Origin: an uncultured Candidatus Saccharibacteria bacterium
GTDB taxonomy: Bacteria; Patescibacteriota; Minisyncoccia; 2-02-FULL-40-12; GWA2-44-9
Assembly (NCBI GenBank): GCA_964444955.1
Contig: CAYUJB010000002.1
Span: 972-64,971, forward strand
Direction of reading: 5' to 3'
Length of the DNA stretch: 64,000 bases
Below the pieces are notes generated by a model that saw nothing but the letters and a program-made list of their open reading frames with translations, was not told the origin of the DNA and did no database searches. The position numbers and the translations under genes were made by a program. The first letter of the stretch is position 1. Every line of letters begins with the position of its first letter. Below, one piece after another: positions 1-64,000 of this stretch.

Positions 1-411
1 GCCGGCCAGATCGCCGCGGCGGTCGCTCTGCACCGACGAGCTGCCCCCCTCCGTACCACCAGTGAGCTGGTGAGTCTCATCGAAGCAACAGTGCCACCCT
101 GGTACCGTCACCGAAAGATTCACTGCGCTACGAAAACATTTCAGGCGCTCCGTGTTGTTGTCAACGGCGAGCTTGAGAATGTGACAGCAGGAGTATCGGC
201 AGCGATACGAGTGCTGAAGCCTGGTGGACGATTATTGGTTATTTCATTTCAGGGGGCAGAAGACAAAATAGTTCGTGAGCTTTTCAAAAAAGCAGCAAAA
301 GAAGGTCTCATCGAGTGGGTTACGCGCAGTACCATCCGTCCCACGTGGGCGCAGACCAAGCAAAACCCTCGGGCACGAAGTGCAAAACTAAAAATTATTC
401 GAAAACTATGA
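1..411 (+). CDS. rsmH: 16S rRNA m4C1402 methyltransferase RsmH, C-terminal part; 5' end lies outside the window
   Basis: C-terminal motifs of the RsmH/MraW family (LLVISFQGAEDKIV... NPRARSAKL). It is followed by ftsL-like, ftsI and murF genes, as in the dcw cluster. Confidence 0.75.
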   Translation, partial: AGQIAAAVALHRRAAPLRTTSELVSLIEATVPPWYRHRKIHCATKTFQALRVVVNGELENVTAGVSAAIRVLKPGGRLLVISFQGAEDKIVRELFKKAAKEGLIEWVTRSTIRPTWAQTKQNPRARSAKLKIIRKL

Positions 412-716
412 AAACCGCAGCACCAACGCAGTCGCACACCGGCATCCGGAATTTCAATATGATTCTGCTCGCAGTTATGTGTGCCGCGCTCGTGGTCTAC
501 GTGGTTGCGGCAAATAGTCTCGCATCTCGCCAATGGCGCTTTTCGCAATCTCAAAGCAAACTTTCTGCGCTCCTGGAGCAGCGCAACACCATTGCAGATC
601 AACAAGCAGCGCTTGAAGATCGTGGGCGCCTTATGGAGCTTGCCATTCGATCTGGCATGGTCGGCGTTGGGGATGTCGTCTATTTGGTGCAAGAGGGAGC
701 TGTCGCAGCTCGCTAG
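408..716 (+). CDS. ftsL: FtsL-like cell-division protein (N-terminal TM helix plus coiled-coil); likely start MKTAAP
   Basis: Small bitopic protein between rsmH and ftsI. One hydrophobic helix (ILLAVMCAALVVYVVAA) then a heptad-like region. No strong sequence conservation is expected for this family. Confidence 0.45.
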   Translation: MKTAAPTQSHTGIRNFNMILLAVMCAALVVYVVAANSLASRQWRFSQSQSKLSALLEQRNTIADQQAALEDRGRLMELAIRSGMVGVGDVVYLVQEGAVAAR

Positions 717-779
717 CTATGCCGTCAAAAAACCGTCGGAGCGGTTTTTTGTTTTCCATAAACTTGGTATTGTACACTT

Positions 780-2498
780 GTGCAGAACAAGATTAACCTT
801 ACTCGTCTCACGGTTGGGCTTTTCGTTATGCTGGCTACGTTTGCCATAGTGGCATGGCGCATTTTCTATTTGAGTTGGTCACAGCACGCGTTATATACTC
901 AAACCTCGCAGGCACAGGCAGATGGCGTGAGTAATGTTCTGTTGCGGGGTAACGTCTATTTTTCAGACAAGATGGGGCAGGAGTATCTTGCTGCGACGAA
1001 TAAGAAATTTCCCGTCTTCCTTCTTACGCCGTCCGCTTTGGATCCTCAAATACGTGATGGCGAGCTTCGTGCGCTCGCATCTACATCTGGAGTAAGTATG
1101 GAAGCAATCACGAGAATTGCCGACTCGGGTGCGTCAGGCGCGCGCGTTGTGCTCAAAAAACTTACGGATGAACAAGTCATTTCGCTTAAGGCGCTGCGCA
1201 TCCGCGGCGTTAGTATTGGCTACGAAGCAGATCGCACGTATCCGTTGGGCACACTCGCCGCAGACGCGCTCGGCTTTTTGGGTTACACGGACGTAGGTCG
1301 CGCGGGCCAGTATGGAGTTGAGGCATCATATGACGATGTTCTTACTGGGCGCACCATCAAGTCCGCATCAAGTCGTTGGAATATATGGCGTACACTGCTT
1401 GATTGGTTCGGAGTAGCCGATACTACGGGTTCTGCGACAGAAGACGGCCCGCAGGATATCATTCTCACGATCGATAAAAATATTCAGGAATATGCACAAA
1501 CGGTACTGGATGCTGTTCTCAAGAAATATAGTGCAGCCTCGGGAACACTTGTCGTGCAGGAGCCGAATACCGGTCGTATTCTGGCGCTTGCGGATAGTCC
1601 TACATACGACCCAAATCGCTATGGCGGAGCGTCCTCATCCGTATTCGTAAACGGAGCGCTGACTCCATTTGAACCGGGCTCATCGTTCAAACCCTTTACC
1701 ATGGCGATGGGGCTAGAGACAGGAAGTGTTACCCCAACCACTACGTTTGATGATAGCGGCGACGTAATTATCGATGGCTACAACATCAAGAACTTCAATG
1801 AAGGACACTTCGGTGTTGTCACCATGACGCGCGTGCTCGAAAAAAGCATCAACACGGGTGTCATGTGGGTTGCTGAGCGTGTTGGCAATGCAAAGTTTTT
1901 GGATTTTGTCGTCAACATGGGATTCGGTCAGCAGACCGGCGTGGACTTGCCCGGCGAATCAAGTGGTAATATCAGCAACCTCTATACGGGACGCCGGATC
2001 AACTTTATGACAGCATCGTTTGGACAGGGAATTACCGTGACGCCTCTGCAGCTCATTACTGGCTACTCAGCAATTGCGAATGGTGGGCAGTTGATGCAGC
2101 CACGCATTGTCGATGCTGTTCGTGATGCACACGGCGTGGTGACGAAGCAGGAACCTAAGATCATCGGTACGCCATTCTCACTCAAGACTGCTGCTCAATT
2201 GCGCACGATGCTCACGTCAGTGGTGGACAATGGTTTCGACAAAGCACGCATCGCGCGGTACGATATCGCAGGGAAGACTGGAACGGCGCAGATCGCCAGT
2301 CCCAAGGGTGGATACCTCGACAACGAGTATAACCACAGCTTTGTGGGATTTGCACCAGCGAGTAACCCCAAATTTGTTATCCTTATTCGCATGGAGAAGC
2401 CACAGGGCATCACGTTTGCTGCTGATAGCTTGAGTCCGTCATTTCGCGATATGGCACTCTTTCTCATTAATTATCTCAATATCCCTCCGACACGATGA
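780..2498 (+). CDS. ftsI: Class B penicillin-binding protein / peptidoglycan D,D-transpeptidase FtsI
   Basis: N-terminal TM anchor and the transpeptidase motifs SSFKPFT (SxxK), SIN, KTGTAQ. GTG start. Overlaps murF by 4 nt. Confidence 0.85.
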   Translation: MQNKINLTRLTVGLFVMLATFAIVAWRIFYLSWSQHALYTQTSQAQADGVSNVLLRGNVYFSDKMGQEYLAATNKKFPVFLLTPSALDPQIRDGELRALASTSGVSMEAITRIADSGASGARVVLKKLTDEQVISLKALRIRGVSIGYEADRTYPLGTLAADALGFLGYTDVGRAGQYGVEASYDDVLTGRTIKSASSRWNIWRTLLDWFGVADTTGSATEDGPQDIILTIDKNIQEYAQTVLDAVLKKYSAASGTLVVQEPNTGRILALADSPTYDPNRYGGASSSVFVNGALTPFEPGSSFKPFTMAMGLETGSVTPTTTFDDSGDVIIDGYNIKNFNEGHFGVVTMTRVLEKSINTGVMWVAERVGNAKFLDFVVNMGFGQQTGVDLPGESSGNISNLYTGRRINFMTASFGQGITVTPLQLITGYSAIANGGQLMQPRIVDAVRDAHGVVTKQEPKIIGTPFSLKTAAQLRTMLTSVVDNGFDKARIARYDIAGKTGTAQIASPKGGYLDNEYNHSFVGFAPASNPKFVILIRMEKPQGITFAADSLSPSFRDMALFLINYLNIPPTR

Positions 2499-3787
2499 TG
2501 CTTGCACTACTCAAAATACAACTCCGTTGGCTCGCGCAGGCATATGTGCGTCGCTATCGCCCTATCATCGTTGCTGTTACCGGAAACGTGGGCAAGACTA
2601 CCACGAAAGAAGCGATCGCCGCGGTATTGGGCGCAAAGCACAGCGTCCGAAGTAGCGGCGGGAATTTGAACAATGATCTTGGCATACCATTGACGATCAT
2701 TGGTGAGTATTCGGATCGGTACTATCAGAGCGGGGGAACTGCATCATTCTGGCTCCATGTGCTCTGGCATGGTTTTGTCGGACTCTTCGCACATCGAAAC
2801 GAGTATCCTGAGGTTCTCGTCTTGGAGTTTGGTGCCGATAGGCCGGGGGATATCAAGCGTCTCACGGGTGACTATCCACCTCACGTTGCCGTCGTGACGC
2901 ACGTCGGGGACACGCCAGTGCATGTCGAGTTTTTTGCATCACCACGTGAGCTCGCTCGGGAGAAGGCGCATATTATTCAGCGCCTCACCGCGTCAGATGT
3001 TGCCGTGTTGGGTTCGGATGATCTCTCGGTGCTCGAAATGCGATCAGCGACCAAGGGTCGTGTGCGAACGTTTGGTTTGGGCGAGGGCGCGGATGTGCGC
3101 GTCACCAATTTTAGAACTCGAAGTGAAGGTGCGCGACCCTTAGGCGTTGCTTTTGATATTTCGGTAGACGGTAATACCATGCCAGTCGCAATCTCAGGAG
3201 CACTGGGTGTGGGTCTTGCCAATGCTGCCGCCGCTGCCGTCGCAGTGGGGACGTCATTGGGCGTGGGGTTGGCTGACGCCGTTCAGGCACTCGCGCGCAT
3301 GACACCGCCTGCTGGGAGGCTGCGTATTATTGAAGGTATTCGCAACACGATTGTTATCGATGACACGTACAATGCGTCGCCTGCTGCGATGCACGCGGCA
3401 CTCGACGCGGTGGGTGCACTGTCCGCGCCGCGCCGCGTGCTCATTCTCGGAGATATGCGTGAGTTGGGTGCCTATAGCGTGCAAGCGCATCAGGCCATTG
3501 GCAATCTCGCCGCCGAAGTTGCGCAGGTGCTGGTGTGTGTTGGTGAGAGCGGGCGATTCATTGCTGACGCCGCAGCAAATCAGATGCCTGCAGAGCACAT
3601 CCATCGAGCACCGGATGCACACGAGGCCGCCGCGATGGTGCAACAGCTCATTCGTCAGGGCGATCTCATTTTGGTGAAGGGATCACAAGGTATGCGCATG
3701 GAACGAATTGTGCAAGAAATTATGGCCCGCCCCGAGCAGGCCACTAAACTCCTCGTACGCCAAAGTGCACGATGGCTGGAGAAATAA
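2495..3787 (+). CDS. murF: UDP-N-acetylmuramoyl-tripeptide--D-alanyl-D-alanine ligase MurF
   Basis: Mur-ligase P-loop VTGNVGKTTTKE and the MurF hallmark IDDTYNASPAAM. Confidence 0.9.
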   Translation: MMLALLKIQLRWLAQAYVRRYRPIIVAVTGNVGKTTTKEAIAAVLGAKHSVRSSGGNLNNDLGIPLTIIGEYSDRYYQSGGTASFWLHVLWHGFVGLFAHRNEYPEVLVLEFGADRPGDIKRLTGDYPPHVAVVTHVGDTPVHVEFFASPRELAREKAHIIQRLTASDVAVLGSDDLSVLEMRSATKGRVRTFGLGEGADVRVTNFRTRSEGARPLGVAFDISVDGNTMPVAISGALGVGLANAAAAAVAVGTSLGVGLADAVQALARMTPPAGRLRIIEGIRNTIVIDDTYNASPAAMHAALDAVGALSAPRRVLILGDMRELGAYSVQAHQAIGNLAAEVAQVLVCVGESGRFIADAAANQMPAEHIHRAPDAHEAAAMVQQLIRQGDLILVKGSQGMRMERIVQEIMARPEQATKLLVRQSARWLEK

Positions 3788-3799
3788 AAAACGCCACCG

Positions 3800-4246
3800 C
3801 TACGGGTGGCGCTGCTGATCAAGCAGCATAATCGCACGATCGGCATCGACTTGCGATAGTCCAATATTCCACTGCGTATGAACGAGGCAATTTTCGTGCG
3901 GTGACACTTCGCTTTCATCGGCGTCATCAATCACGATGTAGCACGTCACCATACTGGCATTTTCATGGAGCCAAAGACTGATGCACTCTCCGCGAGTGGA
4001 GCCGTAATTCTTCGTAACACCCAGCACGACGTCGCCATCGATGCCTGCGTGACGAAAGTATCCTCGCAACACTTCCAGGGGCATGATGCGGCCGAGCGCC
4101 CCCGTGACTACAATCTTAGCGCCAGTGGATGCAAGGATCTCGCGCAAGCACGTGCTGGGAACCGCGTCGAATCCATCAATGCGTGTACGCGACGCTGTTT
4201 GACTTTTGTTCATGACACCATCGATATCCAGGAATATAATTTTCAA
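3800..4246 (-). CDS. HAD-superfamily hydrolase/phosphatase (putative)
   Basis: N-terminal motif I IIFLDIDGVMN (DxDG) and a later IVIDD motif. Specific family not resolved. Confidence 0.5.
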   Translation of the reverse strand: MKIIFLDIDGVMNKSQTASRTRIDGFDAVPSTCLREILASTGAKIVVTGALGRIMPLEVLRGYFRHAGIDGDVVLGVTKNYGSTRGECISLWLHENASMVTCYIVIDDADESEVSPHENCLVHTQWNIGLSQVDADRAIMLLDQQRHP

Positions 4247-4286
4247 TGTGCGCCTCCTTTGAGCTTCATCCTAGCATACTGAATGC

Positions 4287-4316
4287 CTTGTCGGAAATGG
4301 CTTTTCACGTTATACT
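4287..4316 (+). promoter_or_regulatory. sigma70-like promoter for tRNA-Glu (TTGTCG-17-TATACT)
   Basis: -35/-10 hexamers with a 17-nt spacer about 12 nt upstream of the tRNA 5' end. Confidence 0.4.
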
Positions 4317-4328
4317 GCGTACCTGAAT

Positions 4329-4403
4329 GGCCTTGTCGTCTAGCCCGGTCTAGGACACTAGATTCTCATTCTAGTAACACGGGTTCAAATCCCGTCGAGG
4401 CTA
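4329..4403 (+). tRNA. tRNA-Glu (anticodon CTC); CCA encoded at 4404-4406
   Basis: Manual cloverleaf: acceptor GGCCTTG/CGAGGCT (G1.U72 and U6.G67 wobbles), D-stem GTCT/GGAC, anticodon stem CTAGA/TCTAG, loop TTCTCAT, T-arm ACGGG-TTCAAAT-CCCGT. Matches the GTCTAG...GGACAC pattern of bacterial tRNA-Glu. Confidence 0.8.
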
Positions 4404-4450
4404 CCACGTTTGACAGAATGATAGGTATTTGCTAGGATATTCAGACATTT

Positions 4451-4768
4451 ATGCCGACATTCGCTGTAATCAAAACTGGAGGGAAGCAATACATTGTCCG
4501 CAAGGGCGATGTGGTGACCATCGAAAAGCTGGTTCACGATGGCAAAAAGGTCTCATTCGACCAGGTGCTTTTGATTGCCGATGAGAAGAAAGCAACTATC
4601 GGACAGCCGGTTATCAAAGGAGCCACCGTCTCTGCTTCGGTGCTCGAGGATGGCAAGGGCGAGAAAAAGATGGTCTTTCGCTACAAGGCCAAGACCCGCT
4701 CGAAGAAGAAGAAAGGTCATCGCCAGCCCTTCACGAAGGTGAAAATCGACTCCATCTCTGCCAAGTAA
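4451..4768 (+). CDS. rplU: 50S ribosomal protein L21
   Basis: MPTFAVIKTGGKQYIVRKGDVV... is the canonical L21 N-terminus. Own promoter TTGACA-17-TAGGAT at 4409-4437. Confidence 0.9.
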   Translation: MPTFAVIKTGGKQYIVRKGDVVTIEKLVHDGKKVSFDQVLLIADEKKATIGQPVIKGATVSASVLEDGKGEKKMVFRYKAKTRSKKKKGHRQPFTKVKIDSISAK

Positions 4769-4769
4769 A

Positions 4770-4795
4770 AAGAGCCCATCCGGGCTCTTTTGGTT
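4770..4795 (+). terminator. Rho-independent terminator after rplU
   Basis: GAGCCCATCCGGGCTC hairpin followed by TTTTGG. Confidence 0.7.
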
Positions 4796-4796
4796 A

Positions 4797-5283
4797 TTGA
4801 TGTTCCGCTCCCTTTCCCACTCTCCGACTCGTCAGTTCGCACAATGAGTGACAGCCTGTCCGCATCACAGGCGAAGCATCCGAATCTCCGCATTCCATCC
4901 CGCCTCTGGCGGGATGTCGGTGCTCCGGTCATGCGGATGCTCGCCGATGCGGACTACGACTGTCATCTGATATGTACTCACCCGCTGTACTATGACTCGC
5001 TTGGAGAGTGGGGAAGAGTCGCGTCGCATACACCCACCAACAAGTCGATGCGCATTCTTTTGGCTTAGGTATATCCTTTTTGAGCGACGGGTACCCGTGA
5101 CATCAATTGGCATAGTATGCGGGTTCGCACATATACAGCGACATTCGTTATCCAGGTCGCAGATAGCCGCATGACCGGAGCATAAAGCCGTAGGCGCCTG
5201 CGGAGATTCGGATATCGTATACCTGGATAGAATGTCGTTCGAATGCGAACTGACAAGTGAAGTTATGGGTAAACGGAGCGAGA
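4797..5283. repeat. Noncoding structured/repeat element, copy 1 (paralog of 60048-60430); candidate large ncRNA or MITE-like element
   Basis: No credible ORF. Three nested perfect long-range inverted pairs: 4831-4841/5244-5254 (11 bp), 4878-4892/5199-5213 (15 bp) and 4921-4936/5167-5182 (16 bp). Local hairpin CCCGCC-TCT-GGCGGG. Blocks 4871-4896 and 4915-4944 are 100% identical to the reverse complement of 60336-60361 and 60279-60308. Confidence 0.6.
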
Positions 5284-5883
5284 TTACTTCCTACTCTCCA
5301 GTGCATGCCGGAGCGTTATCTCGTCGGCGTATTCTAGGTGTGTGCCAGTGGCGAGGCCGCGGGCGAGACGGGTGGTGCGGATGCCGGGCGCTTTGTGAAA
5401 CAGGTCGCGCAGGTACATCGCCGTCATCTCGCCACTGGAGGTAGGATTGGTGGCGAGTACCAGCTCCACCGTGCCGGCCTGCTGAGCGATACGGTCCACG
5501 CGTTCGGCCAGCTCGCGAATACGAAGATGTTCGGGCCCAACGTTGTTGACTGGTGCTATCGAGCCGCCTAAGACATGGTAGAGGCCTTTCCAGAGACCTG
5601 AGCGCTCGACTGATTGGAGATCGGTGATCATCTCGACCACCATAATTGCCTTGGGGTCGCGTCGAGTGTCTCGGCACACAGTACAGAGTGTATCGTCGGA
5701 GACATTGAAGCACTCGGGACACTTGCGAACACGAGTCTTGAGCTCGCGAATGGCATTGCCGAGATCATCAAGTTCAGACTGGGGCTTATCTAAGAGTGCG
5801 AGCACCATACGGGAAGCAGCCCGCGGTCCAACACCGGGCAATTTTTGAAGGAGCTTGGCGATTGCAGCGAATACAGGGTCCAT
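5284..5883 (-). CDS. recR: Recombination protein RecR
   Basis: HhH motif, C4 zinc finger CPECFNVSDDTLCTVC and a Toprim region, all typical of RecR. Confidence 0.9.
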   Translation of the reverse strand: MDPVFAAIAKLLQKLPGVGPRAASRMVLALLDKPQSELDDLGNAIRELKTRVRKCPECFNVSDDTLCTVCRDTRRDPKAIMVVEMITDLQSVERSGLWKGLYHVLGGSIAPVNNVGPEHLRIRELAERVDRIAQQAGTVELVLATNPTSSGEMTAMYLRDLFHKAPGIRTTRLARGLATGTHLEYADEITLRHALESRK

Positions 5884-5886
5884 AGT

Positions 5887-7254
5887 TTAGAGGAAGTCGG
5901 AATCAGTGTGCACTGTGTCGACTTCGGAGAACTCGAGGTTCTCGGGGTTTATATGAAAATCGATATCACCGGTGGGACCGTTACGGTGCTTAGCAATCAT
6001 GAGTGTGGCGAGGTTGGCGCGGCCTTCTTCTTGTGCACGCTGAAAGTTGACCTTGTCATCGCGGTGAATAAACATCACCACATCGGCATCTTGCTCAATG
6101 GAACCCGAATCGCGAAGGTCCGATAGTCGCGGCCGCGCACCAATCTCTCGGTTTTCCACAGCACGGGAGAGCTGGGAGAGCGCAACCACGGGGATGTTGA
6201 GCTCTTTGGCGAGCCCCTTGAGGCCGCGCGAGATTTCTGTGACCTGCTGCACCGCAGAATCGTAGTTGCGTCGCGCGCTCATGAGCTGTAAGTAATCGAC
6301 AAACAGGATACCGAGGCCGTGCTCGGCCTTGAGGCGGCGTGCCATGGCGCGCATCTGCATTACATTGAGACCCGGCGTGTCATCGATGTAGATGGGCATC
6401 TCGCGCAGCGATGAGATGGCGTTGGTGATTTTGAGAAAATCATTGTACTCACCTTCGTGACTGAGCTTGCCGGTGCGCAACCGCCAGAGCGAAGCTTTTG
6501 CTTTTGCCGAAATCAAACGATCGACAACCTGATCCACGCTCATCTCAAGACTGAAAATACCGACCGGTACTTGCATTTCAGCGACGCGACGTGCGATGTC
6601 GATTGCAAAGGCTGTTTTACCCACCGACGGACGTGCGGCGAGAATGATGAGATCCGATTTTTGGAAACCACCAAGCGTCTGATCAAGTTTTACATGGTTC
6701 GTACCGATACCGCGCAAACGACCGTCGTCCTGAGTTTGGATACGATCCATCGCCCGATCGAGCTCACCGGAGAGCGACCCGAACTTGTTGCTCAGTGTTT
6801 TCTGCGTGACTGAGAATAGCTGCTGTTCAGCCTCCCCGAGAATCGCATCGATGTCCTCGTCTTCGCGATGTGCCAGCCCTTGGAGTTGGTGAGAAACATC
6901 CAAAAGATCGCGCAAACTCTTTTTGCGTTGGACGATGCGCGCGTAGGTTTGCACGTGCGCTGAAGTGGGCACCTCGCTGGCTAGTGCGGTCAGAAACGCC
7001 GAGCCACCGACGGCATCGAGTTGACCCTTGTCTTTCAAGCGCGTGCTTACCGATAAGATATCGATGTTCTCGCGACTCTCCCACAGATCGGTGAGTGCTG
7101 CCCAGATCATCTGGTGGCTTCGCTGGTAGAAGTGGTCCGCGGTCACCATATCCACCACGCGGTGAATCGCCTCACGGTCAGTGAGGAGCGAACCCAAAAG
7201 CGACTTCTCTGCTTCGAGGTTTTGCGGTGGTCCTTTGTCGGGGAGGGTGGTCAT
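5887..7254 (-). CDS. dnaB: Replicative DNA helicase DnaB
   Basis: N-terminal domain (PQNLEAEKSLLGSLL) and a RecA-like core with Walker A GKTAFAIDIA. Length 455 aa. Confidence 0.9.
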   Translation of the reverse strand: MTTLPDKGPPQNLEAEKSLLGSLLTDREAIHRVVDMVTADHFYQRSHQMIWAALTDLWESRENIDILSVSTRLKDKGQLDAVGGSAFLTALASEVPTSAHVQTYARIVQRKKSLRDLLDVSHQLQGLAHREDEDIDAILGEAEQQLFSVTQKTLSNKFGSLSGELDRAMDRIQTQDDGRLRGIGTNHVKLDQTLGGFQKSDLIILAARPSVGKTAFAIDIARRVAEMQVPVGIFSLEMSVDQVVDRLISAKAKASLWRLRTGKLSHEGEYNDFLKITNAISSLREMPIYIDDTPGLNVMQMRAMARRLKAEHGLGILFVDYLQLMSARRNYDSAVQQVTEISRGLKGLAKELNIPVVALSQLSRAVENREIGARPRLSDLRDSGSIEQDADVVMFIHRDDKVNFQRAQEEGRANLATLMIAKHRNGPTGDIDFHINPENLEFSEVDTVHTDSDFL

Positions 7255-7368
7255 GGGAGCGCGTATGCTTCACTAGTATCTGTGAAAGATTCTTCCTTCG
7301 CAACTCATCTGTGGAGTGACTGTGTAGAAGTAATGGGAAAGCGATGAGCGTAAAGCGTTTAGGGCACA

Positions 7369-7396
7369 TTGACGGTAGAAGTTGGAGTGGCATAAT
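7369..7396 (+). promoter_or_regulatory. sigma70-like promoter (TTGACG-16-CATAAT) for the three-gene small-protein operon
   Basis: Hexamers seen directly in the sequence. A Shine-Dalgarno AAGGAGG lies 4-5 nt before the ATG at 7423. Confidence 0.5.
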
Positions 7397-7422
7397 GCGA
7401 GAACCTTAACAAAGGAGGTAGT

Positions 7423-7911
7423 ATGAGCTCACCATATGGAGATGCCATGAACCTCGCAGCCCGAGGCATTCTGATTTCAAGCTTCTCCACTGAATTGCGA
7501 GGAGATGAAGATGAAGATCAAGATCGCGAACGCCTCGCACGTTTTGCTGCGCTGATGCTTGAAGAGGCGCGATCATGGGCGTATGCGCATGATTTCAGTG
7601 GCAGCAGGAAAGATATGCGCATCAAGGGCGATCGCTATGAGCTGCTTCAAGTCTATCAGGCGTTGTTTAGCGGTCGCTCCTACACGCAGTTGATGGCTGA
7701 TGAAGACAATCTGGCCCGATTCTTCCGCTTCACGCGCGACCGAAAGCAGATCGTAGATGTACTTCGCTCGCTGCGCCGCCTCCAACGAGGCAGGCCCATC
7801 ACCGTCCAAGCTCGCGATCGAGTTCTCGCAGTGTGCGATCTCGCGCAACCACTCATTCGTAATCTGTCTGCGGCCGCGCATCATTGGGAAATGAGCCAAG
7901 ACGATGACTAA
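7423..7911 (+). CDS. Hypothetical small Arg-rich protein with C-terminal oligo-Asp tail (ends QDDD); paralog 1 of 3
   Basis: Strong SD. The N-terminus SPYGDAMNLAARGILISSFSTELRG and the segment LRSLRRL...PITVQARDRVLAV align to the protein encoded at 7927-8343. Confidence 0.6.
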   Translation: MSSPYGDAMNLAARGILISSFSTELRGDEDEDQDRERLARFAALMLEEARSWAYAHDFSGSRKDMRIKGDRYELLQVYQALFSGRSYTQLMADEDNLARFFRFTRDRKQIVDVLRSLRRLQRGRPITVQARDRVLAVCDLAQPLIRNLSAAAHHWEMSQDDD

Positions 7912-7926
7912 TCAAAGGAGGTCGAT

Positions 7927-8343
7927 ATGCCGGTATACGGAGATCCGCTAACATTGCATGTGCAAGCGATGGTCTTTCTCAGTATTTCTGAAGCATTGAA
8001 GGGTACTGATAAGAGGAGATCCGCTCGATCAGCTGCTCGTGAAGCATTGCAGTATGTGCGTACGGCGATCATCCACGTAAGTATCTTAACGCGTCGCCGC
8101 AAGAGAATTCGAGAAAATCAAGAATTCTCTCTGATCGCGTGGTGTCACTTCAAATGCGATCCTCGCTTCAGAGACAAGAAAACTGTTCTCGCTCTCATGC
8201 GAACATTGCGGCGAATTCGAAAGGACCACCCGGTGACCGACAAAGCACGAGCAGCGGCTGTTGCGTTCTTCGATCGTCTGTCTGATGAATGCTCCACGAA
8301 GGGCACTTCATCGAGCATGACGATTGGCGAGTCCGATGACTAA
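7927..8343 (+). CDS. Hypothetical small Arg-rich protein with C-terminal Asp tail (ends ESDD); paralog 2 of 3
   Basis: SD AAGGAGG. PVYGDPLTLHVQAMVFLSISEALKG and MRTLRRIRKDHPVTDKARAAAVAF are similar to paralog 1. Confidence 0.6.
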   Translation: MPVYGDPLTLHVQAMVFLSISEALKGTDKRRSARSAAREALQYVRTAIIHVSILTRRRKRIRENQEFSLIAWCHFKCDPRFRDKKTVLALMRTLRRIRKDHPVTDKARAAAVAFFDRLSDECSTKGTSSSMTIGESDD

Positions 8344-8366
8344 CACCAAATACCAGGGAGGTATTT

Positions 8367-8690
8367 ATGAATCGATGTGAAGGCGGCGGCGAATTGAAGA
8401 ATTTGAGAATATCGACGGCATTTTCGCATATACACTCGAAAATACACCCGAAAGTACCGCTCTCTGATGCCGATCTCGACTACATTCGACGTCGCGTCGA
8501 GACTATTCGCAGAGACTGGCGGACTACCTCCGAGGCCGAGCGGTTTTTCACCGCTCTTGAAAGAATAGGAAGCCCGGGATTGCTGTCGGAGCAGCAGTAC
8601 GATGACATGGTGAAATTGTGCGATCGTTTCACGAACGAGTTCCTCGATCGGTATCGTGCCGGAGCCCGAACGCAAGACGATGACGACTAA
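8367..8690 (+). CDS. Hypothetical small protein with C-terminal oligo-Asp tail (ends QDDDD); possible third paralog
   Basis: SD AGGGAGG. Arg-rich helix IRRRVETIRRDWRTTSEAERFF and the Asp tail resemble the two upstream genes only weakly. Confidence 0.55.
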   Translation: MNRCEGGGELKNLRISTAFSHIHSKIHPKVPLSDADLDYIRRRVETIRRDWRTTSEAERFFTALERIGSPGLLSEQQYDDMVKLCDRFTNEFLDRYRAGARTQDDDD

Positions 8691-8696
8691 CGCTCT

Positions 8697-8725
8697 CATC
8701 CCGACCTCACGGTCGGGATTTTCTT
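8697..8725. terminator. Bidirectional hairpin terminator between the small-protein operon and cysS
   Basis: TCCCGACC-TCAC-GGTCGGGA followed by a T-run. Confidence 0.6.
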
Positions 8726-10116
8726 TATTTCTTCTTTGCGACGGGACCGTACGGGGTGTCGTCGATAGTCCAGCCTAGTTCTAAGAGTTGGGCGCGGAGG
8801 CGATCGGAAGTTTCCCAATCTTTGCGTTCACGAGCAGATTGGCGTTCGTCGAGGAGTTGTTCCACCTCGCGCGGCATGGCGATGGTACCTTCAGGAATGA
8901 TGCCGAAGATTTCGAATATCCATTGAAAAAAAGAGGTAAGTGCGGTTACTTCCTCGTGGGTGAGTGCGCCAGTGGCAAGCGCGCTGTTACTTGTGCGAAT
9001 GAGCTCGAACACAGCACCGAATGCAGCTGCGGTATTAAAATCATCATCCATCGCAGTTTCAACCTGCGTTCGTGCTGCGGCGACCGCATCGCCCAAACCG
9101 CTGGACGCTGCTGGTGGCACCACGAGGAGCTTTGCGAGAAGTTCTGCGATGCGTTGTGTCGCCGCGTTGGCAGCTGCGAGGTTCACGTCTGAATAGTCTA
9201 GTGGTGCGCGGTAGTGCGCAGATAAGAAGAAGAAACGTAGCGTGGCAGCGCTGTATTCCTCAAGGAGAACGTGGAGTGTGGCAAAGTTACCCATGCTTTT
9301 ACCCATGCGCTCAGCCTGTACCTGCAAAAAACCCGCATGCATCCAATATTTCACGAACGGTACCAATCCCGACGCCGCCTCTTGCTGCGCTATCTCGGCT
9401 TCGTGGTGGGGAAATTTGAGATCCATACCGCCACCATGGAGGTCGTACTGGGTGCCGAAGAGGTGCTCAGTAATTGCTGTGTCTTCGATGTGCCAACCGG
9501 GACGGCCATCGCCGAGCTGGGCATCCTGCCAGACGGGTTCGCCAGATTTCGAGAGTTTCCACACGCAGAAATCGCCTCGGTTGCGTTTTTTGTCGCTGTC
9601 GTCGATGCGCGATTGTGCATCATCAGCTTGTGCGCCCGTGCGTCCTGAGAGTTTGCCGTAATCAGGGAAGGATGTGAGATCAAAATACCAACCGTCGCCT
9701 TCGATGCGGTATACGCTTCCCTTAGCAATAAGTGTTTTGACCTGTGATATGACCTGGGGGATGTAGTCGGTAGCTCGCGCATACGTTGACACCGCATCAT
9801 TACCCAAGGCTGCCATGTCGGCACGGAATGCTTCTTCGAATTCTCGGGCGAAGGCGAGTGGTTCTTTGCCTACCTGCTGCGCGCGTTGAATAATCTTATC
9901 GTCGATGTCGGTGATGTTCTGAACATAAGTCACGGTGTAGCCGCGATAGCGGAGCCAGCGTGCGACAACATCAAAGATGGTAAACGTGCGGGCATTGCCG
10001 GCGTGAATACGGTCGTAGACCGTGGGACCACACACAAACATCTGCACCTGCGCATCAGTGCGCGGGAGAAATGCTTCGACTTTTCGCGTAAGCGAGTTGT
10101 AGAGTTGCAGTGCCAT
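8725..10116 (-). CDS. cysS: Cysteinyl-tRNA synthetase
   Basis: Class I HIGH-type motif (HAGNAR) and KMGKSMGN (KMSKS). The N-terminus VCGPTVYDRIHAGNAR is typical of CysRS. Confidence 0.9.
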   Translation of the reverse strand: MALQLYNSLTRKVEAFLPRTDAQVQMFVCGPTVYDRIHAGNARTFTIFDVVARWLRYRGYTVTYVQNITDIDDKIIQRAQQVGKEPLAFAREFEEAFRADMAALGNDAVSTYARATDYIPQVISQVKTLIAKGSVYRIEGDGWYFDLTSFPDYGKLSGRTGAQADDAQSRIDDSDKKRNRGDFCVWKLSKSGEPVWQDAQLGDGRPGWHIEDTAITEHLFGTQYDLHGGGMDLKFPHHEAEIAQQEAASGLVPFVKYWMHAGFLQVQAERMGKSMGNFATLHVLLEEYSAATLRFFFLSAHYRAPLDYSDVNLAAANAATQRIAELLAKLLVVPPAASSGLGDAVAAARTQVETAMDDDFNTAAAFGAVFELIRTSNSALATGALTHEEVTALTSFFQWIFEIFGIIPEGTIAMPREVEQLLDERQSARERKDWETSDRLRAQLLELGWTIDDTPYGPVAKKK

Positions 10117-10119
10117 ACT

Positions 10120-11391
10120 CTACGAAAGTACTATGAAGAATGCCCCTGTCAACATAAAGAATAAGGCAGCGACACCAAGCGAGTGTATGAGAGCGTGACT
10201 TCTGTGCGGCCCAACGATGTGCGGATTATTTGCCATATGAACGACGAGCATGATGAAGAATGGCGCAGCAATGCCGTTGAGGATCGCCGTCCAGTAGAGT
10301 GCCTGTAATGGTGTGATGCCGATGAACGGCAACAGAATCCCGATGCAGATGGACGCGATCATGACCAAGTAGAACTGTCGCGCTCGGTTGAAGGGCTTAT
10401 CAAGCGATGCTGGCCATCCCATAAGTTCGGCGACGACATATGCAGCTGATCCGGCCAGTACCGGTATTGCGAGGAGACCCGCCGCGACAAGGCCGATTGT
10501 AAAAAGCCACACCGCATAGTGACCCGCCAGAGGTTCGAGAGCCGCCGCGGCATCACGCAGCGTTTCAATGGAGCCGTTTTCTGTTCCGTAAAGCGTAGAC
10601 GCAGTTAATGCAATGATGAAGAAGGAAATTATATTAGAAACAACCATGCCGACTTTGATGTCGCGAGTAACTTCGGCGAGCTCTCCGCGATGATGTACGA
10701 TATGAAACTTGCAGACGCGCAGATGTGGTTGTTCTTGTCGTGTCTCTTCGGCTTCCTGACTTGCTTGCCAGAAAAACATATAGGGTGAGATGGTCGTTCC
10801 AAGCATCGCAAACATGAGAATTAAGAGATCCTTATCGGGTGCAACGGTGGGAATAAGCGTGTGAATAATCACGTTGCGCCAATCGACATCCACAAGAGCC
10901 AAAGCAAAGCCATAGACAAAAAGCGACATAGCAAACCACTTGAACAATCCCGCAATTTGGGAATAGCGCAGGAATATGACCATACCGATGACGACGAGTG
11001 CAGTGATAACGGCGAGAAGACGGACGTCGATGGGCACAATCAGATTAATCGCTCCCGCCATTCCGTAGATGTTGGCCCCTACGTTGAATGTGTTTACAAA
11101 CACGATCAAGAGCGCCACGGGAACGAGCACCCATACTGAGTAGTGGCGACGAATATTACCAGCGAGTCCGCAACCAGAAAGCTTACCGATTCGTGCACAC
11201 ATACTCTGAATGGCAATCATGAACGGCAGAACATAGAGCAGAAGCCAAAGCGGCATCGCACCATAACGAGCTCCCGCAATGGAATAGGTAGCAATACCAG
11301 AGGGATCATCGCCGGACACCCCCGTCACAAGACCAGGTCCGAGTGATTTCCAGAACTGCGCGATGCGTGTTCGGAGTTTCATGCGTAGCAC
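10120..11391 (-). CDS. mntH: NRAMP-family divalent metal (Mn2+/Fe2+) transporter
   Basis: GPGLVTGVSGDDPSGIATYSIAGARYG matches the NRAMP TM1 signature (GPG...DPGN...AGA). About 11 predicted TM helices. Confidence 0.7.
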   Translation of the reverse strand: MLRMKLRTRIAQFWKSLGPGLVTGVSGDDPSGIATYSIAGARYGAMPLWLLLYVLPFMIAIQSMCARIGKLSGCGLAGNIRRHYSVWVLVPVALLIVFVNTFNVGANIYGMAGAINLIVPIDVRLLAVITALVVIGMVIFLRYSQIAGLFKWFAMSLFVYGFALALVDVDWRNVIIHTLIPTVAPDKDLLILMFAMLGTTISPYMFFWQASQEAEETRQEQPHLRVCKFHIVHHRGELAEVTRDIKVGMVVSNIISFFIIALTASTLYGTENGSIETLRDAAAALEPLAGHYAVWLFTIGLVAAGLLAIPVLAGSAAYVVAELMGWPASLDKPFNRARQFYLVMIASICIGILLPFIGITPLQALYWTAILNGIAAPFFIMLVVHMANNPHIVGPHRSHALIHSLGVAALFFMLTGAFFIVLS

Positions 11392-11435
11392 TTAGTATAC
11401 CATCGAACGAGATTCTGCGTTATACTTCTGCAACT

Positions 11436-12149
11436 ATGAACGACATCACACTTCCTCTGACATTCGCTGCCGGCATCATTTCCTTTTTGTCGCCCTGCAT
11501 CCTGCCTATCGTTCCTGGTTTTTTGGCGTATCTCGCGGGTTCATCGGTGTCATCCGTAGGTGCAACGCGTCGCGAGACCTTTTTGAACGCGCTCTTTTTT
11601 GTGGTGGGCTTTTCTCTGGTGTTCGCAGCGCTGGGTGTACTTTTGCAGACGGTATTCTCATCGGTTGCGTATGATGCACGCATTTGGTTGTCGCGCGTGG
11701 GAGGATTAATCGTTCTATTTTTCGGACTCTACCTCGCGAAGATAATTTCGGTGCCATTTCTTGATCGTGGACACGTCTTTGCGGTTGGACAATCGCCGGG
11801 ACGGAGCCGCTATGTGACCTCGTTGCTTTTTGGAGCGGCATTCGCGGCAGGATGGACGCCTTGTGTTGGTGCGGTGTTGGGGGCGATTCTCACACTGGCG
11901 GTGACACAACCGGGCGCGGCGTTTGCGCTCATGCTCACGTACTCGCTGGGACTTGGGCTACCTTTCTTGCTCGTGGGACTGTTTGCAGCGAGTGTTCAGC
12001 CGCTTATCAATCGCTACGCAGCGGTATCGCGCTCCATAACGATTGCATTCGGCGTCGTGCTCGTGCTCTTGGGCATTTTGGTGTTCACGCAGCGTCTTGA
12101 TCGTGTGGCAAATTTTGAAATTCTCAATCGTATAATGTATCGTCAATGA
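11436..12149 (+). CDS. ccdA: Cytochrome c-type biogenesis / thiol-disulfide electron transporter CcdA (DsbD TM domain)
   Basis: FLSPCILPIVPGF motif. Six TM helices. Start taken at MNDITL. Overlaps the downstream thioredoxin-like gene by 4 nt. Confidence 0.8.
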   Translation: MNDITLPLTFAAGIISFLSPCILPIVPGFLAYLAGSSVSSVGATRRETFLNALFFVVGFSLVFAALGVLLQTVFSSVAYDARIWLSRVGGLIVLFFGLYLAKIISVPFLDRGHVFAVGQSPGRSRYVTSLLFGAAFAAGWTPCVGAVLGAILTLAVTQPGAAFALMLTYSLGLGLPFLLVGLFAASVQPLINRYAAVSRSITIAFGVVLVLLGILVFTQRLDRVANFEILNRIMYRQ

Positions 12150-13228
12150 ACACTCTGACGAAATATCTTGTCACTGTGCTTAGCATTGTTGCAGTGATTT
12201 GGTTGGTTGAGCGGTTCGTGCCAGCGACGACTTCGCTCGGTGAACGGGTAGCCAGTGATATCCCTGCATCTTCTGTGCAGCCAGCTCTCGAGAAAGAAGG
12301 GAAATATCCACGCGCTCAGGAATTCGTAAAGCCGGGGGAATTCATCAATGCTGAACCTTTCACGCTCGCCTCGCTGATTGGCAAAAAAGTGATTATTGTC
12401 GATTTCTGGACATACTCGTGCATTAATTGCCAGCGCACCCAACCCTACCTCAACGCATGGTATGAGAAATACAAAGACCAAGGGTTGGAAATTGTGGGCG
12501 TACATACCCCTGAATTCGATTTTGAAAAAGTAGCTGATAATGTGCGCGCTGCAGTGAAGCGGGAGGGGATTGTGTATCCGGTGGTGCAGGACAACGAATT
12601 CGGTACGTGGCGAGCATACCAAAACCAGTATTGGCCTCACAAATACCTTATCGATACCGATGGCTATATTGTCTACGATCAAGTCGGCGAAGGTGGTTAT
12701 GAAGAATTTGAAACACACGTTCAGCGGGCGCTCGCCGAACATATGGCTCGCGCGGGTGCTGGTGGCGAGGTGGCGAGTGGAACAGTGCGACCCGGTGATA
12801 TACAAGCCGTTGATTTTAGCAAGATTAAAACACCCGAAATATACCTTGGTGTATTTCGGAATGCACAGTATCTGGGTAATGGGACACCCAGCATCACGGG
12901 CACGCAAACGCTGAGTATGCCCGCTTCAAACACGCAGAAAAAGAACCTCGTGTACCTTGGTGGAACGTGGGAATTCTCTGATCAAGCGGTTCGCTGTGTA
13001 CGTGATTGCGTAGTGCGACTCGCGTACTCCGCACGGCAGGCCAATATTGTTGCAGGTTCACCAACCTCGCAGAGCATACGCGTCCGGCTTGATGGCAAGG
13101 ACGTGCAATCCGTCACCGTTCGAGCAGATACGCTCTATCACGTGATTGACCAGAATACCTACGGTGAACACACGCTCGAGCTTACGGTGCCAACCGGGTT
13201 ATCGTTATTCACCTTTACCTTTAGTTAA
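12146..13228 (+). CDS. resA: TlpA/ResA-like thiol:disulfide oxidoreductase (thioredoxin fold, CxxC) with a C-terminal extension
   Basis: VIIVDFWTYSCINCQRTQPYLNAWYEKYKDQGLEIVGVHTPEFDFEK is classic for TlpA/ResA. N-terminal TM anchor. Confidence 0.75.
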   Translation: MNTLTKYLVTVLSIVAVIWLVERFVPATTSLGERVASDIPASSVQPALEKEGKYPRAQEFVKPGEFINAEPFTLASLIGKKVIIVDFWTYSCINCQRTQPYLNAWYEKYKDQGLEIVGVHTPEFDFEKVADNVRAAVKREGIVYPVVQDNEFGTWRAYQNQYWPHKYLIDTDGYIVYDQVGEGGYEEFETHVQRALAEHMARAGAGGEVASGTVRPGDIQAVDFSKIKTPEIYLGVFRNAQYLGNGTPSITGTQTLSMPASNTQKKNLVYLGGTWEFSDQAVRCVRDCVVRLAYSARQANIVAGSPTSQSIRVRLDGKDVQSVTVRADTLYHVIDQNTYGEHTLELTVPTGLSLFTFTFS

Positions 13229-13232
13229 AAAA

Positions 13233-13266
13233 TAAACCCCCGAGATTGCTCTCAGGGGTGGGGCGG
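13233..13266. terminator. Hairpin terminator, copy 1 of a duplicated 30-nt terminator sequence
   Basis: AAACCCCCGAGATTGCTCTCAGGGGTGGGG with an A/T run. A near-identical copy lies at 13878-13912. Confidence 0.6.
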
Positions 13267-13267
13267 T

Positions 13268-13807
13268 CTACTCGCGCTCGAAGTGAAGCTCGGGGCAAGC
13301 CACTCCATCAACGACGCGAACATTCTTGAAGTCGCGGCTCATGAGCTCAATCAGCTGATTGGTGGCAAATTCGCCACGAATGAAGAACGGAATCGGTTGT
13401 ACGAATTTGCGCTCAGTAGGTCCCGTTGCCGCGCTCACCTTCATCTTTTCCACGAATTTTATGACATTCGCTTCTTCGATGACGCGGGAATCGTCGTTCA
13501 TCACCCCACCCTTTCGACTGAGAACACTGCCGAGCAGCATGTAGAGCGCAATAGCGCTCTCTCGGCGGAGTGCTATTTCTGTTTGGTGGAAGCCATCTTG
13601 GAAGCGAACGTCGCCACTGAAGCGCGCTTTGCCTCCTTTAGTTCTGCATTTTTTCGCAAGTTCTGAATCTTCTGGATGGTTGATGTCGATTACGATATCG
13701 GATTTTACTCGACTCGCATGTTCCATAACCGCAAACAATCGACCATCAGCGAATGTAAATGCAGGCCCCTCCAAGTCGATGGGAATTCTGGTCTTCTTTT
13801 TGGACAC
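13268..13807 (-). CDS. Hypothetical protein (179 aa); the C-terminal domain is paralogous to the protein at 13915-14181
   Basis: C-terminus IPFFIRGEFATNQLIELMSRDFKNVRVVDGVACPELHFERE resembles IPFTLQGNDAAIQRAMFFLADEFSDFQVGEHCEVPELRFRRK. Confidence 0.5.
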   Translation of the reverse strand: MSKKKTRIPIDLEGPAFTFADGRLFAVMEHASRVKSDIVIDINHPEDSELAKKCRTKGGKARFSGDVRFQDGFHQTEIALRRESAIALYMLLGSVLSRKGGVMNDDSRVIEEANVIKFVEKMKVSAATGPTERKFVQPIPFFIRGEFATNQLIELMSRDFKNVRVVDGVACPELHFERE

Positions 13808-13877
13808 GCTACCTCCTTGTTAAAGAAAAACACATCATATCACGAAATCAAAAATGCGTCAAACGCTCGCTGCGATG

Positions 13878-13912
13878 AAAAAACAAACCCCCGAGATTGC
13901 TCTCGGGGGTGG
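13878..13912. terminator. Hairpin terminator, copy 2 of the duplicated terminator sequence
   Basis: AAACCCCCGAGATTGCTCTCGGGGGTGGGG. Confidence 0.6.
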
Positions 13913-13914
13913 GG

Positions 13915-14181
13915 TTACTTGCGGCGGAAGCGAAGCTCCGGCACTTCGCAGTGTTCTCCCACCTGGAAGTCTGAGAACTCATCGGCGAGAAAGAACATGG
14001 CCCTCTGTATCGCTGCATCGTTGCCTTGCAGCGTGAAGGGGATCAGATGAGTCAATTCCCCGGTCTTACCAGATGCCTGCGTGCGCACGCGCTCAACGAA
14101 CGCCGATACGTTTCTGGCGACGAAATCGCTGAGAATGGGCGATCCGGCCGAATCCGGAAACAATCGCAACTGCTGAGTCAT
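13915..14181 (-). CDS. Hypothetical small protein (88 aa), paralog of the C-terminal domain of 13268-13807
   Basis: See the paralogy above. Same 3' terminator sequence. Confidence 0.5.
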   Translation of the reverse strand: MTQQLRLFPDSAGSPILSDFVARNVSAFVERVRTQASGKTGELTHLIPFTLQGNDAAIQRAMFFLADEFSDFQVGEHCEVPELRFRRK

Positions 14182-14267
14182 GACGCCTCCTTTTTGAAAA
14201 GTGCGTTATATTAATCATATCATGAAACTGATATAAAGTCAATCATACATAAAGCACCTGTGGACAA

Positions 14268-14294
14268 TTGGCACTCTTGACTCGCGAGTGCCAA
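14268..14294 (+). promoter_or_regulatory. CIRCE operator (TTGGCACTC-N9-GAGTGCCAA) overlapping the hrcA promoter (-35 TTGACT at 14277-14282, -10 TAGACT at 14301-14306)
   Basis: Perfect 9-bp inverted repeat with a 9-nt spacer. This is a variant of the CIRCE consensus TTAGCACTC-N9-GAGTGCTAA. It sits immediately upstream of hrcA-grpE-dnaK. Confidence 0.85.
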
Positions 14295-14315
14295 TTTTGC
14301 TAGACTGGCAGTGTC

Positions 14316-15077
14316 ATGACATTAGTGCTAACACCTCGACAATACGCGCTCCTGTGGCAGGTCATCGATCAGTATATCGAGACGGGAGAGCCAGTTTCAT
14401 CTAAGGCACTCGCCACCAGTGGCGCTTTTGAAGTGCGCTCGGCTACCATCCGCAATGAGTTAGCCGAGATGGAGCACGGTGGCTACCTGGAACAACTCCA
14501 CACGTCGGGTGGGCGTGTGCCCACAGCGAGGGCGTATCGTGCATACGTGAATGGGCTACTCGCCTCCGAGGGCGTGGCGATCGGGACTGCGGCTCGCCGT
14601 CGCATCGATGAGGCGCTCAACGAGATCGATACTGGCGACGCCGATGCTGTCAATCGCACCCTCGCTAAAGTCATCGGCAGCATCTCTCAGAATTTAGTAC
14701 TCGCCAACATGCGCTCGCGCCCGCAACCGCATACCGTCGGGCTCTCGGCGATGATTTTGTTTCCAGAATTTCAAGATGCGCAACGTTTTGCGGGGTTGGC
14801 GCAGTTCATTGATGAGTTCGAGGGTATCTTTGAGCATCTGCACCGCCAGCTGTGGGCGCGAGATGATGGCGAAGTGCAGGTTCGTATCGGTGCAGAGAAT
14901 CCCACACAGTACATACGCGATGAGACTATGATAGTCTCTCGCTACCGACTCCCGGGTGGCCACGAGGGTACACTGACACTGATCGGCCCAATGCGAATGG
15001 ATTACAGAAAGAATCTTGGCCTCATCACCTACGCCGCACAGATTGCCAATCGTATCGCAGATAACTATCACAAATAA
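14316..15077 (+). CDS. hrcA: Heat-inducible transcription repressor HrcA (short form, 253 aa)
   Basis: Winged-helix N-terminus (PVSSKALATSGAFEVRSATIRNELAEMEHGGYLEQLHTSGGRVPT) typical of HrcA. CIRCE lies upstream. Confidence 0.8.
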   Translation: MTLVLTPRQYALLWQVIDQYIETGEPVSSKALATSGAFEVRSATIRNELAEMEHGGYLEQLHTSGGRVPTARAYRAYVNGLLASEGVAIGTAARRRIDEALNEIDTGDADAVNRTLAKVIGSISQNLVLANMRSRPQPHTVGLSAMILFPEFQDAQRFAGLAQFIDEFEGIFEHLHRQLWARDDGEVQVRIGAENPTQYIRDETMIVSRYRLPGGHEGTLTLIGPMRMDYRKNLGLITYAAQIANRIADNYHK

Positions 15078-15079
15078 CC

Positions 15080-15541
15080 ATGGATGAACCAACACCACCA
15101 GCGCCCGTAGAAACTCCCCAGCCCGAGATGGTAGAGAAAGAAAAGTACATGCGGTTAGCAGCAGACTTTGAAAACTTCCGCCGACAGCAATTGCAAGCAG
15201 CCAGCGACATGGTGAAGTTTGCAAGCCAATCAGTTATCGCTGAGATGCTTGAGCTTGCGGATATGGTAGAAGCGGCTGTAGCTCATGCGCCTCCAGAAGT
15301 GCAATCCCAGGCAGCATGGTTTGCGGGTCTCCAGCACGTGGGGAAGCGATTCGGTGACGATATGAAGAAATACGGAGTTGAGCGGATTCAGACGGTGGGC
15401 ACACCATTTGATCCAGTGACGATGGAAGCAGTGAGTACCACGCCGGGAGGCACGAGCCACGAGGTGCAGTCAGAAGTTCAATCGGGATATCGAATGCATG
15501 AGCGAGTCATCCGTCCGGCACGAGTCATTTTGTACGAATAA
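15080..15541 (+). CDS. grpE: Nucleotide exchange factor GrpE
   Basis: [14 protein letters not shown] and a C-terminal beta domain. Sits in the dnaK operon. Confidence 0.85.
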
Positions 15542-15561
15542 GTAATAATTATTACAACCCT

Positions 15562-17445
15562 ATGAGCAACATACTTGGTATCGACTTAGGAACAACGAAT
15601 TCAGCAATGGCAGTGGTTGAAGGCGGCCAGCCGCGCATTCTCGAGAACGTCGAGGGTATTCGCACGACGCCGTCGGTGATTGCCGTGGGTAAAACAGGCG
15701 ATCGCTACGTCGGTGTCACTGCAAAGCGTCAGGCAGTTACGAACCCAACCAACACCCTCTACTCGGTGAAACGTCTGATTGGTCGTCGCTGGCAGGATGC
15801 AGAAGTGCAGCGTGACCTCAAGCTCTTGCCGTACGAAATCCGCAAAGGAGCAGGGGATTCAGTCGAGGTAAAGATGGGAGATAAGTGGTACAAGCCCGCG
15901 GAAATCTCCGCAATGGTGTTGGCCAAGCTCAAAGCAGATGCAGAGGCGAAGCTCGGCAAGAAGATCACCGAAGCCATCATCACAGTACCGGCGTACTTCG
16001 ATGACTCCCAACGCCAAGCCACCAAAGATGCTGGTGAGATTGCCGGATTGTCGGTGAAGCGCGTGATCAATGAGCCCACCGCGGCCGCACTCGCCTATGG
16101 CTTCAACAAGAAAAAGGACGAAAAGATTGTTGTCTATGACTTTGGTGGTGGAACATTTGATATCTCGGTGCTCGAGGTGTCAGCGGATACCATTGAGGTA
16201 AAAGCGACCGGTGGCGACACGCATTTGGGTGGTGACGACATCGACCAGCACATTATCGATTTCTTGGTCACTGAATTTAAGAAGTCGCAGGGTGTTGATA
16301 TTTCCAAAGACACACTCGCGCTGCAGCGATTGAAAGATGCAGCTGAAAAGGCAAAGCACGAGCTCTCGACGACAACTCAGACTGAAATCAACATCCCGTT
16401 CCTTACCGCAGATGCATCGGGTCCCAAGCACTTCGGGATGACATTTACCCGAGCGCAGCTGGAGGCGCTCACCAAAGAACTTATTGATCGCTCGATCGAG
16501 CTCACCAAGAAGGCCGTCTCGGATGCAGGACTGCAGTTTTCCGACATCAACGAAGTCGTGATGGTCGGTGGTCAGACGCGCATGCCGGCGATCATTGAGG
16601 CGGTCAAAGCGTTGTTCGGCAAAGAGCCACACCGCGATATCAACCCCGATGAAGTTGTTGCTCTGGGGGCCGCACTCCAAGGCGCCATCATGCAGGGTGA
16701 TGTGCACGACGTGTTGCTCTTGGATGTGACGCCACTCTCACTCTCTATCGAGACGATGGGCAATGTCGCCACGCCGATGATTGAGAAAAACACCACGGTG
16801 CCGACTAGCAAGACGCAGACGTTCAGTACCGCAGCCGACAACCAACCATCGGTGACGATTCGTATCGCACAAGGTGAGCGACCCATGTTCCCCGACAACA
16901 AGCTCTTGGGCGAGTTCAATCTCGACGGTATTCCGCCAGCTCCTCGAGGCATTCCCCAGATTGAGGTGAGCTTTGATATCGATGCTAATGGCATCTTGCA
17001 TGTGAAAGCGAAAGATAAGGGCACGAGCAAAGAACACTCCATTCGTATCGAGGGCTCGTCCGGTCTCACCAAGGAAGAAAAAGAGCGCATGATTCGCGAA
17101 GCAGCCGATCACGCTGCCGAAGATGCGAAGAAGAAAGAATCTGCAGAAGTCCGCAACAGCGCCGAGACGCTGGTCTGGACGACAGAAAAAATGATTGCCG
17201 ACAACAAGGGCAAACTCAAAGACGAGGATGTTAAAGATCTCGAGGCAAAGATTGCCGAAGTTAAAACCGCTGTGCAGTCTGGCGATCAGGACAAAATGAA
17301 GTCGACCTCGGAAGCGTTGGGTAAAGCAGCGCAGACCGTGGGCGCTGCGATGTACAAAGCACAGGAAGCCGCCGGCGCGCCAGCTGAGGGACAGCCAGCA
17401 GCGCAGGAGGCCACCGAAGCAAAGCCAGAGGAAAAGAAAGAGTAG
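15562..17445 (+). CDS. dnaK: Chaperone DnaK (Hsp70)
   Basis: Full-length Hsp70 with [18 protein letters not shown] and the DVTPLSLGIET-type region. Confidence 0.95.
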
Positions 17446-17448
17446 TCT

Positions 17449-18270
17449 GTGTGGTACACTGTACTCATGCAAAGCGCATCGATAAAGCGAATCGTAATCA
17501 TCTGTGCCGTGGCTCTCACGGCGACGCTGGTGTGGGCTACCGCAAAGCCGTGGCTTGAGAATCCACTTCGATTTTCGGGATACGCAATTCTTTTGTGGCC
17601 ATCGCTCGCGTTGGTGTTGGCATCGGCAGTCGCGGGGTTAGCGTGGATGATGCTCGATAGTAAGACGGATCGCTTCGCAGCAATACTTGCGTCGTGGGCT
17701 TCGTTTGTTATCTTCTGGAGTCCCGACATCTGGTATGTCTCGATGCTGCCCCTGTTTGCTCTGTTGTGGCATCTATCGGCAACGCGTATTCGCGATGATC
17801 TGAGTGATCGCCACACCATTCGCATTCGCACCTCGCTGGGCGCGGGGCTGACACCGCTCATGCTGGGGACATTTCTGATGCTCTCGCTCGGATTCTACCT
17901 CTTGCCGGCGTACCACAACGTGGGAGCATCTGAAGTGAGTGTCGGTTTGCAAGGACAGCTCACCGACGCGTACGACAACCCGCTCGTGGTGGCGCAGCTC
18001 AATCAGCTGCCGCCTTCGATGCGTGCGCAGGTGAAAGCCGATCTGAGCAAGAATGTCGATGCGTACGTGAAGCGCTTCCTGGGCCCCTTGGACGCCTATG
18101 TGCCACCACTGTTGGCATTCGCACTGTTTCTGGTACTCTGGTCTGTCCTCTTTATCTATCGTGAGCTGGCCATTTGGTTTGGACTCCTTCTGTTCCGAGG
18201 GCTGGTCGCAAGTGGATTCGTGCGCATCGTTGAAAAAGACGTCAAAGCCGAGACCCTCTCACTCGTGTAA
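17449..18270 (+). CDS. Hypothetical polytopic membrane protein inserted between dnaK and dnaJ
   Basis: Six or more hydrophobic helices. No recognisable motif. Starts 4 nt after the dnaK stop. Confidence 0.5.
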   Translation: MWYTVLMQSASIKRIVIICAVALTATLVWATAKPWLENPLRFSGYAILLWPSLALVLASAVAGLAWMMLDSKTDRFAAILASWASFVIFWSPDIWYVSMLPLFALLWHLSATRIRDDLSDRHTIRIRTSLGAGLTPLMLGTFLMLSLGFYLLPAYHNVGASEVSVGLQGQLTDAYDNPLVVAQLNQLPPSMRAQVKADLSKNVDAYVKRFLGPLDAYVPPLLAFALFLVLWSVLFIYRELAIWFGLLLFRGLVASGFVRIVEKDVKAETLSLV

Positions 18271-18276
18271 GCAATT

Positions 18277-19038
18277 ATGACTGATCCCTATACAATACTT
18301 GGCGTAAAGCCCGGCGCTTCTGCTGACGAAATCAAGAAAGCGTATCGGAAGCTCGCCCATCAACACCATCCCGATAAAAAGGGTGGTAATGAAGCGCGCT
18401 TCAAAGAGGTCAACGAGGCGTACCAAATCCTCTCAGATCCCGACAAGAAGGCGCGCTATGATCGCTATGGCGATGCTGGCCAGCAGGCGGGTGGATTTGG
18501 TGGCGGCGGATTCCAGGATGCGCACTTCGATTTCGGGGGCGCAGGCGGTGGATTCGAAAATATTTTCGATATGTTTTCGGGCATGTCGGGCGGCGCATCG
18601 CGTAGCAGACCCGAGAAAGGCGAGGATCTTCATTTAAATATTTCAGTTGAGAGCAAAGATTTCGGCAAAAAGAAAGTCTACGAATTCGAAGCATTTCACT
18701 CTTGCAACGAGTGCGACGGCAGCGGCGCGAAAGATGCGAATTTTAGAACGTGTAGCGAGTGTGGTGGGCAGGGGCGTGTCCAGCGTGCGGTGCGCACGCC
18801 ATTTGGTACGTTTGCCCAGGCCGCGGTCTGCACCACGTGCAGTGGCGATGGCCAGATGCCAGAGCAGGTATGCGGTGTCTGCAGCGGCACTGGTCGCAGC
18901 AAGGCCAAACGCACGCTTGAGGTGCACATCCCCAAAGACATCCCCGACAACTATCTCATCGCATTCCCTATGGCCGGTAACGCCGGTCTCCAAGGCGTCC
19001 CCGCTGGTGATCTCCTTGTCACGATTCGTAGAAAATAA
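18277..19038 (+). CDS. dnaJ: DnaJ-like co-chaperone, truncated architecture (J domain, G/F region, four CxxCxGxG zinc fingers; C-terminal substrate-binding domains largely absent)
   Basis: HPD motif (HQHHPDKK), Gly/Phe-rich stretch, CNECDGSG / CSECGGQG / CTTCSGDG / CGVCSGTG. Only 253 aa, against about 375 for canonical DnaJ. Confidence 0.8.
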
Positions 19039-19039
19039 G

Positions 19040-19072
19040 AAAAAGCCCCCCGCCGATGGCGGGGGGTTGTGC
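19040..19072. terminator. Bidirectional rho-independent terminator (GCCCCCCGCC-GATG-GCGGGGGGT)
   Basis: 10-bp GC stem flanked by an A-run and a T-run on opposite strands. Confidence 0.7.
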
Positions 19073-19077
19073 GGTGG

Positions 19078-19425
19078 TCATGCTTGCTCATCCCAAAGGT
19101 GCGCCATGCGCCAGACCGCCAGTTGATCAAACCCGAGCTGGTAGTACAGCGCCCACACTTCGCGGGGCGTGGCACACAGCTTGTACCAGTTGGCCGCAAC
19201 AGACGGATCGGAAATATTGATCGGTTCACGGAAGTTTCCGTCGGGCGTCATCCCGAATCGTGCCAAGGCGATTGACCGATTATCCACAAACCACTCGCGC
19301 TGATCGAATTTCGGTTCCGCTCCTCGCAGGAAAAGAATTACTCGATCTGCGTCGATGTCCGGCAGGTGCACACTCACAAAGAGGGCGCGTTGCACAAAAG
19401 TGCCCGACGCTTCCATTCTTGCCAT
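19078..19425 (-). CDS. Hypothetical protein (start set at MARMEASG to avoid overlap with efp)
   Basis: ORF of 116-133 aa with no recognisable motif. Confidence 0.4.
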   Translation of the reverse strand: MARMEASGTFVQRALFVSVHLPDIDADRVILFLRGAEPKFDQREWFVDNRSIALARFGMTPDGNFREPINISDPSVAANWYKLCATPREVWALYYQLGFDQLAVWRMAHLWDEQA

Positions 19426-19453
19426 TTCTACTCCTTCGTTGGTAGGGTACGAA

Positions 19454-20020
19454 CTATTTAGCGCGCTCCACGTACTCACCGGTTTCGGTGTTGACGATAA
19501 TATCGTCGCCTTCGTTCACAAACAGAGGGACGTTGAGAGTCGCACCTGTGTCGATTTTAACCTGCTTGGTGCCGCCGGTGGCTGTGTCACCGCGAATACC
19601 AGGGGGTGCCTCAACCACCTTGAACTGCATCTTGATCGGTAGCGAGATGTTGATGACGTCGCCATTCCAGTTGAGCGACTCGAGGATGGTGTTCGGTTTC
19701 AAAAACAGCGCGCTATCGCCAACGAGTTCGCTGCTCAATTCAAAACGATCGGAAGCATCCTTCGGATTCACAAACATAAACTTGTCGCGATGTGCGTACA
19801 AGAACTTCACTTCTTTGCGCTCCACGTCGGCCTCTTCAAAAAAGTCTGACTGGGCGAGATTGCGCTCGAGCACCTTGCCGTTGAGCAGGTTGCGCATGCG
19901 TGTCTGCACCACGGGACGACGCTGTTGCATCTTAAGGTGGTGTGTCTCCAGCACGATATACGGCGCGTCTTCGTAGATGAAATACGTTTTTGGCTTGAGA
20001 TCGTTTACTCCAAGTGACAT
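19454..20020 (-). CDS. efp: Elongation factor P
   Basis: 188 aa with the three-domain EF-P pattern (KPKTYFIYEDAPYIVLE... VNEGDDIIVNTETGEYVERAK). Confidence 0.9.
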   Translation of the reverse strand: MSLGVNDLKPKTYFIYEDAPYIVLETHHLKMQQRRPVVQTRMRNLLNGKVLERNLAQSDFFEEADVERKEVKFLYAHRDKFMFVNPKDASDRFELSSELVGDSALFLKPNTILESLNWNGDVINISLPIKMQFKVVEAPPGIRGDTATGGTKQVKIDTGATLNVPLFVNEGDDIIVNTETGEYVERAK

Positions 20021-20097
20021 GGGTATGAGATTAATTTGACGTTTGATTCTAGCAGAAATCGAGGCCTACGTCCAGAGAAGTTACGCCGCTCAATCGA

Positions 20098-20865
20098 CTA
20101 TGCCCTCCGGAAGGGGAGGGTGCAGGCGAAGAGGAGACCGCCGGCTAAGATGACCAGTGGACCAGGCGAGATGCCGTATATACTCGATGCAAGAATACCA
20201 GCGAAGGCAGCAAATGCACCAAACAGTGCTGAGAGCAGCGAATATTGTGCCAACGATGGCGAGATGTTGCGCGCGGCTGCTGCCGGAATGATCACCAGTG
20301 AGCCGGTCAGGAGTGTGCCCGCGATGCGAAGTCCCAACGCGACGACGAGTGCAACGAGAAGAAGAAAGAGCAGCTCTGAGCGTGCAACTGAAAATCCCGA
20401 TGCTGTGGCCAGGTCTCGAGAAATCATATCAATCATGAGCGTTGGGCGAATGCGACGAACGATTCCGATGAGTGCGGTAACGGCCAAGAGAATAACGATC
20501 ACTTCGGATACGGAAACGTTGCTGATGCTTCCGAAGAGCGCCTCCAGGAGTTCAGGTTCCGGGGTAATGAGAATACCGATGGCAAGTGCGAGGGTAAAAA
20601 AGATTCCTACCAGTGTCTCTGATGGAAGCGAGGTGTGCTGTCCTAACCACCAGATTCCCACAACCGCAATAAGAAGCGCCGCGAATGCTCCAATGAAGGG
20701 ATCAACAGAAAGCAAGAGCGCTATGGCGATACCTGGAAGTGCTACGTGTGACAGTGCATCGCCCACCAGTGACATGCGACGCAATACCATGAGCGAGCCA
20801 AGATATCCCGAACCAAGCCCGATGGCGGCACCTGCGATGAGTTGAAGTACGAGTGGGTCAATCAT
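20098..20865 (-). CDS. znuB: ABC-3 family metal (Zn/Mn) ABC transporter permease
   Basis: MIDPLVLQLIAGAAIGLGSGYLGSLMVLRRMSLVGDALSHVALPGIA is typical of ZnuB/MntB-type permeases. Start set at MIDPLV, an 8-nt overlap with the ATPase gene. Confidence 0.8.
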   Translation of the reverse strand: MIDPLVLQLIAGAAIGLGSGYLGSLMVLRRMSLVGDALSHVALPGIAIALLLSVDPFIGAFAALLIAVVGIWWLGQHTSLPSETLVGIFFTLALAIGILITPEPELLEALFGSISNVSVSEVIVILLAVTALIGIVRRIRPTLMIDMISRDLATASGFSVARSELLFLLLVALVVALGLRIAGTLLTGSLVIIPAAAARNISPSLAQYSLLSALFGAFAAFAGILASSIYGISPGPLVILAGGLLFACTLPFRRA

Positions 20866-21571
20866 GGTGGCGATGTGAGTAAACCGATACGTGCTCACCA
20901 TAGAGTGTCGCGAGAGCGTGGGAGTCGAGTACTTCTGAGGGCACGCCCTGGCACGTGAGTGTCTTGTTGATGCACAGTACGGTGTCGGCATGCGCGAAGA
21001 CGACGTGTAGATCGTGGGAAATCAGAATCATAGTGAGTCCGCGCTTCTTTTTGATGCTGTCCAAGAGACTGTAAATATTTTGCTGACCAGCGATATCGAT
21101 GCCCGAGGTCGGCTCGTCAAAGAGCAGCACATCAGGATTATCGACAATAGACCACGCAATAAGCACGCGTTGCAGTTGGCCACCCGAAAGAAGTCCGAGT
21201 GGTCGATGGAGAATAGCGTTTGCATTGGCAGCGGCATCAGTGAGCCCCACGTCTTCGAGTACGTGCGCGACGCGTGATCCTCGCGCTTTTTTGAGTGCAA
21301 AAAACTCGCTCACGGTAAGGGGCAGCGAGCGCTCAACGCTCACGGTTTGTGGCACGTATGCCATCCGAATACCTGGTTTCCATGTAATGGCTCCCTGGAA
21401 GGGAATCAGACCAAGCAATGCTCGTAACAGCGTGCTCTTGCCCGAACCGTTGGGTCCCAAAATTGCGACGGTCGTGCCGCGCTCAATTGAAAACGAAATG
21501 CGCTCGAGAATGGCGCGTCCATCGAATGCTACACGTAAATCTTCTACCGCGAGTAGGTGCTGATCCTCCAT
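20858..21571 (-). CDS. znuC: Metal ABC transporter ATP-binding protein (ZnuC-like)
   Basis: Walker A GPNGSGKST, ABC signature LSGGQLQR, Walker B LLLFDEP. Confidence 0.85.
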   Translation of the reverse strand: MEDQHLLAVEDLRVAFDGRAILERISFSIERGTTVAILGPNGSGKSTLLRALLGLIPFQGAITWKPGIRMAYVPQTVSVERSLPLTVSEFFALKKARGSRVAHVLEDVGLTDAAANANAILHRPLGLLSGGQLQRVLIAWSIVDNPDVLLFDEPTSGIDIAGQQNIYSLLDSIKKKRGLTMILISHDLHVVFAHADTVLCINKTLTCQGVPSEVLDSHALATLYGEHVSVYSHRHHD

Positions 21572-22497
21572 TAGACAAGCATACCATCCGCGAGTGACGG
21601 GTGTCCACGCAAAAACGTTGCGATGTCTTGCTGGGTCGAGCCCTCAAGCTGCACACGCTCGAGTACCAGACTCCCCGCACCGCATGCAACGATGAGGGCG
21701 TCACCATCACGGTGTACGCCTCCAGGTGCGGCGGCGTCACGATCCTGCGCGTGTGCTCGGAATATGTTCAGCGTCTTACCCTCCCACGTGGTCCATGTGC
21801 CGGGGTTGGTGCCCAGTGCGCGGATGCGATTGACGATTGCGTGTGCAGATTGCGACCAATCAATGCGACCATCTTCACGGGTGAATTTTTTGGTGAAGGT
21901 CGCTTTGCTGTCATCCTGGGCAACCGGGGAGCACGAACCATTCAGGTAGGCGGGTAGGGTAGAAAGTAAGAGCTGGGCGCCCACACGCGCAATCTCCACT
22001 TCACACTCAGGGGTGGTTGCAGTGCCGGGTATGTTCCAGGGCGAAGTGGCTAAGACGGGTCCGTGGTCCTGCTCGGTGTCCAAAAGCATAATGCTCACGC
22101 CGGTGGTGGTCTGGCCATCGAGAATTGCCGATGGGATAGGAGACGGTCCTCGGTACGCTGGCAGGAGCGAGGGGTGGATGTTCAGCCATCCCTTAGGAAC
22201 GCTTGTCAAAAGGCGCTCAGGTATGAGCTTCCCATAGGCCACAACGACGCACAGGGACGCTCCCAAGGCCTCAAATTGACCCCAGAACGCATCATCTTTG
22301 AGGGTTGAGGGCTTAAGCACTTGGATGCCCAAACGCTCGGCCTCAAGAGCAACAGGCGACGGGGTGAGAATACGCTTGCGCCCCTGGGGTTTATCGGGTG
22401 CAGTGACGACCGCTACGGGGCGGTAGGAAGAGTCGGCAAGTGCCTGCAGCGCCGGCACCGCAAACGCTGGGGTTCCAAAAAAGACGATATTTGACAT
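21571..22497 (-). CDS. fmt: Methionyl-tRNA formyltransferase
   Basis: IVFFGTPAFAVPAL... an HPSLLPAYRG motif and the C-terminal Fmt domain. Confidence 0.9.
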   Translation of the reverse strand: MSNIVFFGTPAFAVPALQALADSSYRPVAVVTAPDKPQGRKRILTPSPVALEAERLGIQVLKPSTLKDDAFWGQFEALGASLCVVVAYGKLIPERLLTSVPKGWLNIHPSLLPAYRGPSPIPSAILDGQTTTGVSIMLLDTEQDHGPVLATSPWNIPGTATTPECEVEIARVGAQLLLSTLPAYLNGSCSPVAQDDSKATFTKKFTREDGRIDWSQSAHAIVNRIRALGTNPGTWTTWEGKTLNIFRAHAQDRDAAAPGGVHRDGDALIVACGAGSLVLERVQLEGSTQQDIATFLRGHPSLADGMLV

Positions 22498-22565
22498 TAT
22501 GTATGAAATATGCTATACTTAAATCTGAAGCGCTCTTGCTTCCCATACTAGGTCAGGAGGCCTGT

Positions 22566-22775
22566 ATGCACAAGTTCTTCCAGTTCCTTCGAGTGGAGGC
22601 TGATCGCCTCTTGACGGTGACGGGAATGATGCTAATGGTCATTTCCGGCATCGAGTACGTCTACTACCCGATCCAAAATTGGTGGGTATTCTTGACTGGG
22701 CTGATGGGGGTCGTCGCTGGCTTCATGCTGATGATCTGGCGCGACAGCATGCGGTTCCCGGAAGTGAAGAAGTAA
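22566..22775 (+). CDS. Hypothetical small two-TM membrane protein (about 69 aa)
   Basis: SD AGGAGG 7 nt before the ATG. Two hydrophobic helices. Followed by a clean terminator. Confidence 0.4.
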   Translation: MHKFFQFLRVEADRLLTVTGMMLMVISGIEYVYYPIQNWWVFLTGLMGVVAGFMLMIWRDSMRFPEVKK

Positions 22776-22792
22776 CGATCACGTCCGGCTCA

Positions 22793-22830
22793 GCCCCCTG
22801 AAACATGGGGGCTTTGTTTTTTACGCTTAC
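22793..22830 (+). terminator. Rho-independent terminator (GCCCCC-TGAAACAT-GGGGGC followed by TTTGTTTTTT)
   Basis: Seen directly in the sequence. Confidence 0.6.
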
Positions 22831-23300
22831 CCCTTAACGCTTTTGCTTGCGCTTTTGTTCTTGATAGTTGTCCCGTACAGATGATCCGTCTCATGCTGCA
22901 GCACGCGAGCGAGCATACCTCGTGCACGAAATTTGACCCGCTCGCCATTACCATCGAGTGCTTTAAACATTATCTTCTTGGCACGTGTGATCTGGACCCA
23001 GAAACCAGGAATTGAGAGGCACCCTTCTTCGAGCTCATCGCGTTCGATGCCGTACTCGGTGATTTCGGGATTTGCATACACTGACGGTACGCCGTGTTCG
23101 GTGGCCAGTTTTTCATCGATAACAAACAGCGCTTCGGGTCGCCCCACCTGATTGGCAGCAAGACCGATGCCGTTATTGGCGAGCATTGCCGCTTTCATGT
23201 CAGTTGCAAGCGACTCAAACAATCCTGCCTTAAGATCTTGGGTGGGTATTTTTTTGGCGCGTGTTGCCAACAATGGATGGGGGACGTGAGTAAGCTCCAT
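22827..23300 (-). CDS. def: Peptide deformylase
   Basis: GIGLAANQVG, EGCLSIPG and HETDHL metal-binding motifs. Confidence 0.9.
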   Translation of the reverse strand: MELTHVPHPLLATRAKKIPTQDLKAGLFESLATDMKAAMLANNGIGLAANQVGRPEALFVIDEKLATEHGVPSVYANPEITEYGIERDELEEGCLSIPGFWVQITRAKKIMFKALDGNGERVKFRARGMLARVLQHETDHLYGTTIKNKSASKSVKG

Positions 23301-23314
23301 ACAAATGTATTATG

Positions 23315-25222
23315 TCATGAGATGGTGCGTGGGTCAACGTCGATATTCCATCCTTCGGGCACGTACTGGAGCAGCTCCGAGAGGCGCGAAGAGGGGAGTG
23401 TGCTCTTGAGGATAATAGTTTGCGTCCATCGTCCCCCAGTTCGTTCGGTGAGGGTCGGCGCAGGACCCAGGATGCGGGTGCCCGCAGCCTTAAGGTGGGC
23501 AATTGCGCGGGTGATGCGATCAGCGGCGATAGCTGCGGCGCGCGCCGCAGCGCCTTTATCACGATGAGTAAAGCTGATTTTGATGATGCGCGAGTACGGT
23601 GGCCAGCGAAGACTGCGGCGATGCGCGAGCTCAAGCGTATAAAACTCTTTCCATTGGCGATTCACGATATAGGGAGCTAAGCCGTCGTCTTGGTAGGTCT
23701 GAAGAATCATGCGTTCGGGTTTGAAGTCGGCTAGTTTTTCCAGTTGGAGCAAGAGCCGCTCCTGCGTGCGGTAGTCGGGGTTGGTGGCAAGCATGTCTAA
23801 ATGCGGGACGATGATGGTGCCGAACGCTCGCGAATAGCGATAGCTGTTAATCATACTCGTGGCCACAAGTATGGGGTGTTCCATTGCGTCGAAGGTTGCC
23901 ACTGTGCGCACGGCGTCCTCGGGCGTAAGAATGAGATCTGAGTCGAGAATGGGAATGGAGAGTTTTGGATATCCGAATCGGTCGAGAGTAGTATTGATTG
24001 CTTCCACGAGTTTTTGACTTCCCGGAGTCCCCGACGGCTTGAGTGCCCCTGCTTTGCAGGTCGGGCACTGTTTCGGGACGGTGCGAAAGGCGCCGCAGTG
24101 GTAGCAAACCAGCATGTCTTCGCTGGTGCGATGCCAGCGAAGTGGTATCTCGCACGTCGCGCAAGGGATGGGAGTCGTGCACCGCGAGCAGCGTGCAACC
24201 GTCGCGTAGCCACGACGCGCGGAAAACAGGAGCAATGACTTCTTATGCTCGTAGGCGTCCAAGATTGCATCTTGAGCAGCGCGACCAAAGAGTGTGCGCT
24301 GGCCAGCTTGTTGCTCTGATTCTGCCGTCGAGAGCGTGATTGCCGGCCAATACGGTTTTTCATCATGCACCGCGAGGGTAGCCGATTGTGTGAAGTGGTA
24401 CTGGACGGTGCTCATCGCGGGAGTCAGCCATGTAATGCGCGCTCCGTGGAGCGTGGCCAGTTGCCGCGCCACATCGGACGCATTGATACGCGGCGCACTC
24501 TCGCTTTTATACACTTCGTTGAGTGGGTCTTCTACGATCACCTGCGTGAGTGCAGTCCACGGCAAAAAAAGAGCACTCCGTGTCCCTACAACGGTGGTGA
24601 TGGTGCCACTGAGAACTCCTCGATAGAGCGTTCGATACTCGGTCGCTTTGAGCCCCGTGTGTACACAGTGTGCTTGTGGACCGATCAAACGGGTGAGAGT
24701 TTCTGCGAGAAGTCGGTCGGGTACGAGGATAAGTGTTTGCCCGTTTGCATTGCTGACCAGTTTGCGAAGTATCGCTAGCGCGGTTTCAGGTTGAGTCACG
24801 TACATGATTCCCTCGAGAGGTGCCGCTCGTTGCAGCGCCACCGCTGCACTGTGGTCGGTCAACGACCCGCGCTTGCCAATAAACGCAGGCGCCACGGCAT
24901 TGAGTGCAGTTGCGAGCGAGCATGCATACTGCGTCGATATCCATCGAGCGAGCTCTAGTTGTCCCGCTGTGAGTTGTGGCGCCTCTGATACGACATCTCG
25001 TAATTTCTTGAGTGCAAAAGATGACTTCTTAAGCGACAGCTTGCTGCTGCGGATGTCCTGGCAATCCAATACAATTGCCAGGATCGTGCGCTTACCGATG
25101 GGAGCGTGCACCAAACTGCCGCGGACGAGAGACTCCGACCAAAAGTAATCCAATACCGCCGGTGCATGAGCTGGAAGTCGGGTCAGTGGTATCACGCGGA
25201 CGGTATACATACTGGTATTCAA
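23315..25222 (-). CDS. priA: Primosomal protein N' (PriA helicase), compact form
   Basis: Helicase core plus the characteristic Cys-rich zinc-binding insert (CSRCTTPIPCATCEIPL... CYHCGAFRTVPKQCPTCK). Confidence 0.8.
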   Translation of the reverse strand: MNTSMYTVRVIPLTRLPAHAPAVLDYFWSESLVRGSLVHAPIGKRTILAIVLDCQDIRSSKLSLKKSSFALKKLRDVVSEAPQLTAGQLELARWISTQYACSLATALNAVAPAFIGKRGSLTDHSAAVALQRAAPLEGIMYVTQPETALAILRKLVSNANGQTLILVPDRLLAETLTRLIGPQAHCVHTGLKATEYRTLYRGVLSGTITTVVGTRSALFLPWTALTQVIVEDPLNEVYKSESAPRINASDVARQLATLHGARITWLTPAMSTVQYHFTQSATLAVHDEKPYWPAITLSTAESEQQAGQRTLFGRAAQDAILDAYEHKKSLLLFSARRGYATVARCSRCTTPIPCATCEIPLRWHRTSEDMLVCYHCGAFRTVPKQCPTCKAGALKPSGTPGSQKLVEAINTTLDRFGYPKLSIPILDSDLILTPEDAVRTVATFDAMEHPILVATSMINSYRYSRAFGTIIVPHLDMLATNPDYRTQERLLLQLEKLADFKPERMILQTYQDDGLAPYIVNRQWKEFYTLELAHRRSLRWPPYSRIIKISFTHRDKGAAARAAAIAADRITRAIAHLKAAGTRILGPAPTLTERTGGRWTQTIILKSTLPSSRLSELLQYVPEGWNIDVDPRTIS

Positions 25223-25305
25223 TCATATCCACCGCCATATGCACGCCTATTGACTCTATCGAATAAAAGACATATAATTAATCTCTTCATTGAAAAGGAG
25301 TTCCT

Positions 25306-25773
25306 GTGACGTTCCAGAATACTTTGGTCCGTATTTCCGATTTCGCCATGCCAGGAGACCATGGTCCGCGCCAGCGTGCAACATGGGTGGTGGTGCCACC
25401 ACCTTCTGGGTATACCGATGAACCCACCTACTTCATTCAAGTTACGAAGAGAGATGGCAATGATCGACTACTCGGTATCCATTTCTCAGTGCCAGGCCCT
25501 CCTTCAGAAATCGAAGAAGTTCTCGTGGAGCGGGAAGTTGATACAGGTTTTTGGCTTGCAGCCGACTACCTCTCTAAGCTGTCCTCTGAACGAAAGCGAA
25601 TCCTCGCGCTCCTCCAGAGAGATACGTTTCTGGAAAAGGAACGCGACGCTCTTATTTTCTTTCGAGGCGATCGAGAGTTAGTGCACACTGCCGAACTCAT
25701 GAGTCTGATTGATCGGCTTCATACCGCGCTCCCTGAGCGGCACCTCGGGAGACCGGTTCATTTTCTAGACTAG
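25306..25773 (+). CDS. Hypothetical protein (155 aa)
   Basis: GTG start after a GGAG SD. No recognisable motif. Followed by a terminator. Confidence 0.45.
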   Translation: MTFQNTLVRISDFAMPGDHGPRQRATWVVVPPPSGYTDEPTYFIQVTKRDGNDRLLGIHFSVPGPPSEIEEVLVEREVDTGFWLAADYLSKLSSERKRILALLQRDTFLEKERDALIFFRGDRELVHTAELMSLIDRLHTALPERHLGRPVHFLD

Positions 25774-25797
25774 GAAACTTGTCCGTCGCACGTCCCA

Positions 25798-25826
25798 AAG
25801 GAGCCTCTGTGAGGCTCCTTTTTCAT
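25798..25826 (+). terminator. Rho-independent terminator (GGAGCCTC-TGT-GAGGCTCC followed by TTTTT)
   Basis: Seen directly in the sequence. Confidence 0.6.
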
Positions 25827-25853
25827 TCCCTAAAATGCTGGTATGCTAGATAC

Positions 25854-27149
25854 ATGACTGTCAAAGTACGTATTGCGCCGTCGCCGACGGGAAATCTGCA
25901 TATTGGGACTGCACGAACGGCACTTTTTAATTGGCTATTTGCTCGCCATCACGGTGGGCAGTTTATCGTGCGCATTGAGGACACTGATGTGGAACGCTCG
26001 AAAAAGGAATTTGAAGCTAATATTGTCGAAGGTTTGCATTGGCTCGGACTGGATTGGGATAATACTGAATTAATTCGGCAATCAGAACGCTTGCCGGTAT
26101 ATCGCGCGCGTCTGGAAAAGATGCTCGAAGAGGGGACTGCGGTGTGGCGTGAGTATTCCGCAGAGGAAAAAGCGGGGATGATTGCTATCGGAAAAGCGGT
26201 GCGCGATCAGGTGATTGTTTTGGTTGACCAGAGCGCTCCAGAGCGCGAGATTGCTTTTGACGACATCATTCGCGGGCGCGTCGCGGTGCTCGCAAAGAAT
26301 GTGGGGCAGATCGTGCTCGCCAAAGATCTCGATACACCATTGTATAATTTCGCCGTCGTCGTTGATGACCTGGATATGGAAATTACCCACGTCATTCGTG
26401 GCGAGGACCACATCTCCAATACTCCCAAGCAGCTGCTCATCTACGAAGCATTGCACGCAACGCCGCCACAGTTTGCACACTTGCCCCTCATCTTGGGGCA
26501 AGACCGCAGCAAGATGTCGAAGCGTCACGGCGCTACCAATATTGAGGAATACCAAAAAGATTATCTCCCGGAAGCACTCCTCTCCTTTATGGGGCAGTTG
26601 GGATACACGTATGATCAAGAGCTACTGGATAAAGACGCAATGTCCGTGCAGTTTGATTTGGGTCGCGTGCACAAATCCGGCGCGATTTTCGATGTAGTTA
26701 AGCTCAACTGGACCAACGCGCAATATATCAAGAGACTTGCACCTGCAGCATTCAAAGAGCTCGTCGGCAAGCCAGATCTTACCGATGCGGCGGTGGCGAT
26801 TATGACGGAGCGCTTGGAGCGCCTGACTGATATCGAGCAGTTTTGCTATTTATGGAAGCGACCTGAGTACGAAGCGGCGCTTTTACTCTGGAAAGAGGAT
26901 GACGCGTCCCGCGCTCGTCGCGCGCTTGAAAAGTGCCGCGCACTCATGGCCGACGCGATTGCCACCGGCGAGCAACTTGATGCCCTTGCTGTATCAGATT
27001 TTGATGGAAAGAAGGGGAGTGTGTACTGGCCACTTCGCACTGCCCTATCCGGGCAGCAACATAGTGCCGCGCCCTTGGACATCGCCGCGGCAATTGGCAT
27101 ACCTGAAACGATCGCCCGCATTGATGCGGCGATTGCTAAACTAGCATGA
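25854..27149 (+). CDS. gltX: Glutamyl-tRNA synthetase
   Basis: PSPTGNLHIGTARTAL (HIGH) and KMSKRHG (KMSKS). Start set at MTVKVR. Confidence 0.9.
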   Translation: MTVKVRIAPSPTGNLHIGTARTALFNWLFARHHGGQFIVRIEDTDVERSKKEFEANIVEGLHWLGLDWDNTELIRQSERLPVYRARLEKMLEEGTAVWREYSAEEKAGMIAIGKAVRDQVIVLVDQSAPEREIAFDDIIRGRVAVLAKNVGQIVLAKDLDTPLYNFAVVVDDLDMEITHVIRGEDHISNTPKQLLIYEALHATPPQFAHLPLILGQDRSKMSKRHGATNIEEYQKDYLPEALLSFMGQLGYTYDQELLDKDAMSVQFDLGRVHKSGAIFDVVKLNWTNAQYIKRLAPAAFKELVGKPDLTDAAVAIMTERLERLTDIEQFCYLWKRPEYEAALLLWKEDDASRARRALEKCRALMADAIATGEQLDALAVSDFDGKKGSVYWPLRTALSGQQHSAAPLDIAAAIGIPETIARIDAAIAKLA

Positions 27150-28396
27150 GGTGGATGGTGGCGGTGAGTCTGATTGTGGGCTCGCTTCTTTTCGGGTCGC
27201 TCGGTCACGCGCAAACAACCGAAGAGGCACGAATGTCGGAGCTACAGGCACAGATTAATGCGCTCGAGCAGGAGGCGGCGGCGAAGCGCGCGATTATCGC
27301 CACAACGCACGAGCAACAGGACTCGCTCAAAAAGGCTATCTCTCTGATTCAGAATCAGATCGCCGCGGTGCAAACAGAGTTGACCGCTACGGGAGTAAAA
27401 ATCAGTAAGACGAAATTGGAGATTACATCTGTCGAAGATCAAATCCGTGCAAAGCGCGACGAGATGAGCCGTAAGCGCGAGACCATTGGGCGCATGGTGT
27501 TTTTTCTGGATCGTACCGATCAGGGTAGTGTGATTGCGAATTTATTTAAATACGAAAATCTCTCTGAGTTCGTGGGCCAGGTGCATGACTTGAGTCGGGT
27601 GCAGAACGAGATTCTTACGCTTATCGAAGACATCAAAGAGGTCAAAACGGCGCTTGAGAAAGACAAAAATTCACTTGAGCAAAAACAAGGTGAACTTGAG
27701 GAGCTCAGTGAGCAGGCCGCGCAACGTGCCAATCAACTCGCGGGTGTGAAGGGTGAAAAAACACGTGTGCTCTCGGCCACCAGGGGGCAAGAAGCAACCT
27801 ACCAAAAACAACTTGCGCAGATTGAGGAGCAAAAATCCACGTACTTCAAGGAGCTCAAGGAACTGGAGCTCAAGATTATTTCGGGCGGACTCTTTATCGT
27901 ACACATCACTGCTACTTCGGTGCCATCGAAAGCAAAACTGTTTACTGCACCCGAAGAACGTACCTATATCACACAGGGCTACGGCTGTACGAAGTATGCG
28001 CGGTGCAATAACCGGCGCGGTCCCTACGGGGGTGCTCCGCACAATGGCGTGGATTATTCGGCGGGATTCGGGAGCCCTATCAAAGCAATTGGCGATGGCA
28101 AAATTGTCGCTAACGGAGTTAATAATAGTGGTTGGGGCAACTGGATAGCCATTGCGCATACCAACAACATGGTTTCGCTATATGGGCACATGAGTTCCTT
28201 TGCCAACGTGAGTGTGGGCACCGTGGTCACCGGTGGTCAGGTCATCGGCTATGAGGGTAAAACAGGAGCGGCAACGGGATCGCATCTTCACCTTTCACTC
28301 TACAAGGATTTCTTCACGTACATCAAAGACTCCAGCGGTCAGTTGAACTTCAACTATTTTGAAGGCACACTCAATCCCCTCAATTACATGCAGTAG
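27146..28396 (+). CDS. M23-family peptidoglycan endopeptidase with N-terminal coiled-coil (EnvC-like)
   Basis: Signal peptide or TM, long coiled-coil, and a C-terminal LytM domain with HNGVDY...HLHLSL motifs. Confidence 0.8.
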   Translation: MRWMVAVSLIVGSLLFGSLGHAQTTEEARMSELQAQINALEQEAAAKRAIIATTHEQQDSLKKAISLIQNQIAAVQTELTATGVKISKTKLEITSVEDQIRAKRDEMSRKRETIGRMVFFLDRTDQGSVIANLFKYENLSEFVGQVHDLSRVQNEILTLIEDIKEVKTALEKDKNSLEQKQGELEELSEQAAQRANQLAGVKGEKTRVLSATRGQEATYQKQLAQIEEQKSTYFKELKELELKIISGGLFIVHITATSVPSKAKLFTAPEERTYITQGYGCTKYARCNNRRGPYGGAPHNGVDYSAGFGSPIKAIGDGKIVANGVNNSGWGNWIAIAHTNNMVSLYGHMSSFANVSVGTVVTGGQVIGYEGKTGAATGSHLHLSLYKDFFTYIKDSSGQLNFNYFEGTLNPLNYMQ

Positions 28397-28839
28397 ATGG
28401 TGGCATGACTGAAAATGGGGGAGTAGGCGCCGTGGTGACAGATATTACGAAACGGAAAGTTACGACAGGTGTGCATTCGTTTCGCATCCGAAGGCTACGG
28501 GTCAGTGAAGAGCAAAAAATCGCGCGTTTGTATTTCTGAAAATTTGATCTCCGAGGGGGGTCATTTTGAAATCGAAGACGGATCTCACGCATCTGATCTG
28601 CATCGAAAGAGAGGATGAGCGTATGGGACGTATGCACGCCAAAAAAGATCAAAAAGCACATTTTCCTCAAAGTCTAAAACATCGTTTTTTGAGCATATGC
28701 GGGGGATTAGCTGTAGGTGTAACGACGCATAATCTACATTGTACGACGTTATGTAACCACCAAGAACCACTCCCCCCGTAAGCAAATCGGCCCGGGTGAG
28801 TGGTCTTGCTCTTAAGCTCCACACGCGTACACTACTTCT

Positions 28840-29511
28840 ATGTCACGAGTCGTCATCGATATCGAAACCGTCGGAGTCGAGTTCTCTACTCTCGACCCTC
28901 AGGCGCAGGAGTACCTTTTGAAGGGCGCTCGTACTGACCAGGAGCGCGACGCGGTGCCAGAGACATTAAGCTTCTCACCGCTGACGGGTCAAGTTGTTGC
29001 CATTGCGCTTCTCAATCCTGATACCGCCAAGGGAGCCGTCTATTACCAAACTCCGGGTCAATCTCCAACCGAATTCGACGAAGCGGGTGTGACGTATGCA
29101 TCGGGTACCGAATCTGAAATTCTCGCAAAGTTTTGGCGTACGATGGGATTCTACGATCAGTACGTCACGTTCAATGGTCGCTCATTCGACTGCCCGTTCC
29201 TAATGGTGCGTTCGGCTATCAACAAGATCAAACCATCGAAAAATCTCGTACCGTATCGCTACGGCGATGAGCATATCGATCTCTTTGATCGCCTAGGGTT
29301 TTTCGGCGCGGTACGGCGTACCATGAGTCTTCACATGTGGTGTCAGGCGTTCGGCATTCGCTCCAGCAAGACCGGGGGTATCAACGGCTACGAAGTCCCC
29401 CACTATTTCCGCGAAGGCAAGTACCTTGATATTGCTCGGTACTGTTTCGATGATATCCGCGCTACGGCTGAACTCTTCGCCTATTGGAATGCCTATATCA
29501 ATATCCGCTAG
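28840..29511 (+). CDS. RNase H-like 3'-5' exonuclease (PolB-exonuclease-related, YprB-like)
   Basis: DEDD-type motifs VIDIETVG ... FNGRSFDCPFL ... YCFDD. Confidence 0.7.
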   Translation: MSRVVIDIETVGVEFSTLDPQAQEYLLKGARTDQERDAVPETLSFSPLTGQVVAIALLNPDTAKGAVYYQTPGQSPTEFDEAGVTYASGTESEILAKFWRTMGFYDQYVTFNGRSFDCPFLMVRSAINKIKPSKNLVPYRYGDEHIDLFDRLGFFGAVRRTMSLHMWCQAFGIRSSKTGGINGYEVPHYFREGKYLDIARYCFDDIRATAELFAYWNAYINIR

Positions 29512-29512
29512 C

Positions 29513-30259
29513 ATGGAGTATGCGTCTCTCGAAGAATTTCGCGACCGTGCCGGCTATGTCATCGATGACATTTGGTATGCACGTGTTACGTCCATCGTAT
29601 CTATAAAGTCTAAACCGGCTCTTTTGCGATACTACGGTGGCATGAAGAGTTTTAAGGCAGCAGACGATGCCAAAGAGGCCAGTGCACGCGAGGGTACGAT
29701 GGTGCACGAAGCTGTCGCCGCTATTGCCGCTGGTCGCCACGACGTGGCGGTTGATCCCCTGGTTCGTCCCTCGGTGGACGCCTTCACAGAGTTTTTACGA
29801 AATAACGATGTGCAGCCGCTTCTTATCGAAGAGCGGGTATCGCATCCACATCACGGGTATGCTGGTACCGTTGATATGGTTGCAAAAATTAACGGTGTTG
29901 TTGGCGTTTTGGACATCAAAACGAGTCGGCGCATCTACCGTGATTTTGGGCTCCAAACAGCCGCCTATGTTCACGCAGTGGCTCAGCGATCTGATATCAT
30001 GACCCCAACCACGAGTTGGGTGCTGAGACTCGATCAATGCCGAACCTGCGAGCTGTGCGGCGTCTCACTGCGTACCAAGGGCGGCACGTTTCGGGTAAGC
30101 GCCGGAGGCAGAGGCTGCACGCATCGGTGGCTCCCCATGCATGGCCTTTTTGAATTTGAGGAGCTGCCTGATACTGAACACAACTTCCAGGCATTCCTTG
30201 CGTCAAAGACGCTTTGGGAATGGGAGCATCGCGATTTCATCGCTCAGATTCCTCGATAG
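29513..30259 (+). CDS. PD-(D/E)XK family nuclease (RecB/Cas4-like) with C-terminal Cys cluster
   Basis: GTVDMV...VLDIKTS (D...DxK) core. C-terminal CRTCELCG...C may be an Fe-S or Zn site. Start set at MEYASL. Confidence 0.7.
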   Translation: MEYASLEEFRDRAGYVIDDIWYARVTSIVSIKSKPALLRYYGGMKSFKAADDAKEASAREGTMVHEAVAAIAAGRHDVAVDPLVRPSVDAFTEFLRNNDVQPLLIEERVSHPHHGYAGTVDMVAKINGVVGVLDIKTSRRIYRDFGLQTAAYVHAVAQRSDIMTPTTSWVLRLDQCRTCELCGVSLRTKGGTFRVSAGGRGCTHRWLPMHGLFEFEELPDTEHNFQAFLASKTLWEWEHRDFIAQIPR

Positions 30260-30265
30260 CATCGC

Positions 30266-30700
30266 CTATGGATTACAGTTGCCAGCAAGCGTATAGCCCG
30301 CAGCTTGGGCATCCTGGGCGGTGGGGAACCAGATACGATTCGCTTCCTTTATGCGCTGTCCACTTGAGCACCAGCTAAAATGATATTTCTTGCTCGAAGA
30401 CGTTTTTGACGCCACAACTCGGATATCGTCGTGCGGTGGCCTCTGAGTTCCCGAAGCACTTCCCTGCCCCGGCACGGGCGTATGCGAAACAATGGAGTCT
30501 CGTACCTTCAGGATAGCCGACGATTGTGCGGGATTGCCCCCACGTTGGGCGTGGAGGAGGCCGAGATTGTATGTAGACCAGGATATCAACGATAGCACCA
30601 AAAGGCGCCATAGGGCCTCCTGGCGTCGTTTGACGAACTCCCCTATTCTTGCTATGATGGTCTTCACGTGTGACAGTGACATCCCCACTGTTATACTCAT
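30266..30700 (-). CDS. Membrane-anchored protein with C-terminal Ada-like Zn-binding domain
   Basis: N-terminal TM helix. The C-terminus YHFSWCSSGQRIKEANRIWFPTAQDAQAAGYTLAGNC resembles the Ada N-terminal zinc-binding fold. Confidence 0.5.
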   Translation of the reverse strand: MSITVGMSLSHVKTIIARIGEFVKRRQEALWRLLVLSLISWSTYNLGLLHAQRGGNPAQSSAILKVRDSIVSHTPVPGQGSASGTQRPPHDDIRVVASKTSSSKKYHFSWCSSGQRIKEANRIWFPTAQDAQAAGYTLAGNCNP

Positions 30701-30729
30701 ATACCAGATTCATTTAACCAAGCCAATCC

Positions 30730-31008
30730 ATGGCACATACCAAAGCTATAGGCTCTACGCAGCTCGGACGAGACAGTCGCCCGCAGTATCGTGGAGTTAA
30801 AATTCATGATGGTCAGAAGGTCATTGTCGGCAACATTATCGTCCGCCAAACGGGCAGTACGGTAGTTGCGGGTGATGGCGTCCGCACCGGCTCTGATTAC
30901 ACCCTCTACGCCGTTCGCGACGGCATCGTTCGCTTTACCACCAAGAATAAGAACTCGTTTAATGGCTCGCGTCGAGCCGTCAAGATAGTTTCAGTCGTCG
31001 CGATGTAG
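30730..31008 (+). CDS. rpmA: 50S ribosomal protein L27
   Basis: MAHTKAIGSTQLGRDSRPQYRGVKIHDGQKV is the canonical L27 sequence. Confidence 0.9.
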   Translation: MAHTKAIGSTQLGRDSRPQYRGVKIHDGQKVIVGNIIVRQTGSTVVAGDGVRTGSDYTLYAVRDGIVRFTTKNKNSFNGSRRAVKIVSVVAM

Positions 31009-31012
31009 TATC

Positions 31013-31045
31013 AAAAAACTCCCTGTCGGGGAGTTTTTTGATACT
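31013..31045. terminator. Bidirectional terminator (AAAAAACTCCC-TGTC-GGGGAGTTTTTT) between rpmA and rplI
   Basis: Seen directly in the sequence. Confidence 0.7.
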
Positions 31046-31048
31046 CCA

Positions 31049-31501
31049 CTACGCTGGTGTTGCCGTGATCACCAGAGTAACGTCGGTACTCAGCGCATTC
31101 CCAAGGTTCACATGGATGATGTGCGTACCTACCGTTTTGAGTTGATCATCAGCTTCGATTGCTTCGTCGGTAATATGAACACCTGATAACGCACTCAAGC
31201 GCAAAGCAACTTCATCTTTGGAGATGCTTGAAAACAGTTTACCCTTGGGACTCGCCTTTCCCTGAAGACTTAGTATTGTGCCTCCAAGTACATCAGCGGC
31301 TCGTTGCGCTTCTTGGCGTTCAAGCGATGCCACCGCAAGTTTCTTTTGGCGCAGAAGACTCACGTCCTTAATATTGCCTACGCTTGCTGGCCCCGCTAAC
31401 TCGCGGGGAATTAGAAAGTTACGAGCGTAGCCGTCGTTGACGTCTTTGACGTCCCCAATTTTCCCGATCCCCTTCACGTTGGTGAGGAATATGACTTTCA
31501 T
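31049..31501 (-). CDS. rplI: 50S ribosomal protein L9
   Basis: [32 protein letters not shown]. Confidence 0.85.
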
Positions 31502-31511
31502 GGCGGCGTTG

Positions 31512-32753
31512 TTATTTCTTGCGAACAACTTCGATGGCAGTATCCAGCTGTGGGTCCTTGCCCGGCTCTCCGTAGAGCCATCCCTTATCTTTGAACTCGT
31601 TCGGATTCATGACGCTCGGGACGGATGGTTCGATGCCTGTTGCAGAAATGTTTACGCCATTGGGTGTGTACCATTTTGCAATGGTGACCTTGAGTGAGGA
31701 GCCGTTATAGAAGTCTTCAACCTGCTGCACCGATCCTTTACCGAATGATTTTTCTCCGATCAATTCGATACCGCGAACGTCATGGAGAGCGCCCGCAAGG
31801 ATCTCAGCGGCCGATGCTGATCCGCCGTTCATCAGGAGCACTGTGGGCATCTTTGCGAGCTGCCCTTTTCCTGATGTGCGCAGCTCTGTAATTGTACCGT
31901 CGCTGAAATGCTCAGATACCACGAGGCTGTTATTCTTGAGAAGCCATCCCGAGATGTTCACTGCCGAATCAAGGAGGCCTCCTGGGTTATTACGTACATC
32001 AATAATGAGACGCTGTGCGCCAGCCGTACTAAGCTCTTGGACAGCAGTAATAAACTCAGCATCCACATTGGCATTAAACGAACTGATTTCGAGGTAAGCA
32101 ATATTATTGTCCAGCATCTTCCATTCAACTGCGTGTATCTTGATGGTGTCGCGGACAATTGAAACGTCGAAGGTACCTTCTTTGCCTGAACGGTAAAGTG
32201 ACAGTTGGACCGTTGTTCCTTTCTTGCCACGGATGTGATTTACCGCTTCTTCAACTGTCCAGCCATCCGTGACGATGCCGTCGATTTTGACCACCACATC
32301 CCCTGCCATAACACCTGCCCGCATTGCTGGGGAGTCTTTGATAGGCGAGATAACAGTGACGACATTGTCGCGCATACCGATCTCCATACCCACGCCTGAA
32401 AATTCTCCCGTGACCTGTTCTTGGAACTTCTTGCTGGTTACCGGTTCAAAAAATACCGTGTAAGGATCCCCTGTTGCCGCTACCATGCCAGAGATTGCTC
32501 CATAGACGAGTTTTTGGGTATCAAGTTTTGTCTTGTCTACGTAACGCTCATGAAGCTTGTCCCAGACCTGCCAAAATAGTTTGAAATCGACTGCTGAGCT
32601 CTTTCCATCATCCTTGTTGATGACTTGCTGGATGATGGCGTCGACGGCTTGTGAATTCTGGTGCTTGAAGTATTCAAAACCCAACGCAAAACCGCCGCTT
32701 ACAGCGACTATCAATCCGACGATTCCGAGAAGCCGACTACGCCGGTGAGTCAT
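31512..32753 (-). CDS. ctpA: Carboxyl-terminal processing protease (S41 family, PDZ domain)
   Basis: PDZ region, S41 catalytic region ([12 protein letters not shown]... [17 protein letters not shown]). Start set at MTHRRS, giving an ATGA overlap with the upstream GT2 gene. Confidence 0.85.
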
Positions 32754-33598
32754 AAAGCGAACAGTTTCTGTTGAAGTTGCTGTAGCCGCGCCGGACGTTT
32801 CCCCGAAAGGCCGTGTTTCTGAAAGTAACGGATCGCGTCGTTCAAGTGCCATCGTGTTTGTTGTTTAAAGAATACATCGAAAATGCCAAAACGGCCTTTT
32901 GATTCCCGCTGATGGTAGTGGTACATGCGCACTGTAGGTACGTACACTACCGCCAATCCATTTTCCCAGAAGCGATGAGCCCAGTCAACTTCACTCAGAT
33001 AGAGAAAAAACTGTTCGTCCATGTATCCGACGCGTTCGAGCATCGCGCGCGTCGTCATGAGCGCTGACCCCATGAGCCAATCGGTAGTACAGGGAGTTGT
33101 AACATCCATATCACGCATCAAAAAGCGCCTGATGTGATGACGCATGAACGGAATGGGAATGCGTCGTGCCAACATGGTGAGCGGCGTATAGAATCGGAAA
33201 CAGGACTCTTGCCGCGTATCATCAAAATTCAGTAGACCCGGCCCTACGAGCCCCGTGGCGGGATGATCGCGTAGGTACGCCGCAAGTGCCTCAATGGTCC
33301 CAGGTAACACGACGATGTCAGGATTGAGGATGAGCAAATACTCTCCTGTGGCACGGCGTAGTCCCTCGTTGACTCCGCGAGTGTACCCAGTGTTTTCGGC
33401 GAATGGAACGAGTATGAGTCGTTCGAAGAGATTTTTGCAATCATGATGAACAACGTTTCGGGTCTCTGGCGTGCTCGCCGAATCAACCACGATTATTTCG
33501 TGGGAGATGGAGGAATCGAGAACCCGCGCCAATGAGGTAAGTGCCAGACGCAGTAATGGTGGGTTTTTGAAATTGACGATAATGACGGAGAGCGTCAT
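32750..33598 (-). CDS. Family 2 glycosyltransferase
   Basis: LSVIIVNFKNPPLL... VVDSAS... DxD-type GT-A fold motifs. Confidence 0.75.
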   Translation of the reverse strand: MTLSVIIVNFKNPPLLRLALTSLARVLDSSISHEIIVVDSASTPETRNVVHHDCKNLFERLILVPFAENTGYTRGVNEGLRRATGEYLLILNPDIVVLPGTIEALAAYLRDHPATGLVGPGLLNFDDTRQESCFRFYTPLTMLARRIPIPFMRHHIRRFLMRDMDVTTPCTTDWLMGSALMTTRAMLERVGYMDEQFFLYLSEVDWAHRFWENGLAVVYVPTVRMYHYHQRESKGRFGIFDVFFKQQTRWHLNDAIRYFQKHGLSGKRPARLQQLQQKLFAL

Positions 33599-34683
33599 GG
33601 CGTTGGTGATGGCGTGAGCGTAGAGGCAGAAGGAGATGTCAGTGCGGCCGCTGGTGTGGGCAAAACAGGTGAGTCCTGCAATACCGTTTGCAGGAACCGA
33701 TGTATGTGGGCGAGCGTTCCGTCCCGTGGAAGAAGCTGATAGATGCCGCTCACCTTGGTTTCGTAGAGTATGTTTTCTGTGGTCAATTGATATCGCTTGA
33801 TGTGGTTAAGCTTGTCCTGTTGCGCCATCAGATCCTTGAGCGTTCCGAGGTCAAAAATATTGAGATCCGTTTCAATATGTTTTCGAATGGTCGTGATAAT
33901 TTCGAGTGCCTTGAGTGGATCGCTGGTGAGCGAAAGTGCGGCAACCTTTTCTTTGATTGCGAGAAGCACCTGCATTTGGCGCCGGGAGCGATCAAAATCA
34001 CTCGTGGTATACCTACTTCGAGCATAATAGAGTGCCTGCTCACCGGTCAGAGTGCTTGTACCAACAGGGAGTGAGAATTCATATCCCCATTGTTGGGTTT
34101 CATGAAATGGTTTGTCCAGGGTTATCGTGATGCCTCCCAGTGTATCCACCACGGAAAGGAATGCATCAAAATCGGCAACTACAATATTGTCGATGGCTAC
34201 GCCGAGTATGCGACTAAAAATCTTCTTACTACCAGAAATCCCATAATGTGCATACGCCGCATTTATCTTTTCGGTGCGGTCATCGGTAATGCGTACCGTG
34301 AGGTCGCGCGGGATGGATACCAGGGACGCCCGGCCAGTTTTGGTATCCATGGAAAAAAGGAGAATCGTATCGGTGAGGAGTCCCCCGTTCTCAATATCAT
34401 CTCTGCCGCGAATACCGAGCACTAAAATATCGAGCCGATTCTTATCGTTTTCGGGCATCGTGTATTCGGGGTCCTTCGCAAGGGGGATCTGTTCGGGTTC
34501 CGTTGCGTTGCCGCTTACTCCTTGGGCAATACGATTCACCACCGATATGGTTGCGTTGCCCACATGCTCGACTGCAAAGCTTCCAGCGTATACGACGAGG
34601 AACAACGTCACTAGCCACATGCCAGTGCGGAGCCGCGAGCGTTTCGGGTGGTTGGGTACGGGAAGATAATCCAGTGATGTCAT
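33595..34683 (-). CDS. LytR-CpsA-Psr (LCP) family cell-wall polymer transferase
   Basis: N-terminal TM, then LVLGIRGRDD...LLTDTILLFSMD...SIPRDL core. Confidence 0.8.
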   Translation of the reverse strand: MTSLDYLPVPNHPKRSRLRTGMWLVTLFLVVYAGSFAVEHVGNATISVVNRIAQGVSGNATEPEQIPLAKDPEYTMPENDKNRLDILVLGIRGRDDIENGGLLTDTILLFSMDTKTGRASLVSIPRDLTVRITDDRTEKINAAYAHYGISGSKKIFSRILGVAIDNIVVADFDAFLSVVDTLGGITITLDKPFHETQQWGYEFSLPVGTSTLTGEQALYYARSRYTTSDFDRSRRQMQVLLAIKEKVAALSLTSDPLKALEIITTIRKHIETDLNIFDLGTLKDLMAQQDKLNHIKRYQLTTENILYETKVSGIYQLLPRDGTLAHIHRFLQTVLQDSPVLPTPAAALTSPSASTLTPSPTP

Positions 34684-35714
34684 GATAGTAACGTATAGAT
34701 CTGCGAGGCGGATGTTCGCGCGCGCTTCATCACGAGGCGATGCAGTCGAACCATCCGGGGTAGAAGCTGTATGAATCTTCCCACCTCTCGTATAACAGAG
34801 GGCTCAAAGAGAAGTGTGTATCCCAGTACTGCGAGTTCGCGCAGTACGATGCGGGGAAGGTCTCTCAGAATGTTAATAATAGCATCATTTTTGATAATTG
34901 TAAACCGAACGTTAGACCAGTCGAGACGACGTTTTTGAAGACTGATGAGTCGACGTCGAGAGAGGTTTCCAAGCTGCCCGATGATGGGTGTAGATGCAAT
35001 GATCTTGGTTGTAGAACGATCGTGCCATGCGATGGCTGTGGGAACATAAATCTGCCGAAATCCAAAAACCCGCATACGCCACGCAAGATCGAGATCGTCT
35101 CCATATCCCAGTGACCCGACTCGGTATGCGGGATCCACGAGCCAACCATCGATGCGAGATTGCTCGAGGGCAGATCTTCGAAAGAGTGGCGCAGCTCCTT
35201 CGACAGCAAGCAATTCCAACTCATTGTCATATTGTCCCCTGTCTTCTTCGCCTTGTCCTCGATTCGTCACGCGACGTGAGTGGCTAACCTGAAAGCCTGT
35301 CGTATCAATCCGATTGGATTTGTGTACCTGATCGTTGCTTACTTCCATTTGAAGAACCTTAACTTGGATTGCTCCGATGGAGGTGTCACGCTGGAGTGCG
35401 GCGACGGCTTCGGCGGCACAGCGTGAATCCATAATGACATCGGTTAAAAGCATGACATAGGTACCCTCAGTCTGGGGAAGCGTTTGCTCGAAGCCAATCC
35501 ACGGACCCACATTTTCTGATGACAAAATAAGTCGTATCGAAGGATAATCGCGCACGATACTTGCCGTTGCATCGGTTGATGCGTTATCACGAACAATTAC
35601 TTCTATGGGGGTATACGATTGTTGTTGTACTGCATCCAAAACAGGTCGCAGCCAGTGGGCGCCGTTGTGCACGACCAGTACAATACTAAGGAGTGGGTTG
35701 GTTTGTTCGTGCAT
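34680..35714 (-). CDS. Family 2 glycosyltransferase
   Basis: LSIVLVVHNGAHWL... VIVRDNASTDAT. Confidence 0.75.
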   Translation of the reverse strand: MHEQTNPLLSIVLVVHNGAHWLRPVLDAVQQQSYTPIEVIVRDNASTDATASIVRDYPSIRLILSSENVGPWIGFEQTLPQTEGTYVMLLTDVIMDSRCAAEAVAALQRDTSIGAIQVKVLQMEVSNDQVHKSNRIDTTGFQVSHSRRVTNRGQGEEDRGQYDNELELLAVEGAAPLFRRSALEQSRIDGWLVDPAYRVGSLGYGDDLDLAWRMRVFGFRQIYVPTAIAWHDRSTTKIIASTPIIGQLGNLSRRRLISLQKRRLDWSNVRFTIIKNDAIINILRDLPRIVLRELAVLGYTLLFEPSVIREVGRFIQLLPRMVRLHRLVMKRARTSASQIYTLLS

Positions 35715-37266
35715 GGCTCCAAATTAGTGCGGCAGCAAACCCATATGCCAGGAATGCGCGCTCATCAAAGAGTGCCGCATCGGTAAGAAGATAGGCATAT
35801 ATCCATGGCAGGAAAAGGAGCGAGGCCCCCGCATACACCATCCCCACCCCGCTCGCTGCACGAAACCAAGTCCACGCGGCACCAAGAAGACTTCCTAGGA
35901 GAATAATAAATTCTAAACCAGCCGGTATCCCCATCTCAGATGCCACGTGAAGGTAGGCGTTGTGTGCGGTAGACCCCGCTTTTGCTAAAGCTATATTCTG
36001 ATTGAGCACGACAGGAAAGTTGCCGATTCCAACTCCTAAAAGAGGATGGTTGCGGATGGAGCCCGCAGTGGATTTCCAAATCTCGATGCGCAGAGAGTTG
36101 GATGTTTCTCCGAAGTCGAGAATGGATCGCACGCGGTTTCCAAGAATTCCCAAATCACCTTTTCGAATCAAAAACTGTGGTGAAATAAAAATTGGCCACG
36201 CTATCGCGAAGAGCATGAAAAATATCGCGAGGTGGAGTGTGAGATAGCTAAAGAGTGATCGTCGAGCTATATCCACGCTGAGGTGCTTAAGAAGAAAGAT
36301 GCCGAGTATCGCTAGACCTACTACGCCGACACTTGCCGCCCATATACCTCGCGTACCGCTCAGAATTGCAATCAGGAATGCCAAGGGAACCCATACGATG
36401 GCCATACGCGCACGAGTGGTAGCCATAGCGCGCAGCCCCCGCTGTGCTACCGCAAGTATGGGGTCAAGCGACAACGCCAAAAGGGCGGGCATCCCCAGTA
36501 GTACATAGATGGGAAACGTATGAGAATCGGGAAAAAGCGAAAACACGCGCAACGACAACTGGGGACCATAATAGGCTAACCAGGTATTTCCAAGATTCAC
36601 AGCGATATATGACCATTGCGTGCCGAATTGCCTTAGCTGAATCCCCTCCCCCCAGAGGCGCATAAACTGGTATACGTCTATGAAGTAGGTGGATGCGAGC
36701 TGGAGGTATCCCACTGCCACCACGATAATGGTGGAGAGTCCGATCGCTCGTATGACCTGTTCTGCTGTGAGCGATCCACGACGCAACAGGACCCAGAGTA
36801 CCATGGGTGCCATGGAAAGATTTATAAAATAGATAATGCGAATTATGCCCGTTTTAATAAAAAGTGCGCCCAACAGCGAAAGAACAGCAAGTGCGAGGAG
36901 TATGGCTAGTCGTCGGGTGACCGGATGTGATTTAAGCCATGCGCTCGGCTGGGCGCGGGCGAGCTTCCAGGTGGTCGCTAATTCTTGTTGCGTTCGGCGT
37001 TGCCGTACGAGGAGGAGAATAAGGAGGAGCGCAAGTGGTCGCCACATATTGAAGTTATCGAACGAGGTGGTCAGGGGGAGGGCGAGGAAAAGTGGCACAG
37101 CTCGTATAAAAAATAGAACACCGTCTTCAAGAGGAGCTCGTATCATCCACAACATCAAAAATATCGTAGCAACAAGCGCAGTGCTTCGGGGCAGAATGTC
37201 CAATACAATGGCTACAAAAAGAGTGAGGTAGCCGCTAAAAACACGATTAAGGGTAAGGTAGTTCAT
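35686..37266 (-). CDS. O-antigen ligase / Wzy-like polytopic membrane protein
   Basis: More than ten TM helices and a Wzy_C-like region (TAHNAYLHVASEMGIPAGLEFIILL). Start set at MNYLTL (ATGA overlap). Confidence 0.65.
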   Translation of the reverse strand: MNYLTLNRVFSGYLTLFVAIVLDILPRSTALVATIFLMLWMIRAPLEDGVLFFIRAVPLFLALPLTTSFDNFNMWRPLALLLILLLVRQRRTQQELATTWKLARAQPSAWLKSHPVTRRLAILLALAVLSLLGALFIKTGIIRIIYFINLSMAPMVLWVLLRRGSLTAEQVIRAIGLSTIIVVAVGYLQLASTYFIDVYQFMRLWGEGIQLRQFGTQWSYIAVNLGNTWLAYYGPQLSLRVFSLFPDSHTFPIYVLLGMPALLALSLDPILAVAQRGLRAMATTRARMAIVWVPLAFLIAILSGTRGIWAASVGVVGLAILGIFLLKHLSVDIARRSLFSYLTLHLAIFFMLFAIAWPIFISPQFLIRKGDLGILGNRVRSILDFGETSNSLRIEIWKSTAGSIRNHPLLGVGIGNFPVVLNQNIALAKAGSTAHNAYLHVASEMGIPAGLEFIILLGSLLGAAWTWFRAASGVGMVYAGASLLFLPWIYAYLLTDAALFDERAFLAYGFAAALIWSHARTNQPTP

Positions 37267-39239
37267 GCGATGTCGTCGATACTGTGAAGCATACGCTTCG
37301 CGTGTGCCTCCCAAGTATACCGCGAGACTATGGATTGGGATGCATGGATAATTGCTTGGCGCTGCTGCGTGTCGGCGAGGCCACGCTCCAATGCCGCTGC
37401 AAGTGATACCGGTGAAGCATCGGGAGTATAAAATGCGTGATCGCCAAAGATTTCTCGATGCACTGGCGTGTCCATCAGTACTGACGGTACACCATACGAG
37501 AGCGCTTCGAGCGGCGGGAGCCCGAACGCCTCCATATCGGATACGTACACAAAGAGTTTTGCACCTCGGTACGCTGCAGCAAGCTCCTCATCAGTAAGTC
37601 GCTCCGAACGTTTGATTGCTGTGCGACCAAGCTCGGCATTGGTGCGTGCAATAAGCTCATCAATCTGGGGCGGTTGGTACTTATCGGGTCCTACGGCGAG
37701 CAATGTCAGGATTGGGTGGTGGCGTGTAATCTGTCCGAAGGCAAGGATCGTCTCGCGGAGGTGACGACGTGGAAGCCCCTGTCCTACATAGAGAACATAC
37801 TCACCGGAACGCGCCGCTCCGGCGAGTGATGGCGCAACAGCGAGCTCGTTGACGAAAATGCGCTCCTTGCGGATACCAAACAACTTAGCAACGCGCTCTG
37901 CGGAGGCGTGCGTGATCGCCATGATACGAGTCGCTCGCGTTGCTGCCCAGGTGGCAAAAATGCCGTATGCCAATCGGTAGCGGATTGGTAAATCGTGGCC
38001 ACGAATTTCATGCCACACATCTTCGGTGAGCATCACGATGCTCTTGCCACGAAAAAGCAGCGGCAGCATATAATTGCTAATAATAGTGACCACGGGGCGA
38101 TCAATCCAGAGACGAATGGGAAAGAAAACAAAGAAATACAGCGAAAAAGAATTAGGCCACCATCGAAACGGCCGCACGAGTGTCGCCCGCACATTGGTGT
38201 GCGCTATCCATGGCTCGTCGGGAATGTGCGATTTAAAATATGCCACGACTTCATACTGCGCACGCACCTCGGGTAGCTGAGTAAATTCCGTAAGAAACCC
38301 CCGAATCTGTCGCGCCACACCCCATGATGCATCCTCGAGTGACTCGCACTCGATAGCAATGCTCGGTCGAGTGCGAATTCTTCCCATGCTACCCAGCACT
38401 CCATCTCGTATACCCGCTATGAGTGCACGGCTTTGGGCGTGTTCAAGTCCCAAAAAAAGCTTGATGACTTGCTTGAACGCAATCCATGCGAGCACCACTG
38501 GCAAAAGCACGCGCGCTGTCAGTGGCGCATGCGCACGATTGAAGTAGATTGCATTTCTGATGTGGTAGCGCAGTAAGATTGGTGAGCCCAGCGACGTGGT
38601 TGAGCGCGATACAGCGTGGTCAATTGTCGGGAATGCGAGGTGTACAATCGGAAATTGTGCACGCCGTGCGCGCAGCGAAAAATCGGCATCCTCGAAGTAG
38701 AGAAAGTAGGACTCATCAAGATAGCCGCTACGAGCAAATACTTCACGATGCACGATGAGTGCGGCTCCGATGACATACGTGGCATGCTCGCGGGATACCG
38801 GTCGATACAGGTGTGGTAGCGAGGTTGCGTTCCAGGTAATGCATCCCGCATAAGCAGTCTTGCCTCTCTCGTTGATTGGCACTCCCACCACTGCCGGCGG
38901 ATGCGACGTTAACTGTGAGCGTAAGTCTCCTACAAAAGAAGGCGTCACCGTCGTATCGTTGTTGATGAGTGCTACCCAGTCCGCGCCGTGTTCGAGCGCG
39001 CGCTTGATGCCCAGGTTATTGCCGCCAGAAAAACCGCGATTCTGGGGCGAGGAAATGACGGTGAGTACGCGGGTATAACTGGCCGTATATGCCATCAGCT
39101 GTTGTTGATATACAGGCTCGCTGTCATTGTCGATCACAATGCAGTCGAACTGATCGTCGGTTTGCGAGCGAAGTGAATCCAAAAACCGAATCGTGTCTTC
39201 GGTACTATTATAGTTGATGGTAACTAGCGTAAGTTTCAT
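37263..39239 (-). CDS. Two-domain glycosyltransferase (N-terminal GT2 fused to C-terminal GT4-like domain)
   Basis: N-terminus LVTINYNSTEDT...IVIDNDSEP (GT-A). C-terminus EAFGLPPLEALSYGVPSV (GT-B GT4 motif). Confidence 0.7.
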   Translation of the reverse strand: MKLTLVTINYNSTEDTIRFLDSLRSQTDDQFDCIVIDNDSEPVYQQQLMAYTASYTRVLTVISSPQNRGFSGGNNLGIKRALEHGADWVALINNDTTVTPSFVGDLRSQLTSHPPAVVGVPINERGKTAYAGCITWNATSLPHLYRPVSREHATYVIGAALIVHREVFARSGYLDESYFLYFEDADFSLRARRAQFPIVHLAFPTIDHAVSRSTTSLGSPILLRYHIRNAIYFNRAHAPLTARVLLPVVLAWIAFKQVIKLFLGLEHAQSRALIAGIRDGVLGSMGRIRTRPSIAIECESLEDASWGVARQIRGFLTEFTQLPEVRAQYEVVAYFKSHIPDEPWIAHTNVRATLVRPFRWWPNSFSLYFFVFFPIRLWIDRPVVTIISNYMLPLLFRGKSIVMLTEDVWHEIRGHDLPIRYRLAYGIFATWAATRATRIMAITHASAERVAKLFGIRKERIFVNELAVAPSLAGAARSGEYVLYVGQGLPRRHLRETILAFGQITRHHPILTLLAVGPDKYQPPQIDELIARTNAELGRTAIKRSERLTDEELAAAYRGAKLFVYVSDMEAFGLPPLEALSYGVPSVLMDTPVHREIFGDHAFYTPDASPVSLAAALERGLADTQQRQAIIHASQSIVSRYTWEAHAKRMLHSIDDIA

Positions 39240-40309
39240 GACGGTAACTCGACAATAGCCTTCATTCGTCGAGCAAATTGTTCTTCACCATACTGACTGG
39301 CATGGTTCGTTATGTGAGACGCGTCATATGAGGAAAGGCCAGCAGTGATACGCTTCACGCCATCCGCTATCGCCTCTGGAATAGCATCGTCAAAAAATTC
39401 GCCAGTGATTCCCTCAAGTACCGTCTCGGTCGCACCACCACGGCGAAGCGCGAGTACCGGCTTGCCATGCGACATCGCCTCAACTGCAGTAAGTCCCCAA
39501 TCCTCTTCATTGGGAACAATAAGCGCAGTGCAACGATCATAGAGACCATCAAGCTGAGCATCGGTAACGCGCCCGACAAATACGATATTTGTCTGTGAGC
39601 GCCGCTGTAGCTGTCGGAAAAGTGTACCCTCCCCAACAATGACCAGGCGGCAACGTAGCTTGGCGAATGCGTCGATAACTATCTCGAGATCTTTATGCGC
39701 GATGAGACGCCCAACCACAAGATAGTATGCATCGGCGGGGACGCGCGTATAGTCAGGCGTGGCGTGGGCTCGCATGGGTGGGGGTACGACGATAGATGAT
39801 CGATGATAGTACTTCGTGATACGTGCCGCGGTTGTGTTGGATATTGCCAGCAAATGATCAGGTCGTTGGGCGGCAGCGAGATCCCACGAGCGCAGAAGAT
39901 GCCGATAGACATGTGATAGTATGCCGGTGCGTTGGTAGCGATGCGCACGATCCCAAATACTGCGAGTGGGGCTATAGCAATAAGACAGATGCCGCGTGTC
40001 GGGTCGAACAATGATTCCTTTGGAAAAAACGACCGACGAAGAAATGACCGTATCAAACGCAGAAAAATCAAAGGTCTCTATTGCTGATGGCATGAGCGGC
40101 GCCAAGAGCGGATAGTACCGCCAAGCTCCCGGGAGACGCTGTAGTCGTGACGGTCGAATGGTCGCGTTCGGGAGGAGGCGACGAACTGTCTCTGGCTGGT
40201 ACAGTAGCGTGAAGATGGGCGCATCAGGCCACAACCGATGCAAACTTTGAAGAACGCGCTCCGCACCCCCCTCATATATAATCCAATCGTGAACGAGTGC
40301 TATACGCAT
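39236..40309 (-). CDS. Family 4 (GT-B) glycosyltransferase
   Basis: EDWGLTAVEAMSHGKPVLALRRGGATETV. Confidence 0.8.
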   Translation of the reverse strand: MRIALVHDWIIYEGGAERVLQSLHRLWPDAPIFTLLYQPETVRRLLPNATIRPSRLQRLPGAWRYYPLLAPLMPSAIETFDFSAFDTVISSSVVFSKGIIVRPDTRHLSYCYSPTRSIWDRAHRYQRTGILSHVYRHLLRSWDLAAAQRPDHLLAISNTTAARITKYYHRSSIVVPPPMRAHATPDYTRVPADAYYLVVGRLIAHKDLEIVIDAFAKLRCRLVIVGEGTLFRQLQRRSQTNIVFVGRVTDAQLDGLYDRCTALIVPNEEDWGLTAVEAMSHGKPVLALRRGGATETVLEGITGEFFDDAIPEAIADGVKRITAGLSSYDASHITNHASQYGEEQFARRMKAIVELPS

Positions 40310-41317
40310 CTACGAACGCTTCGCAATTACATTCTTTTTATACACCTCTAAGTTTTCAAGCACCTTTCCCGTACCTCGTGCAACGCAGAAGAGTGGATCA
40401 TCAGCGATGCGCGCCGGTACACCCGTTACTTTCGTGATAAGCTCGTCGATATTTCGCAGCAGCGCCCCGCCACCCGAAATAACGATGCCGCGATCCATAA
40501 TATCAGAGCAGAGCTCAGGAGGAGTGACCTCGAGCACGCCCTTGATAATTTGAATGATCTCTCGCAAGTGCTCGCTCAGCGCTTCCGTCACCTCGTTGCT
40601 GGTAATCTGTATAGTTTTAGGAAGTCCAGTCGTGAGGTCACGACCCTTAATGTTGAGCGAATCCTCGTGCGCGCCGCGGAGTGCACTTCCGAGATTAATC
40701 TTGATTAGTTCCGCGGTACGTTCTCCGATGGCAAGCCCATGCTTCTTTTTCACATATTCCACAATCGCCAGATCAAACTTCACGCCACCCACACGAACTG
40801 ATTGTGCCGACACGATGCCGCCGAGAGAAATCACCGCCAATTCAGTGGTACCGCCACCGATATTAAGAATCATGTTGCCTATCGGACTATTGATGGGTAT
40901 TTGAGCGCCGATGGCTGCTAGCACGGGTTCCTTCACTAAAAAAACTGCCTTGGCGCCGGCTGCCAATGTGCACTCTATGACCGCGCGCTTTTCAGCACTG
41001 GTGATGCCCGCAGGCACCGAAACGAGAACCTCAGGTTTCATAAAATGAAACACGCCGCTAGCCCGCTTGATAAAATAACTCAGCATTGCACCCGTCACCC
41101 GGTAGTCCGCAACGGCGCCATCGATCAGAGGTCGGACAATGGTAATGCTATCGGGTGCTCTCCCGATCATATCTTTAGCTGCATTACCAACGGCAAGAAT
41201 ACGATTGTCGAGTACCGAAACGGCGACCACGGATGGCTCATTGATGACAATCCCCTTCTTGGGCGTGTAGACTACGGTATTGGTGGTTCCTAGGTCAATA
41301 CCTATCTTTCTGGACAT
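40310..41317 (-). CDS. mreB: Rod-shape determining actin homolog MreB
   Basis: [13 protein letters not shown]... actin-fold phosphate-1 and phosphate-2 motifs. Start set at MSRKIG. Confidence 0.85.
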   Translation of the reverse strand: MSRKIGIDLGTTNTVVYTPKKGIVINEPSVVAVSVLDNRILAVGNAAKDMIGRAPDSITIVRPLIDGAVADYRVTGAMLSYFIKRASGVFHFMKPEVLVSVPAGITSAEKRAVIECTLAAGAKAVFLVKEPVLAAIGAQIPINSPIGNMILNIGGGTTELAVISLGGIVSAQSVRVGGVKFDLAIVEYVKKKHGLAIGERTAELIKINLGSALRGAHEDSLNIKGRDLTTGLPKTIQITSNEVTEALSEHLREIIQIIKGVLEVTPPELCSDIMDRGIVISGGGALLRNIDELITKVTGVPARIADDPLFCVARGTGKVLENLEVYKKNVIAKRS

Positions 41318-41352
41318 AGCCCTGAATATCGCATAATTACTACTGTATTTCA

Positions 41353-42168
41353 ATGCGCGGGTACGGTATACTTGAGGGGATGCAAAAACGAAATCGCCGG
41401 GCTCTATTTTGGCTAGCCGTCGTCACGTTTATTTTTGCTTCGTGGGTGGTCATTCGCTACGCCCAAGGGTACGCGTATGATTTTAGCGCAGGCAAATTTG
41501 TTCGTACGGGAGCGATTGCTGTTACCGTAAACACCGACGCCCAGCTTTTCATAGACGATGCAAAAACTGGCGGCACCTCATTTCTTGGTAATCGCGCCGG
41601 ACAAGAAGGATTGCTACCTGGAAGTTACGCGCTTCGGGTTGCTCGTGATGGATACACCAGTTGGCATAAAACTGTCATCGTCGAAGAGGGCAAGCTCATC
41701 GATTTTCCTCACGTGCTAATTCTGCCGACTGATGACGCAGACCTTCTCGCGCTTAAAGCCGAAGCATCCAGATCTCTCAGCAACAGCGCCGCGCTCGCTG
41801 CAACAGCTTCAAAATCAAAGTTGTTGCGTGTCGGTGACTTTCAACTCGACGAGGCGCACCTTTTGGACATGCGACCCGCATCTCCGTCACTCGTTGCGGA
41901 CCGTGTCTTGGGTTTCTCTGTTACCGACGATTCCAGCCGGCTTCTGTGGTGGAGCCGTAACGAGATCTGGGTGTTGTGGCTCAATAATACTGACCAACAA
42001 CCCTACCGCTCCGAGGGCGAGCGCCAAGCTATTACTCGTCTCTCGGTACCGATTATACGTGCTGCATGGTTTCGTGATCATGAGCATATCGTCATTGATG
42101 TGGGCAACGAGAGCTACCGCATACTTGAGACGGATGGGCGCGGTGGCACTAATATCATCAAGCTCTAG
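41353..42168 (+). CDS. Hypothetical membrane-anchored protein with PEGA-like domain
   Basis: N-terminal TM. PGSYALRVARDGYTSWHKTVIVEEGK resembles PEGA beta-sandwich repeats. Confidence 0.5.
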   Translation: MRGYGILEGMQKRNRRALFWLAVVTFIFASWVVIRYAQGYAYDFSAGKFVRTGAIAVTVNTDAQLFIDDAKTGGTSFLGNRAGQEGLLPGSYALRVARDGYTSWHKTVIVEEGKLIDFPHVLILPTDDADLLALKAEASRSLSNSAALAATASKSKLLRVGDFQLDEAHLLDMRPASPSLVADRVLGFSVTDDSSRLLWWSRNEIWVLWLNNTDQQPYRSEGERQAITRLSVPIIRAAWFRDHEHIVIDVGNESYRILETDGRGGTNIIKL

Positions 42169-42210
42169 CGCTCGCACGTGGTATACTAAAGAGGAGCATC
42201 GTCTCGCACT

Positions 42211-43272
42211 ATGAACTACGCTGCGACGCTTCATCGTCTCCTGGCTTCTGCGCTGCATGAGGGTGCAAGTGATCTTCATATTGCAGTAGGGCGACAACCA
42301 ACGCTCCGTATCGCGGGCGTACTTTCGGTTCTCGGTGAAGAAGATGTTGTGACATCTGAAATTGCTCATGGACTTATCACTGAACTCATTCCAAAAGAGC
42401 GCCTCGAACAGTTCTTGCGCGAACGTCAACTCGATTTTGCCTTCGAGCTTTCCGATAACACTCGCTTTCGAGTCAACGCGTACTTCCAACAGAATAGCTG
42501 GGCTGCGGCGCTCCGCCTTATTCCCAACAAGATCCGCACCATCGATGAATTGGGGTTGCCAGCGGTACTGCATGATTTTACAAAACTTACCCAGGGTTTT
42601 GTGCTTATGGTTGGCCCGGCCGGTCACGGCAAATCTACCACGACAGCGGCGATCCTTAATGAAATTAACCTGCTTCGTACCGCGCATATTATCACTATCG
42701 AAGATCCGATCGAGTATATCTTCGGTCAAGGACGTGGCATTGTCTCGCAACGGGAAGTGGGAAGTGACACGCCATCGTTTGCGGACGGTCTGCGAACAGT
42801 ACTCCGCCAGGATCCCGACGTTCTCATGGTGGGTGAAATGCGCGACGCAGATTCTATCGCAGCGGCAATGACCGCCGCTGAAACCGGACATCTTGTATTC
42901 TCTACACTGCATACCAATTCGGCAGCGCAGACCATCGATCGCATCATCGATTCCTTCCCTCCACAGCAGCAACAGCAGGTCATCACGCAAGTCGCGACCA
43001 CGCTCGTTGCGATTGTGTCGGAACGTCTTGTCCCGCGAATCGATGGTGGTCGCGTTCCTGCTCTGGAGATCATGATCACCAATCCCGCGATCCGTAATCT
43101 TGTCCGAGAACGCAAAATCTTTTCCATTGATTCTGTTATTCAAATGGGCGCTACTGAACACATGATAACGCTGGATCAATCGCTCGCGGGATTGGTGAAA
43201 GCAAAACAAATCACACCCGAAACAGCAAAACTGTTTTCGCTCAATCCAGCGGAGCTTGAGAGACTTCTCTAG
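42211..43272 (+). CDS. pilT: Type IV pilus retraction ATPase PilT/PilU family
   Basis: Walker A GPAGHGKSTT, Asp box, Walker B, and the His box of secretion ATPases. Confidence 0.85.
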   Translation: MNYAATLHRLLASALHEGASDLHIAVGRQPTLRIAGVLSVLGEEDVVTSEIAHGLITELIPKERLEQFLRERQLDFAFELSDNTRFRVNAYFQQNSWAAALRLIPNKIRTIDELGLPAVLHDFTKLTQGFVLMVGPAGHGKSTTTAAILNEINLLRTAHIITIEDPIEYIFGQGRGIVSQREVGSDTPSFADGLRTVLRQDPDVLMVGEMRDADSIAAAMTAAETGHLVFSTLHTNSAAQTIDRIIDSFPPQQQQQVITQVATTLVAIVSERLVPRIDGGRVPALEIMITNPAIRNLVRERKIFSIDSVIQMGATEHMITLDQSLAGLVKAKQITPETAKLFSLNPAELERLL

Positions 43273-43669
43273 CGCCTTGCAGTGTCACAATGGGAATACT
43301 GCGGAGTTGTGCGCGTAGTGAGTAGGCATGCGGTATAAGGGATGTCAGAAGTTCCCAGAAGGCCCGTGAGTGGTTCAGGTGCACGGTGTGGCATAGCTCA
43401 TGGAGCACTATATAATCAGCAAGCTCCGGCGTGAGTCCAACCAGGCGCCAATTGAAATTGAGGTTCTTCTTTGAGCTACAACTTCCCCACGAGCCACGCG
43501 TGTTTTTGATTCGAACTTGACCGTACGCAAACGGATGGATTGCTGTCCAGTGCGCCAAGCGAGCGTACACCAAACTACGGGCGTTCTCTTTGTGCTGGCG
43601 ATACAGACCCACGCCGGATTGCTTCCGGCGTGGGTGTCTTCGTTTCACGATAAATCCAAACAGTCGCAC
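43241..43669 (-). CDS. YgjP-like (DUF45) zinc metallohydrolase, apparently N-terminally short
   Basis: WGSCS...YIVLHELCHTVHLNHSRAFWELL (HExxH). Convergent 32-nt overlap with the pilT 3' end. Confidence 0.6.
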   Translation of the reverse strand: MRLFGFIVKRRHPRRKQSGVGLYRQHKENARSLVYARLAHWTAIHPFAYGQVRIKNTRGSWGSCSSKKNLNFNWRLVGLTPELADYIVLHELCHTVHLNHSRAFWELLTSLIPHAYSLRAQLRSIPIVTLQGAREVSQAPLD

Positions 43670-43739
43670 CCTTACTTCTTTGCTTTCTTGGGCTTGCGTG
43701 TCTCGCGCTTTTGCGATTGATGTCCTTTTGCCATAGAGC

Positions 43740-44282
43740 TTAGTTAGTTTTTACCAGTTTCCCATCTTGCACCTTCAGTAGTACAGATGTTCCAACGGAA
43801 GGAAGCACAGAGAACGGCTCGCCATCGCGACGCACTGCATAGTTTACGATGAGTGAGCCATCACGATACTCCGTCGACTGTGGCGCAATGCGATCTCCGA
43901 GCAAGTATGGCTGTGTGGTGTGCGTGCCACCCCTATCTACGGCGAGTGCAGCAACCACGATATAGAAGATACCAGAACCGCCGTTGTTTTGCGTCATCAA
44001 GAATGCGGAGTCCTGCTTGCCATCGCCATCGAAGTCGCCAACGACTCCATTGCCGAAAATGCGCGTAGTAGTTATATCGCTGGAACCCATCCCTCCCTGC
44101 ATGACTGAGATGCCATCAACGAGCTTCACGTCCTGTCCAGCGATACGATAGGTCGCATTGCGATAATCCTCTACAACAGGCGCTTCATCACTAGTGCGTT
44201 TGTCGACGACGTACACTTTGTACAAGCTGCCGACGATCACAACGATGAGCAGTACCGCGAGTGTCCAGAGGTATTTTTTCAT
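43740..44282 (-). CDS. Hypothetical exported protein
   Basis: Signal-peptide-like N-terminus MKKYLWTLAVLLIVVIVGS. No motif. Confidence 0.45.
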   Translation of the reverse strand: MKKYLWTLAVLLIVVIVGSLYKVYVVDKRTSDEAPVVEDYRNATYRIAGQDVKLVDGISVMQGGMGSSDITTTRIFGNGVVGDFDGDGKQDSAFLMTQNNGGSGIFYIVVAALAVDRGGTHTTQPYLLGDRIAPQSTEYRDGSLIVNYAVRRDGEPFSVLPSVGTSVLLKVQDGKLVKTN

Positions 44283-44305
44283 AGTTCTTCTAGTATACAC
44301 GATGA

Positions 44306-44506
44306 CTAACGACTACGCATCCCCTGTTTGAGCCACCACCCGATCAAATAGATCGCAGCGACAGCGAAAATGACCACGACCGTAGTCAGGTGGATGTAGA
44401 AGAACACAAAATACGATACTCCCAGGATCACTCCGAGTGATATCAGGCACACCTTAACAATCGCTACCTGCCACCACGCGAGTGTCACCGGTTTAAATAT
44501 TCTCAT
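44306..44506 (-). CDS. Hypothetical small membrane protein (66 aa)
   Basis: Two hydrophobic helices. Weak evidence only. Confidence 0.3.
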   Translation of the reverse strand: MRIFKPVTLAWWQVAIVKVCLISLGVILGVSYFVFFYIHLTTVVVIFAVAAIYLIGWWLKQGMRSR

Positions 44507-44511
44507 TAGTT

Positions 44512-45081
44512 CTACTCAGTAGGAGACGGAGTCGCGGTCACTCTTGCTGCGGCGAAAGCAGTATCACGAGCTGTCTCGCAGGTTGCGAGGGTGGCTGTAT
44601 AAGCGCCCTTAGCGGTTTGGAGTGCGCTCTTAGCGGACGCCTCCGCAGACGCCATGGAAGCCTTGCTAGCGGCTTGTGCGGCGGTCATGGTGGCCGAGTA
44701 GGTGTCCTTTGCGGACTTAACGAGCGCCTCATCACCCTTGGCTGCGACGACGGCGTTTCTACGAATTTGGTTGGCAGCTTTCTTTGCGTCACTCAGCGTT
44801 ACCTTCGCGGTTTTGCGGGCGTCGTTAAGCGACTGGCGAGTCCCACGTTCTGCGGTCTGTAGTGTGCGCTTGGCATCATTACGACATATTGCGAATGCCT
44901 TCTTGGCGATAGAAACGCGAACTTCCTTTGGCATGTTGTTTTCGATGCGAAGCTCTTGGCGTTCTGTTTTCTTCGTTCCTACCTCAACGCTCTTCTCACT
45001 ATCATTTCGTGCTGCACTCACAGGAAGCGTCACCGCCAGCGAGAATCCGACTATTGATGCCACGAGAATATATTTGTTCAT
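44512..45081 (-). CDS. Hypothetical exported Ala/Lys-rich helical protein
   Basis: Signal peptide (ASIVGFSLAVTLPVSAA) followed by a low-complexity A/K-rich coiled region. Confidence 0.45.
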   Translation of the reverse strand: MNKYILVASIVGFSLAVTLPVSAARNDSEKSVEVGTKKTERQELRIENNMPKEVRVSIAKKAFAICRNDAKRTLQTAERGTRQSLNDARKTAKVTLSDAKKAANQIRRNAVVAAKGDEALVKSAKDTYSATMTAAQAASKASMASAEASAKSALQTAKGAYTATLATCETARDTAFAAARVTATPSPTE

Positions 45082-45137
45082 ATGGTCATACTACCACAAC
45101 CACCCCGAGAGGGGTGGTTGGTAATGTCCACAGCGTG

Positions 45138-45716
45138 CTAGCGTTTTGCCCAGCGTGGACCCTTGCGCGATTTCTTGAGACCAGGCATCTTGCGTTCCAC
45201 CTTGCGAGAATCGCGAGTGAGGAATCCTGCCTTCTTGAGCTTCTTGCGGAAGTTGGCATCGAACAACTCGAGTGTACGAGAAATACCGTGCCGGACTGCA
45301 TCGGCCTGGCCAGAAATTCCCCCGCCATTTACAAGTACAGTAACCTTGAAGCGCGAGAGCGACTTGAGGCGGCGCAGTGGTGTTTCCACGCGCATCACGA
45401 GGTTCTTATCCAAAAAGTAGTCCGTGTAGTCTTTCCCGTTGATGGTCATCAATGCACTATCTTCGGTGATCTTATCGCCTGCCTTGCGAGTCATAAGACG
45501 CACGCGTGCCACGGAACGCTTTCGGCGGCCGACAGATTCATAGTATTTCTCACGTGCACCTTCGGCGAGCTCTTCGAGCACGAGCGGTGCAGTTTCAATG
45601 TCATCATCCTCACGAGAAACGGTGTCCACAAATGTGGTGGGCATGATCATAGCCGGCTCAGGTGCGGACTTGTGTGCGGTGCGGGATCCAGATTTTGATG
45701 CGGTCTTCGGTGGCAT
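45138..45716 (-). CDS. rpsI: 30S ribosomal protein S9 with N-terminal extension of about 60 aa
   Basis: C-terminal core YYESVGRRKRSVARV...KSRKGPRWAKR. Start set at MPPKTA. Confidence 0.85.
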   Translation of the reverse strand: MPPKTASKSGSRTAHKSAPEPAMIMPTTFVDTVSREDDDIETAPLVLEELAEGAREKYYESVGRRKRSVARVRLMTRKAGDKITEDSALMTINGKDYTDYFLDKNLVMRVETPLRRLKSLSRFKVTVLVNGGGISGQADAVRHGISRTLELFDANFRKKLKKAGFLTRDSRKVERKMPGLKKSRKGPRWAKR

Positions 45717-45717
45717 A

Positions 45718-46074
45718 TTATTTAACAATAATGTGGTTGAGTAAAATATCGCGCTGACGATTTTCGGGAAGCATGCCACGTACTACTTTGCGTAGCACTT
45801 GCACCTTGTTGCGTGCCCAGGCCTCTTCCAGGGTGCGCTCTTTGAGTCCACCCGGAAAACCTGAGTGTCGGTAGTAGACTTTGGAAGCTGCCTTCGTGCC
45901 CTTGAAGACAATGCCCTCAAGATTATGCACAACAACCTGCACGTCGGGAATAATATTGGGAGTCCAGTCAGGAGTATCTTTGCCGCGCAACGCCATAGCA
46001 ATCTTGGTTGCCATGCGACCGAGAGACTGGTTGGTTGCGTCAATTTCGATGACTTTCATCGGTTTAGGAAACAA
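45718..46074 (-). CDS. rplM: 50S ribosomal protein L13
   Basis: MKVIEIDATNQSLGRMATKIAMALRGK. Confidence 0.9.
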   Translation of the reverse strand: MFPKPMKVIEIDATNQSLGRMATKIAMALRGKDTPDWTPNIIPDVQVVVHNLEGIVFKGTKAASKVYYRHSGFPGGLKERTLEEAWARNKVQVLRKVVRGMLPENRQRDILLNHIIVK

Positions 46075-46411
46075 ATTCTACAATTGCTACCGGAGAACCA
46101 TCCGAACCACGACGACCAAGTTTGATGACACGCGTGTAGCCACCCGCACGATCAGTAAACTTTGGAGCAATTTCCTTTGACAACTTAGCTGCAGCATCGG
46201 CACCCACAGAACGCAAGAGTAAGCGGCGGGAAGCGAGTGTGCCGCGCTTGGCTTGCGTGACCGCTTTATCAGCAATCGTCTTGAGAGTTTTAGCGCGCGC
46301 CGTCGTGGTTTTGATTTTGCCGTGCGCAACAAGCGCAGTCAACAGGCCCTTCAGAAAGGCTTTGCGTTGCTGCATCTCTCGTCCGAATGTGCGCTTGTTA
46401 CCTCGTTTCAT
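46064..46411 (-). CDS. rplQ: 50S ribosomal protein L17
   Basis: RKAFLKGLLTALVAHGKIKTT..ARAKTL. Confidence 0.9.
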   Translation of the reverse strand: MKRGNKRTFGREMQQRKAFLKGLLTALVAHGKIKTTTARAKTLKTIADKAVTQAKRGTLASRRLLLRSVGADAAAKLSKEIAPKFTDRAGGYTRVIKLGRRGSDGSPVAIVEFVS

Positions 46412-46451
46412 AAGTGTCCAATGATATCACGATTGACTCGATTCGTCCAGG

Positions 46452-47186
46452 TTACTCTTTCTTGGCTTTCTTTGCCTTCTTGACTGGCTTTTCTTCTGCA
46501 TCAGGCACTGCGATTGCAGCGACCAAGCTAAAATGGTCAGCCAAGATCTGTCCGGCCTCTTTCATGGCTTGCTCGGGTTGAATAGAGCCGTCGGTATCGA
46601 CTTCCATGGTGACACGATTGAAGTCAATGCGCTGTCCAACACGAACGTCGTCGATGGTGAAGTTCACCATGCGGACTGGTGAGAATGCTGCATCCACAGC
46701 AATGACACCGATGGGAAGCTTTTCTTTCTGACGAGTCTCGACGGCAACATACCCGCGACCCTTGGAGACGGTAAACTCAATTTCAAGTTCGGTCTTCTTA
46801 TCAGTGATGGTGCAGATTTTCTGCTCTGGGTTGACGAGCTCTACATCGGACGTGAGCTGGATGTCTTCACCGGTGACTTCGCGCTCGCCCTTCACTTTGA
46901 GAATTAAGATAACTGGCTCAGCGGAAAAGCTGCGGAAGCGAAGACGCTTGAGGTTGAGCAACACTTCGATGACATCCTGCTGCACGCCGGCAATCGCGCC
47001 GAACTCGTGTTCAACACCGTGGATCTTGATGGACGTGATCGCTGCACCCTCAAGGGAGGACAAAAGCACACGACGCAATGGGTTTGCAATCGTCGCGCCA
47101 TAGCCAGGCATCAGCGGACCAATTTCAAAAACGGCTTTAGTACCCTCTTTCTTCACTAACTTGATTTCTTCGGGGAGCTGGATCAT
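46452..47186 (-). CDS. rpoA: DNA-directed RNA polymerase alpha subunit, N-terminal domain only (no alpha-CTD; ends in a Lys-rich tail)
   Basis: 244 aa. The dimerisation/assembly alpha-NTD is clear. The sequence ends AIAVPDAEEKPVKKAKKAKKE with no HhH-containing CTD. Confidence 0.85.
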   Translation of the reverse strand: MIQLPEEIKLVKKEGTKAVFEIGPLMPGYGATIANPLRRVLLSSLEGAAITSIKIHGVEHEFGAIAGVQQDVIEVLLNLKRLRFRSFSAEPVILILKVKGEREVTGEDIQLTSDVELVNPEQKICTITDKKTELEIEFTVSKGRGYVAVETRQKEKLPIGVIAVDAAFSPVRMVNFTIDDVRVGQRIDFNRVTMEVDTDGSIQPEQAMKEAGQILADHFSLVAAIAVPDAEEKPVKKAKKAKKE

Positions 47187-47274
47187 ACGATTCGCCTACG
47201 TGTGACTGGCGGGACGAGGTTGAGGAGGTTACTGGTCGGTATCTCGTCGAGCAAGCTGCACGGCTGCGTATTAA

Positions 47275-47919
47275 TTAACGTGAATAGTATTCGATAATGG
47301 CTTGCAAGTCCCCTGTCTGGATACCGCTCTCCTCAACCGTGGGGCTCGCTTTAACGGTACCGGTAAGTGCCTTCTTATCAAGCTCCAGCCACGCCGGTGG
47401 CGTAAACGCCTCCATCCAGCGAGGTAGCAAGGTGGCAAAGTAGGGGGACAATTTGGAAGCTTCGCGAACGCCGATAACATCACCAACACGCACCACGATC
47501 GACGGCGTCTTGGCGCGCTTGCCGTTGAGTGTGATGTGTCCGTGGCCAACAACCTGACGAGCCTGATCGCGTGACTGTGCCAACCCCATGCGGAAAGCAA
47601 CATTATCCAAGCGGGTCTCGAGACTGCGGATAACGGCGATATAGGGCGACTCGCGCTTGGCATTCTCGAGTGCGCGCTTTACATAGGTCTTAAATGGCTT
47701 CTCTAAGAGACGATACACGTTACGCACCTTCTGCTTGGAACGAAGCTGCGTGCCGTATTCCGAAAGTTTGCGTGGGCGACGACCGCTGCCGTGCTGTCCT
47801 GGTGGAAATGGCCGACGAAGAACTGCTGACTTGGGTGAATTAGAGCGCTCGCCTTTGAGGCCGAGGCTCTCGCCCAGTCGTCGTTCGATTTTTCCGCGTG
47901 GTCCTGTATAGCGTGCCAT
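47275..47919 (-). CDS. rpsD: 30S ribosomal protein S4
   Basis: MARYTGPRGKIERRLG. Confidence 0.9.
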   Translation of the reverse strand: MARYTGPRGKIERRLGESLGLKGERSNSPKSAVLRRPFPPGQHGSGRRPRKLSEYGTQLRSKQKVRNVYRLLEKPFKTYVKRALENAKRESPYIAVIRSLETRLDNVAFRMGLAQSRDQARQVVGHGHITLNGKRAKTPSIVVRVGDVIGVREASKLSPYFATLLPRWMEAFTPPAWLELDKKALTGTVKASPTVEESGIQTGDLQAIIEYYSR

Positions 47920-47938
47920 AGGAGTGGGTAGTGCGTAA

Positions 47939-48427
47939 TTAGATGCGGCGTGGCTTCGGTGACTTTACTCCGTTGTGAGGCACCGGGGTCTTATCCATAA
48001 TCGAAGAAACATTGAGTCCGGTGCCGGCAATACCACGCACCGCTGCTTCACGTGCGGGACCAACACCTTTGACGACGATGCGTACATTCATAAGGCCGAA
48101 GCGCTTGGACTTCTCTACGGCATCCTTTGCAACGAGGTTAGCTGCATACGGTGTTGATTTCTTGGAGCCTTTAAATCCGAGCAAGCCGGCGCTGGAAAAG
48201 GTCAGCACATTGCCGCCCAAATCGCTGATTGCGATAAGCGTGTTGTTGTATGAAATGTTGATGTTGACGACGCCGTTGAGCACCTGCTTCTTGGTGCTTT
48301 TCTTGCCGGCTGTGGCGAGTTCCGTAGGTGCCTCAATAGACGCAGCTACAGATGCTTCGGTGGCCTCAGATTTTTCTTTGACAGCCTTAGGTGCCGCCAC
48401 TTTCTTTTTCTTGAGTTCGTCAGTCAT
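47939..48427 (-). CDS. rpsK: 30S ribosomal protein S11 with Lys-rich N-terminal extension
   Basis: Core GVVNINISYNNTLIAISDLGGNVL...VVKGVGPAREAAVRG. Start set at MTDELKK. Confidence 0.85.
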   Translation of the reverse strand: MTDELKKKKVAAPKAVKEKSEATEASVAASIEAPTELATAGKKSTKKQVLNGVVNINISYNNTLIAISDLGGNVLTFSSAGLLGFKGSKKSTPYAANLVAKDAVEKSKRFGLMNVRIVVKGVGPAREAAVRGIAGTGLNVSSIMDKTPVPHNGVKSPKPRRI

Positions 48428-48434
48428 CGGAGTA

Positions 48435-48818
48435 TCAAGTCTTGCCCTCTGCTTTGGTACGGCCAGAACCCATCGTGCGGCGAACATTGCCACGGGTAGT
48501 ACGGCTATTGGTCTTCGAACGACCGTGCACGGGAAGGCGGCGGGAGAGACGAGAACCCTTCCAGGTGCCCGTTTCTTTCTGGTGCTTCTGGTTCGTGCCG
48601 ACTTCTTTGCGGAGATCCCCCTCGATCTTATATGCGCGTTCGATTATTTTTTGAATCTTACCCAACTCCTCACCGGAAAGCTCAGACGCTTTCTTGTCAG
48701 GATCGATGCCAGCACTCTTGAGGATCACCGCTGCAGTCGTTGGTCCAATACCATACAGGTATGGTAACGAAAAGAGGATTTTTTTGTTGTCGGGAATTGT
48801 TACACCGAAAATGCGTGG
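48435..48818 (-). CDS. rpsM: 30S ribosomal protein S13
   Basis: MPRIFGVTIPDNKKILFSLPYLYGIG. Confidence 0.9.
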   Translation of the reverse strand, partial: PRIFGVTIPDNKKILFSLPYLYGIGPTTAAVILKSAGIDPDKKASELSGEELGKIQKIIERAYKIEGDLRKEVGTNQKHQKETGTWKGSRLSRRLPVHGRSKTNSRTTRGNVRRTMGSGRTKAEGKT

Positions 48819-48837
48819 CATGGTTCGTTTGAGTGAG

Positions 48838-48951
48838 TTATCCCTGACGCTGCTTGTGCTTTGCAATCTTGCACACGCAATACAAACGCTTTTTGCGTCG
48901 TACGAGTTTGCAGTTCTTACACATTGGTTTTACAGAAGCTTGTACTTTCAT
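48838..48951 (-). CDS. rpmJ: 50S ribosomal protein L36
   Basis: [37 protein letters not shown] (37 aa). Confidence 0.85.
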
Positions 48952-48979
48952 CTTACAAAAAAAGACGCTGCAACTACGT

Positions 48980-49228
48980 TTAGTTGCGGTAGACGATTCT
49001 TCCACGTCCTCGGTCGGGAGAAAGCTCAATCGAAACCTTGTCGCCTACCATCACTTTGATGTGGCGCAAGCGCATACGCCCGGCCAAGTAAGCCAGCACG
49101 ATAGTGCCGTCCTCAAGCTGGACATTGAACGTGGTATCGGGTAACGCCTCTATCACGCTGCCTATGACTTTTTGCTTTTTCTGGTCGATCAAGGGTGCTG
49201 TAGACTGCTTCGAGGGTGCCTCGGGCAC
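48980..49228 (-). CDS. infA: Translation initiation factor IF-1
   Basis: S1-like OB fold [31 protein letters not shown]...[15 protein letters not shown]. Confidence 0.85.
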
Positions 49229-49280
49229 ACCTCAGAAAGCCAATATATACTATCAGATGAGCGTTTTGGTGTCAACGACG

Positions 49281-51278
49281 CTAAGGAGTGGAGGTCGGAT
49301 AGACAACCTGAATGTCGATTTTGCTGGTTTTTGCGGGTACTGAACGCACCCAAAACGGGGACAACGTGACTGTGGCGGATTCAACGCCTTCGCGATTATG
49401 GAAGAAATCGCGAACACCGACTGAGCTTTTGCCTGCTATATCCCTGCGTATTGCATCAATGTCGATGGGTGCATATCCTTTCCCGGTGATGCCGACCGTG
49501 AAGGCGAGCGTTCCCAGATCGGATTTGAAGGTGATATCGGTGTATGTGAGCTTATGCTGATCAACCAGCACAACCTGTCGATCTTTTTTTAACATCGTGC
49601 GTGCAATGAGCTCATGTAAATCAGCGGTACGAAATGCGATTGTTTTGAGTGTCGCAGTGACCGTTACTTTTACCTCGCTGGCGGGGTTATCAACGAGCGC
49701 CGAGCTGGTAACATCAGAGATTACTGGAGCGTCCGCGTTGAGCACCATGAAATCTGCTCCTTGAGCCGTAATAGCGGTAGCGACTTGATCCTTTGCAAGC
49801 TGAATTGCTGCAGTCTTGGCGGCGTCATAATCAGCCTGCGTCACAATAACGGAAGGTCCAGATGCCCCGCCAGACATGGGAGCATCAGAAATGCCGTAGA
49901 ATGTCTGCACCTTATTGGTGTCCCCTTTTTCTTTGAAAGCCACAATAATAAAACGCCCAGCCGGAACGTTGTACTCAGTGCCGGGGGCGTCAGCTATGAC
50001 ATCAACAGTAATCTTACCCGCAACAGTCTTGCCTGCGTTCGTGGAACTGCCGGGTACTGTCACCGACTGCAGCGTACGGAATATCTTGCCGTCGCTGGTA
50101 CCAAATCGTGTGTTCGTAACCAAAGCTTGCGGCGAAGATGAGTACTCATTATAGACAGTGATTTTGCCACGAGCTTTGGAGGCAACATCGCGCTTCCCCG
50201 TAGCAGCTACAGTGTGTTCAGTCGTTTTGGTCACCTCGACAAGCTGCCCAGGAATTTTTCCAAATGCATCATCAATAGCGCTCACCGCATCCGATGCTTG
50301 CACCGAGATTTCGGTGTCGACTGCCGAGCTGGTCGGCGTGAGCGCAACGCGCGCTTTGCCGGTCATGAGATACACAACGCCCGCAAGCACAATAATCGCC
50401 GCGAGAAGTATCATACCCGCCATACGCTTCGGAGCAGAGCCAGAAGTTGCGCTACGTGTTGCGCGGCGGAAAAGTGAGGGTTCAGTGGAGTGAGTGGCAT
50501 CTTTAGCCTTCATGCCACGCCAAACGGTATCGATATAGTCCGAACCAGCTGCGAGAGCGGCATCTTCTGAGGATAGTCCGCGCTGAACAGGCACAGGAGC
50601 TGCTCGTTCGGACTTTGACGCAGGAGTGAGGGTACGGGCTGGAGCACCGATGCGCACACCATCAACATCGCTCGCCTTGGGCACCCGTCGCGCGCCTGCT
50701 TTGGGAGCAGCGGCAAGGGTAGCTACAGCTCGAGCACCCGAAGATCCGATCAAATCTGCATCATCACCCACCGTAAGGTCCGATTCTTTTGGTTCATCGG
50801 CGAGACCGTCACCATCTTCATCCACGCGGTTACCCTCGTCATCCAGGATACGCATATTGCGTAGTGGCTCATCGTCGTTGGACTCTTGCGGATCAGAGCC
50901 CTGTGTTTGGTCCGATGTGAGTGGCACATCACCAAGATCTGCGCCGTCATCCATATCAGGAATACTGAAATCAGTAGGGATTGCCGATCGCGCAAGTGTC
51001 GCCGTTTTCTTAGCTGTTTTACTTGCACCAGATGCCATAACGGTAAAACCAAACTTACGCGCTAACAGGGCTGTTTGAGGATTTGCAGTGAGAACCGAAA
51101 CTACCTTGCCGCCCTGTTGAGCTTCAGACGCAAACGCCGCGAAATGATCTTCGTGGCGAAAGAGCTTGCCTACGCGAGGCAGGACCAGGATAACCTCCAC
51201 TGCCGACGTCTTTTGAAATAGCTCAAGAATGTCGTTGAATGAATCATCCTTGAGGACATTAATAATTTTGACGCTCAT
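49281..51278 (-). CDS. Hypothetical 665-aa membrane protein (N-terminal cytoplasmic domain, acidic disordered linker, single TM, large C-terminal extracytoplasmic domain)
   Basis: TM segment MAGMILLAAIIVLAGVVYLMTG. D/E/G-rich low-complexity region at residues 100-280. No catalytic motifs. Confidence 0.55.
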   Translation of the reverse strand: MSVKIINVLKDDSFNDILELFQKTSAVEVILVLPRVGKLFRHEDHFAAFASEAQQGGKVVSVLTANPQTALLARKFGFTVMASGASKTAKKTATLARSAIPTDFSIPDMDDGADLGDVPLTSDQTQGSDPQESNDDEPLRNMRILDDEGNRVDEDGDGLADEPKESDLTVGDDADLIGSSGARAVATLAAAPKAGARRVPKASDVDGVRIGAPARTLTPASKSERAAPVPVQRGLSSEDAALAAGSDYIDTVWRGMKAKDATHSTEPSLFRRATRSATSGSAPKRMAGMILLAAIIVLAGVVYLMTGKARVALTPTSSAVDTEISVQASDAVSAIDDAFGKIPGQLVEVTKTTEHTVAATGKRDVASKARGKITVYNEYSSSPQALVTNTRFGTSDGKIFRTLQSVTVPGSSTNAGKTVAGKITVDVIADAPGTEYNVPAGRFIIVAFKEKGDTNKVQTFYGISDAPMSGGASGPSVIVTQADYDAAKTAAIQLAKDQVATAITAQGADFMVLNADAPVISDVTSSALVDNPASEVKVTVTATLKTIAFRTADLHELIARTMLKKDRQVVLVDQHKLTYTDITFKSDLGTLAFTVGITGKGYAPIDIDAIRRDIAGKSSVGVRDFFHNREGVESATVTLSPFWVRSVPAKTSKIDIQVVYPTSTP

Positions 51279-51317
51279 CGAGTTGGCGAATAGTTCCGCT
51301 CCAAGTATAGCACAACG

Positions 51318-54314
51318 TCATCGCTTTTCCATCAACGATCGTAGTGGACAGTAGGCGCAATCGGAATCTCCGCATCGTGCGTTCCAAAAAGCGAGCGATC
51401 GGATTTCTTCGGCAACACGTATAATTTCTGATTCCAGCGTGGCAACCGATTCCGGCGTGATATCGAATTTCTCGCGATGATACTTTCCGCGAAGATCCGG
51501 CTCGACAAAATCGATAACGCCTTCGCGCATACGGTATTTTCCGTCTTGGTAGCGATCTAGTAGAAGCTTATAGAAGGTAAGTTGCCGCAGGTAATTGCCG
51601 TCGCCGTCTTTCACATCGCCTGTGATTTGATTGCGCGATTTTGGCTTGCCTGTTTTGTAATCGACCACGAGTACCGCACCCGTGGCATCGAGGAGTTCGA
51701 CTTTGTCGATTTTACCGTTGATGAGAATGCCATTAGCAAGCTCCACTGCAGGAACTTTGAGCTGGTTGAAAATGTTGACATGCCACTCGGTGTGGTACTG
51801 ATCATAGTATCCCTGAAGCGCGGTGCGCCCGCGCGTAAGCGCCGCATCGAGATCTTGTTGCTGGAGCGGCTGATGTCGAATAAATGTCTCAAACAACTCG
51901 ACCAATGATTCGCGAGTTCCACGCTGTCCCTCTTTGAATCGATTGAAATACTCCTCTAGGGCGCGATCGACAGCATTTCCATACATCAGCGCGAAGGCAG
52001 GTGCTTCGGGTATGCGAATCAAATTAGTATAGAAGTATCGCCACGGACAGGTGAGATAATTATTGAGCGCAGTAACCGAGAGTCCGTGGTGATTGAAAAG
52101 TTCATTGAGATACTCGCGATCAGTCGCCTGCGGTATTTGCGCTGGCGCGGGTGCGTATCGCAGCGAGCTTTCGCGAAGCCAAGACTCCTCGAGCGCAGCA
52201 GTGTCGACGCGCAGCTGCACATCGGGACGTATATCCAAAAGGTAGGCAGTGGGAAGCTGCTCATTGCCGCGCTGATCACGCAGCGAATACGCGATCACGA
52301 CCTCTCGGCGCGCGCGGGTCAGCGCAACATAAAAAAGATTGCGTTCGTCGTCATCGAACGCGTCCGCTGCAAGCGTTGATTGCGTCTTCAGAAAGAGCGC
52401 CGGAGGAAGCTTGAGCAGTTCCCGTCGCTGTCGCTTCCCCCATCGCGCATCGATGGCATCGATGATGTAGACGTAATCAAATTCAAGCCCCTTGCTCTTG
52501 TGCGCGGTCATGACGCGTACACGTCCTGGCAACGGCATGCCGGTTACCGTCGATAGCGCGATGCCATGACTTCGCAAAAAATCGAGATGATCTGTAAATG
52601 CTGCAAGAGTGAGCGTGCGTTCGCGCTGCACACGCGAACGAATCATGTCGTATAGTGTGTGGAGACGATCGAGTGCATCAAGTGCATTCTCGTCACGCAT
52701 CATCTCCGCTAATAACCCCGATTCGCGCACGATCGCCTCAAGCGCAGCGGCTGCGGCAGGCTGTTGCGTTGCGGTTGCCCAGGAGCGAAGGAGTGCGGAT
52801 ACTTCCTGAAGACGCAGTGCACCATCGATCCCCGCTTCGTGCATCAAGGCAGTAGACCGTATCACGTCATAGGGGTTGCGCCCCGTTTTACAAAACACTG
52901 TGAGCTTGTAGACATCGAGCGGGTCGACTCCCAACGCGGGTGCGTGCAGTGCAATCAACAGTGGCCCCGCACTACCGTAGTTGCGGAGTGCATCGAGTAT
53001 GCGCACCAATTGATGGAGATACGGATCGGAAAAGATATCTTGCTGGGTGGAAAGCGTGAATGGAATTGCAAGCTTACGTAAAAACTCAGATACCGCAACT
53101 GCATCGCTGTTGTCGCGCGCAAGCACCGCAATTGACTCGGGACGCGCGCCCGCAGCAAGTCGATCCTGAATGTGTCGCGCCACACTCCAGTACTGAACGT
53201 CGGGCGAGCTGAGTGCCATTACGCTAACAGGAGTATCTGCGTGGCCGGATCGCGCTGCCAACGCCCCACCAGCACTTGAACGCACCCCTTCGGCAGCGGT
53301 AAGGATGAGCTGGCTGGAACGATAGTTGTCTTCGAGCGTGATCAGCTTCACTGAGGGGTAGAGTTTTTGAAAGTAGTGAAAATTCTCCAGTGACGCTCCT
53401 TGAAAACGATAGATGGCTTGCTTCTCATCGCCGACCACAAAGAGATTGGGAGTTTCCCAAAAACGCGCCAAGAGTTCTACGATGCGATTTTGAGTATTGT
53501 TGGTATCTTGGTGCTCATCAACCAGAATGTACTGATGCTGCTCTTGTAATATGAGCCGGAGCGTCTCGTCGGTTTCGAGAACACGCGCCACCTCCATAAT
53601 CATGTCGTTGTAATCAAACAGACGTTGCGCGCGCAGAGTAGATTGATACTGCGTATACACGAGTGCGAGCTCTCGGAGCTTTTTGGCCTGCTTCAGACGC
53701 TCTTCGTACACACCCTTTACCTTTCCTTTATGCGGACCTTTTTCATGCTCGAGATCCTCGGCGCTCATGACAGCACGCTCCTCGCGTTGGGCATAGGCAA
53801 CAAGCGCATCGGCGGTGACACCCTCGCGTTTGAGCGTGGATACGGCGTGAATAAGAACCCTGAGATAGAGATCCGGAGCGTTGACCGGCCGCAAGTATTC
53901 GAAAAGGTTTGCGGGATCATTGATACGCTCTTGGAGCATCACCGCTTGATCGTCATCTGAAATAAGTGTCGCGCCCGCCAGTGCACCCAGCGACTCAGGG
54001 TAGTCTCGGATAATGCCATTGCAAAACGAATGAAACGTCGTAATCATGACGCGATACGCGTCGGTGCCAATGATGGCAGCCAACCGAGCGCGCATCTCGG
54101 AAGCGCCCGATTCGGTAAATGTAAGGGCTAAAATCGCCTCGGGAGGCGTATCGGTCGCCGTGAGAATTTTGGCGATACGAAGGGTGAGAATATTGGTCTT
54201 ACCCGTGCCTGGGCCAGCAACCACCATGACAGGGCCGTCGATGGCATCGACCGCCTCTTTTTGGCGAGGATTGAGTGCCGCGTAGAGTCTAGTAAATTCG
54301 TTCGTCATTTTCAC
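51318..54314 (-). CDS. UvrD/PcrA-like superfamily-1 helicase fused to C-terminal PD-(D/E)XK (RecB-type) nuclease domain (AddA-like)
   Basis: Walker A GPGTGKTN and UvrD motifs. C-terminus VLVVDYKTGKPKS (DYK nuclease motif) plus CGDSDCAYCP Cys cluster. Confidence 0.8.
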   Translation of the reverse strand: MKMTNEFTRLYAALNPRQKEAVDAIDGPVMVVAGPGTGKTNILTLRIAKILTATDTPPEAILALTFTESGASEMRARLAAIIGTDAYRVMITTFHSFCNGIIRDYPESLGALAGATLISDDDQAVMLQERINDPANLFEYLRPVNAPDLYLRVLIHAVSTLKREGVTADALVAYAQREERAVMSAEDLEHEKGPHKGKVKGVYEERLKQAKKLRELALVYTQYQSTLRAQRLFDYNDMIMEVARVLETDETLRLILQEQHQYILVDEHQDTNNTQNRIVELLARFWETPNLFVVGDEKQAIYRFQGASLENFHYFQKLYPSVKLITLEDNYRSSQLILTAAEGVRSSAGGALAARSGHADTPVSVMALSSPDVQYWSVARHIQDRLAAGARPESIAVLARDNSDAVAVSEFLRKLAIPFTLSTQQDIFSDPYLHQLVRILDALRNYGSAGPLLIALHAPALGVDPLDVYKLTVFCKTGRNPYDVIRSTALMHEAGIDGALRLQEVSALLRSWATATQQPAAAAALEAIVRESGLLAEMMRDENALDALDRLHTLYDMIRSRVQRERTLTLAAFTDHLDFLRSHGIALSTVTGMPLPGRVRVMTAHKSKGLEFDYVYIIDAIDARWGKRQRRELLKLPPALFLKTQSTLAADAFDDDERNLFYVALTRARREVVIAYSLRDQRGNEQLPTAYLLDIRPDVQLRVDTAALEESWLRESSLRYAPAPAQIPQATDREYLNELFNHHGLSVTALNNYLTCPWRYFYTNLIRIPEAPAFALMYGNAVDRALEEYFNRFKEGQRGTRESLVELFETFIRHQPLQQQDLDAALTRGRTALQGYYDQYHTEWHVNIFNQLKVPAVELANGILINGKIDKVELLDATGAVLVVDYKTGKPKSRNQITGDVKDGDGNYLRQLTFYKLLLDRYQDGKYRMREGVIDFVEPDLRGKYHREKFDITPESVATLESEIIRVAEEIRSLAFWNARCGDSDCAYCPLRSLMEKR

Positions 54315-54659
54315 ATCGATATCATAGCTGATTCAAAAGGTACTGGACAGAGACAATCCTCAAGTGTAGAGTGAGACCTTGGGGAACGTTAACCTCAACC
54401 ACTACGTTCACGCTACTCTGAAGTTCTTTCTATCCAAGGAAGTGCTCGTTATGCAGAAGCTAACCGCAACCACCTCCAACGCTCACCGCGTTGATACTGC
54501 GCTCGCATCACCCGTATCGGGGTGTGAACCGGGTCTCGCCCGGCATATACGAGCCCCCTCCCTCGCTCAGAACGATCACGAAGGTGAAGCTCTCCCCACC
54601 GACACGGACGCATCGCGTAAGCGATTGCATCTGGACCCTCGCCTCTCCTGAACGCACAA

Positions 54660-54690
54660 CCCGGCACTTCAAGTGCCGGGTTTTATTATA
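54660..54690 (+). terminator. Rho-independent terminator (CCCGGCACTT-CAAG-TGCCGGG followed by TTTTATTAT) ending a plus-strand transcript of unknown function
   Basis: Seen directly in the sequence. Confidence 0.7.
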
Positions 54691-55636
54691 GATTGCTTAT
54701 GACAGCTTTCACGTCCGCTGCGGTGCGGCACTCCATGAGTTGCGCGCGCAAGTGTGCAGCGCCAGACCAACCTGAGGCGTACACCTTGTAGAATTTCTTC
54801 ATGAGATCAAACGATTTGATGCCATTCCACTGTGCGACCCACGCAGCGGTGTGGTGGAGTAAGAGCGTCAGACGCTGCTGAGGGGTAATCGCTTCCGGAT
54901 CAATACTGGCATCAAAAAGCCAGGGGTTGTGAAATATCCCCCGCCCAACCATATAGCCGTCTACGCCGTGCTCTTGGGCGAGCAGCGCACCTTGTACGCC
55001 TGAGATAACATCGCCATTGCCCACACACAGCACACCAGCATCGTGTGCCATCGCAGCCGCGCGACCGATGAAATCCCAGTGCGCAGGAACTTTGCTCATT
55101 TCTTTGACCGTACGCCCGTGCACAATAAGAACATCGGGTTTGGCATCAAGTACCGCGCCAATCCAACCATCCATCTCGTCGGTCGAGTAGGTGCCCAATC
55201 GCGTTTTTACAGCCACCGGTAAGCCTGCTGCGCCCTCGCGTATCGCCGCAATCAGTTCTTGAGCAAGAGGAGGAGTTTTGATCAGTCCAGCTCCTGCGCC
55301 CTGCTTCATCACACCACGATCGGGGCATCCCATATTGATATCCACGCCATCAAATCCTAATTCTTTCGCAAGTGCTCCGGCAACGTACAGGTGCTCCGGT
55401 ACCGTTCCAAAAAACTGCGCCACGATGGGGTGGTCATCGTCGGAAAGCGCGAGATCCAGCATGAGTCGCTCGCGACCCGCCGATGCCAGGCCGTGAGCCG
55501 AGACGAACTCCGTATAAAAAACATCGGGACGACCACAGCTCGCCACAATAGACCGAAATGCTCGGTCAGTGACATCCGCCATCGGTGCTAACACCGAGAA
55601 TGGCTTTGCAAGTTTTCCCCAAAATCCATGCGTCAT
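54686..55636 (-). CDS. dus: tRNA-dihydrouridine synthase
   Basis: LAPMADVTDRAFR... TIM-barrel flavoenzyme motifs. Confidence 0.85.
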   Translation of the reverse strand: MTHGFWGKLAKPFSVLAPMADVTDRAFRSIVASCGRPDVFYTEFVSAHGLASAGRERLMLDLALSDDDHPIVAQFFGTVPEHLYVAGALAKELGFDGVDINMGCPDRGVMKQGAGAGLIKTPPLAQELIAAIREGAAGLPVAVKTRLGTYSTDEMDGWIGAVLDAKPDVLIVHGRTVKEMSKVPAHWDFIGRAAAMAHDAGVLCVGNGDVISGVQGALLAQEHGVDGYMVGRGIFHNPWLFDASIDPEAITPQQRLTLLLHHTAAWVAQWNGIKSFDLMKKFYKVYASGWSGAAHLRAQLMECRTAADVKAVISNL

Positions 55637-57393
55637 GAAATCACCGCTTTGATGCGACGCACGCCTGACGAGATGGCTTCCTCTTTGATTATCTTAAACG
55701 TACCAATAGTTCCTGTGTGTTCCACATGGGGACCGCCGCAAAATTCTCGACTTACAACCTCTCCTGTCGCGGAATCTTGAATGGTATACACCGAGACCGT
55801 ATCGCCGTACTTTTCACCAAATGCACCGAGCGCACCCAGCTCAAGCGCACGCTCCTTGGACATCATCTCGCGTGTCATCGGCAAATCACGAGCAACCCAA
55901 TCATTCACTAACTCTTCCACTGTTGCAATTTCCTGCGGCGTCATCTTGGCCGCGTGTGAAAAATCAAACCGCGTTCGCTCGGCATTAATATTACTTCCCT
56001 TCTGAATCACATGCGTACCCAGTACCTCGCGCAGCGCCTTATGCATCAGATGGGTTGCGGTATGGTAGCGCACCACGATGTCGGAGTGATCGGCAAGGCC
56101 TCCTTTGAATGTGCCCGCCGATGCGGTTCGCGAGAGATCTTTGTGGCGCGTGAACGCGTCCTCAAATGCACCACGATGAGGATTGAGACCCCGTGCATGT
56201 GCAAGCTCATAGGTGAGCTCCCAAGGAAAACCATACGTCTGATACAAGTTAAATGCCGCCTCGCCATCGACGACCTCCAATTTTTCAAATTCACGCAGAC
56301 CTTTTTCTAGCGTGGCGCTAAACTTTTCTTCTTCAGCACTAATAATCCTATGGATCAGCTCATCGTGTTGGGTAAGTTCGGGATAGGGCACGCTCATCTC
56401 ACCGATGAGCGTCTCGATGAATGGTCGATGCCATCCCGCATGCATGCCTAGCTGCCGACCAAACACCAGTGCGCGACGCATCAGACGACGGAGCACATAA
56501 CCGCGATCTTTGTTGGTCGGTTCAACACCATCAGTAATAATAAATGCTGCCGCACGCATGTGATCCGCGATAATACGGAGCATGCGCTCGCTATCGTTAT
56601 GCTGGATCGTCTGCTGCTGGCGAAGCACGTGCAGCAATGGCCTAAACAGTTCCGTTTCGTACACCGATGTAGCGCCCGTGAGTACGGTGAGTGTGCGTTC
56701 CAAACCCATACCCGTATCTACATTGGGTTTGGGTAAGAGCTCATAGGCGCCCTGCTCGGTCTTGCGGTACTGCATAAAGACATCGTTCCAAATCTCTACC
56801 CAGCGCGTGTCGGCTGAATCAAAGTGCACGGGGGCTGGTGTGGCATTGTCGATCCAATAAAACATCTCGGTATCAGGACCGCAGGGGCCGGTCTGCCCTG
56901 CAGGACCCCACCAGTTATTCTCACGTGGCAGAAATGCAATGCGCTCATCGGCTACACCGAGCGATTTCCAAATCGATGCCGACTCGTCATCCTTTGGCGC
57001 AGTCTCGTCGCCAGCAAAGCAACTAAACGCAAGTCGATCGAAGGGAATCCCTAACCATTGAGCTGACGTAAGAAACTCAAAGCTCCACCGAATGGCATCG
57101 TCTTTAAAATAATCTCCCAACGACCAATTGCCCAACATCTCAAAAAATGTCAGGTGAGTATCATCGCCCACCTCGTCGATATCGCCCGTGCGGATGCATT
57201 TTTGCACATTAGCGATTCGTGTGCCCGCAGGATGCGGCTCACCGAGCAGATACGGCACCAACGGATGCATGCCGGCCGTGGTGAAGAGCACCGTCGGATC
57301 GTTGACAGGCACTAACGGCGCCGAAGGAACCACCGCGTGGCCTTTGGTCTTGAAGAAATCGAGATACAGTTTTCGCAGCTCGCTATGCGTCAT
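55633..57393 (-). CDS. alaS: Alanyl-tRNA synthetase, short form (catalytic, tRNA-recognition and editing domains; no C-Ala domain)
   Basis: N-terminus FFKTKGHAVVPSAPLVP...FTTAGM. Editing-domain HTATHLMH...H motif. 586 aa. Confidence 0.85.
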   Translation of the reverse strand: MTHSELRKLYLDFFKTKGHAVVPSAPLVPVNDPTVLFTTAGMHPLVPYLLGEPHPAGTRIANVQKCIRTGDIDEVGDDTHLTFFEMLGNWSLGDYFKDDAIRWSFEFLTSAQWLGIPFDRLAFSCFAGDETAPKDDESASIWKSLGVADERIAFLPRENNWWGPAGQTGPCGPDTEMFYWIDNATPAPVHFDSADTRWVEIWNDVFMQYRKTEQGAYELLPKPNVDTGMGLERTLTVLTGATSVYETELFRPLLHVLRQQQTIQHNDSERMLRIIADHMRAAAFIITDGVEPTNKDRGYVLRRLMRRALVFGRQLGMHAGWHRPFIETLIGEMSVPYPELTQHDELIHRIISAEEEKFSATLEKGLREFEKLEVVDGEAAFNLYQTYGFPWELTYELAHARGLNPHRGAFEDAFTRHKDLSRTASAGTFKGGLADHSDIVVRYHTATHLMHKALREVLGTHVIQKGSNINAERTRFDFSHAAKMTPQEIATVEELVNDWVARDLPMTREMMSKERALELGALGAFGEKYGDTVSVYTIQDSATGEVVSREFCGGPHVEHTGTIGTFKIIKEEAISSGVRRIKAVIS

Positions 57394-57407
57394 GGTGCGT
57401 ATCGTAC

Positions 57408-57440
57408 AATAAAAAACTCCTTCCGGCTAGGGAAGGAGTG
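57408..57440 (-). terminator. Rho-independent terminator for the minus-strand gene 57456-57869
   Basis: CTCCTTCC-GGCTA-GGGAAGGAG with a T-run on the minus strand. Confidence 0.55.
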
Positions 57441-57455
57441 CGAGACTCGCACACA

Positions 57456-57869
57456 TCAGATACAATTACCGATCCCACTGGAGAGAAATGGATACGCTTC
57501 CGTTGGCTCACCGTATATCGCTCGGAAGCCAAGCAACACAGCCGCTTCGACTCTGTAGGTAGTACCCACGACTGCACACGTACTAACTCCCGGGTAAAAG
57601 ATCAAATTCTGAATTCGAACGCCTTTGTACCTGAATACCCGACCAGCAACAATATCAGTGCGCAGAGATCTCCCACGATCGCCACCGATCCACACAACGC
57701 CTGAAGCGGCGAGCTTTTCAACTTCCTGAGCGTCGTAGTAAGAATCCGGGCGCGACGCTTCCGGGTTTGCGGGAACGCGGTATTGCAGTAATAGTTTTTG
57801 CACTCGCTCGACCGTAGCGAACGGATTGAGCGCCAACCACCACAACCGAATCCAGTAGCCAATCGGCAT
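57456..57869 (-). CDS. Hypothetical protein (possibly DUF218/YdcF-like)
   Basis: Weak resemblance only (VVWIGGDRGRS ... GVSTCAVVGTTYRVEAAVLLGFRA). Confidence 0.4.
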   Translation of the reverse strand: MPIGYWIRLWWLALNPFATVERVQKLLLQYRVPANPEASRPDSYYDAQEVEKLAASGVVWIGGDRGRSLRTDIVAGRVFRYKGVRIQNLIFYPGVSTCAVVGTTYRVEAAVLLGFRAIYGEPTEAYPFLSSGIGNCI

Positions 57870-57902
57870 GTGAATTCTCCTTTCGGTTTTACTATAAGTT
57901 AA

Positions 57903-58202
57903 CTATTCCTTATGGTCAAGTCTATCGAGGCCGAGCATGTGGACGCCAAAATAGACAACAGCAGCAATAACAACGAAGTCGATAGTCACCGAAACAAAGT
58001 CGCCCCACTTGATTATTGCAGAGCCCAGTGTCCAGGTGGCGTCCTTGAGGTCGCCAACTTTGCTTAAGAAAATGCCGAGTATGGGGCTTACCAGATCGGT
58101 GACGATCGCACTCACAAACTTGGACACCGCACCACCAAGAATGAAACCGACAGCGAGACCCACGACGCCTTGTTTGCGAATGAATTGGAGAAATCCACTC
58201 AT
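57903..58202 (-). CDS. mscL: Large-conductance mechanosensitive channel MscL
   Basis: 99 aa. N-terminus FIRKQGVVGLAVGFILGGA... and two TM helices. Confidence 0.9.
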   Translation of the reverse strand: MSGFLQFIRKQGVVGLAVGFILGGAVSKFVSAIVTDLVSPILGIFLSKVGDLKDATWTLGSAIIKWGDFVSVTIDFVVIAAVVYFGVHMLGLDRLDHKE

Positions 58203-58337
58203 AAAAAATATTAACTATAGTACGACGCAACTATATCCCAAACCCAATGAACTGCAACAACCCAAAAGCCAATAGCCGAGCTAAAGACAGCCACCCACGC
58301 CCATACGAATTTCTTTTCGTCGTCCGATAGTGCCATG

Positions 58338-58802
58338 TTAGTGAATATACCAGTCGTACGGCGTAATGCCCGTCACGGTCTTGCCCGGTTCAACCGTGAT
58401 AACTATTTTGCCGTGGTCCTTGCACTCATACATGAGGCCGCAGGTGACATACTTCGTATAGTAGGCGCGATACTCGCCCAAGTCACTACCGATGGCACCC
58501 GGATCTTTGACCTTCGCCGAAACATAATATTGACCAGGAGCAACCTGCAGCGCCCATGCAGGAGCTGTAAGTTGGGGATCACCCGCCGGAACAACAACGC
58601 AAGTCTCAGCGCCACCAGAGACTGGCTCCGCGCAGACGATCTGCTCAGGAAGATACTCACTGGGATAGTTGGTCGAACCCTCGATGGTTCCGGTAGCTAT
58701 TGATGCAGGTTGAAGTTGTGTGCCCACAAACCAGGCAACAACAGAGATGATCACTACGCCGATAGAAACTTTGAGGGTGTATTTCAATAGCTCGGGAGTC
58801 AT
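58338..58802 (-). CDS. Hypothetical exported protein
   Basis: N-terminal TM or signal sequence. Cys-containing secreted domain. No motif. Confidence 0.45.
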   Translation of the reverse strand: MTPELLKYTLKVSIGVVIISVVAWFVGTQLQPASIATGTIEGSTNYPSEYLPEQIVCAEPVSGGAETCVVVPAGDPQLTAPAWALQVAPGQYYVSAKVKDPGAIGSDLGEYRAYYTKYVTCGLMYECKDHGKIVITVEPGKTVTGITPYDWYIH

Positions 58803-58854
58803 TGCGAATGTGTCAGAATTCTGTTATAATTTCCCAAGAAGCGCAAGTTGACAT

Positions 58855-58927
58855 GGGGACTATGGTGAAGCGGTTATCACAGCGCTCTGTGGCAGCGCGG
58901 TCACGGGTTCGATTCCCGTTAGTCCCC
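58855..58927 (+). tRNA. tRNA-His (anticodon GTG) with encoded G-1 pairing to C73
   Basis: Manual cloverleaf: G-1 plus acceptor GGGACTA/TAGTCCC, U8, D-stem GTGA/TCAC, anticodon stem GCGCT/AGCGC, loop CTGTGGC, 4-nt variable loop, T-arm ACGGG-TTCGATT-CCCGT, discriminator C. Confidence 0.8.
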
Positions 58928-58929
58928 CA

Positions 58930-59135
58930 CTCAAAAGAAAAACCTTCGCGAATGTGAGGGTTTTTCTTTTGCTCGGACTAACGGGAATCGAACTGGAGAG
59001 GGGTCGGGAGAGGTGCGCCTCTCCCGTGGTGGAAGTACTGAAACCGCATGGTTTCAGAAAGTGAGGGCGAGAATAGCCGAAGGCAATCGAGCCCGACACG
59101 CGTGAGATAGCGAAGCGTCCCGTTAGTCCCCCATG
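58930..59135. repeat. tRNA-His 3'-end-derived repeat segment: inverted 19-nt copy (58975-58993) and 16-nt direct copy (59118-59133) of the tRNA T-arm/acceptor flank a hairpin-rich insert of about 190 bp
   Basis: The direct repeat TCCCGTTAGTCCCCCA occurs at 58914-58929 and 59118-59133. GGACTAACGGGAATCGAAC is the reverse complement of tRNA positions 58907-58925. The interior has perfect hairpins CTGAAACC-GCAT-GGTTTCAG and CGGGAGAGG-TGCG-CCTCTCCCG. Confidence 0.5.
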
Positions 59136-59198
59136 AACAAAGACGTCCCCCATTGATGGGGCGTTTTTGTTCCTCTGGATGAGTAGCGGGAATCGATG

Positions 59199-60047
59199 CT
59201 ACTTTCCCAGCCAACGGGTGAAGATGCCTGTCGAGAGTAGACGACCACTCCGTTGCTGGAGACACAGCTGTCCGGCTTCCAGCTTCCCCGCGCGACCCTT
59301 AAGTGTGTCTTCGAGGAGATTGTGGATGGCGAGCTCAGAGGTATTGGTGGCGTACGCGTTGATGATGAGAAATTTTGCCTGCGGTGATAGGAGCGTCACA
59401 CAATCGCGCACCAACGCTGGCATTTGTTCGTTGAACTTCCAAATCTTTCCGGTCGGTGAATGTCCAAACGCGGGTGGGTCCATCACAATTCCCTCGTACT
59501 GAGCCCCCCGCTTCACTTCATTTTTTACAAACTTTGCAGCATCTTCGAGCATCCAACGGATAGAATCGACGGGAAGCTTGTTGAGATCTTGGTTTTCTTT
59601 CGCCCATCCAATCGCAGGTCGTGATGCGTCGACATGCGTGACGAATGAACCACGAATCGTCAGCCATGCCGTAGCCGCGCCTGTGTACGCAAAGAGATTG
59701 AGCACACGTGGTTTCTCCAGTCCCGCGAGCGCATCAGACATGAGCTTCCAGTGGGCTGCCTGCTCGGGGAAAACACCTGTGTGCTTAAAGTTCATAGGAC
59801 GTACTCGTAGCTTCATATCGTGAAACGCCATGTCCCACGATTCAGGAAGGGTTGTGCGCATCTGCCAGGCATCATCGCGAAAAATAGCATCTGCACCATC
59901 CCAGATTTCTTTGGGTTCACTGCGCGCCCAAATGGTCTGCGGATCGGGTCGCGCCAATACAAACTCGCCCCATCGCTCGAGGCGATACCCATCGCCCGAA
60001 TCGAGGAGCTGAAAATCGGAAAACTCTTTCGCACCATCCATGTACAT
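59199..60047 (-). CDS. Class I SAM-dependent rRNA (m5C) methyltransferase, RlmI/YccW-like
   Basis: LNLFAYTGAATAWL (SAM motif I) and DPPAFG motifs. The upstream 68 codons of the six-frame ORF fall in the repeat element and are Arg/Cys-rich, so the start is set at MYMDGAKE. Confidence 0.75.
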   Translation of the reverse strand: MYMDGAKEFSDFQLLDSGDGYRLERWGEFVLARPDPQTIWARSEPKEIWDGADAIFRDDAWQMRTTLPESWDMAFHDMKLRVRPMNFKHTGVFPEQAAHWKLMSDALAGLEKPRVLNLFAYTGAATAWLTIRGSFVTHVDASRPAIGWAKENQDLNKLPVDSIRWMLEDAAKFVKNEVKRGAQYEGIVMDPPAFGHSPTGKIWKFNEQMPALVRDCVTLLSPQAKFLIINAYATNTSELAIHNLLEDTLKGRAGKLEAGQLCLQQRSGRLLSTGIFTRWLGK

Positions 60048-60430
60048 AGCCCCTATACTACACGAGTACTTCCACCGACGCCACACTTCCAAATTCCGGC
60101 CGCTTCGGCACCCGCATCGGTCTCGCACACGCCTGCCTGCCGGCAGGCAGGGATGATGCCTTCGCCGATATCGGGTGCCTGCGCTGACATGGACCCGCTT
60201 GAGCGAGTCTTCCTCGTTTCCCAGCGAGCCATAGCATGCGACTTCGCACATGATAAGTCGCAGTCGTCGCCCGTAGCAGCGAGCATCCGCATGACCGGAG
60301 CACCGACAACGGCTAAGAAGGCCATCTTAGCCGTTGGAATGCGGAGATTCGGATGCTTCGCTTGCTGCGGGCAGACTGCAGCACCAATGCGAAGTGGCGA
60401 GTCGGGGAACGGGGAAGAGAGCGAGAGGCT
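60048..60430. repeat. Noncoding structured/repeat element, copy 2 (inverted, shorter paralog of 4797-5283)
   Basis: 60279-60308 and 60336-60361 are exact reverse complements of 4915-4944 and 4871-4896. The flanking sequence is about 70% identical to copy 1 read on the opposite strand. The variable hairpin ACGGCTAAG-N8-CTTAGCCGT replaces CCCGCC-TCT-GGCGGG. Confidence 0.6.
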
Positions 60431-62405
60431 AGTTTTCTTGGATCCCTAGCGCTTTCAGGAATGGCGCGTCGGATGGTTCGCGTCCTAAGAATGAACGGAC
60501 GAGATCAAGCGCGTCGCGCTGCGCGCCGGGTGCTAGCACCTGAGTCCTATAATCGGCGCCAACCTCGGGGCTCAGTGGATCGGGTGCAAATCGTGTGTAC
60601 ATATCCAGTGCATACACCTTGCTCCACAGGTAGCTGTAATAGCCGGCGTCATAATCGCTCATATGTCCCCACCCCGCCGGAAAGAGCGATGACTCGGGTA
60701 TCTCGATGGTTTCGAATTCGAGCTTCATGGCCCGATCTTGATCAGCGAGACCCTGCGCATCAACCGGTGCGTCGGTGGGTTGCGAGTGTATGCGCAAATC
60801 ATACAGCGCGCGAGACGCTTGCTGTAGGTAGTGCGTAGCATCCATATGGTGGCGCGCTGCAATAAGCGACTTCTGCATCTCATCGGGCATCGGAGCACCG
60901 GTTTGATAATGCGCGCTTAGACGAGCGAGCACGCGCGGATCCCACGCCCATTCTTCAAACAGCTGACTCAACGCCTCCACAAAATCGAGTGGCACACCAA
61001 AACCATTCTGACGTTGCCACTTTCCCGATGAAAGAAGCGCATGCATCACATGTCCAAATTCATGAAGCAGCGTCTCCACCTCATCATGCGCCAGAAGCGA
61101 CGGTGACTCAGATGTGTTCTTGGGAAAGTTGCATACGAGAGTTACAAATCCCTCCACTTGCTCACCATCACGTGTTGCGCGACCCAAAATCACAGGAAAG
61201 GCCGCCGCATGCCCATATTTTCCGCTACGTGGATAGAGATCGAGCGCGAAATGCCCACAATTGCGCTCACCATCAGTGACCTGGTAGAGCACCGCATCCT
61301 CATGCCAAAGCTTCGCGCCCTCCACTCGCGTAAATCGCACTCCCAGCACCTCCTGGTACATCCGGAGCATCCCTTCCACGACGTGTTGGAGGGGGAAATA
61401 CTCTTTCACCTTCTCCTCGTCGACACCAAAGCGCTCCCGCAAAAGCTTGTAGCTGAAGTACGCCATCTCATGGAAATGAATGGGTGCGCGCGTCGCAATC
61501 CCGCGATGCTTCTTCTTGGTCTCTATAAGCTCGATGAGCTCTGCACGTGCGGCGGGCGACAGTTTTCGCATGATGCGTTCAATAAATTCGGTTGCTGCGA
61601 TGCCGGTTTTGACCATGCGTGGCTCCGCTACATACTCAGCATGCGTCGCGTATCCCAAGAGTCGTGCGTTTGCCTGCCGCAACTCAATCATGCGCGCGAG
61701 GCGCTCGAGATTTTCGCGCCCTCCTTTGAGGAGATTTTTGGTGGCCAATTCGCGACGCGCTGCATCGTCGTCAGCCATGCGCAAAAACGGAAACAGGTCT
61801 GGATACTCGAGTGCCACACGATACTTTCCCCCCTCGCGTTTCAATCCCGCGATGTATCGCTCGGGAAGTCCGGCGAGCTGCTCACGCGTGACGACAATAC
61901 TATCCTCCCACTCGTTGATTGCGGACTCGAATTTCGTCTCCAATTGCTTGAGCTCAGTGATATTTGTCTTAAGTTGCGCAAAATCTGAATCCGAAAGAGC
62001 AAACCCCATTCGCCGCATGTCACGAAGGGTGTCTCGCATGAGCTTCTCGTCTGGACCATCCAAATGTTCACCACGCTCACTGAAGGCCTGCACTACATCC
62101 CACAGCCGTCGATCATACTCCATCGCGATGTTGGCCTCTTCAATCCGATGCACCGCAGCTTGTGCTGCCTCACGCACAACGCTATCGGGATGAACCGCCA
62201 AGAGCAAAGCAAGCTGCTGCTGCACATCAGAAAGAGCGTCTCCAGCATACTCAAGTGCCGCCATCGTATTTTCAAATGTGCGCTCCGCGGCCGAAATCGC
62301 AATGACAGCGTCCAGCGCAGAACGCTTGGCGGCTAACAGCGAAGTTACCGCGCCATCAAGTTCGCTCGGGGTGCGCCCAATCCAGGCTATATCGAGAGTG
62401 ATCAT
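60429..62405 (-). CDS. pepF: M3-family oligoendopeptidase (PepF/Dcp-like)
   Basis: HEFGHVMH zinc motif and a downstream E. 658 aa. Confidence 0.85.
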   Translation of the reverse strand: MITLDIAWIGRTPSELDGAVTSLLAAKRSALDAVIAISAAERTFENTMAALEYAGDALSDVQQQLALLLAVHPDSVVREAAQAAVHRIEEANIAMEYDRRLWDVVQAFSERGEHLDGPDEKLMRDTLRDMRRMGFALSDSDFAQLKTNITELKQLETKFESAINEWEDSIVVTREQLAGLPERYIAGLKREGGKYRVALEYPDLFPFLRMADDDAARRELATKNLLKGGRENLERLARMIELRQANARLLGYATHAEYVAEPRMVKTGIAATEFIERIMRKLSPAARAELIELIETKKKHRGIATRAPIHFHEMAYFSYKLLRERFGVDEEKVKEYFPLQHVVEGMLRMYQEVLGVRFTRVEGAKLWHEDAVLYQVTDGERNCGHFALDLYPRSGKYGHAAAFPVILGRATRDGEQVEGFVTLVCNFPKNTSESPSLLAHDEVETLLHEFGHVMHALLSSGKWQRQNGFGVPLDFVEALSQLFEEWAWDPRVLARLSAHYQTGAPMPDEMQKSLIAARHHMDATHYLQQASRALYDLRIHSQPTDAPVDAQGLADQDRAMKLEFETIEIPESSLFPAGWGHMSDYDAGYYSYLWSKVYALDMYTRFAPDPLSPEVGADYRTQVLAPGAQRDALDLVRSFLGREPSDAPFLKALGIQEN

Positions 62406-62443
62406 GTGCGCATACTATAGCATCCCCCACTCTCCCGCACTCA

Positions 62444-62471
62444 TTGACTATGGGCATATCGGTGATATAAT
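62444..62471 (+). promoter_or_regulatory. Textbook sigma70 promoter TTGACT-16-TATAAT
   Basis: Seen directly in the sequence, upstream of ORF 62525-62920. Confidence 0.55.
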
Positions 62472-62524
62472 ATGTTTGTCGTACATTTCCAACAACCAAA
62501 GAGAAAGAGGTAGCCCATGTTCCC

Positions 62525-62920
62525 ATGGATTCAGAAGTGCTGGACGCAGTGCCCGTTGATTTTCAACTGCCGCCTGGTTGCGAGCTCGAACCACTCCGCC
62601 CCGGTGAAAAGTTGCTCGGACCGCATCCGGAACATTCAACGGAATTTTTTCGAGCGGCGGCATACGATTACAAGCAGGCCCTGGAAGCGCTGGCCAAGCA
62701 CGAAGCTGCGGAGCCTCACGATGACAACTCGTGTGCTTCGTACCACGTCGCCGTTTACGATGCCGTGCGGCGCGGTAAACTCCTGATGGGAATCGTCGAT
62801 GAGATGACTCGAGACACATTTCAGCCCAAGGATGACGGAAAGCTGGCACTTCGCGCAGAAGGAGTGGCTGAGCTCCCGCCCCAGATCATTGGACGCGTAC
62901 TCGTTGCGCGCGTCGGATAG
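62525..62920 (+). CDS. Hypothetical protein (131 aa)
   Basis: Promoter plus SD (AGAGG) upstream and a clean terminator downstream. No motif. An alternative ATG lies at 62517 in another frame. Confidence 0.5.
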   Translation: MDSEVLDAVPVDFQLPPGCELEPLRPGEKLLGPHPEHSTEFFRAAAYDYKQALEALAKHEAAEPHDDNSCASYHVAVYDAVRRGKLLMGIVDEMTRDTFQPKDDGKLALRAEGVAELPPQIIGRVLVARVG

Positions 62921-62928
62921 TCGTCCCG

Positions 62929-62958
62929 GACCGGATGCTTCACCGCATCCGGTTTTTT
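62929..62958 (+). terminator. Rho-independent terminator (CCGGATGC-TTCACC-GCATCCGG followed by TTTTTT)
   Basis: Seen directly in the sequence. Confidence 0.7.
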
Positions 62959-62971
62959 GTACTTTCGTTTG

Positions 62972-63043
62972 TACCCTCGGGAGGAATCGAACCTCCATTA
63001 GCGGCTTAGAAGTCCGCAGTTTTATCCATTAAACTACAAGGGC
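62972..63043 (-). tRNA. tRNA-Arg (anticodon TCT)
   Basis: Manual fold of the reverse complement: acceptor GCCCTTG/CGAGGGT (G1.U72 and U6.G67), D-arm GTTT-AATGGATA-AAAC, anticodon stem GCGGA/GCCGC with one A.G mismatch, loop CTTCTAA, T-arm GGAGG-TTCGATT-CCTCC, discriminator A. Confidence 0.75.
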
Positions 63044-63112
63044 AAAAGTTATTTTACCACGGTTTAGTTGCTCTGGCGAATTTGGGGATGGCATGGTACA
63101 CTCTCTAAGCTC

Positions 63113-63183
63113 CGGGCCGTCGTATACCGGTAGTACACGTGTTTTGGGTACACGTTGACCCAGTTCGATTCTGGGCGGCCCGA
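63113..63183 (+). tRNA. tRNA-Pro (anticodon TGG)
   Basis: Acceptor CGGGCCG/CGGCCCG with C1-G72, which is characteristic of bacterial tRNA-Pro. Anticodon stem CGTGT/ACACG, loop TTTGGGT, T-arm CCCAG-TTCGATT-CTGGG, discriminator A. Confidence 0.75.
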
Positions 63184-63261
63184 CAATTTGGCGCTTTACG
63201 CTTTTTGTAAAACGCTCTACGCTTCTGCCTAGACCCTTTATAACTAAGGAGGCAAACTACC

Positions 63262-64000
63262 ATGATTCCCTTGTGGTATAGCGCGCTTGCTGGACTGTGG
63301 ATGTTCTTTGCAGCCTGCATGAGCATCGTGCTTGCCTTCATCGCTCTGAAGGTAGGCCTGCGACTATTCGTCAGCCACGGCATCCCTGCGCTTCGACGTC
63401 TGGATAAGCGCTTTCAGGATGCTTCACATCGTGCCTATCTATGGATCCACGTCCGTCGGTTTCGGTTTGTGTGTGCCAGCGTGGCACTCATAGTCGTGCC
63501 CGGCTTTTTGCTCGGTTTGTGGTTCTTCTACACCGACGACAGCGATACCCCTGATGTGATGCAAATGGTGCGTTACGCACCCGATCAAATCGGATACATC
63601 TACGACAGCAACGGCGAAATCATGATCGAGCTCGCCAAGGTATTCCGTAAGCCACTGCAGTACAACGAGCTTGGGCTTGCTATCGAGCAGGCTACCATTG
63701 CCGCGGAAGATAAAGACTTCTACGAGCATGATGGTATCCCCGTTACCTGCGTGCATCTGCCGATCATCGAACAGCAGACGTGTTGGTGGGCACCACTCTC
63801 ACTACCCTGGCGATGGATGGGCGGCAAAGGCGGTAGTACTATCACCATGCAACTCGTACGCAATCACTACCTGACTGCGCTGCTGCGTCAGGAGCGTACA
63901 AGTACTCTCGTTACCGACAATGCATTCACGCGTTTTGTGGCCACATACAAAGGCGCTCCCTGGGTCAACCGTTTGACCCGCAAGCTGCGCGAGATCAAAT
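63262..64000 (+). CDS. mrcA: Class A penicillin-binding protein (GT51 peptidoglycan glycosyltransferase domain), 5' part; continues past the window end
   Basis: SD AAGGAGG. N-terminal TM. GT51 motifs EDKDFYEHDGI, GGSTITMQLVRN, RKLREIK. No stop codon before position 64000, so it is absent from the ORF track. Confidence 0.8.
   Translation, partial: MIPLWYSALAGLWMFFAACMSIVLAFIALKVGLRLFVSHGIPALRRLDKRFQDASHRAYLWIHVRRFRFVCASVALIVVPGFLLGLWFFYTDDSDTPDVMQMVRYAPDQIGYIYDSNGEIMIELAKVFRKPLQYNELGLAIEQATIAAEDKDFYEHDGIPVTCVHLPIIEQQTCWWAPLSLPWRWMGGKGGSTITMQLVRNHYLTALLRQERTSTLVTDNAFTRFVATYKGAPWVNRLTRKLREIK

Follow-up and report, generated by a model that had tools for sequence, protein, structure and literature searches.

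ERIC (or IRU) elements are enterobacterial repeats of 127 bp, reportedly described by Hulton in 1991 and by Wilson and Sharp in 2006. Like the repeat family analysed here, they are imperfect-palindrome intergenic repeats with a highly conserved centre, occurring in either orientation and at low to moderate copy number. Filled and empty sites are found between relatives, longer variants arise by insertion at fixed internal positions, and a transposase is known for neither family. However, the two share no sequence similarity, and the present unit is ~215 nt long, has a conserved asymmetric internal loop near its tip and carries extra 3' modules (linker, B and C). The REP/REPIN-RAYT system also consists of non-autonomous hairpin repeats, located in the spacers behind gene 3' ends. 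REPs arranged as inverted doublets form long hairpins, as does the first of the two loci discussed below (copy 1), and long vertical persistence is combined with sequence conservation. REPs are, however, 20-40 nt long, have a 5' end of conserved GTAG type, number in the tens to hundreds and have a flanked RAYT gene as their diagnostic feature, whereas the unit of ~215 nt described here occurs in 1-8 or more copies and no RAYT was seen near the units on inspection by eye.

The Correia elements of Neisseria, which are MITEs, and the BOX and RUP elements of Streptococcus resemble the present family in size, in being non-coding, in their paired ends and in their intergenic insertion, and BOX elements are likewise modular (A-B-C). 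Elements of these kinds are co-transcribed and able to affect messages. Unlike in MITEs, no target-site duplication was found here, the ends are subfamily-specific, the conserved part is internal and no parent IS was found. Integron attC sites are comparable in forming a folded single-strand hairpin that combines a conserved core with unpaired bases and a terminal structure that varies, located directly behind the stop codon of a co-oriented gene. They differ in that the present units are solitary, with no tandem cassette arrays and no intI, and have two to four times the length of attC; the R''/R' core (RYYYAAC/GTTRRRY) was not seen in the unit ends when these were read by eye. Several large RNAs in Rfam (OLE, GOLLD, HEARO/omega RNA, ROOL, raiA and 6S) are also long, strongly covarying and non-coding, but no Rfam 15 model matches the present unit, which is multi-copy and polymorphic in position. 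As to an IS200/IS605-type PATE or a TnpB/IscB guide RNA, no tnpA, tnpB or iscB was seen in the flanks, which were inspected mostly by eye, and HEARO gave no match.

The genomes of Patescibacteria are very small and streamlined, and the unit is present in several copies per genome of roughly 1 Mb. To our knowledge, neither interspersed repeats nor structured-RNA families have been reported from these bacteria. Literature searches returned no description of this repeat family; targeted ones gave nothing relevant on CPR repeats and structured RNAs, and the best-ranked results of a broader one were not pertinent either.

Repeat units in the window

The window, i.e. the whole stretch of 64,000 nucleotides that was analysed, holds two loci of the family, copy 1 and a locus at 60 kb between the genes for an M3 peptidase and an RlmI-like methyltransferase (Table 1). 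An earlier note had described the latter as an inverted and truncated copy of the former. Homology in opposite orientation is evident, as MAFFT aligns 60040-60450 (minus strand) with 4780-5300 (plus strand), and BLAST gives 72.5% identity over 229 nt (60203-60423 versus 4806-5022). The two perfectly conserved blocks reported in that note, a 27-mer (in copy 1 at 4871-4897) and a 30-mer (4915-4944), are indeed 100% identical between the loci. Both are found at just these two places in the window, and 100 shuffles gave 0 matches to either. The hairpin separating them had been described as substituted, and this holds too: copy 1 has ATCCCGCC-TCT-GGCGGGAT where the 60-kb locus has the sequence given in Table 1, the two differing while self-complementarity is kept.

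The unit was defined from an alignment of three sequences, namely the 60-kb copy, the left arm of copy 1 and the right arm of copy 1 in reverse complement; an nhmmer profile of 208 positions was built from 21 copies. This profile finds exactly three units in the window, two in copy 1 and one at 60 kb, and no further ones with E up to 10; a weak extra copy at 51351-51374 was accordingly rejected as a unit. At 60 kb profile positions 2-201 of 208 are matched (60208-60419). With this coverage and a closing stem of its own the 60-kb unit is therefore complete, which contradicts its description as truncated. Folding of this single sequence gave z = -7.8 to -8.3. The right-arm inverted blocks of copy 1 are absent at 60 kb, as had been observed, but they are not part of one longer element: they belong to a second, inverted unit. 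Copy 1, previously regarded as a single long repeat, consists of two units (c1L and c1R) lying tail to tail, and this arrangement accounts for its 480-nt hairpin (z = -9.9 for the fold of the whole locus). The two share only 56% identity and fall in different subgroups, each nearer to units from other genomes. For this reason an origin of copy 1 by inverted duplication in place was rejected; its site is also empty in a relative with a 92% identical RecR, which was weighed against such a duplication.

The insertion at 60 kb continues beyond unit A with a linker and a second domain (60075-60201). This domain is absent from copy 1, which has neither part. The earlier claim that paralogy to copy 1 extends up to the gene boundary could not be upheld, since it ends near 60202 and the last stretch before the methyltransferase gene is native upstream sequence.

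Table 1 Features of the 60-kb insertion, its flanking genes and copy 1
Feature	Position	Strand	Basis or remark
Whole insertion: unit A, linker and domain 2	60075-60428	-	Between the M3 peptidase stop codon and the native methyltransferase upstream region
Unit A, complete rod-shaped unit of ~215 nt	60202-60420	-	nhmmer envelope, E = 1e-42
Conserved block A, GCGAAGCATCCGAATCTCCGCATTCCA (27-mer)	60335-60361	-	TCCGAATCTCCGC invariant in 35 units
Variable terminal hairpin, ACGGCTAAGA-TGGCCT-TCTTAGCCGT	60309-60334	-	Different self-complementary sequence in each copy
Conserved block B, TGTCGGTGCTCCGGTCATGCGGATGCTCGC (30-mer)	60279-60308	-	GCTCCGGTCATGCGG invariant or nearly so in 35 units
Linker motif, GGGTCCATGTCAGCGCAG	60179-60196	-	Fits the family consensus GTCC(G/A)T..CAGCGCAG
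Domain 2 hairpin, GCACCCGATATCGG...CCGATGCGGGTGC	60107-60178	-	Folding
Perfect palindrome of 20 nt at the tip of domain 2, CCTGCCTGCCGGCAGGCAGG	60132-60151	n/a
Native methyltransferase upstream region with -10-like TAGTAT, outside the repeat	60048-60074	-	Alignment with relatives
RlmI-like SAM-dependent methyltransferase gene, ATG at 60047 (MYMDGAKE)	59199-60047	-	Homologue lengths; Pfam Methyltrans_SAM match
M3 peptidase gene	60429-62405		Stop codon 60429-60431
Copy 1, left unit (c1L)	4809-5024	+	nhmmer E = 2e-40; 68% identical to the 60202-60420 unit
Copy 1, right unit (c1R), inverted	5084-5277	-	nhmmer E = 2e-33

Boundaries and flanking genes

From the sequence CTCGTGTAG(T/G)ATAG..ATGTACATGG, which is common to the window and locus L003 (sampled loci are referred to by L numbers), we infer the right boundary of the 60-kb insertion. 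An alignment of the native upstream region pairs CTCGTGTAGTATAGGGGCT-ATG of the window with CTCGTGTAGGATAGAGAC-ATG of L003 and GTGGTAGGATGCTTCT-ATG of L052 and L053. Both the ATG-TAC-ATG start of the methyltransferase gene and the preceding CTCGTGTAG(T/G)ATAG are kept in relatives. The best 120 methyltransferase homologues are 276-306 aa long and cover ~80% (the C-terminal part) of the 350-aa ORF 59199-60251. They do not align across the 68 codons upstream. A protein of 100% identity is recorded at 280 aa. The source organism is a patescibacterium; named homologues belong to Paceibacterota, Yanofskybacteria and the Patescibacteria group. Because of these homologue lengths the start at 60047, as the earlier note had it, is accepted, and the 350-aa ORF is by this comparison an over-extended call. 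In the window (60048-60070), L003 (1020-1041) and L052/L053 (~2980-3000) the methyltransferase start codon is preceded, at a distance of 8-13 nt, by a conserved TAG(T/G)AT motif. It may be a -10 box of a leaderless or short-leader methyltransferase message, with a putative promoter function.

The amino acid strings VGAPVMRMLA and MRRFGCFAC were found in the ORFs over the element from which they had been reported. The ORFs over the 60-kb element gave no Pfam match, and indels in the family alignment break any reading frame across the unit. The unit is therefore non-coding, in agreement with the earlier view that these ORFs are artefacts in a non-coding paralogue. This explains the spurious Arg/Cys-rich ORFs and the over-extended gene starts in these MAGs.

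Distribution of the family

Collections of genomes, metagenomes and viral contigs were searched with the pattern CCGAATCTCCGC-N(10-40)-GCTCCGGTCATGC. Matches were found at 17 loci in 5 Patescibacteria MAGs, with up to 8 hits per genome, and at 29 metagenome loci. Pattern matches and profile matches lacking the exact pattern together yielded 35 distinct units. All five named genomes with units are Patescibacteria MAGs, and the family has so far been seen only in one clade of this group of tiny groundwater bacteria (Paceibacteria/Yanofskybacteria-like MAGs). Neither the exact two-block pattern nor block B alone had any match in the viral contigs; a single viral match to block A alone was located in GC-rich, apparently coding sequence with no block B nearby and was judged to be due to chance. 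The element had no BLAST match in collections of phages and plasmids. In the window and 14 related loci, tRNAs alone exceed the gathering thresholds of Rfam 15; when E values up to 10 were admitted, the highest scores at the two window loci were 14-18 bits versus thresholds of 35-380.

Units from the same genome group as subfamilies. The 32 other units outside the window are all single and of the same length, the paired arrangement occurring only in copy 1, and no split or half units were found in ~400 kb of sampled loci. Units of both orientations occur, without exception in short spacers between genes, and many lie 6-40 nt from a stop codon; in 21 of ~36 units the 5' end lies at most ~40 nt from the stop codon of a co-oriented gene. 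The orientation bias with respect to neighbouring genes is weak (23 of 36). Between co-directional genes ~11 units are co-oriented and ~7 antisense, according to a hand tally to which the 60-kb unit was added by hand. TAG stops are enriched upstream of the units (15 of 21 versus a baseline of 40%), which is only suggestive as some of these loci are orthologous. Inspection of the ~400 kb of sampled loci, mostly by eye and in a few cases via Pfam, showed no transposase, RAYT, TnpB or integrase beside the units. The neighbours are mostly housekeeping genes, as judged by eye.

A PaaX-like gene (Pfam PaaX_M, the Cas2-like central domain) adjoins a unit in four loci from at least three genomes (L010 2459-3085, L012 1386-1952, L049 266-871 and L040 1159-1572). 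The orientation of the unit relative to this gene varies, and the window has no such gene.

Structure and covariation

Every unit folds into the same closed rod of ~215 nt with five helices. The rod is closed by pairing of a C-rich 5' end with a G-rich 3' end, and three more helices lead to a core near the tip. The closing stem measures 15-27 bp and its end sequences vary by subfamily (e.g. CCGCCACCATGCTCC, CCGCCACGGTATCCC and CCCTTTCCCACTCTCC). The core is an asymmetric internal-loop region, CAUCCG-AAUCU-CCG...CGG-UCAUG-CGGAUG, with columns that are invariant or nearly so; it is ~100% conserved across subfamilies that are otherwise 45-70% identical. The terminal hairpin (3-14 bp) differs by lineage. 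Some minimal forms are C(UUCG)G, and the tips in L041 and L045 are perfect palindromes with no loop.

Among the 35 sequences 83.9% of the cells are paired, versus 70% in shuffles and 33-42% in slid-partner controls. Changes on both sides were seen for 46 of the 60 pairs and in 294 cells (113 in shuffles). The covariation score was 0.350 versus 0.152 in shuffles, of which 0 in 500 reached it, and 0.06-0.12 in slid controls. The unit has a conserved secondary structure with compensatory changes, the criterion for a generic structured non-coding RNA.

Evidence on whether the units act as RNA or as DNA, and on which strand, is mixed. Mismatches in the helices of unit A are near equal in kind (103 G.U versus 90 A.C). 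In 30 of 35 copies unit A gains ~9 kcal/mol in stability when folded as its reverse complement (Wilcoxon p = 2e-6), and the z-scores of that strand are stronger as well. Modules B and C, described below, fold 15-22 kcal/mol better as given (-101 vs -80 and -76 vs -59 kcal/mol) and contain many G.U pairs in that orientation. Tips that are palindromic and loop-less point to events at the DNA level. Scans for promoters and terminators inside both window elements found nothing.

Linker, modules B and C and a 20-nt palindrome

The consensus linker motif (Table 1) is located 13-45 nt past the closing stem of unit A in L010, L017, L022, L026, L027, L033, L040, L041, L046 and L049. A module B of ~210 nt follows unit A in L010, L017, L026, L040 and L049 (2521-2745 in L017, 700-926 in L026, 1236-1450 in L049 and 840-1055 in L040), and a module C of ~120 nt in L009 (1535-1668), L033 (8290-8425 and 2105-2240), L027 (8975-9115) and L019 (1690-1810). 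Neither module has an Rfam match. Domain 2 of the 60-kb insertion appears, from a weak similarity noted by eye (GCATCAT...GTGTG.GCGAG), to resemble a short module B. In L037 a 169-aa ORF is present between the unit and module C.

The palindrome capping domain 2 is also inserted, in L037 as a 16-nt variant, at the point GCG^GATG of block B in units of L024, L037 and L046, three units that belong to different subfamilies. Outside the window it was recorded in L024 (624-643 and 3414-3433), L037 (9851-9870), L046 (5033-5052) and the viral loci L058-L092. The exact 20-mer occurs in 35 stretches of viral contigs with a G+C content of 0.38 to 0.68, while a rough estimate of chance matches in the viral collection is below one. 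Some of the viral copies are flanked by direct repeats of 7-14 nt. In L082 the palindrome is located within the variable loop of a tRNA-Met; ARAGORN calls the gene with it, and a normal 72-nt tRNA once it is removed. No description of the string was found in the literature. It looks like an independently inserted sequence. It may also be a library or other technical artefact, but against this stand the clean insertions and their recurrence across independent data sets. The palindrome, shared with so many unrelated viral contigs, is possibly a separate phenomenon, worth a study of its own.

Gain and retention among relatives

The peptidase-methyltransferase junction exists in three states in close relatives: with the genes adjacent, with a gene of 251 aa, and with the repeat element. 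The junction is 17-36 nt long in L005 and L003, and in L052 (2182-2937) and L053 (2184-2939) it holds the 251-aa gene, which has a weak PRAI-like match. No units are present at this junction in these four loci, and tblastn found no remnant of the 251-aa gene in the window. At the other locus the rplU-recR spacer is 18-33 nt in L054-L056 (RecR identity 86-92%) and contains nothing but a shared bidirectional terminator hairpin; copy 1 of the window is placed between this hairpin and the recR stop codon. Both window loci are thus empty in the nearest relatives and are therefore recent insertions. The reverse case is provided by L045, which carries a unit and a 133-aa ORF where the window has a 14-nt spacer (30258-30273). 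The 270-kb contig carrying L003 has units elsewhere, the L045 unit among them. The family gives a marker for strain-level insertion polymorphism. No target-site duplication was seen by eye at either window junction when compared with the empty sites in L003, L005 and L054-L056, and none common to the flanks of H41-type units.

Units are also present at orthologous sites, in L017/L026 and in L008/L028, with pairing kept through compensatory changes. In the pair L017/L026 the flanking coding sequence is 84-86% identical (63-69% at third codon positions). Unit A is 66% identical in this pair, with stems compensated and the core unchanged, and module B, which is 89% identical, exceeds the flanking genes in conservation.

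L028 has a nucleotidyltransferase gene and a second small gene right after the unit (4460-5164), where the orthologous region of L008 (3258-3425) measures only ~190 nt. This pair is a possible MNT-HEPN toxin-antitoxin system, Pfam support being for the nucleotidyltransferase alone. Spacers with units may be hot spots for gene insertion.

Mobile repeat or host-maintained RNA

Core conservation resembling that of rRNA, compensation in the stems and recent gains beside essential genes point to an active mobile element or a functional RNA, either of which would be new for this group. With about even confidence we regard 60075-60428 (minus strand) as a recent, full-length, non-coding member of a new structured repeat family of the ERIC/REPIN/MITE-like type. 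The element would be a non-autonomous hairpin that is copied or moved as DNA by a trans-acting factor, and the target of this factor would be the invariant core, folded and single-stranded, the stems needing only to pair and being free in sequence. As it is located on the strand of the peptidase and methyltransferase genes, the element may in addition be co-transcribed as a stable RNA rod. In favour of a mobile repeat are the size of the family (35 units, 1-8 or more per genome), its strong structure and covariation, the filled and empty sites found in both directions among relatives, the mixed orientation (~11 versus ~7), the grouping of same-genome units as subfamilies and the failure to find a conserved ORF or, in the window elements, an internal promoter or terminator. 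The balance of G.U and A.C in the helices (103 vs 90), the loop-less palindromic tips and the 20-nt palindrome at one point of block B in three units are likewise consistent with it. However, no gene for a mobilising enzyme was seen beside the units in the ~400 kb sampled, no target-site duplication was found at the window junctions or in the H41-type flanks, and the closing stem is not conserved in sequence, unlike the inverted repeats usually bound by transposases. Core conservation of ~100% among subfamilies otherwise 45-70% identical also counts against it, as does the folding preference, which is for the reverse complement in unit A (30 of 35 copies) but for the given strand in modules B and C. 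The compensated stems in L017/L026 and L008/L028, together with a module B identity of 89% versus 63-69% at third codon positions, are better explained by selection in place than by a repeat that is purely selfish and decaying. These data, along with the invariant core and the covariation, lead to the main rival, a cis-acting structured RNA that the host maintains and that would serve the flanking transcripts as a module in the 3'-UTR or between cistrons, which is possible though rather unlikely. Its rod and loop would bind a conserved protein or be processed, e.g. by RNase III, and so set the stability or processing of the message, with new copies arising only occasionally, by recombination. 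The start of 21 of ~36 units at most ~40 nt past a co-oriented stop codon, the G.U-rich modules B and C that favour the given orientation and the C(UUCG)G of some minimal terminal hairpins agree with such a role. On the other hand, with 11 co-oriented and 7 antisense units the element is often on the non-transcribed strand of the operon, and unit A is symmetric in G.U and A.C and folds better as its reverse complement. Furthermore, copy 1 is missing from the three closest RecR relatives and the 60-kb copy from four relatives, nothing having visibly taken their place, and perfect palindromic tips without a loop are not a product of selection at the RNA level. A REPIN-like system, both mobile and vertically maintained, would reconcile the two views.

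Four other explanations were weighed. The greater stability of the unit A reverse complement (~9 kcal/mol in 30 of 35 copies, p = 2e-6, with stronger z-scores) and the conserved linker motif between unit A and modules B and C could indicate a family of independent trans-acting small RNA genes with promoters of their own, perhaps with transcription running outward from the linker along the reverse complement of unit A. This is improbable, as neither a sigma-70-like promoter nor an intrinsic terminator was found inside the window elements, the spacing between unit and linker varies (13-45 nt) and the copy number differs among related genomes (1-8 or more). The view implied by the earlier note, of a degenerate and decaying truncated paralogue of one long palindromic repeat without structure of its own, draws on the absence at 60 kb of the inverted blocks seen at 5150-5215 in copy 1. 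The full-length profile match at 60 kb, the closing stem present there (z = -7.8), the single and equally long state of all 32 units elsewhere with pairing confined to copy 1, and the 56% identity between the copy 1 halves, which belong to different subgroups, make it very improbable. Open frames on both strands would allow the region to be coding, as an N-terminal extension of the methyltransferase (the 350-aa ORF) or as a small protein; with homologues of 276-306 aa that cover only the C-terminal 80% of this ORF, no Pfam match, frame-shifting indels and absence of the region in relatives, the chance of this is close to nil. It can also be speculated, with considerable doubt, that the unit, modules B and C and the palindrome are parts of an undescribed Patescibacteria system, in which folded nucleic-acid modules, each with an invariant core for recognition, would be inserted, swapped and selected via a dedicated enzyme, either of the host or selfish. 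The main hint for this is that the same palindrome is found at one point of the core in units of three subfamilies and in a tRNA variable loop. If true, the system would be new either as a class of functional structured RNA or as a mechanism of hairpin-directed DNA insertion.

Other repeats in the window

Two further repeats of the window were recorded. The 19 nt at the 3' end of the tRNA-His gene (58907-58925) recur, perfectly matched but inverted, at 58975-58993, and the two form a long hairpin directly behind the tRNA (58907-58993). This hairpin is probably native, its surroundings being conserved in L003. A direct repeat of 37 nt (AAAAAA.AAACCCCCGAGATTGCTCTC.GGGGTGGGG), 95% identical between 13227-13263 and 13878-13914, is located on both sides of a 179-aa ORF (13268-13807) and contains a terminator-type hairpin.
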